From contig JBMOMX010000008.1 of NCBI GenBank assembly GCA_049323435.1, positions 40,609 to 104,608 of the forward strand: a stretch of DNA of 64,000 nucleotides, written 5' to 3'. The notes under the pieces are model-generated. The model had not been told where the DNA came from. It saw nothing but the letters and a program-made list of their open reading frames with translations, and did no database searches. The position numbers and the translations under genes were made by a program. The stretch's first letter is position 1; the number at the start of each line of letters is the position of its first letter. This document shows, piece by piece, positions 1-64,000 of the stretch. Source of the stretch: Pseudomonadota bacterium. Lineage in GTDB: Bacteria; Pseudomonadota; Alphaproteobacteria; UBA11222.

Positions 1-359
1 TTCGGGTGATATGGACACATGCATTGAAGACCCCCGGTTTCACAGTGCGATTTTGCAACAAATTATCACGCCCCGCCCCCTGACGCATGCCCTTAATCCC
101 CTCCATCCGCTCAAGCCTGGCCTCGATGCGGGCCAGCGCTTCCAGAATATGGCGCAGTTTTTCTTCCTGGCGCGCCAGACGCTCCGCCATATCGCTCTGC
201 GCGGCCGCAACGCTTTCCAGCCGCGTCACCCGCTCGCTCATGCCCCCGGCCCAGATCAGCGCGGTGCCGATCTGCACGCCCAATATCAGAAACAGCATCA
301 CCGGCACGCGGCGGTCAATGCCCCAGCCGTTCTTTCCCATGCTCTCGATCGTGCTCATG
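1..359 (-). CDS. Small membrane/coiled-coil protein, partial (runs off the window start), immediately downstream of the portal gene (position equivalent to GTA g3.5 / phage head accessory gene)
   Basis: Minus-strand ATG at 357-359 preceded by AGGTG RBS, 14 bp after the portal stop. Translation MSTIESMGKNGWGIDRRVPVMLFLILGVQIGTALIWAGG... has one TM helix then a coiled-coil segment. No stop before position 1. Not in the ORF track because it is incomplete. Confidence 0.45.
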
Positions 360-373
360 TCACACCTATATGT

Positions 374-1621
374 TTATGATTTGTTCTTAACATCGGAAAG
401 CCGGTCCCCATCCGCCAGCGGCGCATAGCCGGCCGCCGCGCGCTTTTCATTGAGCGTCAGAAAATCGGCAGCGCGCACCCGTTCCCACAGGCTGTCGCGG
501 TCCGCCGCCAGCGCCTCCACCTGATCGGCGTCATACCAAAGCCGCAGCCCCGTCCCGAAACGCGGCCCCAGCCACTGGTTCAGTGCCGCACAGGCTTTTC
601 CCACTAACGGCAGAACCGTCTGCCGGTGAAACGCCAGATTGGCTTCGCGGTAATTGGCATAGGTATTATCCCCCTGAATGCCCAGCAGCATCGGCGGCAC
701 GCCAAACGCCAGCGCAATTTCACGCGCCGCCACATGTTTTGACTGAATGAAATCCATGTCTTTTGGATTGAACGACATTTCCTTCCAGTCCAGCCCGCCT
801 TCCAGCAGCAAAGGCCGCCCCGCATTTGAGGCGCCCTGATAATTATCCGACAATTCCTGTTTCAGGCGCGCCACCTGATCCTGGCTCAGATTTGGGCTTC
901 CATCCGTACCCTGATAAATCAGCGCGCCCGATGGCCGCGCCCCGTTATCCAGCAGCGCCTTGTTCCACCCGGCGGCCGCATTATGCAAATCAATGCCAAG
1001 CGCTGCCGCTTCAATGGGCGAAAATCCATAATGGTCATTACTGGGATGAAACAGCTTCATATGCAAAATAGGCGCGCGCCCGCGCATGGCGTCCATTTCA
1101 AAACGCACCGATTTGCCGCCCGCTGAATATTCATACGCCGCCGGCCATCCCCGCGCGCCTGGAACCAGTTTCATCCGGTCCGGGCGCAGCGCATATAATT
1201 CACGCGGCGCGCCGCGCACTTCCACCGCTTCAAGATAGGCATTGCCCGAAATCTGCAAAAATCCGAACCAGGCTTCTTTCAGCTCCACCCCGCTTTGCAG
1301 CGGGTTGGGCCGCGCCAGCAAATCCAGCAGCGGATGGGTGTCCAGTTCCTGCTCCCGCCTTCCTGCGCCTTGATACAATATCCACGGCACGGCAGCCGCC
1401 GTTTCGCTGATCATCCGTACACAGCGATAGGCAATGGCGTTGCGGGCAAATCCTTCCTGCGCCAGATCGCCATATTGGCGCGGCGTCCACACGGGCGCGC
1501 CCTGCCCATGCAACGCAATAAGCGCGCCCGCCGCACTTTGCTTTTCATCAAGCTGCGGACGCAGGCCAAGCCTGCGTAATATGCTGAATGGATCCCTCAC
1601 GCTCGCTCCTTTCAAATTCAC
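374..1621 (-). CDS. Phage portal protein (HK97/GTA-type)
   Basis: 415-aa ORF. Size and sequence character match HK97-family portal proteins. Start overlaps the terminase stop (operon). Confidence 0.75.
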   Translation of the reverse strand: MNLKGASVRDPFSILRRLGLRPQLDEKQSAAGALIALHGQGAPVWTPRQYGDLAQEGFARNAIAYRCVRMISETAAAVPWILYQGAGRREQELDTHPLLDLLARPNPLQSGVELKEAWFGFLQISGNAYLEAVEVRGAPRELYALRPDRMKLVPGARGWPAAYEYSAGGKSVRFEMDAMRGRAPILHMKLFHPSNDHYGFSPIEAAALGIDLHNAAAGWNKALLDNGARPSGALIYQGTDGSPNLSQDQVARLKQELSDNYQGASNAGRPLLLEGGLDWKEMSFNPKDMDFIQSKHVAAREIALAFGVPPMLLGIQGDNTYANYREANLAFHRQTVLPLVGKACAALNQWLGPRFGTGLRLWYDADQVEALAADRDSLWERVRAADFLTLNEKRAAAGYAPLADGDRLSDVKNKS

Positions 1622-2958
1622 TATAATCGCTGCACGCGCGGCTCGCCCGCTTCTCCGGTAAGCATCAGTTCAGTTAACGCCCACACCAGCGCGTCCACCC
1701 GGTCCGGGCTCCATCCGGCTGCGGCCCGGTTGAAACTCCGGGTGAATTCCGCCATCTCATCTTCCAGCAGCGGGAATGCCCCGACATGATGCACCCGGCC
1801 CTGTTCATACAGCGCAGATACCGGTTCCGCGCGCGACGCCTTGCCCCGGCTGGCGCGCACAGACCGCACCGGCGCATTGGCGTCCACCTGCCGGATCACC
1901 GCTTCCACCATATCGCCGCCCTGATTGACCTCCGCCACGATCCGGTCCGCTGCAAAATCCCGGAACGCCGCAACGGCACGGCTGGCCCAGATATGCGGTG
2001 AAACTCCCTGTACGGAATAATCGGCCAGCACATAGCCATGCCCATTCCCGCCCAGTCCCGCAACAAGTATCCCGCAAGTGTCGCTATTGGCGGTGCTGGT
2101 TGCAGGCGGATCAACCGCCACCACAATGCGGATCAAATCCGCTGCCGCCGCCACCCGGCAGGCCTCTATCTGTCCCCGGCTCCACAGCGCGTCAGGATTA
2201 TCTTCCAGCAGTTCCGCCAGCAATTCCTGGCGGCCCAGCCGCGTGCCTTCATACTGCGCCGTGATGCGTTCAAAAAATTGCGGCGCCAGATTGGCCGCAT
2301 TGTCATAACTTGTTGCGCGCGACACCCGTATATTGGGATCGGCCAGAAGATCGCGCAGCAGGCGCACCGGGCGCGGCGTTGTTGTAATCACCTGCCTGGG
2401 ATCGGTGCCCAGCCGCAATCCGAATTGCAGCATGTCCCAGGTTTCGCGGCCATGCCGCCATTTGGTTAATTCATCCGCCCACGCCCCGTCAAATTGCGGG
2501 CCGCGCAACCCGTCCGGATCTTCGGCGGAAAATAATTGCGCCTGTGCGCCATTGGGCCAGATCACCCGGCGCTTTGATGCTTCATATTTTGGCCGCGCCC
2601 AGGGCGGCGAAATGGCCAGAATGCCGCTTTCGCCTTCCACCATGACATCACGCGCGGCGCTGATGGTTTCCCCAATCAGCGCCAGGCGCGCCCGCTGCCC
2701 GCGCGCCAGCGGCGTCCGGCCCATAACCGAGCTGCGCACCCATTCCGCACCTGCGCGCGTTTTGCCTGCCCCGCGCCCCCCCAGTAAAAGCCAGCCTACC
2801 CATTTACCTTCCGGGGCCAGTTGATCCTCACGCGCCCAGAATGGCCACAGCCAGTTAATCTGCCCGCGGATGCTTGCCGGCAGCGCGTCAAGAATCTCAT
2901 CCCTCTGCTTTTGCGGCAGCGAGGCGAGCCAGGCGGCGTTGTACTTCGTCCCAGCCAT
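1621..2958 (-). CDS. Phage terminase large subunit (GTA TerL-like, ~445 aa)
   Basis: Walker A-like GGRGAGKTRAG near the N-terminus. C-terminal nuclease-domain character. Overlaps the upstream small ORF and the downstream portal. Confidence 0.8.
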   Translation of the reverse strand: MAGTKYNAAWLASLPQKQRDEILDALPASIRGQINWLWPFWAREDQLAPEGKWVGWLLLGGRGAGKTRAGAEWVRSSVMGRTPLARGQRARLALIGETISAARDVMVEGESGILAISPPWARPKYEASKRRVIWPNGAQAQLFSAEDPDGLRGPQFDGAWADELTKWRHGRETWDMLQFGLRLGTDPRQVITTTPRPVRLLRDLLADPNIRVSRATSYDNAANLAPQFFERITAQYEGTRLGRQELLAELLEDNPDALWSRGQIEACRVAAAADLIRIVVAVDPPATSTANSDTCGILVAGLGGNGHGYVLADYSVQGVSPHIWASRAVAAFRDFAADRIVAEVNQGGDMVEAVIRQVDANAPVRSVRASRGKASRAEPVSALYEQGRVHHVGAFPLLEDEMAEFTRSFNRAAAGWSPDRVDALVWALTELMLTGEAGEPRVQRL

Positions 2959-3441
2959 CTTCCGCCTCCGCTATCATTTCTGGCGCGCCTTGATCCTGTG
3001 CGGGCTTCGCGCCCTGCGTGGCGTCACGCTCCAGCACCGTCAGTTTCTCCAGCGCCCGCGCCAGCGATGTCAGAATATCCGCAGCGCCCTTTTTTTCCGT
3101 CGCGCTCATGCCTGGCTTTTCCGGATGATCCAGATGCTGCTCCAGCTCATCCGCCAGGCGGTTGACAATCCCCATCATCCGCCCCAGCGCCCGTCTGGCA
3201 TTGATATTTTCCTGCGGTTTGGCGCGGCCTTTGCGTGACACGCTGACACTTGCGGGACGCGCTGGCGCCTTGGCGGCCTGTGCCGTAATAACAGGTGATG
3301 GCCGCGCCCACCCGTCGCGTTTGGCCTTTGCATGAATCGTGATTGCCGCCATCCCATGTTTGCGTGCAATCTCCGCCACCGGCACATCGCGCGTATGATA
3401 GTCCCGCGCGACAGAATCCCAGTCGATACTCCGCTGTGTCA
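2897..3441 (-). CDS. Terminase small subunit-like HTH protein (GTA g1-like)
   Basis: ATG at 3441 with AGGGAG RBS. N-terminal HTH (VAEIARKHGMAAITIHAKAKRDGW). 3' end overlaps the terL start. The track ORF extends to 3583, but that extension contains a terminator hairpin, so it is not coding. Confidence 0.45.
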
Positions 3442-3480
3442 TTCCCGCTCCCTGTATAAATTGCGCTGCGTGCCGCCCAT

Positions 3481-3508
3481 AAAAAAAGCGCCCGTTACAC
3501 TGGGCGCT
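3481..3508 (-). terminator. Rho-independent terminator on the minus strand, between the upstream regulator-like gene and the packaging genes
   Basis: Minus-strand RNA: AGCGCCC-AGUGUAAC-GGGCGCU followed by U7. A 7-bp GC stem plus T-run. Lies about 40 nt upstream of the terS-like ATG. Confidence 0.55.
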
Positions 3509-3627
3509 GTTTGTAATCCTGCTGCTGATCATCCCGTGCCGCCCGCCTGTACCAGAATTGGCGGCGGACGCAATTTCGACCATGGATAAATTTATAACTT
3601 ATATCGTTATGATTAGCAAGAAAAAAA

Positions 3628-4479
3628 TTACGTATAATGTAAATTATTTTTTTTGTTCTTATTCAGGGGCGCGGAACGCATGGAATCTGGCTGCGCTTCA
3701 GCGGCCTGCTCCGGCCTGATGCCATAATGCACCGCCAGCAATGACAGCGCGATACCCAGCACCACCTTGCCCGACCGCACCGGCCAGCCCAATTGCTTTT
3801 CGGCCTCGGCCAGCCCGTTCAGATGACAACATACCTGCAACAACACACTGCCCAGATCGGAGCCCACCGCCTGTAACGCTTTCCATACCCGGTCCTTGGC
3901 GCCGATCATGGCGTCATTCATGTTGGCTGCGCCGCCATTGCCGCTGCGTCCTGCATGATTGACCGGCATGCCCCATAGGGCCGTCACCCTGGGGTCCAGA
4001 TTTGCCAGCGTAAAATCCCGCCGCAACCGCTCGCCTGCTGTAAATTGATCAAGGCTTATCAGTGTCTTGCCTTGCCGGTCTTTATGGCGGAACAACCAGC
4101 TCAGCGGGCTTTCCGCATGATTGACCCGGACCATGACCGTGCCGCCCGTTTCTGACTTTATCTCGCCAATATCCAGATCTTGATGCTGGCTGCGAAAGGG
4201 CGAATCATTTGCAGTGGCACGGCGCAGCCTTGCACGCCCCAGCGGCGAAATCACCCATTGCAAGGCCTGGCCAGCCTGCGCCACAATCAGCTCCTCACGC
4301 GACAGATGCGTAAATATTTCCTGCGAAATACACAGAACCGGAGCAGCAAATTTGTTGCGCGCCACAAAAATTCCCAGCCCCCCATCCCCATCCTGGCGGC
4401 CATAGGCCTGGTGTTCCGCCAGCCGCCGCAACGCAGTTTCCAGCAAAGGAAATCTATCACTAATAGGTGCGTTAGACAT
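3628..4479 (-). CDS. Hypothetical HTH-like regulator candidate, co-oriented with and directly upstream of the phage/GTA head genes (possible GafA-type activator)
   Basis: 288-aa ORF, start MSNAPI with GGGGG RBS. C-terminal LGSVLLQVCCHLNGLAEAEKQLGWPVRSGKVVLGIALSLLAVHYG resembles a sigma-region-4/HTH-like segment. 3' end runs into an AT-rich tract. Confidence 0.4.
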   Translation of the reverse strand: MSNAPISDRFPLLETALRRLAEHQAYGRQDGDGGLGIFVARNKFAAPVLCISQEIFTHLSREELIVAQAGQALQWVISPLGRARLRRATANDSPFRSQHQDLDIGEIKSETGGTVMVRVNHAESPLSWLFRHKDRQGKTLISLDQFTAGERLRRDFTLANLDPRVTALWGMPVNHAGRSGNGGAANMNDAMIGAKDRVWKALQAVGSDLGSVLLQVCCHLNGLAEAEKQLGWPVRSGKVVLGIALSLLAVHYGIRPEQAAEAQPDSMRSAPLNKNKKNNLHYT

Positions 4480-4611
4480 ATTACCCCCATACATTGCAGG
4501 TTTTTATTCCTTTTATAGGACTTTTTACTGAATTGCAAGTGAAAGCTATAACCTATAGAGTTAGTTAATGATTTAAATAATCTCATTTTACGTAAATTTC
4601 CGGTTAGCGAA

Positions 4612-5196
4612 ATGACCCTGATGCACAATAAAATCCGCACTTTCCGCAAGCAGCGCGGCATGACCCTGGCGGCGCTGGGGGCAGCGATTGGTCTCACGCC
4701 GCAATCCGTTTCGCGTATTGAAAACGGCAAAATGCGCCTGTCCACGGACTGGATGGTGCGCATCGCCGGGGCTTTGAATGTCAGCCCGCTCGACCTGCTG
4801 GATGCCGGCGCTCCCGGCGGCGCGGAATTAATCGGCGAGGCTGGCGCCGACGGGGCCTGCACGGCGCTCACCCCGCAACTGTTCCGCATGGCCTTGCCAG
4901 GCCCGGGCCAGTTGGTATTACGCCTGGCTCAGGATTGCGGCCCCTATCGCGCGGGCGAATATCTGGTCTGTGCGCGCCTGGCGCAATATGAACTGGTATC
5001 GGCGCTGGGATGCGACTGCCTGGTGGAATTATCCGGGGGCGGACGATTTTTATGCCGTGTGGTGTCGCGCAGCGCCGGCGCACGCGCAACCGCAGTCTTC
5101 ACTCTCGCCGCTCTGGCATCCGGCGGCTGGGTACTGGAAAATCAGTCCTTGGCCTGGATCGCCGCCATCCGCATGCGCCTGCAATTTGTAAGCTGA
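4612..5196 (+). CDS. XRE-family HTH transcriptional regulator (CI/Cro-like) with C-terminal domain
   Basis: N-terminal RGMTLAALGAAIGLTPQSVSRIENGK is a canonical XRE HTH. Divergent from the 288-aa gene across an AT-rich 118-bp region. Confidence 0.75.
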   Translation: MTLMHNKIRTFRKQRGMTLAALGAAIGLTPQSVSRIENGKMRLSTDWMVRIAGALNVSPLDLLDAGAPGGAELIGEAGADGACTALTPQLFRMALPGPGQLVLRLAQDCGPYRAGEYLVCARLAQYELVSALGCDCLVELSGGGRFLCRVVSRSAGARATAVFTLAALASGGWVLENQSLAWIAAIRMRLQFVS

Positions 5197-5233
5197 GCTG
5201 GAACAATTGCATCCGGTCCGGCCAGGGGCTGGC

Positions 5234-6637
5234 CTACAGATACCAGTCATATTCCTGCGGCGAAATGGTCTGCATGAATTTTTCCAGCTCCCGGCGCTTG
5301 GCGTCCACATATAACGCCGTGTAATTTCCGGGAAAATAGCCAGGTAAAATCGTACCAGCCGACATGGCCTCCAGCGCGGCCCAGAAATTATGCGGCAGGT
5401 CCGGCGCTAACTGCGCCGCTGCATTTCCCGCCACCGGCGGCCCCGGATCCGCTTTGCTAACCAGGCCATGATGCATCCCCGCCAAAATCGCCGCGACCAG
5501 CAGATAGGGATTGGCCTCCGCGCCTGCCACGCGATGCTCGATGCGGCGGCCCGCATCCGGCCCCGGCGGCACACGGATGGCGGCTGACCGGTTGTTATAG
5601 CCCCAGCATGTGGACAGCGGCACGAATATATTCGGCCCAAAACGGCGAAAGGCGCCCAGATTAGGCGCGAAAATAGCCATGCTCTGCGCCATCGCCGCGC
5701 GCAACCCGCCAATGGCATGGCGCAGTTCGGCGCTGCCCGCGGCGCCATTGCCGGCAAAAATATTTTGACCCGCGGCATCCACAACACTGACATGCACATG
5801 AAAGCCGCTTCCGGCCTTGTCACTATAGGGCTTGGACATAAAACTGGCTTCCAGCCCGCGCGCCTGCGCCGCCGCCCGGACCAGCCGCCGCAACAGCGCT
5901 GCATCATCCGCCGCGCGCAGTGCATCTGCCCGGTGCTGCAAATTTATCTCAAACTGCCCTGGCCCGAACTCGGCGCTGGCCATGCTGGCGGGCACATTCT
6001 GCATGGCGCTCCATTTTTGCAGATCGGTCAGAAAATCCTGGTAATAATCCAGCTCCTCCAGCCCGTACACCTGATTATTGACATCGCGCCGGCCGGAACC
6101 GCTAAGCCGCGGCGGCTGCGGCGCGCCCTGTTCGCCGCGCACAGCGTCAATCAGATAAAATTCCAGTTCACACGCCACCACAGGGGTCAGGCCAAGATCC
6201 GCAAAACGCGCCACCACTGCCGCCAGAATATTGCGCGGATCGTAACATATTTCGCGCGTATCCGGCTCATAGAGTTGCATCAGCACCTGGCCAAGACCCG
6301 GCCCGGACCCCGCCTTCAGCCAGGGCGCGGGCGCAAGCGTACCGGCAATGGGAAAGCCGGTCGCATCCGGATCACCATCGCTGAAACCGCGCCCCAGCAC
6401 GTCAAGCTGATCCCCCGTTACATCCAGCAGATAAAGGCTGGCTGGCAGGTTCATGCCCTGTGTATACAGCCCCGCCAGTTCCGAAACCGGCAGGCGCTTG
6501 CCCCGCGCCACTCCGGACATGTCAATAAAGATCGCATCCACATGGCGAATTTCGGGATGACGCCTGCAGAACGCCTCCGCCTCCTGCACACCGCCACCGT
6601 CAACCGGTCCGGCAGGCGCATTGCTCAGTTTGGACAT
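5234..6637 (-). CDS. Glutamine synthetase family protein (GlnT / gamma-glutamyl-polyamine synthetase-like)
   Basis: 467 aa with the GS catalytic-domain architecture (beta-grasp N-domain plus catalytic C-domain motifs). Confidence 0.8.
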   Translation of the reverse strand: MSKLSNAPAGPVDGGGVQEAEAFCRRHPEIRHVDAIFIDMSGVARGKRLPVSELAGLYTQGMNLPASLYLLDVTGDQLDVLGRGFSDGDPDATGFPIAGTLAPAPWLKAGSGPGLGQVLMQLYEPDTREICYDPRNILAAVVARFADLGLTPVVACELEFYLIDAVRGEQGAPQPPRLSGSGRRDVNNQVYGLEELDYYQDFLTDLQKWSAMQNVPASMASAEFGPGQFEINLQHRADALRAADDAALLRRLVRAAAQARGLEASFMSKPYSDKAGSGFHVHVSVVDAAGQNIFAGNGAAGSAELRHAIGGLRAAMAQSMAIFAPNLGAFRRFGPNIFVPLSTCWGYNNRSAAIRVPPGPDAGRRIEHRVAGAEANPYLLVAAILAGMHHGLVSKADPGPPVAGNAAAQLAPDLPHNFWAALEAMSAGTILPGYFPGNYTALYVDAKRRELEKFMQTISPQEYDWYL

Positions 6638-6920
6638 AAATCACCAGAACAGCCTATATTCCCGCCAGGCCGCCGCCTCGCATTGCTATCCTTGCCCGCC
6701 ATGAAAGTGAAGCAAAAGGGAAAGCCCGAGGCGAGAGGACAAGCCGCCAGCTAAGCAAGCTGATAAGGCCTAGCATCATCAAGCCAAATCATACAGGTGA
6801 TAACACACTGTTAGCAACCGGCTTTCATGCCGCCCGCCGCCGCCGCGCGGCCAGCGCGGTCAAGGATGGCGGACAGGTAACTCAGAATTTTATAATCCTG
6901 TACCCGCCCTGCTCATTGCG

Positions 6921-7745
6921 TCAGGTCATAACCTGACCCCGATTTTCCTGACTGAATAGTTCGCGGCCTTGCGCCGATGAAAGCATCCTGTCAATGCCGC
7001 CGGAAATGTGGGAACGGCACGCCGCCGCAAGCGTTTTCCGGCAGGGAAAATCCGAAGCCGTCAGCAGGGGATGAAATTGCAGCCTTGCAGGCGCATCAGC
7101 CCGGCCAAGCACGGACCACAGATGCGGCAGCATCCGGGTTTCCCCGTACCAGGCCAGCGACGTATCGGCGCCGCCATTCACCGGATCGGGATAGGCGATA
7201 GAAACCGCCTGCACCCTGACTTCCGGCAGGCCATCGACTGCGGCCAGCAGGGATGATTTAAATGGCAACAATCTGCCGCCTTCGCCTGTCGTGCCTTCAG
7301 GGAACAGAATCACATTGCAGCCAGATGCCAGGCGCTCCCGGATCATCCGCACCTCCCGCTCTACCTGCACCGGTTGCCGGCTTACAAAGATGCATTGCCG
7401 CATACTGGCCAGCCGGCCAAGCAGCGGCCAATCCGCTACATCCGATTTGGCGACAAACACCGCATCCAGTTTCATACCCAGCACAATTATGTCCAGCCAT
7501 GAAACATGATTGGCGACATACAGCACAGGAAATTCCGGCCTGTTACCTTTATCCACAGGATAGGCCTGACCCCTCGCCTGTAACTTCACACCGATAATAT
7601 GACCCACGCAGCGAAACCACAGTCCGGCGACAAGCCGCTGAAAATCTGGGCTGCGGCCGAACTTGTAAAACGGCATAAGAAACAGGGTCGTAACCAGAAA
7701 GGCGCTGAAACGGCCAGTGGCGCGTAGCTTGGCGGCGACTGGCAT
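6921..7745 (-). CDS. olsA: Lyso-ornithine lipid O-acyltransferase (PlsC-family acyltransferase)
   Basis: HxxxxD motif (NHVSWLDI) and FPEGTT motif of the PlsC family. ATGA overlap with the upstream olsB stop. Confidence 0.65.
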   Translation of the reverse strand: MPVAAKLRATGRFSAFLVTTLFLMPFYKFGRSPDFQRLVAGLWFRCVGHIIGVKLQARGQAYPVDKGNRPEFPVLYVANHVSWLDIIVLGMKLDAVFVAKSDVADWPLLGRLASMRQCIFVSRQPVQVEREVRMIRERLASGCNVILFPEGTTGEGGRLLPFKSSLLAAVDGLPEVRVQAVSIAYPDPVNGGADTSLAWYGETRMLPHLWSVLGRADAPARLQFHPLLTASDFPCRKTLAAACRSHISGGIDRMLSSAQGRELFSQENRGQVMT

Positions 7746-8539
7746 TATGCCGCATCCCGGTAGCGTTTGGCATAGCCCGCGCTTAACGACAAGGGCATCA
7801 CCATCACGCAAACATCAACCGTATTGAATATATTATCGACAACCGCACCGTCCCCAACCATGGCGCCGGCGCCAATATAGCCGCGAATCAGCGGCGGCAT
7901 CTGGCGCAGCGCCTGGCGCCGGTCAATGGCGGTTTCACACCGGCGGCGCATTTCCACATACTGCCCGGGATGGGCGAATGGTCGCAGTTCCTCCGGCGCA
8001 AGATGGTGGTGGTGCAGAAAAGTCAGCGCCTCAGCGGCCGCTTCCGGATTGGTGCCTGGAAAGCTGGCGCAGCCGAACATCACTTCTATCTGGTGTGCAG
8101 CGATATAGTCGCCAAGGCCGCGCCACAGCATGTCCAGCACCGCACGATTGCGATATTCAGGATGCACGCAGGAACGGCTCAGTTCCAATATTTCGCCCGG
8201 CAGGGATTTTATGGAAGTCAGATCAAATTCCGACTCAGTATAAAAAATCTGCCCCTCCGCAAGCACGCTGCGGCGCGTCAGGCGATAGGTGCCGACGACA
8301 TTGGCGGCGCCTTTTTCATTTTCATATGGTGATTCGTTGTCGATGACCAGAAGATGGTCGCAGATCCTGTCATAGCAGTCCGCATCCCGGCGCTCTTCAA
8401 GTTTCCATTGGTTTGGACGCGCCTGCATTTCTTCGTAAAAGACCTGATATCGCAGGCGCTGTGCGGCGCGAATTTCAGCTTCATTCTGCGCCAGGCGGAC
8501 ATCAAACCGGCATTTACTTTTTGTAACATGTTCAAGCAT
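7745..8539 (-). CDS. olsB: Ornithine-acyl-ACP N-acyltransferase (GNAT / hemolysin-like)
   Basis: GNAT-like hemolysin-type family. Conserved olsB-olsA gene order with translational coupling. Confidence 0.65.
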   Translation of the reverse strand: MLEHVTKSKCRFDVRLAQNEAEIRAAQRLRYQVFYEEMQARPNQWKLEERRDADCYDRICDHLLVIDNESPYENEKGAANVVGTYRLTRRSVLAEGQIFYTESEFDLTSIKSLPGEILELSRSCVHPEYRNRAVLDMLWRGLGDYIAAHQIEVMFGCASFPGTNPEAAAEALTFLHHHHLAPEELRPFAHPGQYVEMRRRCETAIDRRQALRQMPPLIRGYIGAGAMVGDGAVVDNIFNTVDVCVMVMPLSLSAGYAKRYRDAA

Positions 8540-8912
8540 GCCATACCTCTTCTTCTCATGTGGAAGCCGGGTAAGCCTTGACGCTTGCATATGTAGTTTG
8601 TGTCACGAAGCGATGAATCCTTCATGACAACAGCCGCATTTGCCCAAAATCTCAGACTTTTAGGCCATTTCAGGACGCATACGGAAGGTTTCGGGAAGGC
8701 TGCGGGGGGGCCATTTTACCCCCCCGCAGGCAAAAATTTGCTGTCCAAAGACATAATCCCGCCCGCCTGGCGAATCACTTCCGGTCAGAAATGCACCAGA
8801 CCGCCGCCCGCGCCGCCCTGAAAAACAGGCCAAAAACCGGCGGCGCGGCGGCTTTTGCAGTCAGGAATTTTACCATTCAGCAAGTCCTGAAAACGCTGTT
8901 TGACGCTTGCGA

Positions 8913-9659
8913 TCAGCCAGACTGATGCGCCGGCAGGCTAAGCAATTCGCGCTGCAAATTCGCTGTGAAGGCGGGCTCCAGCTTCAGCGCGTCGCCAAGC
9001 GAAGCAAGGTATTTTTGCTCGGCCTCGCACTGGCTGCCGCAAACCAGCAGCGCCGCCAGATAAATCTGGGCGCCGTCCTGGGGCGTTGCGGCCCCGCGCG
9101 CAATCACATGGACATCCTGCGTATTGGCAATCTCCTGCATCAGCAGCGCTTTCTCCTGCACAGTGGCGCCAGACGCTTCCAGTTGCCCTGTAATTTTCTG
9201 GCTCTCCGCCGCGTCCATATGCCCGTCGGCTTTGGCCGCGCCAATCATGGCGCGTATGACGGCCAGCGAAAGATCGGGGTTTGTCTGCCCCGCTTCAGGC
9301 GCCGGCAGCGCCGCCGCCGGGTTTTGCCCGCCGCCAAGCAGATCCGACAACAGACCCTTACCCTGTAGCGTCATATCCTGCGCAGAGTTTTTGACAGCAT
9401 CCAGGATGTTGCCCGGCCCGCCCGCCGCCTTTTGCTGCTGATAATTTCCGAACGCCTTGTAAGCAAGCGTTCCCAGCAGCGCCAGCCCGCCAACCTTGAC
9501 GATGGATTCAACCGTATTTTTGCCGCCGCCCAGAAGCGATGTGGCGACGCCGCCGGTCAAAAGGCCGGCCGCAAAATTTTTGGTGGCCATGCCGCCCAGC
9601 ATTTTACCCACCAGGCTGTTTGAATCTATGTTGGCGAGCAGATTTTTAGGGTCCAGCAT
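8913..9659 (-). CDS. DUF533 / TerB-like domain protein (YebE family)
   Basis: Gly-rich TM N-terminus and a C-terminal TerB-like domain. Immediately downstream of the TerC-family gene. Confidence 0.6.
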   Translation of the reverse strand: MLDPKNLLANIDSNSLVGKMLGGMATKNFAAGLLTGGVATSLLGGGKNTVESIVKVGGLALLGTLAYKAFGNYQQQKAAGGPGNILDAVKNSAQDMTLQGKGLLSDLLGGGQNPAAALPAPEAGQTNPDLSLAVIRAMIGAAKADGHMDAAESQKITGQLEASGATVQEKALLMQEIANTQDVHVIARGAATPQDGAQIYLAALLVCGSQCEAEQKYLASLGDALKLEPAFTANLQRELLSLPAHQSG

Positions 9660-9694
9660 TTATGTCTCCTTTAAGTGATGACTGGTTGAAAAGA

Positions 9695-10672
9695 TCAGAC
9701 CGGGGCATGTGCCTTTCTGGTCTTGTAGAGAGAAACCACGATACCTGCCGCGATCAGCGCAAGCGTCACGCCGAGCGAAACGCTGGCGGGAAATTTTTCC
9801 CAGCCCATCGCGCCTGCGATAAAACTTTTTGATCCGATGAAAATCAGCACGCAGGCCAGCGCCTGCTTCAGATATTTAAAGCGGTGAATAATCACGGCCA
9901 GCGCAAAATACAGCGCCCGCAAACCGAGAATGGCGAATATATTGCTGGTGTAAACAATGTAAGGATCAAGCGTGATGCTGAAAATGGCGGGAACGCTGTC
10001 CACCGCAAAAATCAGATCCACAATCTCTATCATAATCAGCGCCACCATCAGCGGCGTCATATAGGTGGCGCGCTTGCCGGTATTGGGATCCGTCAAATGC
10101 ACGGTGAATTTTTTTCCGTGCAATTCGTTGACCACACGCATATTGCGCTGCAGAAATTTAAGTATTGGATTGTCCGCGATATTGGGCATCGCATCTTCGA
10201 TCCACAGCATCTTGATGCCGGTGAAGATCAGAAACGCCGCAAAAATATAGAGAACCCAGCTAAACTCCGACACCAGCGCCGCGCCCAGGCCGATCATGAT
10301 CGCGCGCAGTACGATCACGCCAAGAATGCCCCAGAACAAGACGCGATGCTGGTATAGCGGCGGGATCGCCAAATAAGTGAAAATCAGCGAGATTACGAAT
10401 ATATTGTCTAGCGCCAGCGTTTTCTCGATAATGAAGCCGGTCAGATATTCCCTGCCGCTTTGCGCCCCAAGCTCAATCCAGACCCAGGCCCCGAATATCA
10501 GTGCGATGCAGATATAGAATGCGCTCATCCACAGGCTTTCGGATATGGAAATCTTGCGCTCCTTCCGGTGCAGTACCCCAAGGTCGAATGCCAGCAGCAG
10601 AATGACAATGCCCAAAAAAATAGCCCACATCCAAATGGGCTTTCCAATCACGACATCATAAAATAATTCCAT
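9695..10672 (-). CDS. TerC-family integral membrane protein
   Basis: Multiple TM segments and the conserved EKTLALDNIFVI motif. Confidence 0.85.
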   Translation of the reverse strand: MELFYDVVIGKPIWMWAIFLGIVILLLAFDLGVLHRKERKISISESLWMSAFYICIALIFGAWVWIELGAQSGREYLTGFIIEKTLALDNIFVISLIFTYLAIPPLYQHRVLFWGILGVIVLRAIMIGLGAALVSEFSWVLYIFAAFLIFTGIKMLWIEDAMPNIADNPILKFLQRNMRVVNELHGKKFTVHLTDPNTGKRATYMTPLMVALIMIEIVDLIFAVDSVPAIFSITLDPYIVYTSNIFAILGLRALYFALAVIIHRFKYLKQALACVLIFIGSKSFIAGAMGWEKFPASVSLGVTLALIAAGIVVSLYKTRKAHAPV

Positions 10673-11026
10673 ATAAAATCATTCCCGCAATTGCCATCAG
10701 AACGGTAATCCGGTCTGATAGCGCATGAATATTGCCCCATCCGCCGGATTGGCATTTATGATCAGAAACAGCTTCGCAATCCGAAATCCCGGCGCGCTCC
10801 CGAATTGAAGCAGCCGGTCGGTTACGAAGTGGTGATGAAAATCACAAAGTCAAGATCTGCCGCCGCTGGTTGCAGCAGGCATATTCAGTTTTCCTGTCGC
10901 CACACAGTCCGGCGGCATAACAGAACTTCATCAGACCGACACGGCTTTGTAACAGTCGCTAACTAGAAGTTAATTTGCGGTCATCGCGGAACCCCCCGGA
11001 CTTAACGATAGTTGGAGATTGCTCAA

Positions 11027-12399
11027 TGCGTCAGCTTATTTATTCTACGGCACTCGTCTCTGTGCTTGCATTCTCGCCTGCATATGCGGGAACTTTTGAT
11101 TCCTTTACCCCGCTGGCGGCATCGGTTGCCGGCGGCTCGCTGCCGGAAGACAAGCCGTTTCAGCTTTCATCCCCGGATTTCAGGCAAAAAACCCTCAATG
11201 CCAATGATCTCGGGCCGCAAAATGGCAATGTCAAGCTCGGCGATAATTGGGACATGAACACGCTGAACGAAAACGGCGCACAGGCCGGCCGTTTCTTGTT
11301 TACCCCTTATGAAACCGGGTCCGCCGGGGTTCGCCGCCTCGATGTGCAGACCGGCTTTGCGGAAACCATTGTCGCCAACGGCACGCAGGGTTTTGTTGCC
11401 GGTGATGCCTCACGCTGGACGCCCTTCGGCACCTATTTGACGGCTGAAGAATCCTGGGGCGCCGGCAGCAGCAAGGGCCGTTTGTTCGAGGTGACCGATC
11501 CGCTGGCTCCGGCAGGGAGCACGGGATTTAACGCCCGCACGATTCTGCCGCGCGTCTCGCATGAAGGCCTCGCCTTCGATGCTGAAAACAATCTGTACTT
11601 CATTGATGAGTTCAACAGCGGCAGCATTTACAAATATGTGTCATCCACACCGGGTATCGGCGCTACATATTTTAATGCCGGCGAAACCTATGTCTTGAAG
11701 GCGGATTTAGCGGGCGCAGATGCCACCGGCGCTGCAAGCTGGGTCAAGATCACCAATGCAGATGGCACGGCAGTCAATGCCGCCGCCAATGTGGTGATAG
11801 ATGGCGTGACCCATGTCGATGGCCGTGTGGCGGCCGATCTGGCCGACGGCACCGCCTATAACCGGCCGGAAGATCTTGAGATCAAAACCGTGGGCGGGGA
11901 GCAAAAACTTTATTTTGCCGCCACGGCTTCCAGCACCGGCGGGGCTGGCGCTGTTTTCGCCATCGGCCTGACCAATGCAACCGATGCGAATATCACGCTT
12001 TTTGCTAACAGGAATACGAATAAAAAGGGAACCGCAAATGAGGTTGGCCTGGAATTCCTGAATCCGGACAATCTGGCGATTGATGGATTTGGCAATATTT
12101 ACATCATCGAAGATCAGCCGGGCGGCGCGGCGGATATCTGGTTTGCCTTTGATATCGATTTTGATGGCGTAGCCGAATCATTGGGCCGTTGGGCGTCGCT
12201 CTCCACGCAGGGCGCGGAGCCGACCGGCCTCTATTTCGATCCGTTCCGTAGAAATGTCGCCTATGTCAATGTACAGCACGCCGATAGCGACATTGACCGC
12301 ACGATAATGATTACGGTCATTCCCGAGCCTGTGACGATCAGCCTTCTGCTGGGCGGGCTGGGAATGCTGGGCGGTATGGTCAGCCGCCGCCGCGCCTAA
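11027..12399 (+). CDS. Secreted PEP-CTERM-anchored protein (beta-propeller-like)
   Basis: Signal peptide MRQLIYSTALVSVLAFSPAYA. C-terminal IPEPVTISLLLGGLGMLGGMVSRRRA is a PEP-CTERM sorting signal. Start inferred at the internal Met, not track coordinate 10975. Confidence 0.75.
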
Positions 12400-12422
12400 G
12401 CGGCGCCGCCATTAAAATTCGC

Positions 12423-12461
12423 GCCCCGCATTCAAACTGCAATGCGGGGCCGTAATTTTTT
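12423..12461 (+). terminator. Rho-independent terminator after the PEP-CTERM gene
   Basis: 10-bp stem GCCCCGCATT/AATGCGGGGC, 8-nt loop, then CCGTAATTTTTT. Confidence 0.7.
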
Positions 12462-12571
12462 ACGTCCCGAAAAAAAGAAGTCAGGTCAGGTCAGGTCAAG
12501 ACCTGTCTTCCATCTGTGCGCGGCGCGCGGGTGCTGCGCATGATCTGAAAATTCCCGTTTGGGGTGCGGCC

Positions 12572-13588
12572 TTACCCCCTTGCGGTCACCCGGCCGCTCA
12601 GGCGTTCCAGCACCCGGCTTGCTTCCGCCATGATGTCGCGCACGATTTCGCCGGCGGGTTTCACTTCGCGGATAAGCGCCGAACTTTGGCCTGCCGCCAG
12701 CGCGCCGATATCGGTCTTGCCATCGCGGCGGCCCGCCATATAGGGATCTATTCCCAGCCATTCGGTGACATTGCGGGTCTGATGCGGGAAGGGTTTCAGC
12801 CTGGCCTGCATCTCCGGCGTTTCCCATGCGCGGGTGGTGTCGTTCTGGATCATGCGGCAGGGCTTGCCGGAAAAACATTTGGTGCGGATAGTGTCTTCAT
12901 CGCCGATCTCGACAATACGGTTTTTGTAATTGTCATGGCCCCAGGCCTCCGGCGTGGCGATGAATCTGGTGCCCAGCCACACGCCGATGGCGCCCAGCGC
13001 CAGACTTGCCGCCAGCCCGCGCCCGTCCGCCAGGCCGCCTGCCGCCAGCACCGGAATCTCCACCGCGTCAATCACCGAAGGCAGCAGCGTCATGGTGCCA
13101 ACCGTGCCGGTATGGCCGCCGCCATCATAGCCCTGTGCGATCACCGCATCGACGCCGCTCGCCGCCAGCCGCACGGCGTTTTTGGTGCTGCCGGTCAGGC
13201 TCAGCACCTTCATGCCCGCAGCATGCGCCTCGGGAACAATGGGGCCGGGATTGCCCAGCCCGCTGACCAGCACCGGAACTTTTTCGTTGAACACCACCTC
13301 GATCAGCGCCTGGGTGTCGCTGCTGAACATTTGCGCGCTTTTGCCGCCCGCCGTCGCGAACAGCAGATCAACCGCAAAAGGCTTATCGGTCATGCTGCGC
13401 ACAATGGCGATTTCCGCCGCCAGTTCCGCAGGCGTCATGGTGCCAGCACCTATACAGCCAAGCCCGCCCGCCGCAGACACCGCGCCCGCCAGCGGCCCGC
13501 GCGCCACAAAGCCCATGCCCGCTTGCAGGATAGGATAGTCAATGCCCAGCATTTCACATAATGGCGTTTTCAGTGCCGGATGATACAT
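12572..13588 (-). CDS. Nitronate monooxygenase / NAD(P)H-dependent flavin oxidoreductase (2-nitropropane dioxygenase family)
   Basis: N-terminal LGIDYPILQAGMGFVA and TIM-barrel FMN-binding family hallmarks. Confidence 0.8.
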   Translation of the reverse strand: MYHPALKTPLCEMLGIDYPILQAGMGFVARGPLAGAVSAAGGLGCIGAGTMTPAELAAEIAIVRSMTDKPFAVDLLFATAGGKSAQMFSSDTQALIEVVFNEKVPVLVSGLGNPGPIVPEAHAAGMKVLSLTGSTKNAVRLAASGVDAVIAQGYDGGGHTGTVGTMTLLPSVIDAVEIPVLAAGGLADGRGLAASLALGAIGVWLGTRFIATPEAWGHDNYKNRIVEIGDEDTIRTKCFSGKPCRMIQNDTTRAWETPEMQARLKPFPHQTRNVTEWLGIDPYMAGRRDGKTDIGALAAGQSSALIREVKPAGEIVRDIMAEASRVLERLSGRVTARG

Positions 13589-13698
13589 AATGCAACTCCC
13601 TTTAGTTTCTGTTGGCGCCTATAGGATCCGGATAGAGTCTGGCGCCATTCAGCCTATGCGGGCCAGGCCCGCCCGGCAAGGGTTTTGGCAGCAGGATT

Positions 13699-15516
13699 TT
13701 ATTGCGGTGCGCTATTGTGCTGCCGGCCGTCCCACCAGGCGGTCATGTCAAAACCATATAGCGGCGCACGCGGCGGAAACCGCAGATGGGCGCGGTACGC
13801 CACATTATCCGTAGACTGATAATAAAGCGGTATGACATAGTGCCCGGCCATCAGTACCCGGTCCATGGCGCGCGCGGCGGGGATGAATTCCGCCTGTGTG
13901 CGCGCCGCCAGAACATGTTCAATCATGGCGTCCAGTGCCGGGCTCTCAATGCCGGGATAGTTGCGCGTGCCGGGTGTGCTTGCGGCCGCCGATCCCCAGT
14001 AATATTTCTGCTCATTGCCCGGCGACAGCGAGGCGTACCAGTCATTGATGATCATGTCGAAATCATAATTGCGCAGGCGTTCTTCATACTGGCTGGCGTC
14101 CACCGTGCGCACTGCCGCTTTAACGCCGATGCGCTGCAATGATCTGGCGAAGCTCAGCGCCAGCTTTTCCTCTTCCGGCCGCACCAGCAGAATTTCAAAC
14201 TGCAATGGCGCACCTGTCTGCGCCTGCACCATCTGCCCGTCTTTCAGTTCCCATCCCGCATCGCGCAACAATTCCAGCGCGCGTTTTGCGCCCGCGCGGT
14301 TACGCCCGGAACCATCACTGACCGGCGGCGCATAGCCTTTATTCATGATGGCTTCGGGAACCGCGTCTGCATAGGGGGCCAGCAAGGCGCGTTCGCGTGC
14401 GCTGGCGGGATTATCTGCGGCGGACAGCTGGCTATTGTCAAACAGGCTGCGGGTGCGCCGGTACGCGCCATAAAAAAAGCTGCGATTGACCCATTCAAAA
14501 TCAAACATGAATGTTAATGCCTGGCGGACGCGCAAATCGTCAAAGGGCGCATGACGGGTGTTGAACACGAAACCCGCCAGCCCCGAGGGCCGCCCATGCC
14601 GGATGGCGCATTTAAGGATCGCACCCTCACGCACCGCATTAAAATCATAGGCGCGCGCCCAGCGGGCCGGATCTTTTTCCTCCCACAAATCTATCTGCCC
14701 GGCCTTGAACGCCTCAAAGGCGGTGTTTTCGTCGCGGTAAAAATCCACCCGGATAATATCAAAATTATGCTGCCCGCGATTGACCGGCAAATCCGCCGCC
14801 CAATAGTCCCGGTTGCGCACATAGCTGATGCTGCGGCCGGGCGAAATCTGCGCCACTTTATATGGCCCCGAGCCCAGCGGCGGGCGCAGGCTGGGGGCGC
14901 TGATATCCTGCCCCGCATAATGGGCCCTGGAAAGAATTGGCATCAGCCCGATGATCAACGGCATTTCCCGGTCGATAGTGGCGGGATCAAACTCAAAGCG
15001 CACCTGACCCAGTTCCGGCTGCGTGATGCGGATGATTTTTGCGTAATAGCTGCGATGGTTGGGGCGTCCTTTTTCGCGCAAAATTTCCGCCGAAAAAATC
15101 ACATCCTCCGCACGCACCGGCGTGCCATCGGAAAAACGTGCACGCGGATCAAGCGTGAAACTGACCCATGAACGGTCGGCGGCCAGCGCGACGGATTGCG
15201 CCACCCAGGCATAAAGCGAAAAGGCCTCGTCATTGCTGCGTTTCAACAGGCTTTCATACACAAATTCCCGGATGCCCAATGGCGCAACACCGCGCACCGT
15301 GAACGCATTCAGCGTATCAAAAGCGCCGCGTTCCCCCAGCACCAGCGTACCGCCTTTCGGGGCGGCCGGATCGGCATAATCAAAATGCGAAAATTCCGGC
15401 CCCTGCCGGAGATCGCCATGCATGGCAATGCCATGACGCGGCGCCGCCACCGCCGATGCGGCGCACAAAATACCAGCAGCGAGAAACCAGAGCGGCAGAA
15501 GGCGGAAAAGGGACAA
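13699..15516 (-). CDS. ABC transporter periplasmic substrate-binding protein, family 5 (YejA-like)
   Basis: Signal peptide. 605 aa, SBP_bac_5 architecture. Confidence 0.85.
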   Translation of the reverse strand: MSLFRLLPLWFLAAGILCAASAVAAPRHGIAMHGDLRQGPEFSHFDYADPAAPKGGTLVLGERGAFDTLNAFTVRGVAPLGIREFVYESLLKRSNDEAFSLYAWVAQSVALAADRSWVSFTLDPRARFSDGTPVRAEDVIFSAEILREKGRPNHRSYYAKIIRITQPELGQVRFEFDPATIDREMPLIIGLMPILSRAHYAGQDISAPSLRPPLGSGPYKVAQISPGRSISYVRNRDYWAADLPVNRGQHNFDIIRVDFYRDENTAFEAFKAGQIDLWEEKDPARWARAYDFNAVREGAILKCAIRHGRPSGLAGFVFNTRHAPFDDLRVRQALTFMFDFEWVNRSFFYGAYRRTRSLFDNSQLSAADNPASARERALLAPYADAVPEAIMNKGYAPPVSDGSGRNRAGAKRALELLRDAGWELKDGQMVQAQTGAPLQFEILLVRPEEEKLALSFARSLQRIGVKAAVRTVDASQYEERLRNYDFDMIINDWYASLSPGNEQKYYWGSAAASTPGTRNYPGIESPALDAMIEHVLAARTQAEFIPAARAMDRVLMAGHYVIPLYYQSTDNVAYRAHLRFPPRAPLYGFDMTAWWDGRQHNSAPQ

Positions 15517-15534
15517 ACTGTTCCGTCCTCTGTC

Positions 15535-15816
15535 CTAATATTGGTTGACATCGGGGGTCTTGCTGGAAACTTTCAGCAGCAGCTTGCGCGACAGCGGAAT
15601 AAGGCAGACGCCGAGAATGGAGAATATCAGCCCCTGCCACAGCAGTCCCATCGGCAACAGCTTGAGCCAGACCAGCAAGGCCACAATGAAAGCTGCGGCT
15701 GAGAAGGGAATCAGAAAACTTGTGGTGATCAGCACTTCGGCGATCAGCAGCAGGACGCCCGCAATCGCCCAGCCGATGGCCGGATGCATATTCATCAGAT
15801 TGTCAAACAGGCTCAT
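15535..15816 (-). CDS. NfeD-like small membrane protein
   Basis: 93 aa with two TM helices plus a short C-terminal beta-domain. Overlaps the stop of the upstream SPFH gene (classic SPFH-NfeD pair). Confidence 0.6.
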   Translation of the reverse strand: MSLFDNLMNMHPAIGWAIAGVLLLIAEVLITTSFLIPFSAAAFIVALLVWLKLLPMGLLWQGLIFSILGVCLIPLSRKLLLKVSSKTPDVNQY

Positions 15817-16676
15817 TTTGCGCGGAAACTTTCCAGCAGAACCGCCAGGCCGCCAAGCGATTTGGTAATGTCGGTCGGGATCACCAGAAGTTTCGAATTG
15901 GGCGATTTGGCGATTTCAGCGATGGAGCTGATCTGCTGCTTCATAATTTCAAAATCCACGGCGGGCTGGCCATTGGCCTGAATGGCCGTGCCCACCTGCG
16001 TGGTGGCATAGGCCTCCGCATCCGCCAGCACACGCCGGCCTTCGGCATGTTTTTGCGCGGTGTAAAGTTCCGCATCCGCCTTGAGCTGCTGCGCCTGGCG
16101 GTCGCCTTCCGCCTTGGTCACGACGGCGCGGCGTTCGCGTTCGGCGTTCAATTGCTGCTGCATCGCGACACGGGTGGCGGCGTCAACCGACACGTCCAGC
16201 ACCTCGGTGCGTGTAATTTCTATGCCCCAGATCGCACAGGCCTCGGACAGCGATTCCTTGATTTTCTCACTGATGAAATCGCGCTTGGACTGGACCTCGT
16301 CAAATTCCATCTGGCCGCCGGTGGAACGCACAATACTGGTCACCGTGGTTTGCACCGCCTGATCAATATCCATGATCCGGTAGACCGATTTAGCCGCGTC
16401 AATGATGCGGAAAAACACTGCGGCAGTCAGATGAATTTCCACATTATCCTTGGTGATGACGCTGATCTGCTGCGGCTCCAGCTGGCGCTCAAGGATGCTG
16501 ACCTTGCTGGCCACCAGATGAATGACCGGGATAATGAAATTCAGGCCCGCCGGAAGCGTCTTGATATATTTGCCGAATTGCTCAACCACATAGACCTGCG
16601 ATTGCGGCACAACCTTGATGCCGGAAATGGCGATGGCCAGCATCAGGCCGATCACTGCCAGAAGTAATGTGCTCAT
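15813..16676 (-). CDS. SPFH/band-7 (stomatin-like) protein
   Basis: N-terminal TM (MSTLLLAVIGLML). SPFH domain and coiled-coil C-terminus. Confidence 0.85.
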   Translation of the reverse strand: MSTLLLAVIGLMLAIAISGIKVVPQSQVYVVEQFGKYIKTLPAGLNFIIPVIHLVASKVSILERQLEPQQISVITKDNVEIHLTAAVFFRIIDAAKSVYRIMDIDQAVQTTVTSIVRSTGGQMEFDEVQSKRDFISEKIKESLSEACAIWGIEITRTEVLDVSVDAATRVAMQQQLNAERERRAVVTKAEGDRQAQQLKADAELYTAQKHAEGRRVLADAEAYATTQVGTAIQANGQPAVDFEIMKQQISSIAEIAKSPNSKLLVIPTDITKSLGGLAVLLESFRAK

Positions 16677-16790
16677 CCGCGCCCCCGTTACGCCGCCATC
16701 CGCAAGCTGGCGCAAGCATGCACGCAACGGCGCAATTGATCAAATGGAATCAGCCGCATGAACCGCCGGTATGGATTGCCGCGGGTTGCG

Positions 16791-17636
16791 TCAGTCGCGC
16801 AGTAATTCGTTGATCGAGGTTTTGGAGCGGGTGCCGGCATCGACCTGTTTGATGATCACGGCGCAGGACAGGCTCGGGCGCGCATGCCCATCGGCATGGG
16901 CAGGGCCGGGCAGCACACCGGGCACGACAACGGAATAGGCCGGCACCTCGCCCTGATGGATCTGTCCGGTGGCGCGATCCACGATCTTGGTCGATGCGCC
17001 CAGAAACACGCCCATGGAAATGACGCTGCCCTCGCGCACGATCACGCCTTCTGCCACTTCGGAACGCGCGCCGATAAAGCAGTTATCTTCAATGATCACC
17101 GGATTGGCCTGCAGCGGTTCCAGCACGCCGCCAATGCCAGTGCCGCCTGATATGTGACAATTCTTGCCGATCTGCGCACAGGAACCGACCGTCGCCCAGG
17201 TGTCGATCATGCTGCCTTCGTCCACATAGGCGCCCAGATTGACAAAGCTGGGCATCAGCACCACGCCTTTGGCGATAAACGCCGACCGGCGCACGATGCA
17301 GTTCGGCACGGCGCGAAATCCGGCGGCGGCGAACCGGCCCGCGTTCCAGCCGTCGAATTTTGACGGCACCTTGTCCCACCAGGACGTGTCCTGGCCCGGC
17401 CCGCCCGCTATCAGGCGCATATCATTCAGCCGGAACGACAGCAGCACCGCCTTTTTCAGCCATTGATGCACCACCCAGTCCTGCCCGTGCTTTTCCGCGA
17501 CCCGCGCCTTGCCGGTATCCAGAAGATCCAGCGCCATGTTCACCGCCTCGCGGGCCGCACCCGTGGTTTGGGCATTGATGGCGTCCCGGCCTTCCCAGGC
17601 AGCCTCGATCTGGACTTGCAGGTCTTGAAAATTCAT
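16791..17636 (-). CDS. dapD: 2,3,4,5-tetrahydropyridine-2,6-dicarboxylate N-succinyltransferase
   Basis: 281 aa. Hexapeptide-repeat left-handed beta-helix region ([36 protein letters not shown]). Confidence 0.9.
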
Positions 17637-17665
17637 CGGGTTTCTCTCTCGCTAAGGGGGTTGTA

Positions 17666-18817
17666 CTAGCTATAGGGATCAGCGGCGTCGCGCAAGCCAT
17701 CACCAAAGAAATTGAACGCCAGCACCACCAGAATGACCGGCAGCATCGGCAGCATAATCCAGGGATAAAAGCTGATCGCAGCAATATTTTGCGATTCATT
17801 CAGCAGCACCCCCCAGCTGGTGACCGGCGGCCGCAGGCCCAGCCCAAGAAATGACAGCGCCGTTTCGCCCAGAATCATTGCCGGAATCGACAGTGTCGCG
17901 CTGGCGATCAGATGGCTCATGAAATTGGGCAGAAGATGACGCCCGATCAGACGCCCCGGCCCCGCCCCCATCAGCACCGCCGCCGTGGCGAAATCCTCCT
18001 CGCGCAACGACACTAATTTAGCGCGCACCGCACGCGCCAGCCCCGGCCAGTCGAGCAGCCCCAGAATGACTGTCATCCCGGCATAGACCGCAACCGGGCT
18101 CCACTGCACCGGAAGCGCCGCCGACAGCGCCATCCATAGCGGCAGTTCCGGCATGGCGCGCAGAATTTCGATCAGCCGCAAGGTCAGATTGTCCACCCAG
18201 CCGCCAAAATATCCCGCCATGCCGCCAATCAACAGGGCCAGCGCAAAACTGATGCTAACCCCGATCAGACCGATGGTCAGGGAAATCCGGGTGCCATAAA
18301 TAACCCGCGACAGCATATCGCGGCCCAGCCGGTCAGTGCCGAACAGATATAGCGTACCCGTGGCAGAGGGGCAGACCAGATGAAATCTGCCAGCCCACAC
18401 ACCCCACAGATTATAGCTGGCGCCGGAACAAAAAAACCGCAATGGCTGCACCTGCTTTTTATCAATCACATAATCCCATTTGAACAGATCCAGATTGGCT
18501 ACGCCCTTATAGCCATAGACAAAAGGGCCGATAAATTCGCCCTCGTGAAACAGATGCACGCGCTGCGGCGGCGCGAACAGATAGTCTGCATTGCGGTCTT
18601 CCAGCCCGTAGGGCGCGATCATTTCGCTGAAGGGCAGGCTGGCATATATCAGCAGCAGGAATATGCCGCTGGCATAGGCCAGCCGGTGGCGCTTCAGCTT
18701 TTGCCAGACCAGCCACCATTGCGGGTGCGCCGGTGCGGCCGCTGGCGGCGTTCCCGCCGGATCATAGGGCGCCTCACTGACATAATGGGGCAGACGGTCC
18801 TGGCTGGGCGCGGTCAT
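17666..18817 (-). CDS. yejE: Peptide ABC transporter permease (YejE-like)
   Basis: Long N-terminal periplasmic extension followed by the ABC TM permease domain. Confidence 0.8.
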   Translation of the reverse strand: MTAPSQDRLPHYVSEAPYDPAGTPPAAAPAHPQWWLVWQKLKRHRLAYASGIFLLLIYASLPFSEMIAPYGLEDRNADYLFAPPQRVHLFHEGEFIGPFVYGYKGVANLDLFKWDYVIDKKQVQPLRFFCSGASYNLWGVWAGRFHLVCPSATGTLYLFGTDRLGRDMLSRVIYGTRISLTIGLIGVSISFALALLIGGMAGYFGGWVDNLTLRLIEILRAMPELPLWMALSAALPVQWSPVAVYAGMTVILGLLDWPGLARAVRAKLVSLREEDFATAAVLMGAGPGRLIGRHLLPNFMSHLIASATLSIPAMILGETALSFLGLGLRPPVTSWGVLLNESQNIAAISFYPWIMLPMLPVILVVLAFNFFGDGLRDAADPYS

Positions 18818-19853
18818 TGCACTGGCCTGCCGGTTAAACGGATGCGCGGGTCGAGCAGCGCCAGCAGCAGATCGGAAAGCGCCATTCCCGCCACCGTCAG
18901 CACCGCGATAAACAGCAGGATAAATCCTGAAAGATAATGGTCCTGGGCCCGCAATGCCTGCAACAGGATCGGGCCCACCGTCGGCAGGTTTAACACCACC
19001 GACACAATCACAGAGCCTGAAACCATCTGCGGCAGCAGATCCCCGATATCCGCAATAAACGGGCTAAGCGCGTTGCGCAGCGGATATTTGATCAGCAGCG
19101 CCAGTGGCGCCATGCCTTTGGCGCGGGCCGTCGTCACATAAGGTTTCTGCAATTCATCCAGCAGATTGGCGCGCAACCGGCGGATCATGGCGGCCGCGCC
19201 GCTGGCGCTGATCACTAGCACCGGGATGATCAGATGCGTCAGGATTGACAGCATTTTGGCCGGCGACCAGGGGGCGTCAATAAATTCCGGCGCCATCAAT
19301 CCGCCGATCGGCAGGCCAAACCACTGGTTGGAATAATATAGCAAGATCAGCGCCAGCAGAAAATTCGGCATGGCCAGCCCCAGATATCCAAGCAGGGTGA
19401 AACCATAATCGGTAATGCTGTACTGGCGCGCGGCGGAAATAATGCCGATGGGAAACGCGATCAGATAAATTGTCAGAACCGCCGCAAAATTCAGCACAAT
19501 GGTCATCATCAGACTGCCGCCCAGCACTTCTGATACCGGCTTGTTATATTCAAACGACCAGCCCCAATTGCCCTGAAGCAGGCCGGAAAACCCCTTTTCT
19601 CCCGGCCACACGCCCAGCCACAGGCCATAGCGCTCGATCAGGGGGCGGTCAAATCCAAACTCGGCGCGCAGAAAGGCGATTTTCTCTATGCTGGCATCCT
19701 CGCCCTGGGCCTGTAATTCCGCCACTTGATTGGACAGATAATCGCCGGGGGGCAGTTGAATGACAATAAAAATCAGTACACTGATGGCAATCAGTGTTGG
19801 TATCATCATGGCGGTACGGTTGAGAAAATAACGTCCCATATGGCTCATTGCTC
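18814..19853 (-). CDS. yejB: Peptide ABC transporter permease (YejB-like)
   Basis: Start MSHMGRYFL with GGAG RBS. The track ORF has a spurious N-terminal extension overlapping the binding-protein gene. Confidence 0.8.
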
Positions 19854-21761
19854 CGGACCCGGTTCGCCCGGGGCCTCGAACCAGAATTGATCGGGCCTGT
19901 AGATGCCAAAAAATGCGCCGGGGTTCCAGCCATAATGGGCCTGCGCCGGCACGTTGCGCAGTTTTCTGGACACGACAACGGGTTGGCGCACCTGCGAGAT
20001 GACACCGATACTGAACTGCTGGTCCGCATGGATCGCCAGCATTTCCAGCCATATTTCGCGGCGGCGCGCGCCATCCGCACCGCGCCATTCATCCAGCAGC
20101 GCCAGCAGCTCGCGCGCGGGCGCCAGATCGGGCGCCGTGCCGGTGTTCCCCCCGGTCTGATAATGCTGGCCCCATATCGGCCATTGCAGCTGATCCTGCG
20201 TGACAGGGGCCAGCTCGTCCGGGCTCATATCCGGGGTGGGGATGCCGGTGTCGAAACCGGACCATACCGTCATCATGGAGCGCCCGGCATAGGCGCGCGC
20301 GCGCAACGTATCACGATCGGCCGGCTTGATGAACAATTCAACCCCGATGCGCCGCCAGTCCATGGCGATCAGTTGCAGCACATCGCTTTGTTCGCTGGAC
20401 TGGTCCGCCGTCTCGACGATCAGTTCCAGCCTGGATCCATCCGGCAGCAGCCGCACGCCATTGGCGTCGCGTTTCAGCAATCCCATACTGTCCAGCAATT
20501 GATTGGCCTGGACAGGATCGTGCATGGCCCAGCTTTGCGCCAGATGCGGCGAATACAGCTCAGATTGCGGCAGCACCATATTATTGCTTTCCGACGCCAT
20601 GCCAAAATATAGCGAGCGGTTGATCAGATGCCGGTCAATGCCCATCGACAGCGCGCGGCGAAAGCGCACGTCACGGAATAATTTCTGAAACTGCGGCCGC
20701 TCATAATTCAGATTCGGATAAAGTGCGATATGCGCGCCCGACGCCCCCGGCCACAGGCGCGTAGCATAACCGCCTTGCTGCTCGCCCTTTTTCAATGCGG
20801 TAATGTCGGAAAAAGACAGGCCGCGGGCCTGCAAGTCCGTTTCGCCCGCCATGCTTTTTGCCGGGATCAGCCGCGCCTCGGCCACATGCATGATCACCGT
20901 ATCAATATAAGGAAGCTGGCGGCCCATCGGGTCGATCCGGTGATAATAGGGATTGCGTTGAAAGACATACCGGCTGGCAGGCGAAGGCGTTGTATTGATC
21001 CAGGGCTGCAAGCTGGGCAGATCCGCATTGTCGAAATTATACATATTGTCGAGGCGGTTGTGCAGGCCCGCCCAGTTACGCACCTTGGCCGCCTGCACCT
21101 GCGCCTCCAGCCAGGCCGGATCGCCATAACGGCGATGGAATTTTTTCAGATAATGCGCCGGACGATAGATGAACAGCGGGCTGGCGCCTGCCTGTAATGC
21201 AAGAAATTTAGGATTGGGCTTCGGCCAGCTGTAACGCACGCGCAACGCATCGGGGAATTCCACCTTTGGCGGCACGCCATCCACCAGAAACGCGGTCCCC
21301 GGCCCATTGGGGCTAAGCTCTGGATTATTGGCCACATCTTCCCAGAAATACCGGAAATCCTCCGACGTGAACGGATGCCCGTCAGACCATTTATGTCCGG
21401 GGCGCAGATGCAGGGTAAATATCCGGTCATCAATATTCTCTACACGAAGCAAAATATCCGGCACAAGATTGAGCGCCCGGTCATGGCCCACAAGCCGCGC
21501 ATAGCCAAACACCACCATATGCCGCACTTCGCGCGGATTGCTGATCAGCGTGCGCAGCGTACCGCCCTGCCGGCCCGGCACAGTATCGGGGCCGTCCATC
21601 GGCGCGATCAGGGGCGTCTGCGGCAGCCGCCCGGAAATCGGCTGAAGCGTGCCTGCCGCCACCTGCGCCGCCAGCATGGGCGTCTCGGCCGGAACCGGTA
21701 CCTGCGCCGCAGCCGCACAAGGCAGGATGCACAACAGCATGGCGGCCATGCGCATCAGCAC
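19845..21761 (-). CDS. yejA: ABC transporter substrate-binding protein family 5 (YejA-like)
   Basis: Signal peptide MLMRMAAMLLCILPCAAAA. 638 aa. Confidence 0.85.
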   Translation of the reverse strand: MLMRMAAMLLCILPCAAAAQVPVPAETPMLAAQVAAGTLQPISGRLPQTPLIAPMDGPDTVPGRQGGTLRTLISNPREVRHMVVFGYARLVGHDRALNLVPDILLRVENIDDRIFTLHLRPGHKWSDGHPFTSEDFRYFWEDVANNPELSPNGPGTAFLVDGVPPKVEFPDALRVRYSWPKPNPKFLALQAGASPLFIYRPAHYLKKFHRRYGDPAWLEAQVQAAKVRNWAGLHNRLDNMYNFDNADLPSLQPWINTTPSPASRYVFQRNPYYHRIDPMGRQLPYIDTVIMHVAEARLIPAKSMAGETDLQARGLSFSDITALKKGEQQGGYATRLWPGASGAHIALYPNLNYERPQFQKLFRDVRFRRALSMGIDRHLINRSLYFGMASESNNMVLPQSELYSPHLAQSWAMHDPVQANQLLDSMGLLKRDANGVRLLPDGSRLELIVETADQSSEQSDVLQLIAMDWRRIGVELFIKPADRDTLRARAYAGRSMMTVWSGFDTGIPTPDMSPDELAPVTQDQLQWPIWGQHYQTGGNTGTAPDLAPARELLALLDEWRGADGARRREIWLEMLAIHADQQFSIGVISQVRQPVVVSRKLRNVPAQAHYGWNPGAFFGIYRPDQFWFEAPGEPGPEQ

Positions 21762-23584
21762 GCCGCATCCTCCGCCATACGGACAAAATGCCCTGGCGCC
21801 AGCTGTACCATGCGGCCCCCTTGCCCGGCTGTCAGCCGGAATGGCGCGGGCCAGGCCAGCGGGTCCGTCATGCGTTCGGCCTGAAGACGCTGAAAATCCA
21901 GCGGCGTTGCAATATCGGGTTCCGGAACGGCGGCCAGCAAGGCCATGGTGTAAGGATGCGCGGCGCCGTCAAAAAGCTGCTGCGCGGTTGCGCTTTCAAC
22001 AAGGCGGCCCTGGCACATCACAAGTATCCGTCCCGCGATCGCCCGCACAACCGCAAGATTATGGCTGATAAACAGATAGCTCAACCCCAGATTTTCCTGT
22101 AAATCCTTCAGCAGGCTGATGATCTGCGCCTGCACCGACACATCCAGCGCCGACACCGGTTCATCGCAGATCAGCAGTTCCGGCCGCAGCGCCAGGGCGC
22201 GGGCAATTACAATGCGCTGGCGCTGGCCGCCGGAAAATGCATTGGGATAGCGCTCCAAATGCTGCGGCTCCAGCCCGACAAGCTGCATCAGCTCCCGGGC
22301 GCGTAGCACCTGGCTGGCGCGATCGCCGATGCGGTGAATGATCATGGGTTCGCGCAGCGTGTCGAGAATGGTCATGCGCGGATTTAGCGCCGACTGGGGA
22401 TCCTGAAAAATGAACTGCGCACGGCGGCGATAGCGCAACAGGTTCGCGCCCCGCATCGTCAGCACATCCTCGCCGTCAAAACGGATTTGCCCGCTATCGG
22501 CGGTGACGGCGCGTAAAATCAGCTTGCCCAATGTTGTTTTGCCGCAACCCGATTCCCCCACCAGCGCCACACATTCCCCGCGCGGCAGGGTAAAGCTGAC
22601 ATCGCGCACCCCCGCCAGGGCGTCAGAATCAGCCGCGCCATTTGCGCCATATTGTTTGCACAGTCCCTGCACTTCCAGCAGGGCGGGTGCGGCTGTCTGT
22701 GTGCGCACCGGCTGGGCCGGTCCCTTAAGGCGCGGCGCTGCATCCATCAGCGCGCGCAGACAGGCATGGCCGGGGCGCAGAAAAATATCTTCACGGCTTC
22801 CGGCCTCCATCACTTTTCCCCGATGCAGCACCACGACTTCATCCGCAATATTCGCCACCACCCCCAGATCATGGGTGATCATCAGCGCCGCCATGCGCAA
22901 TTGCTGTTGCAGATTTTGCAGCAATACCAAAATCTGCGCCTGCATAGTGACATCCAGCGCCGTCGTCGGCTCGTCCGCTATCAGCAGCGCGGGGCGGCAG
23001 ATCAGCGCCATTGCGATCATGGCGCGCTGACGCAATCCGCCCGACAGCTCAAACGGATAGGCCCGGCAGGCCTGTTGCGGATCGCTGAAACCGCTCAGGC
23101 GCAACATATCAAGGGTGCGCGCGCGGCGTTCTTTGGCGGAAAGCCGCAGATGCTGGCTCAGATTTTCACTGACCTGATCGCCGATCCGGTGCACCGGCGA
23201 AAGTGCGCTCATCGGTTCCTGAAATATCACCGATATATAACGCCCGCGCAGCGCCCGCATTGGCGCGCTGTTTGGCGCCAGTTTGGCCATATCAATGCGC
23301 GGGGTAGTTTCATCCTCGTCGTGATCGAACAGAATTTTACCGCCGGTCACTCTGCCATTGCGCGGCAGCAATCCGGTGATGGACTGGCCGATGACGGTTT
23401 TGCCGGACCCCGATTCGCCCACCAGTGCTACGATCTTGCCGCGCGGCACGCGAAAACTCACCCCGTCAACTGCGCGCAGCGTCCCGGCAGGCAGGGTGAA
23501 GTCAACCGTTAAATCCTCAACGCGCAGTAAATCGTGCAAGGTATCACTCAAAGATAGGTTTTCTGCTATATAGCGCGGAAGCAT
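21755..23584 (-). CDS. yejF: ABC transporter ATP-binding protein with duplicated ATPase domains (YejF-like)
   Basis: Two Walker A motifs (GESGSGKT, GESGCGKT), ABC signature and Walker B motifs in two tandem halves. Confidence 0.85.
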   Translation of the reverse strand: MLPRYIAENLSLSDTLHDLLRVEDLTVDFTLPAGTLRAVDGVSFRVPRGKIVALVGESGSGKTVIGQSITGLLPRNGRVTGGKILFDHDEDETTPRIDMAKLAPNSAPMRALRGRYISVIFQEPMSALSPVHRIGDQVSENLSQHLRLSAKERRARTLDMLRLSGFSDPQQACRAYPFELSGGLRQRAMIAMALICRPALLIADEPTTALDVTMQAQILVLLQNLQQQLRMAALMITHDLGVVANIADEVVVLHRGKVMEAGSREDIFLRPGHACLRALMDAAPRLKGPAQPVRTQTAAPALLEVQGLCKQYGANGAADSDALAGVRDVSFTLPRGECVALVGESGCGKTTLGKLILRAVTADSGQIRFDGEDVLTMRGANLLRYRRRAQFIFQDPQSALNPRMTILDTLREPMIIHRIGDRASQVLRARELMQLVGLEPQHLERYPNAFSGGQRQRIVIARALALRPELLICDEPVSALDVSVQAQIISLLKDLQENLGLSYLFISHNLAVVRAIAGRILVMCQGRLVESATAQQLFDGAAHPYTMALLAAVPEPDIATPLDFQRLQAERMTDPLAWPAPFRLTAGQGGRMVQLAPGHFVRMAEDAAC

Positions 23585-23614
23585 GGATGTGATCTAGGAT
23601 CGAATGGGGCCCGT

Positions 23615-24514
23615 TTGTTCAGTATTGCACATATGACCGATCCGCATTTGCCGTTGCTGACGCAGGAAATGGGAATCCGCGCGGCCAGGCCCGGCAAACG
23701 GCTGAGCGGCATCCTGTCCTGGCGCATGAAACGGTGTCATATCCATCTGCCGGAAATTCTGGCGGCATTGGTTGCAGACATCAACGCCCACACGCCTGAT
23801 CATATTGTGCTGACCGGTGATCTGGTGAATGTGTCGCTGCCTGCGGAGATCGCCCGCGCATCGCATTGGCTGCAAATGCTGGGCCCGCCCGGCCGGATCA
23901 GCCTGATACCCGGTAATCATGACGCCTACCGGGCCGATATTCTGGATGCGATGCACAAGCAGTGGCAGGCCTATATGCAGGGCGATGCGCCGGGTAATGG
24001 CGCAATGTTTCCTTATTGCCGTATCCGTAATGAGATTGCGCTGATCGGTGTTTCAAGCGCCGTGCCGACACGGATTTTTTCAGCAGCGGGAACCATTGGG
24101 CCCGGCCAATTATCCGCGCTGGACGCAGTGCTGGCGCAACAGGAAAAAGCCGGGCGGATGCGCATTGTGATGATCCATCATCCGCCGGGAACAGCGGGCG
24201 CGTCACGGCGCAAAGGCCTGACGGATCGCGCGGCACTGCTGGATGTCCTTGCCCGCCGGGGTGCGGAACTGCTGCTGCATGGGCATACGCATCGCGCCGT
24301 GCTGGACCGGGTTGCGGGCCCCCGCGGCCCGATCCCGGTACTAGCGCCCGCATCGGCATCTGCGCTGGATCCCCACGGTGAAAATGCCAGCTGGCATTTA
24401 GTGGAAATTTCCCGCACGCCCGCCGGCCAGTGCCGTGCGCAGATTACTGTGCGCGCCTACCGGCCCGCTGCGCAGCAATTTTGCACTATGGCGCAGTTCG
24501 CGCTTTTGCTCTAG
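23615..24514 (+). CDS. Calcineurin-like metallophosphoesterase
   Basis: N-terminal HMTDPHL. GDLVN and GNHD motifs. Confidence 0.75.
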   Translation: MFSIAHMTDPHLPLLTQEMGIRAARPGKRLSGILSWRMKRCHIHLPEILAALVADINAHTPDHIVLTGDLVNVSLPAEIARASHWLQMLGPPGRISLIPGNHDAYRADILDAMHKQWQAYMQGDAPGNGAMFPYCRIRNEIALIGVSSAVPTRIFSAAGTIGPGQLSALDAVLAQQEKAGRMRIVMIHHPPGTAGASRRKGLTDRAALLDVLARRGAELLLHGHTHRAVLDRVAGPRGPIPVLAPASASALDPHGENASWHLVEISRTPAGQCRAQITVRAYRPAAQQFCTMAQFALLL

Positions 24515-24652
24515 ATTTCAACATCGAACAGGGGCTGGCGCTGGTGCGTATTTGCAGCCATGATGGGGCCGATTAAATAGCGCGGCATCCTCCTTCGCTT
24601 ATGCAATGGAGGAGCTTGAGCTTTGAATAAAGAAAGAATGGGGAGTTTAATC

Positions 24653-25450
24653 ATGAACCGCCTTGACGGAAAAATTGCATTGATTACTGGCGGCGCGCGC
24701 GGCCTTGGCGGGGCATCTGCAAAATTGATGGCTGCCGCCGGCGCCAGCGTGCTGATTACCGATCTGCTGGATGAAGCGGGCGCGGCCACAGTGGACGAAA
24801 TCAAGCGCGCGGGCGGAAAGGCGGCCTACCTGCACCATGATGTGGTAGAGGAAGATGCCTGGATCAAGGCGGTCAAATTCGCTACGGACAGTTTTGGCGG
24901 GCTGGATATTCTGGTCAATAATGCGGGCATTGCCGATGCGGGAAAGCCCATCGTGGACACCACATTCGAATCCTGGCGGCGCGTTATTTCCGTTGATCTG
25001 GACAGCCTGTTTCTAGGCATAAAATATGCGATCCCGGCGCTGGCCGCGCGCGCCCCCAAATGGCCGGGTGGCGGATCGATTATTAATATTTCCTCGATCA
25101 TGGGGCTGATCGCCATGCCCAACGCCGCCTCTTATATCGCAGCCAAGGGCGGCGTGCGGCTGTTGACCAAGGCAGCGGCGGTTGAACTGGCGCCCAGCAA
25201 AATTCGCGTTAATTCCGTGCATCCCGGTTTCACCGAAACCGATATGGTGAAAAACGCATTGAAGGATCTGGGCCGGGGTTCTGGCGCGGGCGAGAATATG
25301 GTGAAGGAAATGATCACCGCGCGCCATCCGATCGGCCGCATGGGCGTGCCGATGGATATTGCCAATGCGGTATGTTTCCTCGCCTCGGATGATTCATCTT
25401 TTATGACCGGATCGGAAGTGGTGGTCGATGGCGGTTATGTTGCGCAATAG
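24653..25450 (+). CDS. SDR-family oxidoreductase, paralog 1 of 3
   Basis: TGGARGLG Rossmann motif. NNAG. Catalytic S...YxxxK (ASYIAAKGG). GGAG RBS 8 nt upstream. Confidence 0.85.
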   Translation: MNRLDGKIALITGGARGLGGASAKLMAAAGASVLITDLLDEAGAATVDEIKRAGGKAAYLHHDVVEEDAWIKAVKFATDSFGGLDILVNNAGIADAGKPIVDTTFESWRRVISVDLDSLFLGIKYAIPALAARAPKWPGGGSIINISSIMGLIAMPNAASYIAAKGGVRLLTKAAAVELAPSKIRVNSVHPGFTETDMVKNALKDLGRGSGAGENMVKEMITARHPIGRMGVPMDIANAVCFLASDDSSFMTGSEVVVDGGYVAQ

Positions 25451-25459
25451 GAGGTCAAA

Positions 25460-26257
25460 ATGAACAGAGTGGATGGAAAAGTGGCGCTGATCAGCGGCGG
25501 CGCGCGCGGCATTGGCGGCATGTCGGCGCGCAAGCTGGCCGAGGCGGGCGCAAAAGTGGTGATCACCGATCTGCGCGAAGACGAGGCGCAGGTGACCCTG
25601 GCCGCGATCAAACAGGCGGGCGGCGAGGCGAAATTTTTCAAGCATGATGTGGCCATTGAAGAACAATGGGAAGCCGCGGTGAAGTTCGCGGTGCAAACCT
25701 ATGGCGGCGTGGATATTCTGCTGAACAATGCCGGTGTCGCGGGCGCGGCCAAGCCGCTGGAGGATTTAAGTCTTGATAGCTGGCGCCGCCTGATGTCGAT
25801 CAATCTGGATGGGGTGTTTCTGGGCATGAAACATGTCATTCCCAGCATGAAATCGCGCGCCCATCTATGGCCGGGCGGCGGATCGATCATCTCGATTTCA
25901 TCCATCATGGGTTTTATCGGCGGCGCGCGCGCCGTGGCCTATTGCGCCAGCAAGGGCGGCGTGCGGCTGATGACAAAGGCGGCGGCGATCGAACTGGCGC
26001 CCGCAAAAATCCGCGTCAATTCGGTGCATCCCGGCTTTATCAATACGCCGCTGCTGCGCGCGGGCGAACAGGCGATGAACCAGCGCCAGGAAGGCGGTTT
26101 TCAGAAATTCGTCGATGATGTGGTGTCGCGCCATCCGCTTGGGCGGCTGGGCGAGGAACAGGATATTGCGCACGCCGTGCGGTTTCTGGCGTCGGATGAT
26201 TCCGCCTTCATGACCGGCACGGAAGTGGTCGTTGATGGCGGCTATCTGGCGCAATAA
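25460..26257 (+). CDS. SDR-family oxidoreductase, paralog 2 of 3
   Basis: Same motif set (SGGARGIGG, NNAG, VAYCASKGG). About 55-65% identical to its neighbours by eye. Confidence 0.85.
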   Translation: MNRVDGKVALISGGARGIGGMSARKLAEAGAKVVITDLREDEAQVTLAAIKQAGGEAKFFKHDVAIEEQWEAAVKFAVQTYGGVDILLNNAGVAGAAKPLEDLSLDSWRRLMSINLDGVFLGMKHVIPSMKSRAHLWPGGGSIISISSIMGFIGGARAVAYCASKGGVRLMTKAAAIELAPAKIRVNSVHPGFINTPLLRAGEQAMNQRQEGGFQKFVDDVVSRHPLGRLGEEQDIAHAVRFLASDDSAFMTGTEVVVDGGYLAQ

Positions 26258-26290
26258 CAATAAGTATAATCAACAGGAAGGAACGCCGTA

Positions 26291-27082
26291 ATGAATAGAA
26301 TGGATGGCAAGATTGCCTTTATTTCCGGCGGCGCACGCGGGCTGGGGGCGGAAACCGCGCGCATGATGGCGGCTTGCGGCGCCAGTGTGGTGATCGGCGA
26401 CATATTGGATGATGCGGGCAAGAACACCGCGGCGCAGATCGTCAGCGATGGCGGCAAGGCGCTCTATACGCATCTGGATGTAACGCAGGAAGACAGCTGG
26501 CAGGCGGCCATCAAGGCAGGCGTCGATAAGTTTGGCGGGCTGGATGTGCTGGTGAATAATGCCGGTATTTTCTTTATGAAAAGCACCGAGGATATGACGC
26601 TGGCCGATTGGCATCGCATGAGCGCCGTCAATCTGGACGGCGTGTTTCTGGGCACCAAAACCGCGCTGCCGCATCTGAAGGCGCGCGCCGCCAAGGCCCC
26701 GGTGGGCGGGGCGATTATCAATCTGTCCTCGATCGCGGGCATTATCGGCATCGCCAATTTCACCGCCTATCATATGTCCAAGGGCGGGGTGCGGATTTAC
26801 ACCAAGGCCTGCGCCATGGAATTTGCGCCCTATCGCATCCGGGTCAATTCCATTCATCCCGGCCTGATCGAAACCGACATGGCTAAACAGGTGGTGAAGG
26901 AAATGAGCGGCGTGATGGGTTCCGACAATGCGGTGCGCGACATGTTTGTGCAAAGCCATCCGATCGGGCGCATTGGCGAACCCAAAGACATTGCCAATGG
27001 GATTGTGTTTCTGGCGTCGGACGACAGCGCCTTCATGACCGGATCGGAACTGGTCGTCGATGGCGGCTGGACCGCGCAATAA
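26291..27082 (+). CDS. SDR-family oxidoreductase, paralog 3 of 3
   Basis: SGGARGLGA, NNAG, TAYHMSKGG. Confidence 0.85.
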   Translation: MNRMDGKIAFISGGARGLGAETARMMAACGASVVIGDILDDAGKNTAAQIVSDGGKALYTHLDVTQEDSWQAAIKAGVDKFGGLDVLVNNAGIFFMKSTEDMTLADWHRMSAVNLDGVFLGTKTALPHLKARAAKAPVGGAIINLSSIAGIIGIANFTAYHMSKGGVRIYTKACAMEFAPYRIRVNSIHPGLIETDMAKQVVKEMSGVMGSDNAVRDMFVQSHPIGRIGEPKDIANGIVFLASDDSAFMTGSELVVDGGWTAQ

Positions 27083-27180
27083 GCTATCGACGTGCGTAGA
27101 TTGACGCATTGACTCACGCAATTCTCAGTGTCACCCCGGACTTGTTCCGGGGTCCAGGGCCGCACGTTAAGGCCTTACAA

Positions 27181-27471
27181 TCATGAAATCAGCGCCGGAT
27201 ATAAATCCCGCCACTGGGGGTTATGTGCCTCAATGACATTAATTTTCCACGCGCGAGGCCATTTCTTCATGCGTTTTTCTTGTCGAATGGCGTCGGCAAT
27301 ATTCGGCGCTTCCTCAAACCATACGAGAGTCTTGACGTTATAGTTGCTGGTGAACCCGCCGGTGACACCATTCTTGTGTTCGTAAACGCGCCGCACAATA
27401 TCATTGGTGACGCCGATATACAGGGTTCCATTTCTATGGCTCGACAGCATGTAAACGTAATAGCTTTTCAT
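27181..27471 (-). CDS. GIY-YIG nuclease family protein (UPF0213/YhbQ-like), cargo of the hairpin-TIR element
   Basis: MKSYYVYMLSSHRNGTLYIGVTNDIVRRVYEHK is a canonical GIY...YIG motif block. About 96 aa. Confidence 0.85.
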   Translation of the reverse strand: MKSYYVYMLSSHRNGTLYIGVTNDIVRRVYEHKNGVTGGFTSNYNVKTLVWFEEAPNIADAIRQEKRMKKWPRAWKINVIEAHNPQWRDLYPALIS

Positions 27472-27541
27472 TGCTGTACGTTCCGGCAAAGGCTTTATAC
27501 CCGTCAACCATTTTCGTATGCGGCCCCTGGACCCCCCTGAG

Positions 27542-28595
27542 TTCACGAATCAAGTGCAACACCCTACAAAGGTGTTGCAATGGGAACAAGCTATGGCCAG
27601 CTCGGCCTTAACGAGCGGATAGAGATTTATCGTTTGCATGCAGACGCTCACTCTCTTCGGTTTATCGCTAAAACGCTTGGCCGGGATGTTTCGACGATCA
27701 GCCGGGAACTGAAGCGTAACAGCAAAAATTCACACCGTTGGCGCGGCGGATACGACCCAGTCCGGGCGCAGGAGCTGACGCAACGCCGCCATGCGCGGGG
27801 ACGAACCTATAAGCTGGAACGCCAGCCGGAACTCCGCAAACAGGTCTTCGGCCACCTTGCAATGGGATGGTCGCCTGAACAGATCGCGGGCCGGCTGACG
27901 CTGGCGCAGGGTAAATCTGTAATCAGCCATGAGTCAATCTACCGTTATATTTATTGGCGCGTCTGGTCGTTCAACGAGAACCTGCATTTGCTGCTGCCAC
28001 GCCATAAACGCAGGCGCGGCAGGCAGCGGCGCAAGGACGGTGGAAGATGGGCAGAGCGCATCCACCGCCGGGTTTCCATTGCAAAACGGCCAAAAAGCGT
28101 CAATGCCCGCCAATGCATCGGCCACTGGGAGGCGGACACAATGGCGTTCTCAAAACAGCAACAGGCCGTGCTGGTCCTGATTGAGCGGCGTTCGCGCTTT
28201 ACCATCCTGCAACCACAAAAAGACAAATCGTCCGTATCAACTGTCAGCATAATGGGCGATGTTCTCAAAGCCTTTGCCCCGTCCAAACGCCGCTCCGTGA
28301 CCATGGATAATGGGCCGGAGTTCACCAAACATTATCTGCTGGCAGATCAGCTTGGCCTCAAAACATGGTTCTGCGACCCGCGCTCACCCTGGCAGAAAGG
28401 CGGCGTCGAAAACACCATCGGACGCTTGCGCCGTGTCTTGCCGAGAAAAACAGACCCAGCCCTGCTAAGCTTCGATGACTTCGTCCGTTTGAGTGAACAA
28501 CATAATACTACACCCAGAAAATGCCTCGGTTACTTGACCCCGAAAGAAGTCTTCCTTAATAGAAAGCCTCAACGTGTTGCACTTCAAACGTGAAT
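27542..28595. mobile_element. IS30-family insertion sequence
   Basis: Imperfect ~23-bp terminal IRs (TTCACGAATCAAGTGCAACACC ... CGTGTTGCACTTCAAACGTGAA, 18/23 matches). 1054 bp. The right IR overlaps the transposase stop, as is typical for IS30. Confidence 0.8.
27580..28593 (+). CDS. IS30-family DDE transposase
   Basis: N-terminal HTH region, IGHWEADTM (IS30 GHWEGD motif), rve-type DDE core. 337 aa. Confidence 0.9.
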   Translation: MGTSYGQLGLNERIEIYRLHADAHSLRFIAKTLGRDVSTISRELKRNSKNSHRWRGGYDPVRAQELTQRRHARGRTYKLERQPELRKQVFGHLAMGWSPEQIAGRLTLAQGKSVISHESIYRYIYWRVWSFNENLHLLLPRHKRRRGRQRRKDGGRWAERIHRRVSIAKRPKSVNARQCIGHWEADTMAFSKQQQAVLVLIERRSRFTILQPQKDKSSVSTVSIMGDVLKAFAPSKRRSVTMDNGPEFTKHYLLADQLGLKTWFCDPRSPWQKGGVENTIGRLRRVLPRKTDPALLSFDDFVRLSEQHNTTPRKCLGYLTPKEVFLNRKPQRVALQT

Positions 28596-28976
28596 CCACA
28601 CCCGCAACAAGTGCGGGGTGACACCGGGTGTGGCAAAGCTTCAAGCTAAAAATAATTTCAGTTCGTCCTCCGACGAAACCTAACCGGGCTTTATGACTCG
28701 TATGTCATTGCCATTGCATTCGGAACACACCCAATTTTCTCTGATTTAGCCTTTCGCGTCAGTCCCCCCAGCACCACTGTATAGTCTGGCCGCCCGGGCT
28801 CCACAAAAACGGCAAATATCTGCCGGCCATTTTCCTCCGAGTTTTGCCTCAAGCGCGCTGATGCGGGCTTTGAGGTCATCTACCTCCTCCGGAACTTGAT
28901 GAAGCCGCTTCCAGATAGGAATGCGATCCAAAGCACTGAGCATGTCCTCAACTACGCCTATAGACCCCTCCCCTCA

Positions 28977-29885
28977 TCACCCCGCCGAATAAACCGCATC
29001 CGGCCCCGGCGCGCCCGCGCATTTGGCGCGGCCGGTTTCCACCATGTGCAGCAGATGCGCCAGCACGGAACGCCCGGCGGCGGGCCATAATTTTGCGTCC
29101 ACATCCTTGTACATCACCGGCACCATATCGGTGATCTTGCCGATACCATCGCGCAGGCAGGCGGCGATCTGCGCTTCGCGGTCATGGCGGTGGGCAATAT
29201 AGGCGCGCACAAAATTCTGCGGGTCGCGGATCGCCGGGCCATGCGTCGGCCAGTAAATTTCATCATCGCGCGGCAGCAATATTTCCAGGCTCGCCATATA
29301 ATCCTTCATGTCGCCATCGGGCGGCGAGATGACGGTGGTGGACCAGCCCATCACATGATCGCCGGTGAACAGCGCCTTTTCCTCACGCAACGCAAAACAG
29401 ATATGGTTCGAAGTGTGCCCCGGCGTGTGCACGCATTCCACGGTCCAGCCTTCGCCCCTGATCACATCGCCGTGCCGCACCGTGACATCGGGAACAAAGT
29501 CCTTGTCGCCGCCCGCCTCCACCTGCTGGCCTTCCAGAATGCCCTTGCCGGAACCATGCGGGCCAAAGCCATAGGATTTCGGATTGCCCATCAATTTTTT
29601 CAGCGGCGTGGTGGCCGGCGAATGGTCCATATGCGTATGGGTGATCAGAATATGGGTGATGGTTTCGCCCTTCAGCCCGTTCACGATCGCCTGCACATGA
29701 TCATTATCCAGCGGCCCGGGGTCGATCACCGCCACCTTGCCCTTGCCGATAATATAGGTGCCCGTGCCATGCTGGGTAAAACCGCTGGGGTTATTTGCGA
29801 TCACCCGGCGGATCATCGGCGTGATCTGCTGCATCGCGCCATATTCAAACGTCAGTTCACGGACATAGGGAATGGTGACAGCCAT
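28977..29885 (-). CDS. MBL-fold metallo-hydrolase
   Basis: HTHMDH (HxHxDH) metal-binding motif. 302 aa. Immediately downstream of the mutase gene. Confidence 0.8.
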   Translation of the reverse strand: MAVTIPYVRELTFEYGAMQQITPMIRRVIANNPSGFTQHGTGTYIIGKGKVAVIDPGPLDNDHVQAIVNGLKGETITHILITHTHMDHSPATTPLKKLMGNPKSYGFGPHGSGKGILEGQQVEAGGDKDFVPDVTVRHGDVIRGEGWTVECVHTPGHTSNHICFALREEKALFTGDHVMGWSTTVISPPDGDMKDYMASLEILLPRDDEIYWPTHGPAIRDPQNFVRAYIAHRHDREAQIAACLRDGIGKITDMVPVMYKDVDAKLWPAAGRSVLAHLLHMVETGRAKCAGAPGPDAVYSAG

Positions 29886-29893
29886 AATGATTC

Positions 29894-32041
29894 CTATTCT
29901 GCCGCCAGCGGGCGGTGTGCGCGGATAAGTTCAAGAATTTTTGCGGCCGCCAGCGGAATATTGGTGCCGGGGCCGAAAATGCCCGCAACGCCCGCTTTGT
30001 ACAGGAAATCATAATCCTGCTGCGGAATGACGCCGCCGCAAATAACCATGATATCTTCCGCGCCCTGTTTTTTCAGTTCCGCAATCAGTTCCGGCACCAG
30101 GGTTTTATGCCCCGCCGCCTGCGATGACACGCCGACCACATGCACGTCATTTTCCACCGCGTCGCGCGCCACCTCGGCGGGCGTCTGGAACAGCGGCCCG
30201 ACATCCACGTCAAAGCCGATATCGGCGAAGGCGGTGGCGATCACCTTGGCGCCGCGGTCATGCCCGTCCTGGCCCATTTTCACAACCAGCATGCGCGGCC
30301 GGCGGCCTTCGTCCCTGGCGAAACTTTCCACGTCGCGCTGGATTTTCTCAAAGCCCGCATCGCCGTCATAGGCCGCGCCATAAACGCCCGCAATGGATTG
30401 CACCTGGGCGCGATGGCGGCCAAACACTTCTTCCATCGCATCGGATATTTCACCAACCGTGGCGCGCGCGCGCGCCGCATCCACCGCCAGCGCCAGCAGA
30501 TTGCCATTGCCTTTGGCGCCCTCGGTTAATGCCACAAGCGCTGCTTTGCATTTGGCTTCGTCGCGCGCCGCACGGGTTTTTTTAAGCCGCACAATCTGGC
30601 TGTCGCGCACGGCGGCGTTATCCACATCCAGAATATCCATCTGTTCGCGGCTGTCAGTCTGATAGCGGTTGACGCCGACAATCACTTCTTCGCCCCGGTC
30701 GATGCGGGCCTGACGGCGCGCCGCAGCCTCTTCGATTCTCAGCTTGGGCATACCGCTCGCCACCGCCTTGGTCATGCCGCCCAGTTCCTCGACCTCGGCC
30801 ATCAGCTTGCGTGCGGCCACGGCCAGCTCATTGGTCAGCGCCTCAATGTAATAGGAACCGCCAAGCGGATCGACGACGTTACAGACGCCGGTTTCTTCCT
30901 GCAAAATAAGCTGCGTGTTACGCGCGATGCGCGCCGAAAAATCCGTAGGCAGAGCAATCGCCTCGTCGAGCGCGTTGGTGTGCAGGCTTTGCGTGCCGCC
31001 CAGAACCGCGGCCATCGCCTCAAACGCCGTGCGCACGACATTATTGTACGGATCCTGTTCGGTCAGCGATACACCGCTGGTCTGGCAATGGGTGCGCAAC
31101 ATGCCGCTTTGCGGATTTTTGGCGTTAAAGCCAGCCATGATTTCTGCCCATAACAGGCGCGCGGCGCGCAGCTTGGCGATCTCCATGAAAAAATTCATGC
31201 CGATGGCGAAAAAGAACGAAAGGCGCGGTGCAAATTCATCCACATCGAGGCCCGCCGCCAGCGCCGCGCGGACATATTCCTTGCCATCGGCCAGCGTAAA
31301 GGCCAGTTCCTGCACTTGCGTGGCGCCAGCTTCCTGCATGTGATAGCCGGAAATCGAAATGGTGTTGAATTTCGGCATATGTTTGGAGGCATAGCCGATA
31401 ATATCGGCGACAATGCGCATACTGGGTTCGGGCGGATAGATATAGGTATTGCGCACCATAAATTCTTTCAGAATGTCATTCTGAATGGTGCCGGAAAGCT
31501 TATCGGCCGTAACGCCCTGTTCCTCGGCGGCGACAATATAATTGGCGAGGATCGGAATGACCGCGCCGTTCATGGTCATCGACACTGACATTTTATCGAG
31601 CGGAATACCGTCAAACAGGATTTTCATATCCTCGACGGAATCAATCGCCACGCCGGCCTTGCCGACATCGCCGGTGACGCGCGGATGGTCGCTGTCATAA
31701 CCGCGATGGGTGGCCAGATCAAACGCGACCGATAGGCCCATCTGCCCCGCCGCCAGATTGCGCCGGTAAAAGGCGTTGGATTCCTCGGCCGTGGAAAAGC
31801 CCGCATATTGACGCACCGTCCAGGGCCGCCCGGCATACATGGTGGCCTTGACGCCGCGCACATAGGGCGAAAAGCCTGGCAGGCTATCGGCGAAATCCAG
31901 CCCGGCCACATCCGCCGCCGTATAGAGCGGGCGGACATCAATGCCTTCGGGCGTATGCCAGACAAGATCGTCCAGCGGTTTTTTGCCCAGCTCTTTGGCC
32001 GCCAGCGCGCGCCATTCATCCATTGTCGGTTTCTTCGCCAT
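29894..32041 (-). CDS. Methylmalonyl-CoA mutase, large (alpha) subunit with C-terminal B12-binding domain
   Basis: 715 aa. N-terminal mutase barrel. C-terminal [21 protein letters not shown] cobalamin-binding (DxHxxG-type) region. Confidence 0.9.
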
Positions 32042-32097
32042 ATGCTGTCCTACGCGTCCTGATTATGCTTTGCGCCAGTATAACATGACCGGATGGA

Positions 32098-33765
32098 TTA
32101 TTCACCTGCCGTGGCGGGTCTGGGCCCGCCCAGCGGGGGCGGCGCGGCGGGCAGGGCGGCGGCCTTGGCCTTGCGGGCGCGCAACAGCAGCAGGGCCGGG
32201 ATAATAGCCAGCGCAAATACATAGCTCATGATCAGAAAACAGTCGCGGAAGGCCAGCATATAGGCCTGGGAATAGATCATCCGCCCCAGATAGAACAGCG
32301 CCACATCCTGTTGCGCTAACTCTGTCAGTCCCGCCAGATCAAAGGCGCCGGACAGCCGGTCCAGCAGTTCCTGCGTCGCGGTATTGGCCGCCGTCTGGGT
32401 GGCGGTCATCGCCTCCAGAAAGAAGTTGGTGCGTTGCGACAGCATGATCGAGGACAGATTGACCCCGAACGCGCCGCCAAGCTGGCGCACGAAATTATTG
32501 ACGCCCGAGGCCTGTGACATCAGATGCAGCGGCATCGCCCCCATCGCGGCGGCCGTCATCGCGGGCATCACCATGCCCAGCCCGACACGCCCGACCATAA
32601 TCCAGATGGTGATCGCCACAAAGGGCGCATCCAGATCAAGCCCGGTCATCAGATAACAGGAGAAAGAAAAAATCAGCATACCCGTGACGATGGGAATGAC
32701 CGGGCCGTAGCGGTCGCTCATCGCGCCCGCCACCGGAAACACAAACACCATAATCAGGCCTGGCGCCATCAGCATCAATCCCGCCGATAGCGCCGTGCTG
32801 CCCTGCACGGTCTGTAAAAACAGCGGCGCCAGATAGGTTGAACCGAACAGGCCGCCGCCAAAGACAAATAATATAATCGCCACCAGCCCGAACGAGGGCT
32901 GCATAAACACCCGCAATTGCAGCAACGGCTGCGGGGTCATTATTTCAACAAGGATGAAGGTCACAAACGACACGCCCGCCGTGATCAGCAGCGCCAGCAC
33001 ATGATTTTCATGCCAGCCTTCCTGCTGTCCCTCGCTTAGCCCCACCAGCAGGCAGAAGACAAAGATGGACGCCAGAAAAAGCCCCGCCCAATCGAATTTT
33101 TCGCGCGGCCCGGTGGCTTCGCGGTCAATCAGAAATATCGAACCCAGCGCAATCGCCACAAACAACAGCGGCAATTCCAGAAAGAAAATATACCGCCAGC
33201 CCAGCGCATCAATCACCAGGCCGCCAATGCTGGGGCCAAGGGCGGGCGCCATAACCGTGCCCATGGCGAAAATGCCCATGGCGCGGCCGCGCTGTTCGGG
33301 CGGAAACACCTGAAACATGATCAGCATGGTCAGCGGCGTCATCAACCCCGCCGCCGCACCCTGAAACACGCGGATGGCGATCAGCACATCCTCATTGGGC
33401 GCAAACATGCCCGCAATTGAACCGGCCATGAATATGGTCAGCGAGGTCAGGAAAGTGAAACGCACGCCAAAGGAATGCACCATCCAGCTATTGGCCAGCA
33501 TGGTGATCGTGCTGGACGCCATAAAGCCGGTGGCCAGCCATTGCGCCTTGTCCTGGCCAATGCCGAACGCGCCGATAATTTCCGGGATCACCACATTGAC
33601 AATGGTCGCGGGCAGCAGCGTCGCCAGCGTGCCGAACATTGCCGTCATCACCACCAGCATCCGGTAATTGGGGCCAAATTCTGCGAATTTCGCAGCGATT
33701 GCCGGGCTGGTATGGGGGCCGGCCCCGGCGGGTGCCGCCGCCGGGCTACCGGCCTGGGATGTCAA
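32098..33765 (-). CDS. emrB: MFS transporter, DHA2 (EmrB/QacA) family, 14-TMS drug efflux
   Basis: 555 aa polytopic. MFS motifs. Overlaps the emrA-like gene upstream. Confidence 0.85.
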   Translation of the reverse strand: MTSQAGSPAAAPAGAGPHTSPAIAAKFAEFGPNYRMLVVMTAMFGTLATLLPATIVNVVIPEIIGAFGIGQDKAQWLATGFMASSTITMLANSWMVHSFGVRFTFLTSLTIFMAGSIAGMFAPNEDVLIAIRVFQGAAAGLMTPLTMLIMFQVFPPEQRGRAMGIFAMGTVMAPALGPSIGGLVIDALGWRYIFFLELPLLFVAIALGSIFLIDREATGPREKFDWAGLFLASIFVFCLLVGLSEGQQEGWHENHVLALLITAGVSFVTFILVEIMTPQPLLQLRVFMQPSFGLVAIILFVFGGGLFGSTYLAPLFLQTVQGSTALSAGLMLMAPGLIMVFVFPVAGAMSDRYGPVIPIVTGMLIFSFSCYLMTGLDLDAPFVAITIWIMVGRVGLGMVMPAMTAAAMGAMPLHLMSQASGVNNFVRQLGGAFGVNLSSIMLSQRTNFFLEAMTATQTAANTATQELLDRLSGAFDLAGLTELAQQDVALFYLGRMIYSQAYMLAFRDCFLIMSYVFALAIIPALLLLRARKAKAAALPAAPPPLGGPRPATAGE

Positions 33766-34894
33766 TGGCGACCTCCACCATCATGCCCGGCTTCAAAAGA
33801 TAGTCGCGCTGCGCCACATCAATGCGCACCTCAAGGCGCTGCGCGATTTTGGTGAAGTTTCCGCTGGGATTGGGATTGGGCAGCAGCGCGAACTGGCTTG
33901 TCGCCGCATTGCCGATGCGCACCACCTTGCCGTCAAATTTTTCACCTGGATAGGCGTCCACCGAAACCGTGGCGTGCGCGCCAATTTTAACATGACGGAT
34001 TTCGTTTTCCTTGATATTGGCATTGACCCAGATATTGTTCTGATCATGGACCATCAGCAGCCGCTGGCCGGGGCGCACATATTCACCCGGATTGGCGAAG
34101 GTTTCATCAACGACGCCGGAGATCGGGCTTTTCACCGCGCGATCCGAAATGTCCAGGGCCTGACGTTCACGCTGCGCCGTTAGGCGCATCACCTGCGCAT
34201 CCAGAATGTTCAGCCGTTCGCGCAGCACCTCCAATTCCATGCGCGCCGACTGCGCCGACGCACTGGATGCGCGCGCGGCCTCAACCGCGGCCTGGGCGCG
34301 CTCATATTCCTGTTCCGACCTGGTGGCGCGGTTGCGTTCGGTCTCCCAGCGCTGCCTGGAAATTACTTTATCCGTGTACAGCGTATCTATGCGTTTGAAA
34401 TCGGCGCGCGCCAGTTGCAGGTCGGAGGCGGCGCTGTTGGCGCGGGCCTGCGCCTCAGCCAGCATTGCCTGCGCCATGTCGAACTGGCTTTTGGTGCGCT
34501 GATCCACCTGATCGCGGTTCAGCACCAGTGCGGCCCTTTCGGCGCGCGCCGCACTCAGCCCCGCATCTATTTCCGTCAGCATCAGGCCTGCTTCACGCGG
34601 ATCAATTTCGACCAGCAGATCGCCCTTCAGAACCGTTGCACCTTCTTTGGCCGGAAAACTGGTGATCCATCCCGCCACCCGGCTGCTGACCGACACCATG
34701 GTGGCGGAAAGTCTGGAATCCTGCACATAGACATGGGAATAGCGCCCATAGAGCCAGACGCCGATCACCAGCAAGGCGATGAGCCCGGCGCCGCCGAGCA
34801 GCAGCATCCGCGCTCTGGGCGTTCCGGCCACTTCACCGATCAGACCCTGGCCACGGGCGCGCATCCTGGCGATGCCGTTTGACATATCGTTCAT
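33746..34894 (-). CDS. emrA: HlyD-family membrane fusion protein (EmrA-like)
   Basis: N-terminal TM. Long coiled-coil and biotinyl/lipoyl-like and beta-barrel domains. Confidence 0.85.
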   Translation of the reverse strand: MNDMSNGIARMRARGQGLIGEVAGTPRARMLLLGGAGLIALLVIGVWLYGRYSHVYVQDSRLSATMVSVSSRVAGWITSFPAKEGATVLKGDLLVEIDPREAGLMLTEIDAGLSAARAERAALVLNRDQVDQRTKSQFDMAQAMLAEAQARANSAASDLQLARADFKRIDTLYTDKVISRQRWETERNRATRSEQEYERAQAAVEAARASSASAQSARMELEVLRERLNILDAQVMRLTAQRERQALDISDRAVKSPISGVVDETFANPGEYVRPGQRLLMVHDQNNIWVNANIKENEIRHVKIGAHATVSVDAYPGEKFDGKVVRIGNAATSQFALLPNPNPSGNFTKIAQRLEVRIDVAQRDYLLKPGMMVEVAIDIPGR

Positions 34895-35272
34895 TGCATA
34901 CCTGACGGGTGATCTGTCTGATCAGACGGTTATATCCGTATTATCTGTATGGTCTCAGATTAGACCAGATTACGGGCTTTGCTCAAACGAATCTTTGATC
35001 ATGGATTCAACAGGTTTGCGCCACTTAATGATTTGAGCTTTCCCTTTGATATGAATTGGTGTTTAATCGCAGTGAGCTACTACATTTAGTGCGTGAACGA
35101 ATCACGAAGAGCGTGAACTTGCCGATTCGGGCTTGGCTTGTTCCAGTTTGGTTCCGGCATATGGGTGGGTTGTGAATAAGTTTGTTAACCTCTTCCAGTC
35201 ACTACCGGCGCTCTATTTTCTCAGGCTGAATGACGGTTGCTTCCGTCTTTGTGCCGGGGCATGGTCAGAACC

Positions 35273-38200
35273 ATGAATATTCATCCCCAGAGCCGGTTTC
35301 GGCGCGCCGGATACGCGGCGGAGCGCGGGGATGTCACCGCCATTCTGGGGCCAACCAATACCGGCAAGACCCATCTGGCGGTTGAACGTATGCTGGGTCA
35401 TGCCAGCGGCATGATCGGGCTGCCCCTGCGCCTGCTGGCCCGGGAAATCTATGACCGGGTGGTGCGGATGCGGGGCGCGGCCTCGGTCGCGCTGATCACC
35501 GGCGAAGAAAAAATCCTGCCCGCGCGGCCTGCATATTACGTCTGCACGGTGGAATCCATGCCGGTCAGCATCGAAACCGAATTTCTGGCGGTCGATGAAA
35601 TCCAGCTTTGTACAGATGCCGAGCGCGGGCATATTTTCACCGACCGGCTGCTGCATGCACGCGGGCGGCGCGAGACCATGTTTCTGGGCGCTGAAACCAT
35701 GCGGCCGCTGTTGCGCCAATTGCTGCCCGAGGCGCGTTTTATCTCCCGCCCGCGTTTTTCGCATCTCAGCTATGCAGGTTCGAACAAGCTCAGCCGCATG
35801 CCGCGGCGCTCTGCGATCGTCGCCTTTTCCTCCGATGCGGTTTATGGCATTGCCGAATTGATCCGCCGTCAGCGCGGCGGCGCCGCCGTGGTGATGGGGT
35901 CGCTCAGCCCGCGCACCCGCAATGCGCAGGTGGCGCTGTTTCAGTCCGGTGAGGTGGATTTTCTGGTCGCTACCGACGCCATCGGCATGGGCATCAATAT
36001 GGATGTGGATCATATCGCCTTTGCATCTTTAAGCAAATTTGACGGCTTCGGGCATCGCGATCTGCGTGCCACTGAAATTGCGCAGATTGCCGGGCGCGCC
36101 GGACGTTATCTGAATGACGGTACTTTTGGCACGACCGGAGACGCCGGCCAGATGGATGAAGATCTGATAGGTCAGGTGGAGAACCATCAGTTTGATCCCA
36201 TCCGCAGCATCAAATGGCGCAATTCGGCGCTGGATTTCGGCAGTGTGGCGCGGCTGGTCGCCAGCCTGGAAATGGCCCCGCCGCTGCGCGGGCTGGGCCG
36301 GACACGGGAAAATTGCGATCTGACGGCATTACGTCTTCTGGCGGCGGATGCGGGCATGGCCCGGATGGCCACGGCGCCCGCCGCCGTGAAACGCCTGTGG
36401 CAGGTCTGCCAGATCCCTGATTTCCGCAAGCTCGGCCCGGAACTGCATGCCCGCATGCTGGCGGAACTGTACCACCATTATATGAGCCCTTCAGGCGTGA
36501 TCCCCGAAGACTATGCCGCGCGCCATATTGACTGGCTTGACAAAGTGGACGGGGACATAGACACCCTGTCCACCCGGATCGCCCATATCCGCACCTGGAC
36601 CTTTATTGCCAACCGGTCCGGGTGGCTGGCTGATTCTAACTATTGGCGTGAGCGCACCCGCGGGATAGAAGATAGATTATCTGATGCGCTGCATCAGCGA
36701 TTGACCCAGCGCTTCATTGATCGCCGCACCAGCGTGTTGATGAAGCGGCTACATCAAAAGGAAGAGCTTATGGCTTCGCTCACCCCTGAGGGCGATGTAA
36801 TGGTTGAAGGCGAATTTGTCGGCCGTCTTGACGGCTTCCGCTTTTCGGCCGATCCCAGCGTTGACGGCATTCATGCACACACGCTGCGCAACGCCGCTGC
36901 ACAAGCCTTGCAGGGCGAAATCGGCGCGCGCGCGTTCCGGCTGGACCGCCATGCGCGCATTGATGACGGCAAGATCATTGCCATCGGGGATGATGGCTTG
37001 ATCCGCTGGGAAGGCATGGTAGTGGCGCGGCTGTGCCCTGGCCCGGAAATACTGAGCCCGGGCGTGGAATTGATCGCCGATAGCGACCTGCTGTCCGGCC
37101 CCTCGGAAGCAGCGGTGCGCGAGGCGCTGGAAGGCTGGCTGACACGGCGCATCCGCACGGTGCTGGAGCCGCTGATTGCGCTCAGGGACGCAACGGATCT
37201 GACTGGAACCGGTAAGGGCCTGGCCTTTCAACTGGTCGAGGCGCTGGGCCTGCTGCCCCGTGCCGGTGTGGCCGCATTTGTGAAGAATGTCGATCAGGCA
37301 GAGCGCGCCAAATTGCGTAAACTGGGTGTGCGCTTTGGCGAACATTATATTTACATGCCGGCGCTGCTCAAACCAGCCGCTGCCAGCATGAAACTGCGCC
37401 TGTGGCGGGTCGCCAACCGCATTGAAGGGCCGCTCAATATTCCCGCCGCCGGCCTGTCCTCGGCGCCTGTCGATCCGGCCATGCCGGAAGGTTTTTATCT
37501 GACGGCCGGATATGGTGTGTGCGGGCCGCGCGCCATCCGGATCGACATGCTGGAACGCCTGCTGGTGCAATTGCGCCAGAAAAATGCCAGCGGCCCGTTC
37601 GCGCTCAGTGCGCAGCTCTGGTCGCCGGTAGGTTGCGGGGTGCGTGATTTTGAAAATGTCATGCGCGCGCTGGGTTATGCCCCTGTGGCGCAAGCGGCGC
37701 CCACGGCGGATATGCAGCCGGAGGTGCCGGAATCCCTTCCTGATGAACCGGCTGAGCCGCAGGAAGAACAATTGGTTATGGCGCTGGAAACGCAGGACGA
37801 GGATATGCCGGAGGCGCCGCCGCCCGCTGAAATGCTGGAAGAAAATCTGGAGCTGGACCTTGGCTTTGCGTCCGAAACCTCCGAAGCCCCGGCAGCCGGC
37901 CCCGCAGACGAGACCGGCCCGGCCCCGCAATTATGGAAATTTCAGCCGCCGCGCGCCCCCAGGCATACGCCCCGGCCAAAGTCCCCAAAGCCGCACCGCG
38001 AACACCATATTCCAAAACGCGATACGGGTGAAACACGCCTGCTAGATCCCGCCACCCTCCAGGCCCGTGAGGCCGCGCGCGAGGCCGCAAAAGCCAGGCA
38101 GACGCAAAAACCCAACCCCAAACCGAAGCAGAAGCAGAAATTTCAGAGCGGCGCTGAAAAATCGCCCGGCACCGTCAGGTTAAGCAACCCGCAACAGACA

Positions 38201-38299
38201 CAAAAGCCGCGCCCGCCCGCCACCGAAAAACCCATTGATCCGGACTCGCCCTTCGCGAAGCTGCAGGCCCTGAAGGAGCGCATGCAGAAATCCGCCTAG
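35273..38299 (+). CDS. SUV3-like DExH-box RNA helicase with ~330-aa low-complexity Pro/Glu/Ala/Lys-rich C-terminal tail
   Basis: ILGPTNTGKTH (Walker A), VDEIQL (DEIQ), GSLSPRTRNAQVALFQSG and LVATDAIGMGINM closely parallel mitochondrial SUV3 motifs. Tail from about aa 690 is disordered. Confidence 0.8.
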   Translation: MNIHPQSRFRRAGYAAERGDVTAILGPTNTGKTHLAVERMLGHASGMIGLPLRLLAREIYDRVVRMRGAASVALITGEEKILPARPAYYVCTVESMPVSIETEFLAVDEIQLCTDAERGHIFTDRLLHARGRRETMFLGAETMRPLLRQLLPEARFISRPRFSHLSYAGSNKLSRMPRRSAIVAFSSDAVYGIAELIRRQRGGAAVVMGSLSPRTRNAQVALFQSGEVDFLVATDAIGMGINMDVDHIAFASLSKFDGFGHRDLRATEIAQIAGRAGRYLNDGTFGTTGDAGQMDEDLIGQVENHQFDPIRSIKWRNSALDFGSVARLVASLEMAPPLRGLGRTRENCDLTALRLLAADAGMARMATAPAAVKRLWQVCQIPDFRKLGPELHARMLAELYHHYMSPSGVIPEDYAARHIDWLDKVDGDIDTLSTRIAHIRTWTFIANRSGWLADSNYWRERTRGIEDRLSDALHQRLTQRFIDRRTSVLMKRLHQKEELMASLTPEGDVMVEGEFVGRLDGFRFSADPSVDGIHAHTLRNAAAQALQGEIGARAFRLDRHARIDDGKIIAIGDDGLIRWEGMVVARLCPGPEILSPGVELIADSDLLSGPSEAAVREALEGWLTRRIRTVLEPLIALRDATDLTGTGKGLAFQLVEALGLLPRAGVAAFVKNVDQAERAKLRKLGVRFGEHYIYMPALLKPAAASMKLRLWRVANRIEGPLNIPAAGLSSAPVDPAMPEGFYLTAGYGVCGPRAIRIDMLERLLVQLRQKNASGPFALSAQLWSPVGCGVRDFENVMRALGYAPVAQAAPTADMQPEVPESLPDEPAEPQEEQLVMALETQDEDMPEAPPPAEMLEENLELDLGFASETSEAPAAGPADETGPAPQLWKFQPPRAPRHTPRPKSPKPHREHHIPKRDTGETRLLDPATLQAREAAREAAKARQTQKPNPKPKQKQKFQSGAEKSPGTVRLSNPQQTQKPRPPATEKPIDPDSPFAKLQALKERMQKSA

Positions 38300-38314
38300 A
38301 CAGACAGGAGACCC

Positions 38315-38695
38315 ATGACCGCAGCCAGCCTGGTGCAATCCGAACCCTGTTTTAGCAGCCTGCGCGTGGATAAATGGCTATGGCATTGCCGGATTTTCAA
38401 AAGCCGGTCTGCTGCCGCCCGTTTTGTCAGCACCGGCAGGATGCGTGTCAACAGCCGGCCAATCGCCAAACCGGCCCATATATTGAAGCCCGGCGATATA
38501 TTGACCTTTGTATGGCGCGACCGGGTTCATGTGCTTCAGGTTCAGGCGCTTGGCGTGCGGCGCGGCCCGCCCTCCGCCGCGCACAGCCTTTACACCGATC
38601 TGTCCGATCCCGTACTTGCGCCCGCGCCATGCCCCATGCTAGATCGAGAATATGGTCAATCGTATTCTGGCGCTACTCACGCGGCTACCGGCTAG
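38315..38695 (+). CDS. S4-domain RNA-binding protein (Hsp15/HslR-like)
   Basis: LRVDKWLWHCRIFKSRSAAARFVSTGRMRVNSRPIAKPAHILKPGDIL is an S4 domain. Confidence 0.7.
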   Translation: MTAASLVQSEPCFSSLRVDKWLWHCRIFKSRSAAARFVSTGRMRVNSRPIAKPAHILKPGDILTFVWRDRVHVLQVQALGVRRGPPSAAHSLYTDLSDPVLAPAPCPMLDREYGQSYSGATHAATG

Positions 38696-39119
38696 GCAGG
38701 CGGCGCAAAATCCCGTTAATACCCCAACGGAAAAGCATCTGGCAGCCGTGGCGCTGCTGGTTGAGGCGGCATGCCTTGACGGGCATTTCGGCGCGGTGGA
38801 ACAGGACGCCATTCAGCGCATCGCAGCCGAACGGTTCGCGCTGAATGCCGAGGAAGTTGCGACCCTGTTTACGCTGGCCCAACAGCGCCAGGACAGTTCC
38901 AACCAGCTTTTTCGCTTCACCCACGAAATCAATCAGTCCTATACCCCTGAGGAACGGGTCGAAATAGTGGAAATGCTGTGGGAAGTCGTTTATGCAGACG
39001 GGGTTTTGCATGATTATGAAGCCAATCTGATGCGCCGGATTGGCGGACTGATTTATGTATCGGACATGGATCGCGGCAATGCCCGAAAACGGGTTATGGC
39101 GCGATTGGGAATTGAGTGA
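38652..39119 (+). CDS. TerB-family (tellurite-resistance-like / DjlA N-domain-like) protein
   Basis: 155 aa helical protein with the TerB-like fold signature. Overlaps the S4 gene 3' end. Confidence 0.6.
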   Translation: MVNRILALLTRLPARQAAQNPVNTPTEKHLAAVALLVEAACLDGHFGAVEQDAIQRIAAERFALNAEEVATLFTLAQQRQDSSNQLFRFTHEINQSYTPEERVEIVEMLWEVVYADGVLHDYEANLMRRIGGLIYVSDMDRGNARKRVMARLGIE

Positions 39120-39170
39120 TAAGCAGTGCCGCCAGTTATTCTGGACAGGGCGCGATTTACGGAGGATTGG

Positions 39171-39503
39171 ATGACTTATATCGTCACAGAGGCCTGCATT
39201 AAGTGCAAATTCATGGACTGTGTGGAGGTCTGTCCCGTGGACTGTTTCTACGAGGGCGAGAACATGCTGGTGATTCACCCGGATGAATGTATTGACTGTG
39301 GCGTTTGTGAGCCGGAATGCCCGGCCGAGGCCATTGTCCCGGACACCGAGCCGGGCCATGAGAAAATTGCCGGGGTTAACCGCGAATATGCCCTGAAATG
39401 GCCCAATATCACCGTCGCGGGCACCCCGCCCGATGATGCCGAGGATTTCAAGGGCGTGGACGGCAAGTTTGACAAATATTTCAGCCCTAAACCGGGCCAT
39501 TGA
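39171..39503 (+). CDS. fdxA: 7Fe ferredoxin ([3Fe-4S][4Fe-4S])
   Basis: [55 protein letters not shown] is the canonical FdxA cysteine pattern. Confidence 0.9.
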
Positions 39504-39627
39504 TGCTGTTTGCGGCGGGCCGGCCTAACATGTGCGCCCGCCTGTCTTTTTTTGCGCTGTAACCAGTTCTTAGGAAAAATCCGGCATAGTGCGTGCCGTG
39601 AATTCATCCAAAAGGGCGGGTAGACTG

Positions 39628-40419
39628 ATGGCGCAATTTAAAACTCGGCCGTTTAGCGCCGAGATCCAGCTTATGAACCAGACAAATGGCGCAGCAGGGG
39701 CGGCGGGATCATTTAACGCCGTCCCGCCTGTGGTGCTGCGTCCGGCCGCTTTTTCCGGCCAGGCCGAAATATTGGCGGCCATCGCGGCGCTGCGTGAAGA
39801 GCTGTTCAACAGATCAGGCGATAGCGATACCGGCGCCGCAATGGCGATGGTCACCGATAAAATGCTGCAAACCCATAGCCGCGATATTGAAGACGCCAAA
39901 AAGCTGAAGGCGGAAATTGATTCGCTTTCTTCGGCGATTGACACGACAAAACGTGAAATCGCGTCCATGCGCTACAAGGACGCGAACCGTTATGAACGCA
40001 TAACCGATGTCACCCACGAACTGGATGAAGTTGTGTTCGACACCGAACGCGCGACAGAAAATATTCTGTCCAGTTGCGAAGAAATCGAACGCCATATCGA
40101 CCAGATTGAGTTGCAGGCCAGCTCACCCGATGAGCGCGCCGAAATTCAGGCGCTGGGACAGAAGGTTGTCAAGATTTACGAAGCCTGTAACTTTCAGGAT
40201 ATTACCGGCCAGCGCATAACCAAAGTCGTGAACACCCTGAAATTCATTGAACAGCGTCTTGATGTCATGATGTCTATCTGGGGCGGCCGGGAGGAATTTG
40301 ATTCCATCGAATTGCCGGAAGCAGAAGTCGCGCATGAAGATGATTTATTGCTGAACGGCCCCGCCCGCGAAGGCGGCGACAGTGTCAGCCAGGCCGATAT
40401 CGACGCGCTGTTCGATTAG
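39628..40419 (+). CDS. cheZ: CheZ-like chemotaxis phosphatase (distant CheZ homolog)
   Basis: NFQDITGQRITKVVNTLKFIEQRL matches the CheZ catalytic helix ([24 protein letters not shown], catalytic D/Q). C-terminal LLNGP...DIDALFD matches the CheZ CheY-binding tail. Confidence 0.6.
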   Translation: MAQFKTRPFSAEIQLMNQTNGAAGAAGSFNAVPPVVLRPAAFSGQAEILAAIAALREELFNRSGDSDTGAAMAMVTDKMLQTHSRDIEDAKKLKAEIDSLSSAIDTTKREIASMRYKDANRYERITDVTHELDEVVFDTERATENILSSCEEIERHIDQIELQASSPDERAEIQALGQKVVKIYEACNFQDITGQRITKVVNTLKFIEQRLDVMMSIWGGREEFDSIELPEAEVAHEDDLLLNGPAREGGDSVSQADIDALFD

Positions 40420-40457
40420 AGCGTTTTGTGATCAAGTTGAAGCAAGCCGCCTAATTT

Positions 40458-40687
40458 GTCATTGCTGTAAGAGTCAGACAATTCGCTGACAAGATTGCGG
40501 CGTTAATGGACTTAAAAAACGCTGTCACCCCGCACTTGTTGCGGGGTCCAGGGTTACAAACTCAGGCCTTCATTTGAGACTCCTGGACCCCGGAATAAAT
40601 CCGGGGTGACAATCTTTTTTAAGTCTTCGAACCTTCACTTAACCCAGGTTTCTTGTCAGCGAATTATCTGACTTCTACAGCAATGAC
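40458..40687. repeat. 230-bp nested palindromic element. 36-bp outer inverted repeats (GTCATTGCTGTAAGAGTCAGACAATTCGCTGACAAG / rc) enclose an 89-bp MITE.
   Basis: Outer arms 40458-40493 and 40652-40687 match 34/36 as reverse complements. Inner flanks ACTTAAAAAA / TTTTTTAAGT are also inverted. Confidence 0.75.
40523..40611. repeat. 89-bp MITE with hairpin TIRs (TGTCACCCCGCA...TCCGGGGTGACA) and internal GGTCCAGG/CCTGGACC repeat. Miniature derivative of the GIY-YIG element at 27.1 kb.
   Basis: Termini identical to the ends of the 27129-28623 element. Each end is itself a 8-9-bp-stem hairpin. Confidence 0.75.
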
Positions 40688-40744
40688 GCAGAAGATGGAG
40701 CGATTCCATCTGATCCGAATAGGGTCTAGGGACAAAACGGTCTT

Positions 40745-41572
40745 TCACCCGCCCTGCCATTTGGCCGGGCGTTTTTCCAGCCAGGCGGCAATGCCTTCCA
40801 CCGCGTCCGGGTGATTGACCGCTTCATCCAACAGCCGCTCTGATTCTTCCACCGCCGCATTCAGCGGGCGGTGCAGATCGGCGTAAAGCTGGCGCTTGGT
40901 CATACGCAAGCTGCCCGGCGAATTTTTCTCCGCCAGCATGGCGGCGTAATCGCGCACATGCGCCATCAATTCGCCTTCCGGCAGAACCTTGTTCAGCAGC
41001 CCCATCGCAAACGCTTCTTCGGCCAGAAACACCCGGCTGGACAGCAGAATATCCGCCGCATGGGTGACCCCAACCAGCCGCGGCAGCACCCACGAGAGAC
41101 CAAATTCCGCCGGATAGTTCAGCTTGCCATGCGCGGTGGTGAATTTCGCCCCCGCCGCCGCAAAACGCAGATCCGCAAAGCAGGCCAGCACCAGCCCTAC
41201 CCCCGCCACCGCGCCGTTAATGGCGGCGATCACCGGCTTGCTCAGCCCATAATGATAGGCAAAAGTGGCGTCAAATTCCGGCTGCACGCCAAAGCCTGGC
41301 CTGGCAATGTCATCGGTTGTGCCGCTGTCATAGCCGCCGCGTTCGGCATGGCCGCTGACCGCCGCCGTATCCGCGCCGGGGCAAAAGGCGCCGCCTTCCG
41401 GATCGCCGGTCACCACAATGACCCGCACCGCCGGATCGTTTTCCGCCAGGGCCAGCACATGGCGGTATTCCATATGCATGCGTCCGGTCCAGGCGTTCTT
41501 GCGCCGGGGCCGTGACAGCGTGAGTGTGGCGATCTGATTTTCAACGCCGTAGCGGATGGTCTTGAGTTCCAT
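40745..41572 (-). CDS. Enoyl-CoA hydratase/isomerase family protein
   Basis: Crotonase fold motifs (VVTGDPEGGAFCPGAD). Confidence 0.85.
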   Translation of the reverse strand: MELKTIRYGVENQIATLTLSRPRRKNAWTGRMHMEYRHVLALAENDPAVRVIVVTGDPEGGAFCPGADTAAVSGHAERGGYDSGTTDDIARPGFGVQPEFDATFAYHYGLSKPVIAAINGAVAGVGLVLACFADLRFAAAGAKFTTAHGKLNYPAEFGLSWVLPRLVGVTHAADILLSSRVFLAEEAFAMGLLNKVLPEGELMAHVRDYAAMLAEKNSPGSLRMTKRQLYADLHRPLNAAVEESERLLDEAVNHPDAVEGIAAWLEKRPAKWQGG

Positions 41573-41624
41573 GGCCCGTCCCTATATGACAGCTTCAGCC
41601 ACTAATTTTTGTGCGAGGCACCTC

Positions 41625-42404
41625 ATGGCCGAAGAGAAGCGCCCATCCTCTATCCCCAGTCTGGCCGCTGTCAAGCTGGATACCCCGCCAGACAGGGTTT
41701 TTGCGGATGCAAAACCGCAGACCGATTTCAAATTCGGCGCGGAAACCGTGCGCGTATTTGACGATATGGTCAGCCGCTCCGTGCCCTATTATGATGAAAT
41801 GCAGCGCATGACGGCGGAACTGGCGCGCGATTTTGCGCAACCCGATACCCGTCTGTATGATCTTGGCTGTTCCACCGCCACCACATTGGCCATGCTGCAT
41901 TATACGGTGGACCCCGGCGTGCAGTTTGTGGGCGTGGATAATTCGCCCGAAATGCTGGCCAAGGCGCGCGAGAAACTGACCAGCCTTGGCATCACCCGGC
42001 CGGTCGATCTGCAACTGTCGGATATTGAAAAAATGCCGCCTTTGCACGACGCCAGCGTGGTGGTGATGAACCTGACTTTGCAATTCGTGCGCCCGCTGCA
42101 CCGCGAACGCCTGGTCAAGCAGATTTATGACGGCATGCTGGATCGCGGCGCCTTTATTCTGATCGAAAAGCTGACCGTATCGGATGGCGATCTGAACCGG
42201 CTGTTCATCAATTATTATTACGACATGAAACGGCGCAACGGATATTCAGAACTGGAAATTGCGCAAAAACGCGAAGCGCTCGAAAATGTGCTGATCCCCT
42301 ACCGGCTGGAAGAAAATGTAGAATTGCTGAAAGGTGCTGGCTTTCGCAGCGTCGAGATGTTTTTCCGCTGGTATAATTTTTGCGGACTGGTCGCCGTGAA
42401 ATGA
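41625..42404 (+). CDS. cmoA: Carboxy-S-adenosyl-L-methionine synthase
   Basis: Strong colinear similarity to E. coli CmoA: VFDDMVSRSVPYY, YDLGCS, VDNSPEM, NLTLQF, NGYSELEIAQKREALENV, YNFCGLVAVK. Confidence 0.85.
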   Translation: MAEEKRPSSIPSLAAVKLDTPPDRVFADAKPQTDFKFGAETVRVFDDMVSRSVPYYDEMQRMTAELARDFAQPDTRLYDLGCSTATTLAMLHYTVDPGVQFVGVDNSPEMLAKAREKLTSLGITRPVDLQLSDIEKMPPLHDASVVVMNLTLQFVRPLHRERLVKQIYDGMLDRGAFILIEKLTVSDGDLNRLFINYYYDMKRRNGYSELEIAQKREALENVLIPYRLEENVELLKGAGFRSVEMFFRWYNFCGLVAVK

Positions 42405-43141
42405 GCTTTCAGGACAGGATCATTCAAACCGGCGGCTGGTTTTTCAAATACCGCAATATTGCATTTCCCGCGGTGCTGCTGGCGCTCTTCATCTTGCTGC
42501 CGCCCAGGCCGTTTATGGGCAGCCCGGTGATTGACGCCTGGCTGGATATGCTGGGCCTGTTGCTGGCGCTGGCCGGTTCGGGCCTGCGCGCCTGGGTGAT
42601 CGGCCTGGCCTATATCAAGCGCGGCGGGCTGGATAAAAAAGTCCATGCCGATACGCTGGTCAGTTCCGGCATGTTCGCGGTGTGCCGCAATCCGCTTTAT
42701 GTGGGCAACGCGCTGGTGCTGCTGGGCCTGTTTGTGGTGCATAATAATGCGCTGGCCTATCTGCTTGGCCTGATATTTTTTGGCGCAGCCTATTGGGGCA
42801 TTATTGCCGCCGAAGAAAAATTTCTGGCGGAAAAATTTGGCGAAGACTATCGCGCCTACTGCGCCCGGGTTAACCGCTTCTGGCTGAATTTCAGCGGCTA
42901 CAAAGACGCCGTGGAAGGCATGCGCTTCAACTGGCGCCGCGTTGTGATCAAGGATTACTCCACCCTTTATACCTGGATTGCCGGCATGATGGTGCTGATC
43001 GCCTGGGAACATGCGCATTGGGGCGGCGGGTCATTTATTGACGCGCTGGAATCCGTTCTTATCCCGCTTGCCATCGCCACGGGGGTCACTTTGCTGGTGC
43101 GCGTCCTGAAAAAACGCGGCGTGCTGTCGGAACAGGTGTAA
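42401..43141 (+). CDS. ICMT/PEMT-family integral membrane methyltransferase, translationally coupled to cmoA
   Basis: ATGA start/stop overlap with cmoA. Multi-TM. RNPLYVGN (RHPxY-type) and EEKFLAEKFGEDYRAYCARV (EE..L...FG..Y..Y) motifs of the isoprenylcysteine carboxyl / phospholipid methyltransferase family. Confidence 0.7.
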   Translation: MSFQDRIIQTGGWFFKYRNIAFPAVLLALFILLPPRPFMGSPVIDAWLDMLGLLLALAGSGLRAWVIGLAYIKRGGLDKKVHADTLVSSGMFAVCRNPLYVGNALVLLGLFVVHNNALAYLLGLIFFGAAYWGIIAAEEKFLAEKFGEDYRAYCARVNRFWLNFSGYKDAVEGMRFNWRRVVIKDYSTLYTWIAGMMVLIAWEHAHWGGGSFIDALESVLIPLAIATGVTLLVRVLKKRGVLSEQV

Positions 43142-43202
43142 CGCATTGCGCCCCGCACCAGCGTGGCCGCTTGATTATATCAAACTTTAGACGGGAATTT
43201 TT

Positions 43203-43748
43203 TCAGGCGAATTGCGGTGCGCGGTTGCGCGCCAGCGCGTTGCGCAGCGCTTCGGCAAATTCAAGCCGCTCGCCGGCGGTCAGGAATTTTCCGAACACCA
43301 GATATTTCCCGTGCGAGCGCACCGCAAGCAGCGGCGCGTCCGGGTTGGCGGTGATCAGTTCGACCTGCGCCCAATAGGCCTGTAAATTCCAGCTCAGGAT
43401 GCGCCCATCCGGAAGAAAGCGGCGGATCAGCAGCGAAGCGTCATCAAGCTGCACCGTTTCATAAATTCTGGCCGCCCGGAAATTCACCTGGAACGCCACA
43501 TAAATCAGGATCACATCCAGCCCGAAAAAACCCAGCACCGGCCAGGCGCCCATCGTGAAGAAGCACAGGCCGGCAATAAAGCTGAACACCGTAATGCAGG
43601 TCATTACGGTCATGAAACCGCGCCGGCTGAGCGAGCGCTGCGGGTACAGCACCGCATCAAAACGCAGGCCCCCGGCAGTGCGGCCCACCGCGCTGTCCGT
43701 TGAAATTTCCGGTGTGATTTCCAGTGTCATAAGCTCTGCCCGTTGCAT
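43203..43748 (-). CDS. Hypothetical membrane protein (DUF2244-like, 2 TM + PH-like domain)
   Basis: Two adjacent TM helices followed by a soluble domain. No catalytic motifs. Confidence 0.5.
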   Translation of the reverse strand: MQRAELMTLEITPEISTDSAVGRTAGGLRFDAVLYPQRSLSRRGFMTVMTCITVFSFIAGLCFFTMGAWPVLGFFGLDVILIYVAFQVNFRAARIYETVQLDDASLLIRRFLPDGRILSWNLQAYWAQVELITANPDAPLLAVRSHGKYLVFGKFLTAGERLEFAEALRNALARNRAPQFA

Positions 43749-43808
43749 GGCTTCAGATTAGGACAGTCAGGCATTCCGCGCGAGTAAAAAATGCGTTAAG
43801 CATATTTC

Positions 43809-44471
43809 ATGGTTAATTCAGAAGCTGCGCCGGTACAGATGACGCCGGCGGAAATTTCAAAATTTTTTACGCGCCTGCGCGCGCGTGATCGCGAACCGCA
43901 AAGCGAATTGCAATATCGTAACGCCTTCACGCTTCTGGTTGCGGTGGTGCTGTCCGCACAGGCGACCGACAAGGGCGTGAACAAGGCCACGGGCCCGCTA
44001 TTTGCGGTCGCGGATACGCCGGAGAAAATGCTGCAACTGGGCGAAGCGGGCCTGCGCTCCTATATCAAAAGCATCGGCCTGTTCCGCACCAAGGCGAAAA
44101 ATATTATCGCACTTTCGGCCAGGCTGCTTGAAGCGCATGCAGGTCAGGTGCCGAAGTCCCGCGAAGCACTTGAAACCCTGCCGGGGGTTGGCCGCAAGAC
44201 CGCAAATGTGGTTCTGAACATTGTGTTTGGCGAACCCGTCATGGCGGTGGATACGCATATCTTCCGGTTGAGCAACCGCACCGGGCTGGCCCCCGGAAAA
44301 ACGCCGCGCCAGGTCGAGGACGCGCTGGTTGCGCGCATTCCCAAACGTTTCATGCGCCATGCGCATCACTGGCTTATTCTGCATGGGCGCTATGTCTGCA
44401 AGGCGCGCGCGCCGGACTGCCCCGCCTGCGCCGTGCGCGATCTGTGCCATTACCCGCACAAGACCGCCTGA
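43809..44471 (+). CDS. nth: Endonuclease III (DNA glycosylase/AP lyase)
   Basis: HhH-GPD motif (LPGVGRKTANVVL) and C-terminal CxxxxxxCxxCxxxxxC 4Fe-4S cluster loop. Confidence 0.9.
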   Translation: MVNSEAAPVQMTPAEISKFFTRLRARDREPQSELQYRNAFTLLVAVVLSAQATDKGVNKATGPLFAVADTPEKMLQLGEAGLRSYIKSIGLFRTKAKNIIALSARLLEAHAGQVPKSREALETLPGVGRKTANVVLNIVFGEPVMAVDTHIFRLSNRTGLAPGKTPRQVEDALVARIPKRFMRHAHHWLILHGRYVCKARAPDCPACAVRDLCHYPHKTA

Positions 44472-44493
44472 TCCGGGCGAAGGCGCGCCGGTG

Positions 44494-45276
44494 CTAGCCG
44501 GGGCTGGACGCGTGGCGCGCCAATATTGCTCCGACACACTGTCCGGGCTCCGGGGTTTTACCGCCATCGCGGGCGCCGGTTTCGGCATGCGAGACCCGCG
44601 CCTCGCCGCCGTCCTGGGCATAGATAAACACAAACAGCACACAATCCCCGTGCGCATATTGCCAGACTTCCGCGAACGGTTCCTTACGGCTGAGATCGGG
44701 TTTGCCCAGCAGCCGCTCAACGGCCGGGGCATCGAGGCCGATAAGATCAGCGGGGCTGTAGCCGCCCTTGCCCTGGGCGCGTGGCGGTTTGGCGGGCGAT
44801 GGCAGAACCGCCAACGCCTGCGGGGTTTCGGAGGTGACCTTTCCCTGTGGTGCGCTGGCTGGCTGTTCCTTTGTTTCCATGACAGGGCTTTTGCGCGGAA
44901 TCGGCGTCGAGGCGGCGGTCCGGGAAAGGGACCGCCAGGGCTTTGGCCTTGGCAGATTGCTGCGCAGCATGGGCGCATCGCTGGTGCGGCCGGTATCTGC
45001 GGTCCGGGCTGGCGCTGCGGCTTGTGATAGGGGCACGGCTTTTGCCGGGGGCGCGGCTGATGGGGCGGCCGCGCTTTGTTGTGGCGCCGCCGAAGCCGGG
45101 GCGCGCGCGGGCGGTTTGTCCCTGTCCCACTGCAACCAGCCAGGCTGTTTAAACTGCATCTTCGAAAGATTTTTCAAATCCAGCCGCCCGTCACTGGCGC
45201 AGCCGTTCACGCTCATGCCCAGCAGGCACAGTACCAGCACTGACCGGATTACAGAAAAATGGTTTCTCCGACTCAT
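44494..45276 (-). CDS. Lipoprotein with Pro/Ala-rich linker and conserved C-terminal domain
   Basis: Signal peptide plus lipobox (LLGMSVNGCAS). Low-complexity middle. C-terminal domain ...WQYAHGDCVLFVFIY. Confidence 0.6.
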   Translation of the reverse strand: MSRRNHFSVIRSVLVLCLLGMSVNGCASDGRLDLKNLSKMQFKQPGWLQWDRDKPPARAPASAAPQQSAAAPSAAPPAKAVPLSQAAAPARTADTGRTSDAPMLRSNLPRPKPWRSLSRTAASTPIPRKSPVMETKEQPASAPQGKVTSETPQALAVLPSPAKPPRAQGKGGYSPADLIGLDAPAVERLLGKPDLSRKEPFAEVWQYAHGDCVLFVFIYAQDGGEARVSHAETGARDGGKTPEPGQCVGAILARHASSPG

Positions 45277-45412
45277 GGCCTTTAACCCGTCTGTTACATT
45301 CTCTGTTATGCGACGATTAAGCCCTATCCGGCAACAAGGATTCTAATCATGACGCCGCTTGCATGGGCTACGCACGGCACTATACTGCGGCGCAACAAGA
45401 AGGAGCCGCCGG

Positions 45413-46408
45413 ATGACCCAAACTGCTAGCCTGGATGTTACAGGCATAGGTAACGCCATTGTCGATATCATCGCCCAGGCCGATGACGCTTTTCTGGCGC
45501 GCAATGCCATTGCCAAAGGCGCCATGACGCTGATTGATGCTGCGGGCGCCGAAAAAATCTATGGCGCAATGGGCCCCGGCATTGAAACCTCTGGCGGATC
45601 CGCCGCCAACACCGTTGCCGGCGTCGCAGCGCTTGGCGGCCGCGCCGCCTTTATCGGCAAAGTGCAGCACGACCAGTTGGGCGAAGTCTTTGCGCATGAT
45701 CTGCGCGCGCTGGGTGTGCGTTTTGACACACAAGTCAGCGTCAGCGAAAATCCGACGGGGCGCTGCCTCATTCTGGTAACCCCGGACGCGCAGCGCTCAA
45801 TGAGCACATTTCTCGGAGCCGGGCAGGAATTGCACCCGCGCGATGTGGATCCCGCGCTGATCGAAGCGTCGCAGGTGACTTATCTGGAAGGCTATTTGTG
45901 GGATCCCCCGCATGCGAAAGAGGCGTTCCGCAAGGCTATGGGCATTGCGCGCGCAGCCGGGCGCAAAGTCGCCATGAGCCTTTCGGATGCATTTTGCGTC
46001 GAGCGTTACCGCGAAGAATTTCAGCAATTGGCCAATGGAAGTGTGGATATTCTGTTTGCCAATGAAGCCGAGATCCTGTCGCTGTACCAGGCTGAAACTT
46101 TTGATGACGCTTTGCAGGCGGTGCGCGGCAAATGCCCCATCGTGGCGTTGACCCGTTCGGAAAAAGGCTGCGTCATTCTGGCCGGTGAGGAAGTGCATGT
46201 CATCGAAGCAGCAAAGCCTGCGCGCGTGCTGGACACAACCGGCGCGGGCGATCTGTTCGCAGCCGGTTTTTTATATGGCTATACAAATGGCCGGAATATA
46301 GCCAGCGCCGCCCGTATTGGCGCCCTGGCTGCGTCTGAAGTCATCGCACATATCGGCCCGCGCCCGCAAAGCGACCTGAAGGCGCTTGTGAAAAATGCCG
46401 GATTGTGA
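45413..46408 (+). CDS. PfkB-family carbohydrate/nucleoside kinase (adenosine kinase-like)
   Basis: N-terminal GIGNAIVDII. C-terminal DTTGAGDLFAAGFLYG (PfkB signature 2). Confidence 0.8.
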   Translation: MTQTASLDVTGIGNAIVDIIAQADDAFLARNAIAKGAMTLIDAAGAEKIYGAMGPGIETSGGSAANTVAGVAALGGRAAFIGKVQHDQLGEVFAHDLRALGVRFDTQVSVSENPTGRCLILVTPDAQRSMSTFLGAGQELHPRDVDPALIEASQVTYLEGYLWDPPHAKEAFRKAMGIARAAGRKVAMSLSDAFCVERYREEFQQLANGSVDILFANEAEILSLYQAETFDDALQAVRGKCPIVALTRSEKGCVILAGEEVHVIEAAKPARVLDTTGAGDLFAAGFLYGYTNGRNIASAARIGALAASEVIAHIGPRPQSDLKALVKNAGL

Positions 46409-46529
46409 CCCCTGTGGATACTGACGGCGCTGACGGCGCGGCCATTAGCGCTTTTCGCATCGCGCGCTGTGCGCTATGCTTGCATCTGTCCAATAGCGCA
46501 TATTGCAGCATTTTCACGGTAAGAGGCAG

Positions 46530-47489
46530 ATGAGCGAGACTAAAAAACCCGGCCGGGGCCGTATCTATGACAATATCACCCAGACCATCGGCGATACGCC
46601 GCTGGTGCGGCTGAACCGGCTTGCGAAAGAGGCGGGCGTTGGCGCGGATATTCTGCTGAAGCTGGAATTTTTCAATCCGCTGGCCAGTGTCAAGGACCGT
46701 ATCGGCGTCGCCATGATCGAGGATATGGAGACGAAAGGAAGGCTCAAGCCCGACACGGTGATCATTGAACCGACATCCGGAAATACCGGTATCGCGCTGG
46801 CCTTTGTGTGCGCCGCAAAGGGTTATAAATTAATTCTGGTCATGCCGGACAGCATGTCGATTGAACGGCGCAAAATGTTCGCCCTGCTGGGCGCGGAACT
46901 GGAATTGACGCCGGCCGCAAAGGGGATGCGCGGCGCCATCGCCCGCGCCGAGGAATTACTGGCCGCCCATCCGGGCTCGGTGATGGCGCAGCAGTTTGAA
47001 AATCCCGCCAATCCGGAAATTCACCGCCGCACCACGGCGGAAGAAATCTGGAACGACACCCAGGGCAAGGTCGATGTGGTTATTTCGGGGGTCGGCACCG
47101 GCGGCACCTTTACCGGCGTGGGATCTGTGTTGAAGGCGCGCAAGCCCGGCATGAAAATGATCGCCGTCGAACCCGAAGACAGCCCGATCCTGTCGGGCGG
47201 CCAGCCCGGCCCGCATAAGATTCAGGGCATCGGCGCGGGCTTTGTGCCGGACAATCTGGACCGTGCGCTGGTGGACGAAGTGATCACCATCGGCAATGAA
47301 AATGCGTTCGAGATGGCGCGCAGGCTGGCGCGGCTGGAAGGCATTCCCGGCGGTATTTCATCGGGCGCGGCGGTGGCGGCGGCGCTGGAGGTCGGCGTGC
47401 GGCCCGACATGAAAGGCAAAACCATCGTCGTCATCATACCGTCATTCGCGGAACGCTATCTATCGACGGCGCTGTTCGAGGGGCTGTGA
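46530..47489 (+). CDS. cysK: Cysteine synthase A (O-acetylserine sulfhydrylase)
   Basis: PLP-lysine region ([11 protein letters not shown]), [18 protein letters not shown] motifs. Confidence 0.9.
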
Positions 47490-47504
47490 GCAGCCGTTTT
47501 CTTT

Positions 47505-47529
47505 TGTCACCCCGCACTTGTTGCGGGGT
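47505..47529. repeat. Solo 25-bp REP-like hairpin (TGTCACCCCGCA-CTTGT-TGCGGGGT), the minimal unit of the MITE family
   Basis: Identical to the MITE terminal hairpin. Sits 16 bp after the cysK stop. Confidence 0.7.
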
Positions 47530-47558
47530 AATTAACTGGAGCATAATGATCTCGGATT

Positions 47559-47678
47559 GACCCAACCCCCTCCCTGTCCCTCCCCCTTTCAGGGGGAGGG
47601 AACGCAAGATGGAACGCCTCCCTCCCCCTGAAAGGGGGCCTGAAGATGCAGGTACCAATAAGGGTTGGGGTGGGGGTC
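47559..47678. repeat. Complex C-run/G-run palindromic element with three interlocking hairpins
   Basis: CCCTCCCCC-TTTCA-GGGGGAGGG (47578-47600, perfect 9-bp stem). GGGGGAGGGA ... TCCCTCCCCC (47592-47628, 10-bp stem). CCCCC-TGAAA-GGGGG (47624-47638). Flanked by CCCAACCCCCTCCC and GGGTTGGGGTGGGGG. Confidence 0.7.
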
Positions 47679-47757
47679 CATTTTGCGAAAAATGGGGCCG
47701 GTAAATTGATCGATCGAATAGCATTACGCACCGGACTATGCGTAGAGGTCTTTCAAT

Positions 47758-48564
47758 ATGAGCCAACCACTCACCGAAACCCAGATCGAACGTTACGCCC
47801 GCCATATCATGCTGCCGGAGGTGGGCGGCGCGGGCCAGGCGAAACTGCTGGCGTCGCGCGTGCTGCTGGTTGGCGCGGGCGGGCTGGGTTCGCCGCTGGC
47901 TTTGTATCTGGCGGCGGCGGGGGTGGGAACCATCGGCATCGTGGATGATGATGTGGTGTCGCTGTCCAATCTGCAACGCCAGATCGCGCACAAGACCCGC
48001 GACATTGGCAGGCCCAAAACCCAAAGTGCTGCCGAAAGCATTGCGGACATCAATCCGGATGTGAAAATTGCGCAGCATCCGGTCCGGCTGAATGCCGGAA
48101 ATGTCCGTGAACTGATCAAAGACTATGATCTGGTGGCCGATGGCTGCGATAATTTCGCCACCAAATTTCTGCTTAATGACGCCTGCTATCTGCTGCAAAA
48201 GCCGCTGGTCGCAGCAGCCCTTGGGCGCTTTGAAGGCCAGCTTTCCACCTTCCGCGCTTATGAGGGGGAAAAGCCCTGCTATCGCTGTATCTTCCCCTCG
48301 CCGCCGCCCGCAGACAGCATGCCCAATTGCGCGGAAGTGGGCACGCTGGGCCTGGTTGCGGGGGTGATGGGCACGTTACAGGGCATCGAAGTGGTCAAGG
48401 AACTGCTCGGCATCGGAACCAGCATGACCGGGCAGTTGCTGATCTATGACGCGCTCGACACCACCTTCCGCAAAATCAAGGTGCGGCGCGACCCGCAATG
48501 CCGCCTGTGCGGGCCGCAACCGGCGATCACATCGCTGGATGCGGCGGAATATGCGCCGGGATAG
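47758..48564 (+). CDS. moeB: Molybdopterin-synthase adenylyltransferase / ThiF-MoeB family E1-like enzyme
   Basis: ERYARHIMLPEVGGAGQAKL. Rossmann GAGGLGS. C-terminal CxxC pair (CYRC ... CRLC). Confidence 0.85.
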   Translation: MSQPLTETQIERYARHIMLPEVGGAGQAKLLASRVLLVGAGGLGSPLALYLAAAGVGTIGIVDDDVVSLSNLQRQIAHKTRDIGRPKTQSAAESIADINPDVKIAQHPVRLNAGNVRELIKDYDLVADGCDNFATKFLLNDACYLLQKPLVAAALGRFEGQLSTFRAYEGEKPCYRCIFPSPPPADSMPNCAEVGTLGLVAGVMGTLQGIEVVKELLGIGTSMTGQLLIYDALDTTFRKIKVRRDPQCRLCGPQPAITSLDAAEYAPG

Positions 48565-48600
48565 GCGGAATCTTATTTTGACTTAATCATTATCCCATAG

Positions 48601-48696
48601 CGTCATTGCGAGCGGAGCGAAGCAATCCAGAGTCAAACAAACAGGCTTTACCGTGTGGCTCTGGATTGCCGCGTCGCTTCGCTCCTCGCAATGACG
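48601..48696. repeat. 96-bp near-perfect palindrome (32/38-bp arms, 26-nt loop) between convergent moeB and gst
   Basis: CGTCATTGCGAGCGGAGCGAAGCAATCCAGAG ... CTCTGGATTGCCGCGTCGCTTCGCTCCTCGCAATGACG. Termini GTCATTGC/GCAATGAC are shared with the 40458-40687 element. Confidence 0.75.
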
Positions 48697-48733
48697 AATT
48701 AAGGGCGGTGATTCAATCCAACCTCAACAAACT

Positions 48734-49369
48734 CTATGCCTGCGCCTGCGCCAGGGTCTTTTTCCATGCGGGCAATGCTTGCAGCTCCGCCAGCCAGCGG
48801 CGGATTTCCCCATAGGGCGCGAGCGGAATTTTCGCTGCCTCCGCATGCACGAGATCGCCGCCAAGCGCAAAATCGGCCACGGTAAGTTTATCACCCGCCA
48901 CATATCTGGTTTTCGCAAGTTGCGCGTCCAGCACTTTGGCGCTGCGGTTAAACTGCTCTTCGGCCTTGGCGAGTGCGGCCTTGTCCGGCTCCATGATGCC
49001 CAGCACCTGCGGTTTGGCCACATTCTCGAAGGTGAATGAGCCGGTATGCGGATCCCAATGCGCGAGATCCCAGAACTGCCATCGGGTTACATCGAGGCGC
49101 GCGCGCTCGTCTTTCGGCAACAGACCGCTTTCGGGTTTTTGCAGCGCCAGATATTGCAGAATGGCGTTCGATTCCCACACCACATAATCGCCATCCTTCA
49201 GGGTGGGCATCCGCATATTGGGATTGATGGCCGCATATTCCGGTTTTTGAAAATCACCCCTGCGCGGATCAAGCACGCGCAGCGTGTAATCCACGTCGGC
49301 ATGATTTGCCGTCAGCAGCACCTTGAAAGCGCGCGGGCTCAGCGGAAATGCGAAAATTTCAATCGCCAT
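48734..49369 (-). CDS. Glutathione S-transferase
   Basis: N-terminal thioredoxin-like GST domain (SPRAFKVLL..., VVWESNAILQYL) and C-terminal helical domain. Confidence 0.85.
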   Translation of the reverse strand: MAIEIFAFPLSPRAFKVLLTANHADVDYTLRVLDPRRGDFQKPEYAAINPNMRMPTLKDGDYVVWESNAILQYLALQKPESGLLPKDERARLDVTRWQFWDLAHWDPHTGSFTFENVAKPQVLGIMEPDKAALAKAEEQFNRSAKVLDAQLAKTRYVAGDKLTVADFALGGDLVHAEAAKIPLAPYGEIRRWLAELQALPAWKKTLAQAQA

Positions 49370-49370
49370 G

Positions 49371-49742
49371 TCATCCTCCTTTAGTGGTTTTCGGTTTTTT
49401 CACTTTCACCGGCAGCGTGGCCGCATATTCCATGGAGCGTTTCAGCCAGCGTTTGGCGGCGGCCTTGTCGGCGAGAATATGCCCGGGTATCGCCGCATAT
49501 TCGCGCATGATTCGCCCCGGCATCGGCATGAAGCTGTCCGCGCCTTCCTTTTGCTGCATGATCACCCGGTCCTTTTCGGACAGGCGCAGGACAAAGCTTT
49601 CCTGATGCAGGCCCGCAAACATATTACCATTGACGAATGCGGCGGGATAGCCAAACATCTGGCGGCGTTCCACGCGCGCATCATCGGGAACAACCGCGCC
49701 AAACAGCGCCACCAGTTCCGGGGGTGATTTTCGCCAGGCCAT
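49371..49742 (-). CDS. TfoX N-terminal domain-like protein
   Basis: RRQMFGYPAAFVNGNMFAGL matches the TfoX_N family core. Confidence 0.55.
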   Translation of the reverse strand: MAWRKSPPELVALFGAVVPDDARVERRQMFGYPAAFVNGNMFAGLHQESFVLRLSEKDRVIMQQKEGADSFMPMPGRIMREYAAIPGHILADKAAAKRWLKRSMEYAATLPVKVKKPKTTKGG

Positions 49743-49753
49743 CCTGTCCCCTC

Positions 49754-50323
49754 TCAGTAATTGAACCTGGGCTGCCAGCCATTGGCGCCCTCGGGAAGCA
49801 GGTCAAACAGATGCCAGACGGCGCAGAAATCATCTCCCGGCCCTTCGCTGAGATCAGAGACGCGTAAAATTTTTCCATTGCGGCGCTGAAACACAGAAAT
49901 TCCCGGCAGCCAGCCGCCGCTCTCGCTGCGATAGCCCATATCCTGTGCGAAGCTTGATTCCTGATGGCTGGCCATCGGGAACCGCCATCCGCGCTCTGCT
50001 GCAAATTTCTGCTGTGTCTGCGGCGCATCGGGGCTGATCACCACAAATGCCGCGCGGTTCGCCAGATGCGCATAGACGCCATTATAGCCATCCGCCCACA
50101 GGGTGCAGTAAGCGCAGGACGCCCCCATATTGTGAATGACGAACAGATCGTCCTTGCCGCCAAAAAGCGCCGACAGGTTTTTATCGCCGTCCAGGGTCTT
50201 GAAGGTGTAATCGCTGACCTGTTGCGGCTCAATCTGCGCCTGAATTTTGCGCATCGCGCCGCGGATTTCCATGATCTGCTGGCGGTAACCATTCAGCTTG
50301 CCAGTTGCATCTTGATATTTCAT
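49754..50323 (-). CDS. DUF899 thioredoxin-like protein
   Basis: 189 aa with CxxC (ASCAYC). Typical partner of ArsR-family regulators. Confidence 0.65.
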   Translation of the reverse strand: MKYQDATGKLNGYRQQIMEIRGAMRKIQAQIEPQQVSDYTFKTLDGDKNLSALFGGKDDLFVIHNMGASCAYCTLWADGYNGVYAHLANRAAFVVISPDAPQTQQKFAAERGWRFPMASHQESSFAQDMGYRSESGGWLPGISVFQRRNGKILRVSDLSEGPGDDFCAVWHLFDLLPEGANGWQPRFNY

Positions 50324-50757
50324 GGCTTTTTCCTTTCTGATCCAGGGGGTTTTCCCGAATTTTTCCCGGCCGCTGCTTTTTCCTTGCGGCGTTCAATCTT
50401 GTTCAGGGAGTGGGCAAGCATATCAAATTGCGCCTGCCAGTAATGGCTGTAGCGGTTGATCCAGACGGCGGCGGCGAATATCGGATCAACATCCAGGCTG
50501 CAGGTGCTGATACGTCCTGTGCGTTCCTGCTGCACCAGCCCCGCCCGCACCAGAACCTGGATATGTTTTGACACGGCCTGAAGCGAAATATTGAAAGGCG
50601 CCGCAAGCTCAGACACCAGCATTGGCTGCACGCGCAGCCGTTCCAGAATGGCGCGGCGCACCGGATCCGACAATGCAAAGAATGCGCGGTTCAGCATTTC
50701 TTCCGCATGCGCCTCTTCATCGCCCCCAACGGGCCGTATCGCCTGGTGTGACTTCAT
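50320..50757 (-). CDS. ArsR/SmtB-family transcriptional regulator
   Basis: FFALSDPVRRAILERLRVQPMLVSELAAPFNISLQAVSKHIQVL is a wHTH of the ArsR family. Overlaps the DUF899 start. Confidence 0.8.
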   Translation of the reverse strand: MKSHQAIRPVGGDEEAHAEEMLNRAFFALSDPVRRAILERLRVQPMLVSELAAPFNISLQAVSKHIQVLVRAGLVQQERTGRISTCSLDVDPIFAAAVWINRYSHYWQAQFDMLAHSLNKIERRKEKAAAGKNSGKPPGSERKKP

Positions 50758-50822
50758 GCGGCGATATTATCAATGTAGCAGTTGATAGTCAACCAATATA
50801 TTGATTATTGGCCCGAAAAAAT

Positions 50823-50862
50823 AACGGCCCCTTGCTGATCATTTACAAGGGGCCGCGCGTTG
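50823..50862 (-). terminator. Rho-independent terminator after the 2-hydroxyacid dehydrogenase gene
   Basis: Minus-strand GGCCCCUUG-UAAAUGAUCAG-CAAGGGGCC followed by GUUAUUUUUU. Confidence 0.6.
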
Positions 50863-50865
50863 CAG

Positions 50866-51849
50866 TTACAACATGCTGGGGATCACCCGGTCGGGCGGCG
50901 CGTGGCCATCGACGAAGGTTTTGATATTGATGATGACCTTTTCGCCCATATCGACACGGCCTTCCATCGTGGCCGATCCCATATGCGGCAGCAGCAGCAC
51001 ATTTTTCAGATTGAGCAGCTTCGGGTTCACGGCCGGCTCATGTTCGAACACGTCCAGGCCCGCGCCTGCGATCTTGCCGCTGGCGAGCATGCGGGTCAGC
51101 GCATTTTCATCAATGATTTCGCCGCGCGCCGTATTGACGATATAGGCATGCGGTTGCAGCAATTGCAGCCGCCGCGAAGACAGCAGATGAAATGTCGCCG
51201 GCGTATGCGGGCAGTTCACCGAAATAATGTCCATGCGGGCCAGCATCTGATCCAGGCTTTCCCAATAGGTCGCCTCCAATGTCTCTTCGATGCCGGGGTT
51301 CAGCCGTTTGCGGTTATGATAATGGATTTGCAGGCCGAAGGCGCGGGCGCGCTTTGCCACCGCCTGGCCGATGCGGCCCATGCCGATAATGCCCAGACGT
51401 TTGCCATAAATCCGCCGCCCCAGCAGCCCGGTCGGCGACCAGCCGCCCCAATCGCCCGCGCGCAGCAGATCGAGCCCCTCGGTGATGCGGCGCGGGACTG
51501 AAAGGATCAGCGCCATGGTCATATCCGCCGTGTCCTCGGTCAGAACGCCCGGCGTATTGGTGACGATAATGCCGCGCGAACGGGCCGATTCGACATCAAT
51601 ATGATCGACACCGGTGCCGAAATTGGCGATCAGCTTCAGCCTTTCACCCGCCTGGGCCAGGATGCGGCTTTCCAGCCGGTCGGTCAGGGTCGGCACCAGA
51701 ACATCGGCAACCTTTAACGCTTCGGCCAGTTGTGCGGGCGTCATGGGCTTATCGTCGAGGTTCAATCGGGCATCAAACAATTCGCGCATGCGCGTTTCAA
51801 TCGCATCGGGCAGTTTACGGGTTACGATGACAAGGGGTTTTGTGGTCAT
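50866..51849 (-). CDS. D-isomer-specific 2-hydroxyacid dehydrogenase (glyoxylate/hydroxypyruvate reductase-like)
   Basis: GIIGMGRIGQAVAKRA NAD-binding motif. Catalytic R/E/H arrangement. 327 aa. Confidence 0.85.
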   Translation of the reverse strand: MTTKPLVIVTRKLPDAIETRMRELFDARLNLDDKPMTPAQLAEALKVADVLVPTLTDRLESRILAQAGERLKLIANFGTGVDHIDVESARSRGIIVTNTPGVLTEDTADMTMALILSVPRRITEGLDLLRAGDWGGWSPTGLLGRRIYGKRLGIIGMGRIGQAVAKRARAFGLQIHYHNRKRLNPGIEETLEATYWESLDQMLARMDIISVNCPHTPATFHLLSSRRLQLLQPHAYIVNTARGEIIDENALTRMLASGKIAGAGLDVFEHEPAVNPKLLNLKNVLLLPHMGSATMEGRVDMGEKVIINIKTFVDGHAPPDRVIPSML

Positions 51850-51983
51850 TTGCCGGATACCTGTGGTTAACCGCCTGGCGCGGCTTTGAAACTGTCCCCT
51901 CTATCTAACAGAACTTGACGCCTGAGACAAACTACCACATTGACCGGTGCCGCGATTGCAGGCGATAAGCAGAGATCAGGATA

Positions 51984-52580
51984 TTGTTCCATTTCAATCG
52001 GCAATGGCAGGGCATGATCAGTCGGGGCTTTGTTTCAATTTGCCAATTTGCGGGCTGTCTGGTTTTTGTGATGGCATTGGCGGCGCCACCCGTTTGGGGC
52101 GAAACCCCGCCTGCGGCGCCCGTGCCGGAAACAAATGCGCCGAATATTGGCGTATCGGGTTTGCCATTGCCGCGATTTGTCAGCATTACATCAGCGCGCG
52201 TCAATCTGCGGGTGGGTCCCGGACGGCAATATCCGATTTCCTGGATTTTGCAACGCCGCCATCTGCCGGTAGAGGTGATCGGCGAATTTGAACATTGGCG
52301 CAGAATCCGGGAACAATCCGGCGATACGGGCTGGGTACACAAAACCATGCTCAGCGGCCGGCGCACCGGGATGGTCATTTCTCAGAGTAAAACCGGCGAT
52401 CTGATCCCGGCCTATGCCAGCCCCGGCCCGGGCAAACCCGTATTAATGACCGAAAACGGCGCCATCGGCGAACTTACCGAATGCCGGCAGGAATGGTGCC
52501 ATATAAGCTTTAAAAAAGGCAGCGGATGGATATTGCGCGATAATCTGTGGGGCGCCTATCCGACCGAGGAATTCGATTAG
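51984..52580 (+). CDS. Bacterial SH3-like (SH3b) domain protein, secreted
   Basis: Signal peptide. Two SH3_3-like segments (VNLRVGPGRQYPISWIL..., ...LIPAYASPGPGKPVL...). Confidence 0.6.
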   Translation: MFHFNRQWQGMISRGFVSICQFAGCLVFVMALAAPPVWGETPPAAPVPETNAPNIGVSGLPLPRFVSITSARVNLRVGPGRQYPISWILQRRHLPVEVIGEFEHWRRIREQSGDTGWVHKTMLSGRRTGMVISQSKTGDLIPAYASPGPGKPVLMTENGAIGELTECRQEWCHISFKKGSGWILRDNLWGAYPTEEFD

Positions 52581-52586
52581 ATCATA

Positions 52587-53111
52587 TTATTGTTCGCTGG
52601 CCACACGCGCAACAAGCGCCGCATTCATCGCCGCCATGGACTGGGCATATCTGTCGAACTGCCACTGTGACAGCGGTCCGGACAGCCATCCCGTGAATTC
52701 GATTTCGTGACGAAGACTGGTCCCGCCAGTTGCCGATGGCGTCATGATCAGCTTGCGTTTGGCGCTCAGCAAACGCGGCAGCAAATATAATTCCGCCTCC
52801 CAGATAAATTCATAATCCGTGGCCATGCTTTTCATGCCCACCTGGCGTATTGTTTCACTGCCATCGGGGAAAATTTCAACCAGGCGTGTCCGGCTCCGCG
52901 GCCTGGGCTGCCCGTCAAGGGCGCGCAAATGCGGATTCCATTCGGGATAGGCTTCAAATGCGTTTAACACCCGCCACACCCGGTCAGGTGTCACGTCAAA
53001 CGCCACAAGGCTGTTGATATCATGATTTTTCTGCAGGAAGCCGATCACCACAGCCCCCGCAAGGCCCAGCCCAACAAACGCCAGCAGCAATTTCAAAACC
53101 GGCCGTCTCAT
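52587..53111 (-). CDS. SRPBCC (START/Bet v1-like) family protein with N-terminal TM anchor
   Basis: 174 aa. N-terminal TM. Polyketide-cyclase/dehydrase-like fold signature. Confidence 0.55.
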   Translation of the reverse strand: MRRPVLKLLLAFVGLGLAGAVVIGFLQKNHDINSLVAFDVTPDRVWRVLNAFEAYPEWNPHLRALDGQPRPRSRTRLVEIFPDGSETIRQVGMKSMATDYEFIWEAELYLLPRLLSAKRKLIMTPSATGGTSLRHEIEFTGWLSGPLSQWQFDRYAQSMAAMNAALVARVASEQ

Positions 53112-53130
53112 AGCGCTTTCACAGGGTCAC

Positions 53131-53243
53131 GCGGCATCACACCGGATTTGGAACGGCCGTGCGGCATTACGCCGCGCTTGCAGTTAGCGCGCGGCATTAC
53201 GCCGCGCTTGCAGTTAGCGCGCGGCATTACGCCGCGCTTGGGG
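53131..53243. repeat. Tandem array of ~4 x 30-bp units (GCGGCATTACGCCGCGCTTGCAGTTAGCGC), each with a GCGGC-N5-GCCGC hairpin
   Basis: Perfect copies at 53161-53190 and 53191-53220. Partial third copy at 53221-53243 contains the pckA stop codon. Degenerate leading copy at 53131-53160. Confidence 0.8.
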
Positions 53244-54831
53244 CAGCGGCGCGTACATCTTCACCCACATGGTCCACGAATTTTTCGAAATTCTTGACGA
53301 ACATGGCAACCAGTTTCTTAGCCTGGGCGTCATAGGCCGCCTTGTCGGACCATGTGCTGCGCGGATCCAGCAAGGATGCATCCACGCCTGTAACCGCTAC
53401 GGGTACCTGGAAGCCGAAATTCGGATCCAGACGCATACCGGATTTGGCCAGCGAACCATCCAGCGCCGCCGCCAGTAACGCGCGGGTTTCCTTGATCGGC
53501 ATGCGTTTGCCAACCCCATAGGGGCCGCCGGTCCAGCCGGTATTGATCAGCCAGCAATCGACATGCTGCGCGGCGATTTTATCGCGCAGCAGATTGCCAT
53601 ATTCACTGGGATGGCGCGGCATGAACGGCCCGCCAAAGCAGGTGGAGAAAGTAGCCGAAGGTTCGGTCACGCCTTTTTCGGTGCCCGCCACCCGCGCGGT
53701 ATAGCCGGACAGAAAATGATACATGGCCTGGCTTGGCGTCAGTTTGGCGATTGGCGGCAGAATGCCGAACGCATCGGCGGTCAGCATGATGATATTTTTG
53801 GGGCTGCCCTTGGCGACGCCGGTGCGGCTGGCATTGGGGATATAACTGGTGGGATAGGCACCGCGTGAATTTTCAGCAAGGCTGGCGTCATTCAGATCCA
53901 GTTTACGGGTCACTGGATCAATCACCACATTTTCCAGCACGGTGCCAAACATGCGGGTGGTAGCAAAAATTTCCGGCTCCGCCTCCGGCGACAGATTGAT
54001 CATTTTGGCATAGCAGCCGCCTTCAAAATTGAACACGGCGTCATCGGCCCAGCCATGTTCGTCATCGCCGATCAAAGTGCGGCTGGCATCGGCGGAAAGT
54101 GTCGTTTTGCCGGTGCCGGAAAGGCCGAAGAAAATCGCCGAATCCCCGTTCGGCCCGACATTTGCCGAACAATGCATCGGCATAATGCCGCGTTCCGGCA
54201 ACAGATAATTGAGAATGGTGAAAACCGATTTCTTGATTTCACCGGCATAGCTGGTGCCCGCGATCAGAACTGTGCGGGCGGCGAAATTTACGCCGATCAT
54301 GGTTTCGCAACGCCCGCCATGGCGCGCCGGCGTGGCCTCGAAATCCGGCAGATGCAGGATCGTGAATTCCGGCACAAAGGCGGCCAGTTCCTGCAATTCC
54401 GGTTCCACCAGCAGATGCCGGATAAACAGCGAATGCCAGGCATGCTGGGTGATTACCCGGACATTCAGGCGTGTTTTACTGTCGGCCCCGCCATATAAAT
54501 CCTGAACCCATAATTCCTTGCCTTCGGTATAGGCCAGCATATCCTTGTGCAGGGCGTCAAAATGCTCCGGTGTCATGGATTTGTTATTTTCCCACCACAC
54601 ATTCCTTTCGGTCGTGGCGTCGCGCACGGTAAATTTATCCTGGGCAGAGCGTCCGGTATGGGCGCCGGTGCGCACAACCAGCGGGCCGCCTTCGGCGATC
54701 AGGCCTTCATTGCGCTCCACCGCCATCTGGTACAGCGTGGCGGCGCACTCATTCCAATGCACGCGCGCGGCCTTGGTGATGCCCTGATTTTCAAGACCCG
54801 ACTTGCTGATAAAACGTCCCGAATGTTTCAC
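53227..54831 (-). CDS. pckA: Phosphoenolpyruvate carboxykinase (ATP)
   Basis: 534 aa. Kinase-1a loop [14 protein letters not shown]. Strongly conserved PEPCK-ATP family sequence. Confidence 0.92.
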
Positions 54832-55108
54832 GCTTCTCTCCCTCTGGCCGTATTCTTTCAGCTGAGCTGCGACACGGCTTAGACAAAATAATACTGCACT
54901 TGGCAGCTTCCGGATATCACGGTCCTAGGTCTGAATAAACCCCTAGCTACGCTGCCATATTTAATCATTCTTAGATTAAAGCGGCGTAAGGGGCAAAAAT
55001 AATTTCCTGCCCCATAGCACGCATCTGCAATGACCCGTAGAAACACAGTCATGCCTGCTTTTTGCAGAATATGCAGTAATCACCGTCACATTAATCCGCA
55101 ATAATCAG

Positions 55109-55158
55109 GGGACAGTATATATTTAATTCCGGCCGCAAGTATAAATATATGCTGTCCC
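55109..55158. promoter_or_regulatory. AT-rich palindrome (15-bp arms GGGACAGTATATATT / AATATATGCTGTCCC, 20-bp spacer) abutting the stop of the PNPOx-like gene and ~300 bp upstream of pckA
   Basis: 14/15 arm complementarity. Located in the 330-bp AT-rich pckA upstream region. Confidence 0.45.
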
Positions 55159-55161
55159 TAA

Positions 55162-55647
55162 TTAAGCCGGGCGGCTCAGTAAATCCGCCGCTTCAATCCA
55201 GAGGATCTGTCCAAATCCGGCGACCAGATGGGCGCGATCCGGCTGCAAGCGATAAAACCGGAAATCACCGAAGGAGGCATAGGCCGCCGCATCGGGATGG
55301 CGGGCCAGAAAGCGGTTGCGGCAAAGCTCCAGCTCAGGCTCCGGCACGCGGCTGATGCTGCCAATAAGGCTCAGCCGGGCCCCGGTCAGGGGGTCCGTAT
55401 GCGCATGCGAGGCGTCATAAAGCAGACAGGCGCGCGGATCATGCATCAGATTGGCCGTATGCACCGCCAGGCTGGAAAGCAGCAGCATCGGTGCGCCATC
55501 CGGAAAAGTGGCGCAGATCACCAGACTGCCATAAGGCCCCGCATTATCGGGCATAAGCGTGCTGAGCGCAGCGGTGCGCGACTCCTGGATCAAATTCCGG
55601 GCCTGTTGCGCCAGCTGCGTAATTTTGGAAGACGGTTCGCCCTGCAT
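55162..55647 (-). CDS. Pyridoxamine 5'-phosphate oxidase-family FMN-binding (split-barrel) protein
   Basis: 161 aa. PNPOx-like split barrel signature (ALSTLMPDNAGPYGSLV...). Confidence 0.65.
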   Translation of the reverse strand: MQGEPSSKITQLAQQARNLIQESRTAALSTLMPDNAGPYGSLVICATFPDGAPMLLLSSLAVHTANLMHDPRACLLYDASHAHTDPLTGARLSLIGSISRVPEPELELCRNRFLARHPDAAAYASFGDFRFYRLQPDRAHLVAGFGQILWIEAADLLSRPA

Positions 55648-55736
55648 GCGATAGATATAAACCCGTTACATGAAATCAGCTATATTTCGCCACATTTTTG
55701 GCTCAGTTGCAGCAAATCATTGCATAATTTCAACCC

Positions 55737-56474
55737 TTGAGTCTCCGGGAGGCTTTGGCCATGCCAATGATCGCGCTTGTTGATGACGATCAGAATATTC
55801 TGACCTCGGTAACGGTCGCACTGGAGGCCGAAGGGTTTCACGTGCGCACCTATACCGATGGCGCGACCGCATTAAGCGCGCTGGAAGCCAATCCGCCGGA
55901 CATGGCGGTGCTGGATATCAAAATGCCCCGTATGGATGGCATGGAATTATTACGCCGGTTGCGCCTCAAAAGCAGTTTCCCGGTTATCTTCCTGACCTCC
56001 AAGGATGAGGAAGTGGACGAGGTGCTGGGGTTGAAAATGGGCGCCGATGACTATATCCGCAAACCCTTTTCGCAACGCCTCCTGATCGAACGCATTCGCG
56101 CCGTGCTGCGCCGTGCCGAAACGCCCGGCAGCCGGGGCGATGCGGACACGGAAGAATCCAGGCCGATGGTCCGCGGGCGTCTGGTGCTCGATCCGGTGCG
56201 CCATGCCTGCACCTGGGACGGCGAAGATGTGGTGCTGACCGTGACTGAATTTCTGCTGCTACAGACACTGGCGCAGCGCCCCGGCCATGTCAAAAGCCGC
56301 GATCAGCTTATGGATGCCGCCTATGATGATCAGATCTATGTGGATGACCGCACCATTGACAGCCATATCAAGCGCCTGAGAAAGAAATTCAAAATGGTGG
56401 ATGATTCATTTTCCGCGATAGAAACCCTTTATGGCGTGGGCTATCGCTATAACGAAGCTGGAACCCGAAGCTGA
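55737..56474 (+). CDS. chvI: OmpR-family response regulator ChvI
   Basis: Receiver domain (DD...D...[15 protein letters not shown]...[35 protein letters not shown]) nearly colinear with rhizobial ChvI. Winged-helix C-terminus. Confidence 0.85.
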
Positions 56475-56497
56475 AAATCCGCGCCTTTATCAGACGC

Positions 56498-58135
56498 TTG
56501 CGCGGCCGCTGGCGGCTGTGGCGGCGGCCTGCGCCTGCCACCGCAACCGTTAACCGGGCGCGGCGGCGCTGGCCTTTTTCTTCCCTCACCCGGCAGATCC
56601 TGATCGTGAATGTGGCGGGGCTGGGGCTGTTTGTGGGCGGGGCGCTGTATCTCAATCAGTTCCGCACCGGCCTGATCGAATCACGCATTGAATCGCTGAC
56701 CACGCAGGCGGAAATCATTGCCAGCGCCATCGCCTTTACCAGCGCGCGCGGCCTGGACGTGTACCAGATCAATCCGGCGCTTGCAGCCCAGATACTGAAC
56801 CGGCTGGTTTTGCCCACACAGACACGGGCCCGGCTTTTCCGGGCGGACGGGGTGCTGATCGTGGACAGCCGCAAACGGATTTTACCTGAACCGGTGCGCA
56901 GCTTTTCCCTTGAGGAACCCCGCCTCAGTGAGAAGATCGCCGGCTATATTGAAAAACTTTATTCGCGCCTGAGCAGGCAGCTGAGCAGCGGGCAAAGGCC
57001 GCTATATCACGAGGAGGAAAATGCCCATGGCCGCGAATTCATTGAAGTGATGCTGGCCATGCAGGGGCAGCCCGCCAATACGGTTCGCGAAAACAGCATG
57101 GGCGAGCCGATCCTGTCGGTTGCCGTGCCGGTGCAGCGTTTCAGAATGGTGCTGGGCAGCCTGATGCTGACAACCGAGGCAGGCGATATTGACGAAATCG
57201 TGCGCGCCGAGCGGCGCTCGATACTTGAAGTGTTTCTGGTGGCGCTGGCCATCGGCGTGGTGATGTCCATTGTCATGGCGGGCACGATTGTGCGGCCGAT
57301 CCGCCGGCTGGCGCAGGCCGCCGAGAATGTGCGCAACCGGAAAGGCGGGCGTTCATCCATTCCCGATTTCAGCAGGCGCAATGATGAAATCGGCGATCTG
57401 TCCGCGGCGCTGGCGGATATGACCGCGGCACTGTATGACCGGATCGACGCCAACGAGCATTTCGCCGCCGATGTCGCCCATGAAATTAAAAATCCGCTTA
57501 CCTCGATCAGCAGCGCGGTGGAAAGCATGCCGCGCGCCAGGGACCAGGCGACCCGCGACAAGCTGCTGCAAATCCTTCAGGACGATGTGCGCCGTATGGA
57601 CCGCCTGATCAGCGACATATCCCAGGCGTCACGGCTGGATGCGCAGCTTTCCCGCGCCCCGATGGAGCCGGTTGAACTGGCCAGCCTGCTCAGTGCACTG
57701 ATCGAAATTTTTTCCGAAACCCGCGATGACTTGCCAAAAATAAATCTGCAATATAATCCGCAGGACCGTTTTGTCGTTTTGGGCGGAGAGGGCCGCATCG
57801 GCCAGGTGATACGCAACCTGCTGGAAAATGCCGCGTCATTCAGCCCGCCTGGCGGGACCATTACGGTTACCCTGACACGGACGGGCAGGGATGTGCACGT
57901 CATCATAGATGATGAAGGGCCGGGCATTCCCGAAGATAATCTTGAGACGATATTTGAGCGTTTCTACACCCAGCGCCCGCTGGGCGAAGCCTTTGGCCGT
58001 CACTCGGGACTGGGCCTGAGCATTTCAAGACAAATCACCGAAGCCTATGGCGGCAGCCTGAGCGCAAGCAATCGTAAGGGTACAGATGGAAAAATAGCCG
58101 GCGCGCGGTTTACCGTTCAGTTTCAGGGCGCGTGA
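56498..58135 (+). CDS. chvG: Sensor histidine kinase ChvG/ExoS-like
   Basis: Two TM segments flanking a periplasmic domain. HAMP. H-box HEIKNPLTSI. HATPase_c. True start may be a non-ATG codon overlapping the chvI stop. Confidence 0.85.
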   Translation: MRGRWRLWRRPAPATATVNRARRRWPFSSLTRQILIVNVAGLGLFVGGALYLNQFRTGLIESRIESLTTQAEIIASAIAFTSARGLDVYQINPALAAQILNRLVLPTQTRARLFRADGVLIVDSRKRILPEPVRSFSLEEPRLSEKIAGYIEKLYSRLSRQLSSGQRPLYHEEENAHGREFIEVMLAMQGQPANTVRENSMGEPILSVAVPVQRFRMVLGSLMLTTEAGDIDEIVRAERRSILEVFLVALAIGVVMSIVMAGTIVRPIRRLAQAAENVRNRKGGRSSIPDFSRRNDEIGDLSAALADMTAALYDRIDANEHFAADVAHEIKNPLTSISSAVESMPRARDQATRDKLLQILQDDVRRMDRLISDISQASRLDAQLSRAPMEPVELASLLSALIEIFSETRDDLPKINLQYNPQDRFVVLGGEGRIGQVIRNLLENAASFSPPGGTITVTLTRTGRDVHVIIDDEGPGIPEDNLETIFERFYTQRPLGEAFGRHSGLGLSISRQITEAYGGSLSASNRKGTDGKIAGARFTVQFQGA

Positions 58136-58164
58136 GCGGTTTTCGCCTGAGCTTGAATTGCGCC

Positions 58165-58644
58165 CTATCTCTTGCGCATCACCGTTGCATTCAGAAGCAG
58201 GACTTTGGCTTCCGTGCTGCCCAGCACCATATCCGTGACGCGCTGAAGCTGATTTTTTATGGCGATCACATTTGCCGGCGCGCCCGCATCCTGAAATGCA
58301 GCGGCCCATTTCCCCAGCGCTTCGGTATAGCCAGCACTCAGGCGTGACTGATAGGTGTTGAGTTGCGCCATGCTTTGCGGGCTTGGAATATCCAGCATCA
58401 TCTCAATCATCAGATTGCCCGCAACACGGTTTTTTTTCAGCATCACAATATGCAGCGCGGGCATTTCCACAATAGCGGGCGTCACAAGTTCCTGGTCAGC
58501 CCTGGCGGCATGACCGGCGGCCGCATTCTCTGGCGGCTCAGGCGGGGCGGAATTGGCAGGCGCCTTTGATGGCAGCGCCGCTATCATCAGCACGGCCAGG
58601 GTGCAGGACGCTAAAATTTGCTTTACACCGGTTTTATATTTCAT
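58165..58644 (-). CDS. Hypothetical periplasmic protein
   Basis: Signal peptide MKYKTGVKQILASCTLAVLMIAALPSKA. No recognizable catalytic motifs. Confidence 0.5.
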   Translation of the reverse strand: MKYKTGVKQILASCTLAVLMIAALPSKAPANSAPPEPPENAAAGHAARADQELVTPAIVEMPALHIVMLKKNRVAGNLMIEMMLDIPSPQSMAQLNTYQSRLSAGYTEALGKWAAAFQDAGAPANVIAIKNQLQRVTDMVLGSTEAKVLLLNATVMRKR

Positions 58645-58739
58645 ATGAGTGACCTTTATCGCCGCCACATATTTTAACGCATAAGGGATAAACGAATGGT
58701 TATTCGCCCCGCCAGCGGGTCATCCGGCCAGGGCCTGCA

Positions 58740-59480
58740 ATGCCGCTAGAGGTTTCGCCGGACCAGCAGACCGGGAAGGCCGGACGTGATTATTTGCCGC
58801 GCTGGCTCTGGCTGGTGGCGGCGCCTGGCATTCTGCCCCTGCTGTATCTGGTGCGCTATCTGGATCTGGATTTCTATCTGGCCTGGATGGAGGGCGAGCA
58901 TGGCGTGATCGAGAATCTGGCGCCGCTGTTTCTGCTGCCTGCGATTTATTGTGGAATTATGCTCTGGCGGCGGCGCAGCATCTTTCCCGCATCCTGGATT
59001 GCGGTCTGGTTCCTGTTGCATGGCGTGGGCGCGTTGTATTTTGCGGGCGAAGAAATCAGCTGGGGGCAGCATTATTTTGACTGGCAGACCCCGCAAACCA
59101 TCGCTGCCATCAATGACCAGAACGAAACCAATCTGCATAATATGAGCAGCTGGCTTGATCAGAAGCCGCGCATCGCTTTATGGCTATGGGCGGTCACTGG
59201 CGGCTTTTTCGCCCCCCTGCTGATTGGCGCGGGGCTGGTGCGCCTGAAGGGGCGGCAGGACTGGCGCTACTGGATTTTACCGCCGGCAGCCTGCATGCCC
59301 GCCGGTTTGCTGGTGGGTCTGGTGCGTATACCCGAATATCTGTCTTTCTATCTGGGCGTCACCCCCCCATTTCCCTTTGATATCCGCGCCAGCGAGTTGC
59401 AGGAGCTGTTTATTACCCTGTTTTTAAGCTTTTACCTGGTGTCGGTCTATCGCCGGGCCCGCGCAGTGGCTTATTTGTGA
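58740..59480 (+). CDS. Hypothetical polytopic membrane protein
   Basis: 6-7 predicted TM helices. Conserved AGEEISWGQHYF segment. Function unknown. Confidence 0.5.
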   Translation: MPLEVSPDQQTGKAGRDYLPRWLWLVAAPGILPLLYLVRYLDLDFYLAWMEGEHGVIENLAPLFLLPAIYCGIMLWRRRSIFPASWIAVWFLLHGVGALYFAGEEISWGQHYFDWQTPQTIAAINDQNETNLHNMSSWLDQKPRIALWLWAVTGGFFAPLLIGAGLVRLKGRQDWRYWILPPAACMPAGLLVGLVRIPEYLSFYLGVTPPFPFDIRASELQELFITLFLSFYLVSVYRRARAVAYL

Positions 59481-59525
59481 CGGATGAACTTGCTCCGCCG
59501 GGGGATGGGCCCCCATCTGTAATGC

Positions 59526-59846
59526 ATGAATATCGTATCAAATATCGCCGTAGCAGGCCTGCGTTCAGCCGAAAACAGGTTTTCGGCCCGCGCCGAAAAT
59601 ATCGCCAACGCCACCAATGCCGGTTATACGGCGTTGCGCGCGGAACAATTTTCCACTGCTGCCGGTCCGGTTGTACGGATCAGTAAATCGGATAAACCGC
59701 GCCCGCAGGAGGCACGCCAGCCTGAGAGTGACCTGGCGGAAGAACTGGCCGGTCTGATTGTCATTAAAAATGACTTCCGGGCTGCGGCGAAGCTGCTGAA
59801 AACGGCGGATGAGCTGAGCGGAAGCCTGCTGGATATTCTGGTCTGA
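59526..59846 (+). CDS. Short flagellar basal-body rod protein-like protein (FlgB/FlgC family motifs, 106 aa)
   Basis: N-terminal IAVAGLRSAENRFSARAENIANATNAGY matches the rod-protein N-motif (ANN.AN..T.GY). C-terminal SDLAEELAGLIVIKNDFRAAAKLLKTADELSGSLLDIL matches the rod C-terminal motif. Confidence 0.55.
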   Translation: MNIVSNIAVAGLRSAENRFSARAENIANATNAGYTALRAEQFSTAAGPVVRISKSDKPRPQEARQPESDLAEELAGLIVIKNDFRAAAKLLKTADELSGSLLDILV

Positions 59847-59869
59847 ACCCGGCCGGCGGCGCCGGTCTA

Positions 59870-60500
59870 TTACAGAAACTCCCGCAATTTCGCTGCAATC
59901 TGCTCGGCGCTGGCGTCCATGCTGAAATGCGCCAGAAATTTACCATCGCGCCCCATCAGATAAATGATGTTGGAATGATCCATCAGATAGGATTGCGGGT
60001 CCGATTGGGCTTCGGCCTTGTTGTAATAAACCCGGTAGGCTTTGGCCACAGTTGCAATCTCATCTGCGCTGCCGGTTAATGCGGCAAGGCCGGGATGAAA
60101 ATGCGACATATAGTCGGCCAGCGCCGCCACGGTGTCGCGGTCTGGATCAACCGTGATCAAAAACCCCTGCACATCCTGAATTTTCCCAGCGTTTGAAGCT
60201 GCCAACAGATCCAGCGCCGCACTTAGTGTCTGCAATTCGGTCGGACATATATCCGGACAGGAGGCATAACCGAAATAGATCAGGCTCAAACGGCCCTGCA
60301 ACACTGCCTCGGTCACGCGCGTGCCGCGATGATCGGTCAGTGCAAATGGGCCGCCAATGGTGGCCGTACCCGTCCGGGTCTCGGCCGTGCGTGCAATCCT
60401 GGCCTCCGGCATGGCCTGACGCCACCAGAGATAGACCCCCGGCGCCGCCGCCAGGCCCGCAAATGCAAGAATGAGAATACGAACAGTGGATAAGGACATA
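59870..60500 (-). CDS. SCO1/SenC-family copper chaperone (thioredoxin-like)
   Basis: N-terminal TM. CPDICP (CxxxCP) motif and downstream conserved His region. Start MSLSTVRILILAF. Confidence 0.8.
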
Positions 60501-60556
60501 ACAGCGTCTATATTATATTTTCGCGGGAAAGAACAGAAGGGCTGAGGGGACCGGCA

Positions 60557-61216
60557 ATGGCGATGAGGAAAATGGGACTCGCAAGGATAGCTGTTATGGC
60601 CGTGCTGACCGGCCTGCTGCTGTCTGGCGGGCAAGGTCTGGCGCAAATTTCGAACGCGCGCGACGAGGGTACGGCCAAACGCGGTTACGGCGATCCGCTG
60701 CCGGAAAAACAGCGGGATGGGTCCGGGCCGGGCGGCCAGACCCTGACGCTGGTCGAGGCGGCGCAATCGGGTGGCGTGGCCGAAGCGCGCGGTGCGTTCC
60801 TGCTGGGCGAAAGCGTGAACAGCCGGGACCCGCGTGGTAAACCGGCTTTATTGATTGCAGCACATGCAGGCAATATTTCGGTGCTGCGGTTCCTGCTTGA
60901 AAAAGAAGCCAATCCCAATCTGTTCGAAAAAGCCACGGGCAAGACCGCCTTGATTGCCGCCGCCGAACGCGGCGACAGCGCCATGCTGCGCATATTGCTG
61001 GATTATAAGGCAGATCCTGATCATCAGGACCGCCAGGGCGAAACCGCCCTGATCAAGGCGGCGCGCATCGGCGATTTGCAATCTGTCTCGGTTCTGCTGG
61101 GCGCCGGTCTGAACGTGAATCTTACCGATTATGCAGGCCATACCGCGCTCTGGCACGCTATGGAGGCCCGCAACACCAAGATCGTCCAGCTAATCCAGAC
61201 GGCGGGCGGCAGTTAG
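60557..61216 (+). CDS. Secreted ankyrin-repeat protein
   Basis: Signal peptide. Four-five ANK repeats (GKPALLIAAHAGNISVLRFLL, GKTALIAAAERGDSAMLRILL, GETALIKAARIGDLQSVSVLL, GHTALWHAMEARNTKIVQLI). Confidence 0.75.
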   Translation: MAMRKMGLARIAVMAVLTGLLLSGGQGLAQISNARDEGTAKRGYGDPLPEKQRDGSGPGGQTLTLVEAAQSGGVAEARGAFLLGESVNSRDPRGKPALLIAAHAGNISVLRFLLEKEANPNLFEKATGKTALIAAAERGDSAMLRILLDYKADPDHQDRQGETALIKAARIGDLQSVSVLLGAGLNVNLTDYAGHTALWHAMEARNTKIVQLIQTAGGS

Positions 61217-61663
61217 CTAAACCGGGCTGATATCGGCTCCCACGGCCAGGCGGACAATGTTCCAGCCGTCCTGATGGACATGGCTGGCATCGGTGCCATA
61301 GGTCTGAATGAGCCGCAGTCCCATACCGCCGACCCGTGTGGGCGCCCGCCCGCTGGCCCGCATTTTTTTAGTGTGGACCGGGTCAAAAGGCGGCGCCTGA
61401 TCGCGGTAATCCAAAACCGCGCGGCCGTCACACACCCGCAGTGAAATCTGCACCGGGCAGTTGCTTTCCGCGTGATATCCGTGCTTTATCGTGTTCGTGA
61501 ACAGTTCCTCGATCACAAGCACCAGACGCATTACCAGTATTTCCGGAAATCCGGCTTCGCGCGCCCAGTTTTCCGCGCGCGCGCAGGCGTCGCAGCTGGC
61601 GGCATTGGTGGCGGCGAAAGTCCATTCTATCTTGCTGTCGGGGGACATGCTGTTGGAAGACAT
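61217..61663 (-). CDS. Anti-sigma regulatory factor-type GHKL ATPase (RsbW/SpoIIAB-like HATPase_c)
   Basis: LVLVIEELFTNTIKHGY N-box and downstream G-box-like GGMGLRLI. Confidence 0.6.
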   Translation of the reverse strand: MSSNSMSPDSKIEWTFAATNAASCDACARAENWAREAGFPEILVMRLVLVIEELFTNTIKHGYHAESNCPVQISLRVCDGRAVLDYRDQAPPFDPVHTKKMRASGRAPTRVGGMGLRLIQTYGTDASHVHQDGWNIVRLAVGADISPV

Positions 61664-62183
61664 GAGGCAGGCTGTCTATCTATTGGAAGGAATCATTACC
61701 GTGAGGGCAATCATAACTGTTTCCACGAAAAGCACCACCCGCCGCATCGCCGGAATCTTTGTGCTGATGGCGGCCGGGCTGGGCCTTTCCGCAAACGCCT
61801 ATGCCGCCGATATGATCGGCCTGATCAAAACCAGCAAGGGCGCGGTCAGCATTATGCGCGGCGGCCAGAAGCTCGAAGGCGCGTCAGGCGTCAAACTGTA
61901 TCAGTCCGATCAGGTGCTGACCGGTGAAAACGGCGCCGTGGGCATGACCTTCATTGATAATAGCCGCCTGTCCCTGGGCGCCAACAGCAATCTGGCGCTG
62001 GACAGGTTCCGCTTCAATACGACCACGCATGAAGGCGAATTTGTCAGTTCGGTCAAACACGGAACCCTGGCCGCCGTGTCGGGCAAAATCGCCAAACAGA
62101 CACCCGAAGCCATGCAGGTGCGCACGCCTTCTGCTATTCTCGGGGTGCGCGGCACCAAATTTGTTGTAGAAGTGCCGGAATAG
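61664..62183 (+). CDS. FecR-domain periplasmic protein
   Basis: Signal peptide (...AGLGLSANAYAADM). FecR-like beta-rich domain. Start uncertain: ATG 61664 or GTG ~61702. Confidence 0.55.
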
Positions 62184-62184
62184 A

Positions 62185-62772
62185 ATGATGAAACCTGTCA
62201 GACCCCTTATCGCCTCCACCCTGGCCGTATTTCTCACCGCCTGTGCCGGTAAAGATCTGGTCGTCGTTTTGCCGCATGAAGATGGCAGCGTCGGCGCTGT
62301 GGTTGTGCGCCAGAACGGCAAGGACACTGTGCTCGACAAGGCCAATAGCGCCGTAAAAGCTGGCGATGACAAAGCCTTCACCCTTGCCAGCAAGGATATC
62401 GAGCAGCGTTTTGGAACGGCCCTGACCGGCCTGCCGCCCGCCGCGCGCAGCTATACCCTGTATTTCAAGGAAGGCACCGTTACCCTTGAAGAAGGCTCAG
62501 CGCCGGTCATGGCGGAAATGCGCCAGGATGTTGCATCACGCATAGCCGGCGAGATCATGGTCATTGGTCACACCGACCGGGTTGGCACGCTCGCAGATAA
62601 TGATTTGCTGGCCTATGGCCGCGCATTATCCGTCAGTGATCTTCTGATTGCCAGCGGCATTCCCAAAGACACCGTGATTATCGCAGGGCGCGGCGAACGC
62701 GAACCGCTGGTCCCGACGGATGACGAAGTTGAGGAACCCCGCAACCGCCGGGTCGAAATCAGCGTCCGCTAG
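62185..62772 (+). CDS. OmpA-like domain lipoprotein
   Basis: Signal peptide with lipobox (LTACAG). C-terminal OmpA_C-like domain ([32 protein letters not shown]...RRVEISV). Confidence 0.8.
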
Positions 62773-62801
62773 ATCATTTTTCAGGAATAACACCCCCAAT
62801 C

Positions 62802-64000
62802 ATGCCCGACACCAAAGACGAAAAGATTTCGCGTTACAAAGACACGATTTTTCTGCCGCAGACTGATTTTCCCATGCGCGCGGGTCTGGCGCAGCGCGAG
62901 CCGGAACTGCTGGCGCGCTGGCAGGCGATGGATCTGCATGGCCGGTTGCGCGCCGATGCGAAAGGCCGCGAAAAATTCATTCTGCATGATGGTCCGCCAT
63001 ATGCGAACGGCCATCTGCATATGGGCCATGCGCTGAACAAAATTTTGAAGGACATTATCAACCGCTCGCGCCAGATGATGGGCTTTGACGCCTTTTATGT
63101 GCCGGGCTGGGATTGCCACGGCCTGCCCATCGAATGGATGATCGAGGAAAAATACCGCAAGGCCGGCAAGAACAAGGACGAAGTGCCGCTGGTCGAGTTC
63201 CGCAAGGAATGCCGCGACTTCGCCGCCAACTGGATCAATGTGCAGCGCGAGGAATTCAAGCGCCTTGGCGTGCTGGGCGATTGGGACCATCCCTATTCCA
63301 CCATGGCCTATGACGCCGAGGCGCAGATCGTGCGCGAGTTCATCAAATTTGTGATGAATGGCGGGCTGTATCGCGGCAGCAAACCCGTGCTGTGGTCGGT
63401 GGTGGAAAAAACCGCGCTGGCCGAGGCCGAGGTTGAATATCACGATCATGTGTCGAACACGATCTGGGTGAAGTTTCCGGTTGTTACATCAGATGACGCC
63501 GTGCTGCGCGATGCAAATGTGGTGATCTGGACAACAACGCCCTGGACCATTCCGGCCAACCGCGCCATCGCCTTTTCGCCGCGCATCGCCTATGGCCTGT
63601 ATCAGCTCGCGAGCGGCGAAAAACTGGTGCTGGCCGATGCGCTGGCCGAACAGGTCCGGACCGACGCGAAGATTGAAAGCTGGAACAGATTGCAGGATGT
63701 GTCTGCGGAAACGCTGGCGCAGATCATCTGCGCGCATCCGCTGCGTGGTCAGGGGTTTGAAGTGGATGTGCGGCTTTATCCCGCCGATTTCGTCACCGAT
63801 GACACCGGCACCGGCTTTGTGCATATCGCGCCCAGTCATGGTACGGATGATTTTGAACTGGGCGTGAAACATGGCATTGATGCGCCGTTCATGCTGGATG
63901 CGGCGGGCGTCTATCTGCCCACTGTGCCGCTGTTTGCGGGCAAGCGGGTGCTGAAACCCGATGGCAAACCGGGCGATGCCGACACCGCCGTGATGCAGGC
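62802..64000 (+). CDS. ileS: Isoleucine--tRNA ligase, N-terminal part (continues beyond window)
   Basis: [13 protein letters not shown] (HIGH motif), [10 protein letters not shown]. No stop before 64000. Confidence 0.9.

Follow-up and report, generated by a model that had tools for sequence, protein, structure and literature searches.

Architecture of the nested palindrome

The palindrome between a CheZ-family gene and an enoyl-CoA hydratase gene in the 64,000-nt stretch of DNA analysed here (the window) is most probably a three-layer nest of non-autonomous mobile DNA, that is, ordinary selfish DNA and not one designed structure. The outermost layer is a mostly TA-flanked shell with REP-B feet, which hosts the nest and would be the unit that arrived at the CheZ/hydratase locus. 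An IS481-like insertion sequence (IS), or the MITE that shares its ends, lands directly after GTCATTGC in such a foot, with a 5-bp ATTGC duplication where the junction is unrearranged, and the IS481-like transposase would move the 214-bp MITE core in trans. The central REP-A hairpins would be bound or cut as single-stranded DNA by a GIY-YIG protein. Any effect on the host, as a 3'-end hairpin or terminator for the convergent genes, may be secondary at most.

The preliminary description had reported an outer inverted repeat with 36-nt arms at 40458-40687. Both arms are found in the sequence, GTCATTGCTGTAAGAGTCAGACAATTCGCTGACAAG at 40458-40493 and its reverse complement at 40652-40687; they differ at three positions and match at 33 of 36, not at the 34 of 36 given there. 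The second, inner inverted pair that it listed is also there, with ACTTAAAAAA at 40510-40519 and TTTTTTAAGT at 40615-40624. The arms are single-copy in the 64-kb window, and two matches were seen in 0 of 100 dinucleotide shuffles. The palindrome exceeds these coordinates: a repeat search finds 90-nt arms at 40417-40506 and 40639-40728 with 71% complementarity, and in a global self-alignment the 310 nt from 40420 to 40729 form one imperfect palindrome. These 310 nt are predicted to fold into a long hairpin both as single-stranded DNA (-82.7 kcal/mol, z -11.5) and as RNA (-148 kcal/mol, z -12.7 and -13.5 for the two strands). The predicted long hairpin covers 40457-40688; the ~38 nt beyond it at either end form local folds and do not pair with one another. 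In terms of the layers described below, each 36-nt outer arm is made up of 8 nt from the host hairpin foot and 28 nt from the IS end. The giant hairpin arises as a side product of the concentric nesting.

Presence and absence between strains

The upstream neighbour is a CheZ-family gene (PF04344) that ends at 40419, and the convergent downstream neighbour is an enoyl-CoA hydratase gene (PF00378) on the minus strand that ends at 40745, which confirms the earlier placement between these two genes. For allele comparison, we used contigs encoding the identical hydratase protein, which provided 18 places from near-identical strains of one metagenome series. The intergenic spacer is 25 bp in about 10 of the 18 places, and the other 8 have the 310 bp (a 325-bp spacer) or end inside it. 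The empty allele reads gatTAG CCGCATCTGC GGACAAAACGG, and the filled allele reads gatTAG, the 310 bp (40420-40729) and GGACAAAACGG; the 310 bp replace 10 other bases of the empty allele. Comparison of the empty and filled alleles shows that the strain-variable unit is 310 bp and not 230 bp. The left flanking TA (40417-40418) lies within the CheZ stop codon TAG (40417-40419) and is kept in both alleles, and the right flanking TA (40727-40728) is read directly in the sequence. The flanks of one empty contig (L007) are 99.8-99.9% identical to the window, and a more divergent strain (L002, 91.7% identical on one side) has the identical empty allele.

The nearest genomes in the GTDB collection are alphaproteobacterial MAGs with a CheZ identity of just 74-80%. 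The same convergent gene pair, with 0-35-bp spacers and no element, is present in five of the six closest related genomes. In the sixth (L032), a related element with another hairpin type starts at the same TA of the CheZ stop codon and represents an independent insertion into the same site. Since the related species have short spacers without the element and near-identical strains are empty, the block is a gain: one uncultured alphaproteobacterial lineage acquired 310 bp at the TA in the CheZ stop codon and lost 10 bp of the former spacer. The 310-bp allele may have come by homologous recombination; a donor copy with the same shell-module pair was not found.

A 230-bp repeat family

A 20-mer of the arm matched 19 stretches among the JGI metagenome contigs, many of them at contig ends, as repeats would be expected to lie. 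The two weakest matches (L013 and L022) share the 20-mer only, in unrelated AT-rich sequence, and were taken as chance. By BLAST and alignment, window positions 40458-40688 recur at 88-97% identity at six or more other unrelated loci (L014, L017/19/21, L018/26, L024/28, L027 and L015+L020), and the copy-number test for an IS-derived MITE gave at least seven distinct loci at 88-97% identity. In every full copy, the hairpin pair is present in the centre and the distances from arm to hairpin are unequal in the same way (29 nt on the left versus 40 nt on the right); among the copies found, arms lacking the central pair occurred only as the ends of a full insertion sequence. The conserved pair and asymmetry indicate, therefore, that the composite spreads as one unit from one master. 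A 22-mer of the arm gave 0 matches in the GTDB representative contigs, so the species with the element is not among the GTDB representatives.

The preliminary description had considered a repeat family, to be abandoned if the arms occurred nowhere else; they occur at many other loci, and the family stands. Its two structural readings each survive in part. The ~230-bp unit is copied whole, as a single composite would be, but its origin is nested and not that of one designed element. A palindrome inserted into a palindrome describes the nested origin correctly, but the layers are three, not two.

The middle layer: a MITE and its IS481-like partner

Judged by its ends, the segment at 40466-40679 (214 bp, TGTA...TACA) is a MITE of an IS481-like insertion sequence 1081 bp in length. 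Three contigs have a gene next to the arm in place of the hairpin pair. Contig L023, from the same metagenome series, contains a complete 1081-bp element with ends TGTAAGAG...CTCTTACA / TGTAAGAGTCAGATAATTCGCTGACAAGA...TCTTGTCAGCGAATTACATGACTCTTACA and one 327-aa ORF, and further full IS copies with the same ends occur in L153 and L154. The best NCBIfam match of the L023 transposase is the IS481 family (NF033577, E 1.4e-57), at 195 bits against a curated cut-off of 224, and the Pfam matches of the ORF are rve and rve_3. The closest annotated plasmid genes (~33% identity) are all named 'IS481 family transposase'. The element has ends TGTAAG...CTTACA, a length of ~1 kb and a single DDE (rve) ORF; in the ISfinder family description, the ends of IS481 are TGT...ACA. 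Thousands of same-size relatives of the 327-aa protein exist, nearly all of them on contigs of ~1.1 kb, as is typical of a multicopy IS.

The left terminal inverted repeat of the MITE (40466-40495, plus strand) matches the IRL of the L023 IS at 29 of 30 positions, and the right one (40650-40679, minus strand) matches the IRR at 28 of 30. The IS itself lies outside the window, and its link to the window consists of the shared sample series and the 29/30 end match. Beyond the 30-nt ends, the similarity between MITE and IS is not above that of shuffles. An origin of the MITE by internal deletion of the IS was rejected, since only these ends match. The 214-bp core has no notable ORF and no transposase gene. 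Inside the terminal repeats, the left internal segment (40496-40522, plus strand) with an A6 run (40514-40519) and the right internal segment (40612-40649, plus strand) with a T6 run (40615-40620) are kept in all family copies, and the left one is unlike the IS interior. The shared termini GTCATTGC...GCAATGAC proposed earlier for the MITE do not hold: the mobile unit's own ends are TGTA...TACA at 40466-40679.

The target site in the REP-B foot

The REP-B hairpin has the form GTC-ATTGC-loop-GCAAT-CCAG, with GAGCG... as its loop, and occurs at 48601-48696. This segment starts with GTCATTGC and ends with GCAATGAC, exactly as had been noticed, and the octamers are common to the nest and to 48601-48696 because in both they would be REP-B hairpin feet. 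In the nest, a survey of GTCATYGC contexts assigns GTCATTGC (40458-40465, plus strand) as the tag and 5' stem foot of the host REP-B hairpin and GCAATGAC (40680-40687, minus strand) as its mirror foot. In 285 kb from this population, shell-adjacent GTCATYGC always leads into either GAGCG, as in REP-B, or TGTARAAG, the end of the IS or MITE. By these contexts, the octamers GTCATTGC and GCAATGAC are feet of host REP-B hairpins and not ends of an independent MITE.

The junctions differ between copies. In L018 and L024/28, they read GTC ATTGC (core) ATTGC GAG, which suggests simple insertion into a REP-B foot with a 5-bp ATTGC duplication. Subtracting the core and one CAGGGC from L015+L020 restores a normal REP-A hairpin pair, and the L023 IS sits between CTCGCAAT and ATTGCGAG. 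In the window, in most copies and around the L153 full IS, inverted flanks of the form GTC ATTGC (x) GCAAT GAC are found instead, without the REP-B interior; the window MITE copy has no direct target duplication, and its flanks are ATTGC...GCAAT. Inverted flanks require an additional step in the simple-insertion model. One possibility is two hits in both symmetric host feet, followed by recombination between the copies. Judged from the junctions, the IS and the MITE insert with high specificity directly after GTCATTGC in the REP-B foot.

An alternative that makes the same junctions the ends of a larger mobile unit is improbable in our view. Here the whole 230-bp unit, including GTCATTGC...GCAATGAC, would be mobile, its 36-38-nt terminal repeats would be the true IS/MITE ends, and it would insert into the centres of shell-only palindromes. 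GTCATTGC does precede and GCAATGAC does follow at least six MITE copies and the L153 full-length IS, so that the alternative agrees with how most copies are arranged, and short shell-only palindromes do exist (L011 3340-3398, L014). However, the L023 IS and the cores in L018, L024/28, L025 and L015/L020 miss at least one of the two octamers and border on other sequence precisely at TGTA/TACA, and GTCATTGC heads IS-free REP-B hairpins too. Larger ends would also conflict with the TGT...ACA ends of IS481, and shell-only targets next to a GTCATTGC were not found.

The outer layer: shell modules

Insertion into a REP-B foot would leave the host element as the outermost layer of the nest. The shell (40419-40465 together with 40680-40726) is, in its anatomy, a mostly TA-flanked element of the same kind as 48561-48739. 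The latter is a sister element of the B type, composed of shell, REP-B hairpin pair and shell, and it is strain-variable; it shows what the unoccupied host of the nest would look like. The left 39-nt terminal module (GAGCGTTTTGTGATCAAGTTGAAGC..., 40419-40457, plus strand; nhmmer E 4e-7) is missing from the empty alleles. The right 39-nt module (40688-40726, minus strand; nhmmer E 2.5e-5) has an outer 27 nt that is half of a ~59-bp stand-alone palindrome; window positions 40700-40726 match L011 3340-3398 at 100%. Shell modules (GAGCGTTTTGTGATCAGGTTGAATC...) occur at 20 or more element ends and have a fixed length, with 39 +/- 1 nt separating the outer end from GTCA. They are homologous, yet only about half identical between copies. 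TA is found on both sides of nine complete elements, including 48561-48739 and the window element, and the element in L153 is without the left TA. The combination of modules varies by copy and the 230-bp interior stays 88-97% identical; variable modules around a uniform interior imply that the interior spread into pre-existing, older shells.

At the window locus, the empty strains miss the shell and its contents together. The sister locus is also polymorphic: L146 and L148 are empty there (GGG TTAA GCC), the window reads GGG A TA (element) TA T GCCTGC GCC, and L145 (GCA_964648535.1) has a different repeat at the site. The shell junctions are unclean at both loci, with 10 bp lost at the nest and with two base changes and an extra GCCTGC at 48561-48739. 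These junctions may reflect a TA-specific transposase followed by later change, or allelic exchange from a lineage with an older insertion. In a search of 1.56 Mb for an autonomous element with shell-like ends, an nhmmer shell profile gave no further pairs.

The central hairpins and the GIY-YIG gene

The central 89 bp (40523-40611) are an inverted pair of 30-nt hairpin units with a 29-nt spacer between them. The preliminary description called this segment an 89-bp MITE; a central element does sit there, but its identity is that of a head-to-head pair of the CGTC-tagged REP / Ssn-related type. The first REP-A hairpin (TGTC ACCCCGCA CTTGT TGCGGGGT CCAGG) lies at 40523-40552 on the plus strand, and the second lies at 40582-40611 on the minus strand. 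The REP-A stems show compensatory change, the second hairpin having the variant CCCCGGA/TCCGGGG as compared with CCCCGCA/TGCGGGG. The spacer (GTTACAAACTCAGGCCTTCATTTGAGACT, 40553-40581) has a counterpart in REP-B pairs with the similar core AAACTCAGGC.., and REP-A singlets occur elsewhere in the window at 27129, 28599 (minus strand) and 47505. The published SRM search pattern, HGTCWYN(0-2)YYVSBRHN(0-5)WNVSBRGN(0-2)RNCYNB, gives 3 matches in the window versus 0.21 expected, namely both central hairpins and the copy at 27129; the REP-B feet fail this strict pattern. The central hairpins also fit the definition of CGTC-REPs, with an 8-bp stem A..T, a 5-nt loop, a CCA tail and a head-to-head dimer. 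By these sequence features, they belong to the SRM / CGTC-tagged REP class. CGTC-tagged REPs have mainly alpha-Proteobacteria as hosts, and no dedicated transposase was reported for them (Di Nocera et al. 2013, PMC3733652). Chenal et al. (2025, PMC11893778) showed that Ssn proteins, single-domain GIY-YIG proteins of ~94 aa, are encoded between SRM hairpins and cleave single-stranded DNA at a site that lies upstream of the hairpin by a few nucleotides.

A gene of this kind lies 13 kb from the nest. The ORF at 27184-27471 on the minus strand encodes a 96-aa single-domain, Ssn-like GIY-YIG protein (PF01541, 59 bits), and it lies between the REP-A at 27129 and a REP-A that an IS30-family element has split. 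In another MAG (L127), the orthologous locus is intact and has the order shell module, REP-A(+), gene and REP-A(-). Two paralogous GIY-YIG loci (L116, L125) have REP-A on both sides, so that inverted REP-A brackets the gene in the window and at three further loci. The gene of a distant Ignavibacteria homologue (L133) has GTCA-tagged hairpins of its own on either side. Against the PDB, the 96-aa protein gave weak UPF0213 matches only. The 96-aa protein is likely to be the cognate nuclease of the REP-A hairpins, as the bracketing suggests; the link between GIY-YIG proteins and CGTC-REPs was already published in 2025 (PMC11893778). For the SDR gene adjoining the ssn locus, an exact-protein look-up found no identical protein on record.

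Two simple relations between this gene and the nest found no support. Origin of the hairpin-pair spacer by clean deletion between the ssn-gene flanks gives 17-18 identities of 29-31, which equals the best shuffles, and the shell boundary does not correspond to the Ssn cut site, since the published cut is ~3 nt upstream of the motif and not 39 nt (PMC11893778). A broader relation is doubtful, though worth stating: the shell-plus-hairpin-pair elements might be still-moving miniature derivatives of Ssn-type elements that carry the GIY-YIG gene, as in L127. Shell-like modules flank two or three of the four ssn loci, and the presence of 40419-40726 and of 48561-48739 varies between strains that are 99.7-99.9% identical. 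If this is true, CGTC-tagged REPs, said to lack a dedicated enzyme, would be the non-autonomous partners of a GIY-YIG-based mobile element, and the alleles would be the first population-level evidence that shell-plus-hairpin-pair units are gained.

Host function and other origins

A structure selected by the host is also a rather improbable explanation of the block. It would serve the convergent genes as a bidirectional terminator or 3'-UTR stabiliser, or encode a stable non-coding RNA. In its favour are the position of the block exactly between two convergent stop codons, the very high stability of its hairpin on either strand, the A6 and T6 runs on the two sides of the central pair, and compensatory changes in the REP stems. 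However, it is missing in about half of the near-identical strains and in all the related species examined; since half of the strains are without it, the element is dispensable. A consensus terminator scan, which requires a T run within 0-2 nt, found no site in 40420-40729, where the T run begins 3 nt past the long stem and 8 nt past the short one. An Rfam covariance-model search of the whole window gave 0 matches at the gathering score. Furthermore, the copies occur in varied contexts with IS ends, as mobile DNA would have. A role for the host possibly fits, but with the three-layer nest only as a side effect.

Much less probable still is a REPIN origin, in which a RAYT (REP-associated tyrosine transposase) would have moved the centre, as one REPIN, into a second REPIN represented by the outer arms. 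The centre is indeed an inverted REP doublet that forms a hairpin, and it is flanked by A and T runs as in some Pseudomonas REPINs (PMC3337134). The tag, however, is (C/T)GTC and not GTAG, and REPs of the CGTC type are reported as unlinked to RAYTs (PMC3733652). The gene bracketed by the hairpins encodes a GIY-YIG nuclease, and the arms are ends of a DDE-type IS. A tblastn search with an approximate E. coli RayT probe gave no match in 276 kb, which is a weak negative. Finally, a local duplication-inversion outside any repeat family, suggested by arms that are single-copy in the 64-kb window, is refuted by the existence of the family, with many copies at unrelated loci and ends that match an IS, and it can practically be dropped.

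Comparison with known systems

Each layer of the three-layer nest is of a kind that has been described, and the nest adds members in an uncultured lineage. The closest relatives of the centre are the Ssn-related motifs and SsnA (PMC11893778), with the same tag GTC, an 8-bp stem, a tail CCAG and a motif-gene-motif arrangement around a GIY-YIG gene of ~95 aa. Tyr7, Tyr18 and Glu65 here align, at an offset of +1, with the residues mutated in SsnA of Neisseria, Y6, Y17 and E64 (PMC11893778). Compared with the Ssn systems (PMC11893778), the hairpins here belong to another lineage (an uncultured alphaproteobacterium) and have another stem sequence; they also form head-to-head pairs within elements whose end modules have a fixed length, and one of these elements is strain-polymorphic. 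The CGTC-tagged REPs, including Rickettsia RPE and Neisseria dRS3, share the (C/T)GTC tag, the stem, the loop, the CCA tail and the dimers, as well as an alphaproteobacterial host and a position between convergent genes (PMC3733652). In contrast, that paper has no 39-nt flanking modules, no IS481-type insertions in hairpin feet and no dedicated enzyme (PMC3733652).

The middle layer resembles IS-derived MITEs in that it is 214 bp long, non-coding and multicopy and shares its ends, with an unrelated interior, with a co-occurring full IS. It differs from them in its partner of the IS481 family, in the REP pair as cargo and in the lack of a visible direct target duplication in most copies. Like the REP-targeting insertion sequences IS1397, ISKpn1, ISPsy8 and ISPpu9/10 (Tobes and Pareja 2006, PMC1525189), the IS and MITE use one precise site in an extragenic hairpin that is itself repeated. 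The families listed in that work are IS3, IS110, IS4, IS256 and IS5, with IS481 not among them, and here a MITE derivative shares the target of the IS (PMC1525189). REPIN/RAYT systems and BIMEs are similar in the inverted doublet hairpin, the occurrence of singlets, the A/T runs at the ends and a single resident nuclease gene flanked by repeats (Bertels and Rainey 2011, PMC3116915). Unlike in those systems, the tag here is not GTAG, no RAYT was found and the gene is of the GIY-YIG and not of the HUH tyrosine transposase type.

Correia elements and RUP are flanked by TA. The NIME/Correia mosaics of Neisseria and the BOX/RUP/SPRITE mosaics of pneumococci likewise consist of small repeats inserted into one another (PMC10969869). 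Compared with these, the sequences and hosts here are different and the nesting is strictly concentric, which yields one hairpin of 230-310 nt.

Taken with these systems, the nest would add an IS481-type element and its MITE to the insertion sequences that home on one exact site in a repeated hairpin, and it places Ssn-related hairpins as pairs in fixed-length, mostly TA-flanked units with a gene of the cognate GIY-YIG type nearby. For annotation, such nests break short-read assemblies, as many copies end contigs, and yield spurious ORFs. How CGTC-type REP units spread was left open by the papers of 2013 and 2025 (PMC3733652, PMC11893778), and the filled and empty alleles at two loci in one population provide material for asking this question.

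Shell elements at other loci

Between the ThiF-like and GST genes, the window carries an element (48561-48739) that consists of a REP-B hairpin pair enclosed in a shell, the 39-nt terminal modules that surround such pairs. Strains L146 and L148 lack this element; there, the two genes overlap at TTAA and the GST is 2 aa shorter. In strain L145, a different repeat takes the place of the element, and the site therefore has three alleles. A shell-plus-hairpin insertion of the GTCATTACCCGGCTTGTCCGGGTAATCC type is also found in the MAG Betzabe_MAG060 (L032, 2190-2317, where the contig terminates within the insertion), starting from the same CheZ stop-codon TA as the nested palindrome of the window. 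This MAG represents a different species, with a CheZ identity of 79%, and its insertion is independent of that in the window. Stand-alone palindromes of ~59 bp occur on two further contigs (L011, 3340-3398; L014, ~10625-10680). Each is composed of two copies of the right shell-end module of the window (GACCCTATTCGGATCAGATGGAATCGC), and they are shell-only elements without hairpins.

Insertion sequences and hairpins

The single-domain GIY-YIG (Ssn-like) gene of the window (27184-27471, minus strand, 96 aa) is flanked on both sides by hairpins of REP-A, the CGTC-tagged type, and the same bracket is present at orthologous and paralogous GIY-YIG loci of related MAGs (L127, L116 and L125). The adjoining REP-A(-) hairpin is cut into CCTGGACCCC and ACCCGCAACAAGTGCGGGGTGACA by an IS30-family element (~27536-28599), whose transposase (27580-28593) matches NF033563 with 236 bits. 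It represents a second IS family that targets these hairpins. Complete copies of the IS481-like insertion sequence (1081 bp), whose terminal repeats match the ends of the 214-bp MITE within the nested palindrome, are present in L023 (reverse complement of 67-1147), L153 and L154. Its 327-aa transposase has thousands of relatives, nearly all on contigs of ~1.1 kb.

Other repeats in the window

Immediately 3' of the cysK-like gene, a REP-A singlet is followed by palindromes of the CCCTCCCCCTTTCAGGGGGAGGG type (47505-47680), another repeat family that is present in L131 and L145 too. A 30-bp tandem repeat, CGCGGCATTACGCCGCGCTTGCAGTTAG, occurs in three to four copies at 53130-53240. Three short-chain dehydrogenase genes (24653-27082) are tandem paralogues that recur at a spacing of ~807-831 bp, with segments that are 68-78% identical.

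Follow-up and report, generated by a model that had tools for sequence, protein, structure and literature searches.

We consider it quite likely, judging from sequence comparisons, that two overlapping genes in the window (the whole stretch of DNA analysed, 64,000 nucleotides long) constitute a self-contained operon for the carboxymethylation of a membrane-associated acceptor, carried out by a membrane carboxymethyltransferase dependent on carboxy-SAM (Cx-SAM). In the proposed mechanism, CmoA would make Cx-SAM from SAM and prephenate in the cytoplasm; the co-translated ICMT-fold protein, whose termini would both be cytoplasmic and whose active site would lie at the cytoplasmic face, would bind this Cx-SAM, and a molecule entering from the membrane would offer the nucleophile that receives the carboxymethyl group (-CH2-COO-). 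We infer that the donor is Cx-SAM and not SAM. No description of a CmoA paired with an ICMT-type membrane transferase was found in the literature searched.

The two-gene locus and its CmoA

The first gene of the pair (41625..42404, plus strand, 259 aa) is cmoA-like and encodes a predicted Cx-SAM synthase of the CmoA clade linked to the membrane transferase; the second (42401..43141, plus strand, 246 aa) encodes a six-helix protein of the ICMT/PEMT fold, predicted to be the Cx-SAM-dependent carboxymethyltransferase. The stop codon of cmoA and the start codon of the membrane transferase gene share the ATGA at 42401..42404 (plus strand), an overlap reported in an earlier sequence-only reading and confirmed here, which suggests translational coupling. 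The start at 41625 agrees with the public annotation, in which the gene product also has 259 aa (MFZ5834068.1), and the homologues from two other loci (L002, L003) align from residue 1. Upstream, the ORF map and Pfam place an enoyl-CoA hydratase gene on the minus strand (40745-41572), divergent from cmoA, and the 52-nt intergenic region between them (41573..41624) is where the promoter of the operon is presumed to lie; a consensus scan of this region found no sigma-70-like site. Between cmoA and the membrane gene there was no promoter-like or terminator-like site above chance, and an internal promoter or terminator was consequently rejected.

The identification of the first gene as CmoA in the sequence-only reading held: the protein scored 238.9 bits against NCBIfam TIGR00740 (cut-off 193.3) and aligned end to end with the E. 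coli CmoA structures 4GEK/4IWN (1e-48), while remaining below the cut-off of the narrower enterobacterial model NF011995 (178.8 versus 285). Its identity to E. coli CmoA is 40%, that of the linked CmoAs in general 32-41%, and the linked CmoAs are 46-99% identical among themselves; E. coli CmoA does not have their clade-specific motifs, such as KREALENVLIPY. Seven residues (E. coli numbering: Y39, D62, G64, D89, F137, E164, R199) are kept in 73/73 linked CmoAs, that of the window included; Asn132 is present in the window protein and variable in the other linked CmoAs. Tyr39, Asp62, Gly64, Asp89 and Phe137 are SAM ligands in CmoA, Glu164 has its role assigned in the same study, and Arg199 forms a salt bridge to the carboxylate of Cx-SAM (PMC3663124); by alignment, the equivalent of Arg199 in the window is Arg216 (codon 42270..42272, plus strand). 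The linked CmoAs are, on these grounds, predicted makers of Cx-SAM (SAM + prephenate -> Cx-SAM + phenylpyruvate).

Conservation of the pair and its link to prephenate

The loci collected from the membrane protein in genomes had cmoA directly upstream in 76 of the 79 that were informative (76/80 overall), and in those collected from CmoA in metagenomes the membrane gene came right after cmoA in 64 of the 69 that were informative (64/80 overall). The genome loci belong to Alpha-, Gamma- and Deltaproteobacteria, Nitrospirota, Acidobacteriota, Planctomycetota, Verrucomicrobiota, Gemmatimonadota, Omnitrophota and Hydrogenedentota, with at least 10 phylum-level labels in total. Four genome loci showed no upstream cmoA: one is ended by a contig end, and the others are L060, L067 and L072. 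At L072, a 'cluster 1' gene considered as cmoA was rejected, being a generic Methyltransf_31 protein and not CmoA. The clade CmoAs that did not adjoin a membrane gene come from the metagenome loci L096, L138, L150, L167 and L168. Junctions are short: of 77 pairs, 15 overlap and 47 are separated by 0-20 nt (62/77). The pairwise identities of CmoA and of the membrane protein correlate (Pearson 0.82, Mantel p = 0.001): the two proteins co-evolve. Clustering of the ORFs of 80 loci revealed no other gene family consistently present, and the variability of the flanks indicates that cmoA and the membrane gene are the conserved unit. The recurrence of the pair in 76/80 genome and 64/80 metagenome loci with unrelated flanks places it far beyond chance. 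Coincidental neighbourhood, with a canonical cmoB elsewhere and an adjacency not conserved in relatives, had been named as the outcome contrary to the sequence-only reading; the adjacency it proposed to survey proved to be deeply conserved.

The membrane protein family comprises 339 representatives at 50% identity (E <= 1e-30) and is present in cultured Rhizobium, Ensifer and Gemmatirosa; its orthologues include WP_225968651.1 of Ensifer canadensis and WP_208245986.1 of Rhizobium sp. T1470. A Rhizobium plasmid copy of the pair is surrounded by IS elements and group II introns.

Searches with E. coli CmoB (tblastn, E <= 1e-5) found no CmoB-like sequence in the 64-kb window and no CmoB homologue within 4-10 kb of any of the ~165 loci. 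A published survey (PMC6063277) places CmoA-CmoB mainly in two classes of Proteobacteria, Gammaproteobacteria being one of them, and in some Deltaproteobacteria. This distribution and the lack of a CmoB match near any locus make it likely that cmoB is absent from this genome.

The strongest evidence for a shared chemistry comes from chorismate mutase, because this enzyme makes prephenate, the co-substrate of CmoA. Five family members (P0190, P0208, P0212, P0221, P0227) consist of the membrane transferase with a C-terminal chorismate mutase type II domain (PF01817, 56-66 bits); a cmoA-like gene, 48-51% identical to the window CmoA, directly follows the fusion in 4/4 contexts read. A chorismate mutase that is free or fused to DAHP synthase adjoins the module at six further loci (L027, L060, L061, L067, L094, L115). 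Conserved adjacency, these fusions and the invariance of Arg199 together support the functional coupling of cmoA to an ICMT/PEMT-type transferase that the sequence-only reading had put forward.

The same observations weigh against a more conventional explanation, by which the membrane protein would methylate a lipid or prenylcysteine with ordinary SAM as donor, CmoA would work with a CmoB encoded elsewhere in the cmo5U modification of tRNA, and the adjacency would reflect co-regulation or a shared SAM economy. This explanation follows the RefSeq labels ('tRNA modification' and 'isoprenylcysteine carboxylmethyltransferase family protein') and the donor of the known enzymes: to our knowledge, the closest characterised relatives (LmtA, ICMT, PEMT and MddA) are all SAM users, every characterised ICMT, PEMT and LmtA included. 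We nevertheless judge it very unlikely, given an adjacency that spans so many phylum-level labels and unrelated flanks in both sampling directions, the co-evolution of the two proteins, the lack of cmoB near any of the loci, and the fusion of the membrane protein to a chorismate mutase, which would have no role in a SAM-only reaction. The taxonomic ranges also differ: Alphaproteobacteria, Planctomycetota, Verrucomicrobiota and Nitrospirota are among the groups that carry the pair, whereas PMC6063277 places CmoA-CmoB mainly in the groups given above.

The arrangement favoured here, synthase plus dedicated transferase, has known parallels. E. coli makes Cx-SAM itself, and its cmoA-cmoB (yecO-yecP) likewise consists of a synthase gene and then an overlapping transferase gene, the first gene being the same; CmoB, however, is soluble, with a Rossmann fold and an N-terminal domain of its own (containing Lys91), whereas the second gene here encodes an ICMT-fold membrane protein with no tblastn match to it. 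The position directly downstream of cmoA, the overlapping junction like that of E. coli and the cytoplasm-facing active sites of ICMT enzymes would also suit a non-orthologous replacement of CmoB, acting at the membrane surface to carboxymethylate ho5U34 of tRNA. This is extremely improbable for a six-helix integral membrane protein with a buried ICMT-type cofactor pocket and no RNA-binding domain; we know of no ICMT-fold enzyme acting on nucleic acid, and the adjoining chorismate mutase and DAHP synthase genes suggest a flux above the needs of tRNA modification.

The logic of a CmoA homologue with a dedicated neighbouring transferase is equally that of TglE/TglF (3-thiaglutamate), MccS and the MccB C-terminal domain (Bacillus microcin C) and phage CmoA/CmoX (5-carboxymethylcytosine). 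As for CmoB, TglF, the MccB C-terminal domain and CmoX, the membrane gene adjoins and is co-inherited with a Cx-SAM synthase gene. The transferases TglF, MccB C-terminal domain and CmoX have soluble class I or DNA C5-methyltransferase folds and act on peptide, nucleotide or DNA; unlike in those systems, the transferase here is an integral membrane protein, encoded outside any biosynthetic cluster or phage context. The acceptors known for CmoA with a dedicated transferase are tRNA, a peptide thiol, a peptidyl-nucleotide and phage DNA (PMC10491745, PMC12783734).

The membrane protein and its possible acceptors

The second gene had been read as a PEMT/ICMT-type membrane protein, and this assignment stands: Pfam PEMT (PF04191) matched with 43.6 bits (cut-off 25), and the protein has the ICMT-type helical fold and both cofactor motifs of the superfamily (R-x-P-x-Y and EE...FG..Y). 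The first is the invariant RNPLY (residues 96-100, 42686..42700, plus strand), a cofactor-binding motif in common with ICMT/PEMT enzymes, which aligns with RHPSY of Tribolium ICMT and RHPMY of Ma-ICMT; the second, aligned to the cofactor-binding helix of ICMT, is EEKFLAEKFGEDYRAYCARV (residues 138-157, 42812..42871, plus strand). Among 66 family sequences, E138, E139, L142, F146 and Y153 are invariant and I134 is nearly so. The fold is that of ICMT/Ste14 (4A2N, 5V7P, 5VG9), but the protein falls short of ICMT proper (PF04140, 16.9 versus 24; NF040696, isopcys_mtase, 50.9 versus 160), and the two differ in part at the substrate site. Arg63 (codon 42587..42589, plus strand), invariant in the 66 sequences, aligns with Arg173 of Tribolium ICMT in a profile alignment to 5VG9, so that this arginine is kept, whereas the near-invariant Ile134, four residues ahead of EE, stands where ICMT has Arg246. 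Both ICMT arginines are ligands of the substrate carboxylate according to a review (PMC8358657).

Relative to ICMT the family has gained an N-terminal R18-N19 motif, and the motif census showed a further family-specific element, the loop Y71-I-K-R74-G-G (42611..42628, plus strand; family pattern Y-[IV]-x-R-G-G), on the cytoplasmic side between helices 2 and 3. Its Arg74-Gly-Gly is invariant in the 66 sequences, and it falls inside the only low-confidence segment of the structure model (residues 73-80, pLDDT <50). From this pattern, the Arg-Gly-Gly loop may act as a lid for Cx-SAM or bind its carboxylate. CmoB (Lys91/Arg315) and phage CmoX (Arg) bind the Cx-SAM carboxylate with basic residues, and our guess, by parallel with these enzymes, is that Arg74 and/or Arg63 may recognise it here. 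The chorismate mutase fusions, and a family member with an extra helix preceding an OmpA domain (P0183), indicate that the C-terminus of the membrane protein is cytoplasmic.

The nearest curated family is LmtA (TIGR04571), the Leptospira lipid A Kdo2 1-phosphate O-methyltransferase, of similar size and membrane architecture. All the 66 members tested match its model over almost the full length (residues 5-235 of the window protein against model positions 5-235 of 252); the window protein is nevertheless not LmtA, since it scores 89.1 bits against a cut-off of 325, and the best of the 66 relatives (2e-28) is also well below that cut-off. The donor of LmtA is SAM, and we know of no linkage of LmtA to cmoA. 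PEMT/Opi3 and MddA, from the same Pfam clan, are likewise membrane-embedded SAM-family transferases, acting on lipid headgroups or small hydrophobic nucleophiles, and their match to the membrane protein is confined to a core of ~100 residues. The family gave no sign of an amine or thiol acceptor; 6/66 members matched the MddA model weakly.

The 267 genes within two positions of the pair include, by Pfam, response regulators (8), class I methyltransferases (~7), a PEMT paralogue (at least 5), PAP2 (3, with 1 strict match in a motif scan), chorismate mutase (3) and DAHP synthase (2). The PEMT paralogue is shorter and lies downstream of the pair (L009, L044, L051, L058, L075); in P0123 it is fused. 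No family dominates among the neighbours, and a dedicated biosynthetic cluster or conserved third partner was rejected. Adjacent two-component systems best match heavy-metal (CusRS/CopRS-type) or PmrA/QseB-type systems, all below the curated cut-offs, and are a weak lead because their enrichment near the pair is only about two-fold by a rough count. Neither the clustered ORFs, nor the Pfam matches, nor the two-component matches of the neighbouring genes provided a clear pointer to the acceptor.

We infer that the acceptor is a general envelope lipid and not the product of a dedicated pathway. With more doubt than confidence, we suggest in particular that an abundant lipid of the diderm envelope is carboxymethylated (for example at the phosphate that lipid A, a phospholipid or a polyprenyl phosphate carries), in some lineages under PmrAB-/CusRS-like control and fed by a dedicated chorismate mutase/DAHP synthase. 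By analogy with LmtA, which acts on the 1-phosphate of lipid A, our leading single candidate for the acceptor is an anionic group on a lipid, for instance a phosphate monoester, although this narrower assignment is itself rather unlikely. We know of no natural membrane lipid with an enzymatically added carboxymethyl group.

Instead of a structural lipid, the acceptor might be a thiol, sulfide, amine, metalloid or similar small nucleophile, hydrophobic or volatile, that enters the membrane by partitioning; methylthioacetate, dimethylsulfonioacetate, glycine betaine and compounds of the arsenobetaine type are examples of what Cx-SAM would then yield. The model for this is MddA, an ICMT-family enzyme that methylates methanethiol, and it draws on the weak MddA matches, on the heavy-metal-type two-component systems, CzcA-like RND pumps and P-type ATPases of some neighbourhoods, on the membrane gene of L072, which adjoins a MarR regulator and an ArsM-like class I methyltransferase, and on the missing conserved lipid-pathway neighbour. 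However, the MddA matches are marginal (best 1e-5), and 66/66 members fit the LmtA model far more closely (best 2e-28). Neighbours related to metals are scarce and to some extent lineage-specific, all the two-component systems score below every curated cut-off, and the neighbourhoods hold no conserved transporter or catabolic gene suited to such products. We therefore consider such an acceptor clearly unlikely, and the related variant in which volatile amines, sulfides or arsines are carboxymethylated to betaines highly improbable.

Meaning for Cx-SAM and membrane chemistry

If a membrane-associated acceptor is indeed carboxymethylated, Cx-SAM, a rare cofactor with four acceptor classes in the literature consulted, would extend to membrane chemistry, and lipids or other membrane-bound molecules are predicted to carry an additional anionic group of +58.005 Da (C2H2O2). 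Should the acceptor be an envelope lipid, the products would be a previously unrecognised class of carboxymethylated membrane lipids, and the reaction would be the first use of Cx-SAM beyond nucleic acids and peptides and the first case of an ICMT-fold enzyme with a non-methyl donor. Bio-alkylation engineering would also gain a natural scaffold of the ICMT fold that takes an enlarged SAM analogue. The label 'CmoA, tRNA modification' is probably misleading in organisms without CmoB, and the proposed operon, if correct, would give a testable function to thousands of genes that are labelled in this way or as 'isoprenylcysteine carboxylmethyltransferase family protein'.

A conserved pair of cmoA and a membrane transferase gene

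The interval 41625-43141 of the window is filled exactly by two plus-strand ORFs in the ORF map: cmoA (41625-42404, 259 aa), encoding the predicted carboxy-SAM (Cx-SAM) synthase, and a membrane transferase gene (42401-43141, 246 aa), which have the sequence ATGA in common (42401-42404, plus strand). CmoA passed the curated NCBI model TIGR00740 (238.9 bits, cut-off 193.3) and the membrane protein passed Pfam PEMT (PF04191, 43.6 bits vs 25), so the ATGA overlap of cmoA with an ICMT/PEMT-family gene proposed in the sequence-only reading was borne out. Between the two genes, a site scan gave neither promoter-like nor terminator-like matches above the chance level. Both exact proteins are on record at NCBI, as MFZ5834068.1 (“CmoA”) and as MFZ5834069.1 (“methyltransferase family protein”), the source being an uncultured Pseudomonadota MAG. 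Upstream of the pair lie genes for a TerB-domain protein, a DUF3470 ferredoxin and a CheZ-like phosphatase (all within 38652-40419), and a divergent enoyl-CoA hydratase gene; downstream lie a convergent DUF2244 membrane protein gene (43203-43748), nth and a PfkB kinase gene. These flanking genes look like housekeeping genes unrelated to the pair. Three other metagenome contigs (L087-L089) carry an identical protein with the same flanks.

A scan with the membrane protein, keeping one genome per GTDB species, gave 80 loci: Alphaproteobacteria (42, of which 20 are Rhizobium, Pararhizobium, Mycoplana, Ensifer or “Rhizobiales” isolates), Gammaproteobacteria (15), unclassified Proteobacteria/Pseudomonadota (3), Deltaproteobacteria/Myxococcales (2), Nitrospirota (2), Acidobacteriota (1), Planctomycetota (2), Verrucomicrobiota (3), Gemmatimonadota (3), Omnitrophota (1), Eiseniibacteriota (1), Hydrogenedentota (1) and unclassified (4). 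A same-strand cmoA-like gene lies directly upstream of the membrane gene in 76 of them (tblastn). The four exceptions were: L068, uninformative because only 200 nt of upstream sequence are present; L060 and L067, with a chorismate mutase-DAHP synthase gene in the cmoA position; and L072, with a MarR gene and an unrelated class I methyltransferase gene downstream. Most of the 77 junctions between the two genes are tight (15 overlaps, 47 gaps of 0-20 nt, 12 of 21-60 nt and 3 of 61-150 nt). The reciprocal metagenome scan with a CmoA alignment gave another 80 loci, with the membrane gene directly downstream of cmoA in 64; 11 contigs end too early and five have room for the gene and lack it. The adjacency is thus conserved among relatives.

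No CmoB homologue was found with the E. coli CmoB query, either in the 64-kb window or in any locus, and neither clustering of all ORFs nor a Pfam survey of 267 neighbouring genes revealed a third consistently conserved gene, which makes the pair itself the conserved unit. Pairwise identities of CmoA and the membrane protein are correlated (73 complete pairs, Pearson 0.82, Mantel p = 0.001). The membrane gene was present on 18 plasmid or chromid records (Ensifer, Rhizobium, Sinorhizobium, Gemmatirosa). On a conjugative megaplasmid of Rhizobium sp. T1470 (L170:1-12666) the pair stands by itself, flanked by three group II intron reverse transcriptases and by IS630/IS21 transposases, suggesting that the module moves horizontally as a unit.

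Association with chorismate mutase

An exhaustive profile search (E <= 1e-30) gave 339 representatives of the membrane family (50% identity clusters), some of which exceed the expected length. Five of these (P0190, P0208, P0212, P0221, P0227) carry, C-terminal to the membrane domain, a chorismate mutase type II domain (PF01817, 56-66 bits). The product of chorismate mutase is prephenate. CmoA uses prephenate to carboxylate SAM (PMC10491745). In all four fusion contexts read, the next gene is cmoA-like, its product being 48-51% identical to the window CmoA and containing the QRKREALENV motif. A profile built from the fusion domains retrieved further chorismate mutase genes adjoining the module: free genes upstream (L027), after cmoA at the contig end (L094) or beyond the membrane gene and in opposite orientation to the pair (L061); fusions to DAHP synthase (L060, L067); and a probable DAHP synthase fusion, called from the chorismate mutase domain only (L115). 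These amount to 6 of about 160 unselected loci, where well under one would be expected by a rough estimate that assumes one or two such genes in each genome. Unless the reaction of the membrane protein depends on the product of CmoA, a link among these three is hard to account for. A dedicated chorismate mutase-DAHP synthase suggests a flux above that needed for tRNA modification. In one locus a FabA/ApeI-like dehydratase gene, of envelope flavour, follows the fusion-cmoA pair (L082:3118-3867), a case too rare to interpret.

Residues and topology of the two proteins

The whole catalytic domain of the window CmoA aligns with the E. coli CmoA structures 4GEK/4IWN and H. influenzae YecO 1IM8 (1e-47 to 1e-48). 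The cofactor-binding residues of E. coli CmoA include Arg199, whose guanidinium salt-bridges the extra carboxylate (PMC3663124). In the alignment of 73 linked CmoAs, Tyr39, Asp62, Gly64, Asp89, Phe137, Glu164 and Arg199 (E. coli numbering) are invariant, Ser66, Asn90 and Asp117 near-invariant, and Asn132 variable, being kept in the window protein. Among themselves the linked CmoAs share 46-99% identity, against 32-41% with E. coli CmoA, and they show clade motifs absent from the latter, such as KREALENVLIPY[RH]xEEN and NRLFI.

The best curated match of the window membrane protein is LmtA, the Leptospira lipid A 1-phosphate methyltransferase; the alignment is nearly full length, yet the score is far below the cut-off (89 vs 325 bits). 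The AlphaFold2 model (66 sequences) was confident (pLDDT 92, pTM 0.87) and has six long helices (residues 3-32, 42-69, 98-114, 117-146, 178-208, 212-238). The C-terminus would be cytoplasmic, since the fusions place a cytoplasmic chorismate mutase there and P0183 (442 aa) adds an extra hydrophobic helix and an Ala/Pro/Lys-rich linker before its periplasmic OmpA-type peptidoglycan-binding domain; a count of six helices would then put both the N-terminus and the helix 2-3 loop in the cytoplasm as well.

The ICMT-type cofactor motifs RNPLY and EE..L...FG..Y are invariant in the family. In Tribolium ICMT the substrate carboxylate is bound by Arg173 and Arg246, according to a review (PMC8358657). 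The profile alignment places Arg173 at the invariant Arg63, but Arg246 at the near-invariant Ile134, so the family is not ICMT in the strict sense. A motif peculiar to the family, Y-[IV]-x-R74-G-G, lies in the predicted cytoplasmic loop, within the sole segment left unplaced by the model (residues 73-80, pLDDT below 50), and would fit a mobile lid. The Cx-SAM carboxylate is bound by Lys91/Arg315 in CmoB and by an Arg in CmoX (PMC10491745, PMC12783734). As the carboxymethyl group must sit between sulfonium and acceptor, a basic residue at that point would act in the same way, and by this analogy Arg74 and Arg63 are candidates for carboxylate recognition.

Several unrelated loci carry, directly downstream of the pair, a shorter PEMT/ICMT paralogue (about 211-214 aa, RHPLY motif, no Arg-Gly-Gly loop; L009:1578-2213, L044:10695-11351, L051:10775-11419, L058:1685-2302, L075:1915-2547); P0123 and P0226 combine it with the family domain in a single protein. 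Speculatively, this paralogue might turn the new carboxylate into a methyl ester, the step that CmoM performs on cmo5U. At L138:764-1588 a clade CmoA without membrane partner is followed by a 274-aa soluble class I methyltransferase, which may be another, uncharacterised Cx-SAM user. In a single case (L150:2478-3380) a type II CAAX prenyl endopeptidase gene (Rce1-like, PF02517) directly precedes a cmoA without membrane transferase, a curious neighbour given that eukaryotic CAAX processing uses Rce1 and ICMT one after the other.

Candidate acceptors and known Cx-SAM systems

The hints on the acceptor are not decisive, and confidence in any particular one is low. Each of the 66 members tested had LmtA, which acts on a lipid phosphate, as its nearest curated family. 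A possible alternative acceptor is a small hydrophobic nucleophile of the MddA kind, the MddA model giving weak matches in 6 of the 66. Several invariant basic residues (R18, R63, R74, R96, R159, R180, K184, K237) fall on the predicted cytoplasmic side, a face that would be as suitable for an anionic lipid as for an anionic cofactor. All taxon labels among the 80 genome loci are diderm phyla, in a sample biased to relatives of the alphaproteobacterial query. An OmpR-family two-component system of PmrAB/QseBC or CusRS type, always below curated cut-offs, adjoins the module in several lineages. On Ensifer canadensis pT173d (L171:5218-9680) the annotated order on one strand is cmoA, ICMT-family protein, response regulator, histidine kinase and PAP2-family phosphatase, a layout that recalls regulated lipid-phosphate remodelling loci. 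ArnT/PMT-family glycosyltransferase genes, again of envelope flavour, adjoin cmoA at L086:2588-3833 and L168:5853-7304, too few to interpret.

The Cx-SAM users described in reviews and papers are CmoB, TglF, the MccB C-terminal domain and, since 2025, phage CmoX (PMC10491745, PMC12783734). Full-text searches, mostly of papers open without subscription, for links of CmoA or Cx-SAM to isoprenylcysteine, to phospholipid, or to a membrane together with chorismate mutase found no description of this pair. In one survey, CmoA-CmoB occurs mainly in Gammaproteobacteria and a second proteobacterial class, with some Deltaproteobacteria (PMC6063277). On that distribution, CmoB is probably missing from most module hosts, the alphaproteobacterial source of the window among them. 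The second class is probably the Epsilonproteobacteria. In E. coli K-12, yecN (b1869, L001:2267-2662), a MAPEG-family inner membrane protein gene, lies 40 nt upstream of cmoA-cmoB; even the canonical operon thus adjoins a small membrane-protein gene.

The suggestion that the link of cmoA to a membrane transferase reflects carboxy-SAM modification of a membrane substrate is supported, by evidence much stronger than adjacency in one genome. We consider it likely that the membrane protein carboxymethylates a membrane-associated acceptor using Cx-SAM. The pair shares with known systems the logic of CmoA plus a dedicated transferase, whereas the transferase fold and membrane location are new, and so the acceptor class would be new as well.

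Follow-up and report, generated by a model that had tools for sequence, protein, structure and literature searches.

A probable dimeric CGTC-tagged REP with bipartite hairpin units between the convergent genes moeB and gst

What kind of sequence is the long palindrome that separates the convergent genes moeB and gst, and to which family, if any, does it belong? In the window, i.e., the whole analysed stretch of 64,000 nucleotides, an earlier note had placed a 96-bp palindrome at 48601-48696, with about 32 paired positions and a 26-nt loop, and had taken it for a member of a MITE-like family that shares its termini with an element at 40.5 kb. The exact span and the position between the two genes were confirmed, and the stem has about 33 paired positions around a nominal loop of 26 nt. 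Read 5' to 3', the sequence is CGTCATTGCGAGCGGAGCGAAGCAATCCAGAG - TCAAACAAACAGGCTTTACCGTGTGG - CTCTGGATTGCCGCGTCGCTTCGCTCCTCGCAATGACG. The genes, flanks and parts of the locus are as follows.

47758 to 48564, plus strand: moeB, the upstream convergent gene, a ThiF-family adenylyltransferase (NCBI name MoeB)
48565 to 48600, no strand: left flank, inside a strain-variable segment of ~180 nt and not repeated along with the element
48601 to 48696, no strand: whole element, an HH (tags-outside) heterodimer plus spacer; exact limits of the repeated unit
48601 to 48630, plus strand: left unit, short form, 30 nt, with CGTC tag, ATTGC/GCAAT outer stem, GCGGAGC mini-hairpin and CCAG tail
48631 to 48660, no strand: spacer, AG + 26 nt (TCAAACAAACAGGCTTTACCGTGTGG) + CT
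48661 to 48696, minus strand: right unit, long form, 36 nt, CGTC-ATTGCGAG-GAGCGAAGCGA-CGCG-GCAAT-CCAG
48697 to 48743, no strand: right flank, inside the strain-variable segment of ~180 nt, holding the gst stop
48734 to 49369, minus strand: gst, glutathione S-transferase (Pfam and NCBI name GST)
Minus strand: block of four genes ending in gst (ArsR/HTH_5, DUF899, TfoX_N, GST), missing from some strains

The TAG stop of moeB ends at 48564, directly before the left flank, and the gst stop (CTA) lies at 48734-48736, which leaves 36 and 37 nt, respectively, between the stop codons and the palindrome. For the 121-nt region around the palindrome the minimum free energy of the RNA on the plus strand is -59.8 kcal/mol (z -6.78, 0 of 200 shuffles), compared with -35.3 ± 3.6 kcal/mol for the shuffled controls. 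The minus strand gives -56.3 kcal/mol (z -6.08), and the 96-mer folded as DNA gives -33.7 kcal/mol (z -7.46). The palindrome is a genuine feature that is not due to chance. Rfam returned 0 matches for the whole window at gathering thresholds, and with permissive settings the palindrome region gave noise only (E at least 0.76, plant and animal miRNA hairpin models).

A very stable hairpin on both strands, placed symmetrically between two convergent stops, might have evolved in the host to terminate or attenuate transcription of moeB and of the gst operon in both directions at this one locus, and a GC-rich hairpin right after stop codons is indeed what the element has in common with intrinsic terminators. 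However, a T/U run after the stem is absent on both strands, so that the palindrome is no canonical intrinsic terminator, as had been recognized before. A consensus terminator scan called zero sites at the palindrome, the stem of ~33 bp is far longer than that of intrinsic terminators, and the sequence is repeated. The same sequence lies at many unrelated loci and in many genomes, and strains and sister lineages manage without it, with overlapping or compact gene junctions. Since copies are dispersed in this way, termination fails as an account of the origin of the element, and we give this origin practically no chance.

The anatomy of the palindrome points in another direction. It consists of two inverted, tagged hairpin units in the frame CGTC-ATTGC...GCAAT-CCAG, and its arms are unequal (30 and 36 nt). 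That each arm is a tagged hairpin of its own, with its own length, had been overlooked in the earlier note. The unpaired tag CGTC starts both units (48601-48604, and as reverse complement 48693-48696) and is followed by ATTGC...GCAAT and then CCAG, i.e., by a stem that starts with A-T pairs and by a CCA tail. Each unit is built from an outer stem of 5-6 bp, an internal loop (GAG/CGNN), an inner stem of 2-5 bp and a loop of 3-4 nt (GNA or tetraloop); in the left unit the mini-hairpin GCGGAGC is closed by a GNA triloop. Calculated with nearest-neighbour DNA parameters, which ignore the sheared G-A pairs of the GCGNAGC type, the lone units of this copy reach only -2.7 and -3.9 kcal/mol, which is no better than shuffles. 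Therefore, the long hairpin between the units should dominate in this copy. The two inverted units and the conserved spacer fold as one hairpin, similarity between copies runs from tag to tag, and the modal dimer length is 96 nt irrespective of the side on which the long unit lies.

We consider it very likely that the feature is a CGTC-tagged REP in dimeric HH form, i.e., the CGTC counterpart of a REPIN or BIME. CGTC-tagged REPs were defined by Di Nocera, De Gregorio and Rocco (BMC Genomics 2013, PMC3733652), with the families CGTC-1 to CGTC-4. According to the text of that paper, the units carry an unpaired CGTC tag (often TGTC, with a CCTC variant), a stem opening with A-T pairs and a CCA tail; HH dimers predominate, are often heterodimers and have spacers of 20-100 bp that are conserved within a lineage. 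The same text places them mainly in Alphaproteobacteria, between convergent or unidirectional ORFs and near 3' ends, includes Neisseria dRS3 and Rickettsia RPE-4/RPE-6 among them, and describes them as having no associated RAYT or transposase, unlike GTAG REPs/REPINs. With the REPs described there the element shares the tag, the A-T stem start, the CCA tail, the HH dimers, the dispersal and the position at 3' ends. Table 1 of the paper lists stems of 8-9 bp and loops of 4-5 nt for the four families. Compared with CGTC-1 to CGTC-4 as given there, the units found here differ in their bipartite stem with an internal loop and in their length classes of 30 and 36 nt. The unit fits the frame of the superfamily but none of the four described families, and the authors state that more classes exist, among them structurally unusual ones. 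The unit sequence is absent from the text and supplements of the paper (figures aside), a string search of the wider literature yielded unrelated primer matches only, and the papers found from after 2013 merely cite the CGTC paper. Within a known repeat superfamily the element is an ordinary and well-defined member, apart from its unusual unit architecture; it reveals no new kind of system.

Like REPINs and BIMEs (Bertels and Rainey, 2011, PMC3116915; Nunvar; Ton-Hoang) the element combines two inverted units and a spacer into one long hairpin. Also in common are tens of diverged copies per genome, an extragenic position, the lack of target-site duplications and a presumed single-strand hairpin intermediate. 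However, REPIN units are tagged GTAG, whereas the tag here is CGTC. In REPIN/RAYT systems a RAYT or Y1 gene is flanked by units, and none was seen at the loci examined here. Those systems are described as lineage-specific and vertically inherited, whereas identical units of the present type cross orders.

The window also holds canonical members of the CGTC superfamily with units of the type TGTC-ACCCCGSA-5 nt-TSCGGGGT-CCA, and the pattern GTCA-stem-loop-stem-TCC is found there 5 times compared with 0.9 times in shuffles. These units of a second family, and the IS that lies next to one of them, are listed here.

27129 to 27158, plus strand: canonical TGTC-tagged unit of the second family
27542 to 28594: IS30-like element with 21-bp inverted repeats TTCACGAATCAAGTGCAACAC, unrelated to the palindrome ends; the only IS in the window
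28601 to 28626, minus strand: truncated unit with TGTC tag, 6 nt away from the IS30-like element (right end)
40523 to 40611, no strand: HH dimer of TGTC-ACCCCGSA-(5 nt)-TSCGGGGT-CCAGG units, nested in the outer inverted repeat 40417-40728
47505 to 47529, plus strand: second-family unit between cysK and moeB, with TGTC tag but lacking the CCAGG tail

The structure of the units was analyzed in an exact-anchor scan of IMG/VR contigs, which hit at least 120 contigs; all statistics that follow refer to the matches listed. Among these (120 contigs) there are at least 249 units, arranged as 89 HH, 4 TT and 3 HT dimers and 61 singletons. Unit lengths are bimodal, with 114 units of 30 nt and 77 units of 36 nt, spacers mostly measure 16-18 nt, and heterodimers of a short and a long unit are the commonest dimers (31 compared with 12 short+short). 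Of 187 units, 158 have C and 20 have T directly before GTCA. The variable core corresponds to the inner helix under a GNA triloop or a tetraloop, e.g., GAGC-GAA-GCGA, CCCC-GTA-GGGG or GCGC-GCTT-GCGC, and is commonly GCGNAGC. In 40 distinct 36-nt units this inner helix covaries: changes on both sides occur at all 5 pairs, the number of compensatory cells is 24 compared with 3.6 ± 1.6 in shuffles (0 of 500), and pairing drops from 86 % to 15-51 % once the partner column is slid. The outer helix pairs in 99 % of the cells, but its columns were fixed by the search anchors and this figure is no evidence of covariation. A family of CGTC-class REPs is thereby documented with a bipartite, covarying hairpin and with short/long pairing.

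Most of the listed 'viral' contigs are RcGTA-type head-tail clusters (terminase, portal, S78 protease, capsid, connector, gp17, tail tube, DUF2460, BR0599). Since the IMG/VR sample consists largely of GTA clusters, it really represents alphaproteobacterial chromosomes, and recurrent neighbours reflect synteny. In a crude census of the gene context of 72 dimers, made with a home-made gene caller on this sample largely from GTA clusters, 59 dimers lie between unidirectional, 9 between convergent and 4 between divergent genes, and 47 of the 59 unidirectional ones are at most 50 nt away from the end of the upstream gene.

Both units, exact and with any spacer, were found in 12 contigs among species-representative genomes, in a scan that did not hit the source genome. 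The hosts are several species of Sphingopyxis (up to 3 exact copies of the dimer in one MAG), Novosphingobium, a Sphingomonadaceae MAG, a Rhodoblastus MAG and a 'Proteobacteria' MAG. The exact 32-mer of the left unit is present in 12 genome contigs. The Sphingomonad copies have a different spacer of 11-14 nt, CGGTTTACGCnnn, and unrelated flanks, and their ends show a weak Y|CGTC...GACG|R preference. A plasmid BLAST detected the element in Novosphingobium, Methylosinus, Methylocystis, Methylobacterium and Halomonas, and one Novosphingobium replicon (1.76 Mb) carries it at 35 places. Other copies are located inside housekeeping operons (nuo, PDH) and in GTA clusters.

For the source lineage, whose closest Alphaproteobacteria MAGs have MoeB proteins 82-91 % identical to that of the window (Sneathiella and Emcibacter ~67 %), metagenomes were scanned with a query made up of the tail and the first half of the window spacer. 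The scan gave 21 contigs, i.e., 15 distinct loci, with the spacer type of the window. Their tetranucleotide correlation with the window is 0.93-0.98 (0.65 in one short contig), compared with 0.96-0.97 between the window halves and 0.77-0.86 for Sphingomonad loci. All source-lineage copies have a spacer of 26 nt with the consensus TCACAAACACAGGCCTTTGCGTGAGA, of which the window spacer is a variant, and the long unit lies on the left in some copies and on the right in others. Exactly 96 nt are reached by 7 of 16 copies and none is short+short. The median pairwise identity is 81 %; as judged from their sequences, these copies are old. Paralogous copies align from tag to tag only, starting with [C/T]GTC and ending with GAC[G/A], and because the tags bound the similarity, 48601-48696 is exactly the repeat unit. 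In the sister lineage L166 a second copy, which lies between a different pair of convergent genes, matches only 48602-48698 of the window. One Logan contig stops inside the element, at window position 48625, an assembly break of the kind that a repeat leads one to expect.

These results also bear on the earlier proposal of a MITE-like family. In its strict form this reading makes the palindrome a deletion derivative of a DDE-type IS, with GTCATTGC as terminal inverted repeats, moved by the transposase of that IS, with target-site duplications and with the element at 40.5 kb in the same family. Bacterial MITEs (Correia, ERIC, RUP, Nezha, QMITEs) are likewise ~100 bp long, palindromic, dispersed and intergenic, and the possibility of an effect on neighbouring transcripts is another point in common. 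A dispersed, multi-copy palindrome of ~96 bp and an IS30-family element inside the window fit such a reading, and GTCATTGC/GCAATGAC do end both the palindrome and the inverted repeat at 40458-40687. The likeness to the latter runs ~22-40 nt past the octamer on one side, where the right flank (48697-48743) is similar to the sequence to the left of the 40.5-kb element (top 0.2 % of the null).

However, MITEs have terminal inverted repeats matching a parent IS and target-site duplications, and the element has neither, as judged by the IS of the window and by ~28 copies. No target-site duplication was found at the ~28 copies with readable flanks (flanking 8-mers at 13 + 16 copies are unrelated). 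The earlier note had proposed to look for such duplications and for a transposase with matching inverted repeats. The inverted repeats of the IS30-like element are unrelated, and no transposase family recurs among 128 flanking genes at 33 loci (best 25 Pfam families). The IS30-like element was also considered as parent or mobiliser and was rejected on account of its inverted repeats and of the isolated octamer at 28704. That octamer, reported at 28722 beside the IS30, is actually at 28704-28711, lacks a palindromic partner and lies 110 nt away from where the IS30-like element ends. In total the window contains 9 octamers compared with 3.6 ± 1.9 expected; 4 belong to the two palindromes and the other 5 are at chance level. 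A dedicated transposase beside the copies was likewise rejected as a candidate, as the repeated neighbours in 'viral' contigs are RcGTA head-tail genes and those in chromosomes are housekeeping genes.

In the related context described at 54961-55044 the three short words in question are indeed present, yet several coding windows share at least as many 8-mers with the element region, and its local alignment with the element has noise-level scores, so that this context does not exceed chance. Nor does the repeat at 40.5 kb appear to belong to the same GTCATTGC-ended family: it shares only the tag, ATTGC and one flank, and its 37-nt outer arms were found nowhere else by BLAST in ~1.7 Mb of related DNA. 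The supposed MITE termini consist of the CGTC tag, which is unpaired, and the opening bases of a hairpin unit, and hence are not terminal inverted repeats. Single units, length classes and covarying inner stems are the behaviour of REPs, not of terminal inverted repeats. The strict MITE reading is largely refuted, with a very small chance of being correct; what stands of the earlier proposal is a dispersed, multi-copy palindromic family, and what falls is its TIR/TSD type.

The dimeric REP is polymorphic among strains. Alleles were compared in contigs whose MoeB is identical or >90 % identical and whose DNA is 98-99.9 % identical. Allele A, with the element, is present in the window and in at least 8 contigs, including L122, L123 and L137-L142. 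In allele B (L143) the flanks are 99.6-99.7 % identical, and 4 nt stand in place of window positions 48561-48743 (183 nt); the two genes overlap at TTAA, and gst and the gene block are kept. In allele C (L121 = GCA_964648535.1, and L144) 2299 nt (48565-50863) are replaced by 159 nt. The element and the genes for GST, TfoX_N, DUF899 and ArsR are lost, the breakpoints lie exactly at the stops of moeB and 2-Hacid_dh, and the 159-nt replacement carries a different hairpin repeat. Metagenomes in which alleles A, B and C occur include JGI 3300005956, 3300005992, 3300006003 and 3300026996 and ENA ERZ272350xx. At the strain level the moeB/gst junction forms a hot spot for structural variation.

In two sister lineages the junction is compact (9 and 3 nt), which makes it probable that the compact state is ancestral and that the segment of ~180 nt was inserted, the direction being read from the outgroups only. 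A simple target-site duplication or a clean insertion fits allele A compared with allele B poorly, as the junction has no clean duplication: TTAA is replaced by ATAG...CTAT, by which both genes come to end in TAG, and 6 nt (CTGCGC) are duplicated in gst. With ~180 nt compared with a unit of 96 nt, the strain indel is no precise insertion or excision of the repeat.

The motif M clearly brackets dimers in L126, L148 and L121. At the window locus the left flank (48565-48600) is unlike the flanks of other copies and its resemblance to the outer M motif is insignificant; the right flank compared with M (TAGAGCGG.ATGACTTTAGGTTGAATC) falls into the top 0.03-1.3 % of the null, a tentative similarity. 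As the cause of the 180-nt indel M (TAGAGCGGnATGACTTTAGGTTGAATC) is at most a tentative candidate, since in the window the right flank alone is significantly similar and the nhmmer profile misses the locus.

The sister lineage L166 (MoeB 91 %) carries the same intergenic segment. Identity to the window is 93-96 % in the intergenic region and 95-100 % in gst, compared with 79-89 % in cysK, moeB and 2-Hacid_dh. Since the element and gst are more similar than the core flanks, this segment has been exchanged between lineages. Presence/absence data and data on exchange between lineages are hereby added to the class of CGTC repeats.

A rival reading makes the element a recombination or cassette-boundary site, attC-like or Xer-like, at the edge of a mobile gst module; as the substrate of a site-specific or structure-specific recombinase it would account for how the adjacent genes come and go. 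It is located at the left edge of the strain-variable region, allele C has lost the block of four genes with breakpoints exactly at two stop codons, and the segment of element plus gst is 93-100 % identical to L166 as set against the lower values of the neighbouring genes. However, allele B retains gst and the block without the element, and the copies in nuo and PDH operons and in GTA clusters have no cassette-like context. The element ends in CGTCATTGC / GCAATGACG and not in the RYYYAAC/GTTRRRY boxes of an integron attC site, there is no integrase among the Pfam matches of the neighbouring genes, and ordinary homologous recombination accounts for the identity profile. We therefore see a small chance for a cassette boundary and retain the dimeric CGTC-tagged REP as the preferred reading.

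As such a REP the element would be non-autonomous DNA that entered, along with ~40 nt to its left and right, a moeB/gst junction in which the genes had originally overlapped. It may spread, or may once have spread, via a single-strand hairpin intermediate, and the hairpin would be handled in trans by an enzyme that reads the tag and the foot of the hairpin. We infer such a trans-acting enzyme for CGTC REPs by analogy to RAYT and the IS200-IS605 Y1 enzymes, which act on GTAG REPs. To our knowledge no dedicated enzyme for CGTC REPs is known. Heterodimers may be favoured because they interrupt perfect palindromy, an idea that is found in the text of PMC3733652.

In addition, both convergent transcripts would end in, or read into, one hairpin of ~33 bp. 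In the RNA this hairpin could act as a barrier to exonucleases at the 3' end, and it could be a partial, U-tract-independent block of transcription that insulates moeB from the gst operon. Both roles are suggested by the example of E. coli, whose REPs have been shown to act as exonuclease barrier and as partial transcription block.

It is conceivable, though on balance unlikely, that dimers of the ATTGCGAG family are still active, by transposition or structure-directed recombination, via a broadly conserved enzyme reading the CGTC tag and the invariant foot. If true, such an enzyme would explain how identical units of 30-38 nt occur across alphaproteobacterial orders without a dedicated transposase, and the three-allele junction and the exchanged segment of element and gst would offer a natural setting for observing the reaction and identifying the enzyme. 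The three-allele junction, the exchange of element plus gst and the identical units across orders without known mobiliser are the more valuable by-products of the analysis.

Finally, sequence of this kind is commonly miscalled as ORFs and now has a reliable annotation: gene callers translate the element into a spurious ORF, which in the window extends from 48606 to 48815.

Several once-compact junctions of the source genome have gained small palindromic repeats. One of them holds the spacer between cysK and moeB: L166 and L167, two sister lineages, lack it, and their cysK and moeB share a 4-nt overlap. The following features were located here and around the 48.6-kb element, the CGTC-tagged dimer of two inverted hairpin units between convergent moeB and gst (window coordinates):

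47490-47757: cysK-moeB spacer, 268 bp
47505-47529: TGTC-ACCCCG unit (second repeat family of the window) in this spacer
about 47560-47680: long CCCTCCCC/GGGGGAGGG hairpin repeats in this spacer
48565-50863: strain-variable block including the element and the four genes next to it (GST, TfoX_N, DUF899/AhpC-like and ArsR-type HTH)
48606-48815, plus strand: 69-aa ORF starting within the element

On the 3' side of the element the gene content differs between strains. In the near-identical strains L121 and L144 the four-gene block is missing and 159 bp are found in its stead (L121 5931-6089), which hold a CCTCCC...GGGGGAGG hairpin repeat and a second conserved motif, 'M'. In L137/L139 (8011-9179) the block is lengthened by an extra DUF3800 gene, and the sister lineages carry varying subsets, i.e., only gst in L166 and two DUF899 genes in L167. 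The 69-aa ORF, for which no Pfam match was obtained, is of the spurious type that arises when automatic annotations translate the CGTC repeat family.

The 'M' motif, TAGAGCGGnATGACTTTAGGTTGAATC, in most cases begins at a stop codon and was found in L126 (7709-7852), L148 (871-904), L121 (6053-6086), L003 and L159, and weak sites are present in the window at 40415-40445 and 48709-48741. In a Sphingomonadaceae MAG it forms an outer inverted pair bracketing CGTC dimers, and elsewhere it adjoins dimers or other hairpin repeats. The motif could be an insertion target or the outer module of composite elements.

Most of the 'viral' contigs with the CGTC repeat (IMG/VR, L001-L120) are RcGTA-type gene-transfer-agent head-tail clusters (e.g., L003 7148-11918 and L001 3882-5860). 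In these operons the CGTC dimers occupy the few intergenic gaps, such as those between portal and protease or between connector and tail-completion genes.

Two further sites in the window involve TGTC-ACCCCG units:

40417-40728: nested composite palindrome; the convergent ORFs on either side are 39589-40419 (plus strand) and 40745-41572 (minus strand)
27542-28594: IS30-family element with 21-bp IRs
27580-28593: its transposase ORF, 337 aa

In related loci totalling about 1.7 Mb, no match was obtained for the outer arms of the palindrome (37 nt, 92 % complementary, starting YGTCATTGCTGTA...). Canonical TGTC-ACCCCG units form an HH dimer at the palindrome's centre (40523-40611), and the sequence flanking it on the left is similar to that flanking the 48.6-kb element on the right. 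The IS30-family element appears to be located within or next to a REP dimer, as a truncated TGTC-ACCCCG unit (28601-28626, minus strand) lies 6 nt from its end and the unit at 27129-27158 (plus strand) is a possible partner. ISs that target REPs are known from other bacteria.

Directly 3' of the 2-Hacid_dh stop (50820-50860), the minus strand carries a GC-rich hairpin of 9 bp, GGCCCCTTG...CAAGGGGCC, and after it TTATTTTTT. On visual inspection this resembles a conventional intrinsic terminator; the terminator scan made no call at this hairpin, which has an 11-nt loop. If real, it would mean that U-tract terminators are in use elsewhere in the source genome. Directly downstream of the PEPCK gene lies a perfect 30-bp tandem repeat of 2.7 copies (GCGGCATTACGCCGCGCTTGCAGTTAGCGC, 53156-53240), and overlapping BLAST segments against L121-L123 indicate that its copy number differs between strains. 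At 24653-27121, three paralogues of about 270 aa each are arranged in tandem (spacing 807-831 bp, DNA identity 68-78 %). They share the repeated motif GGxDILVNNAG, which suggests that they encode short-chain dehydrogenases.
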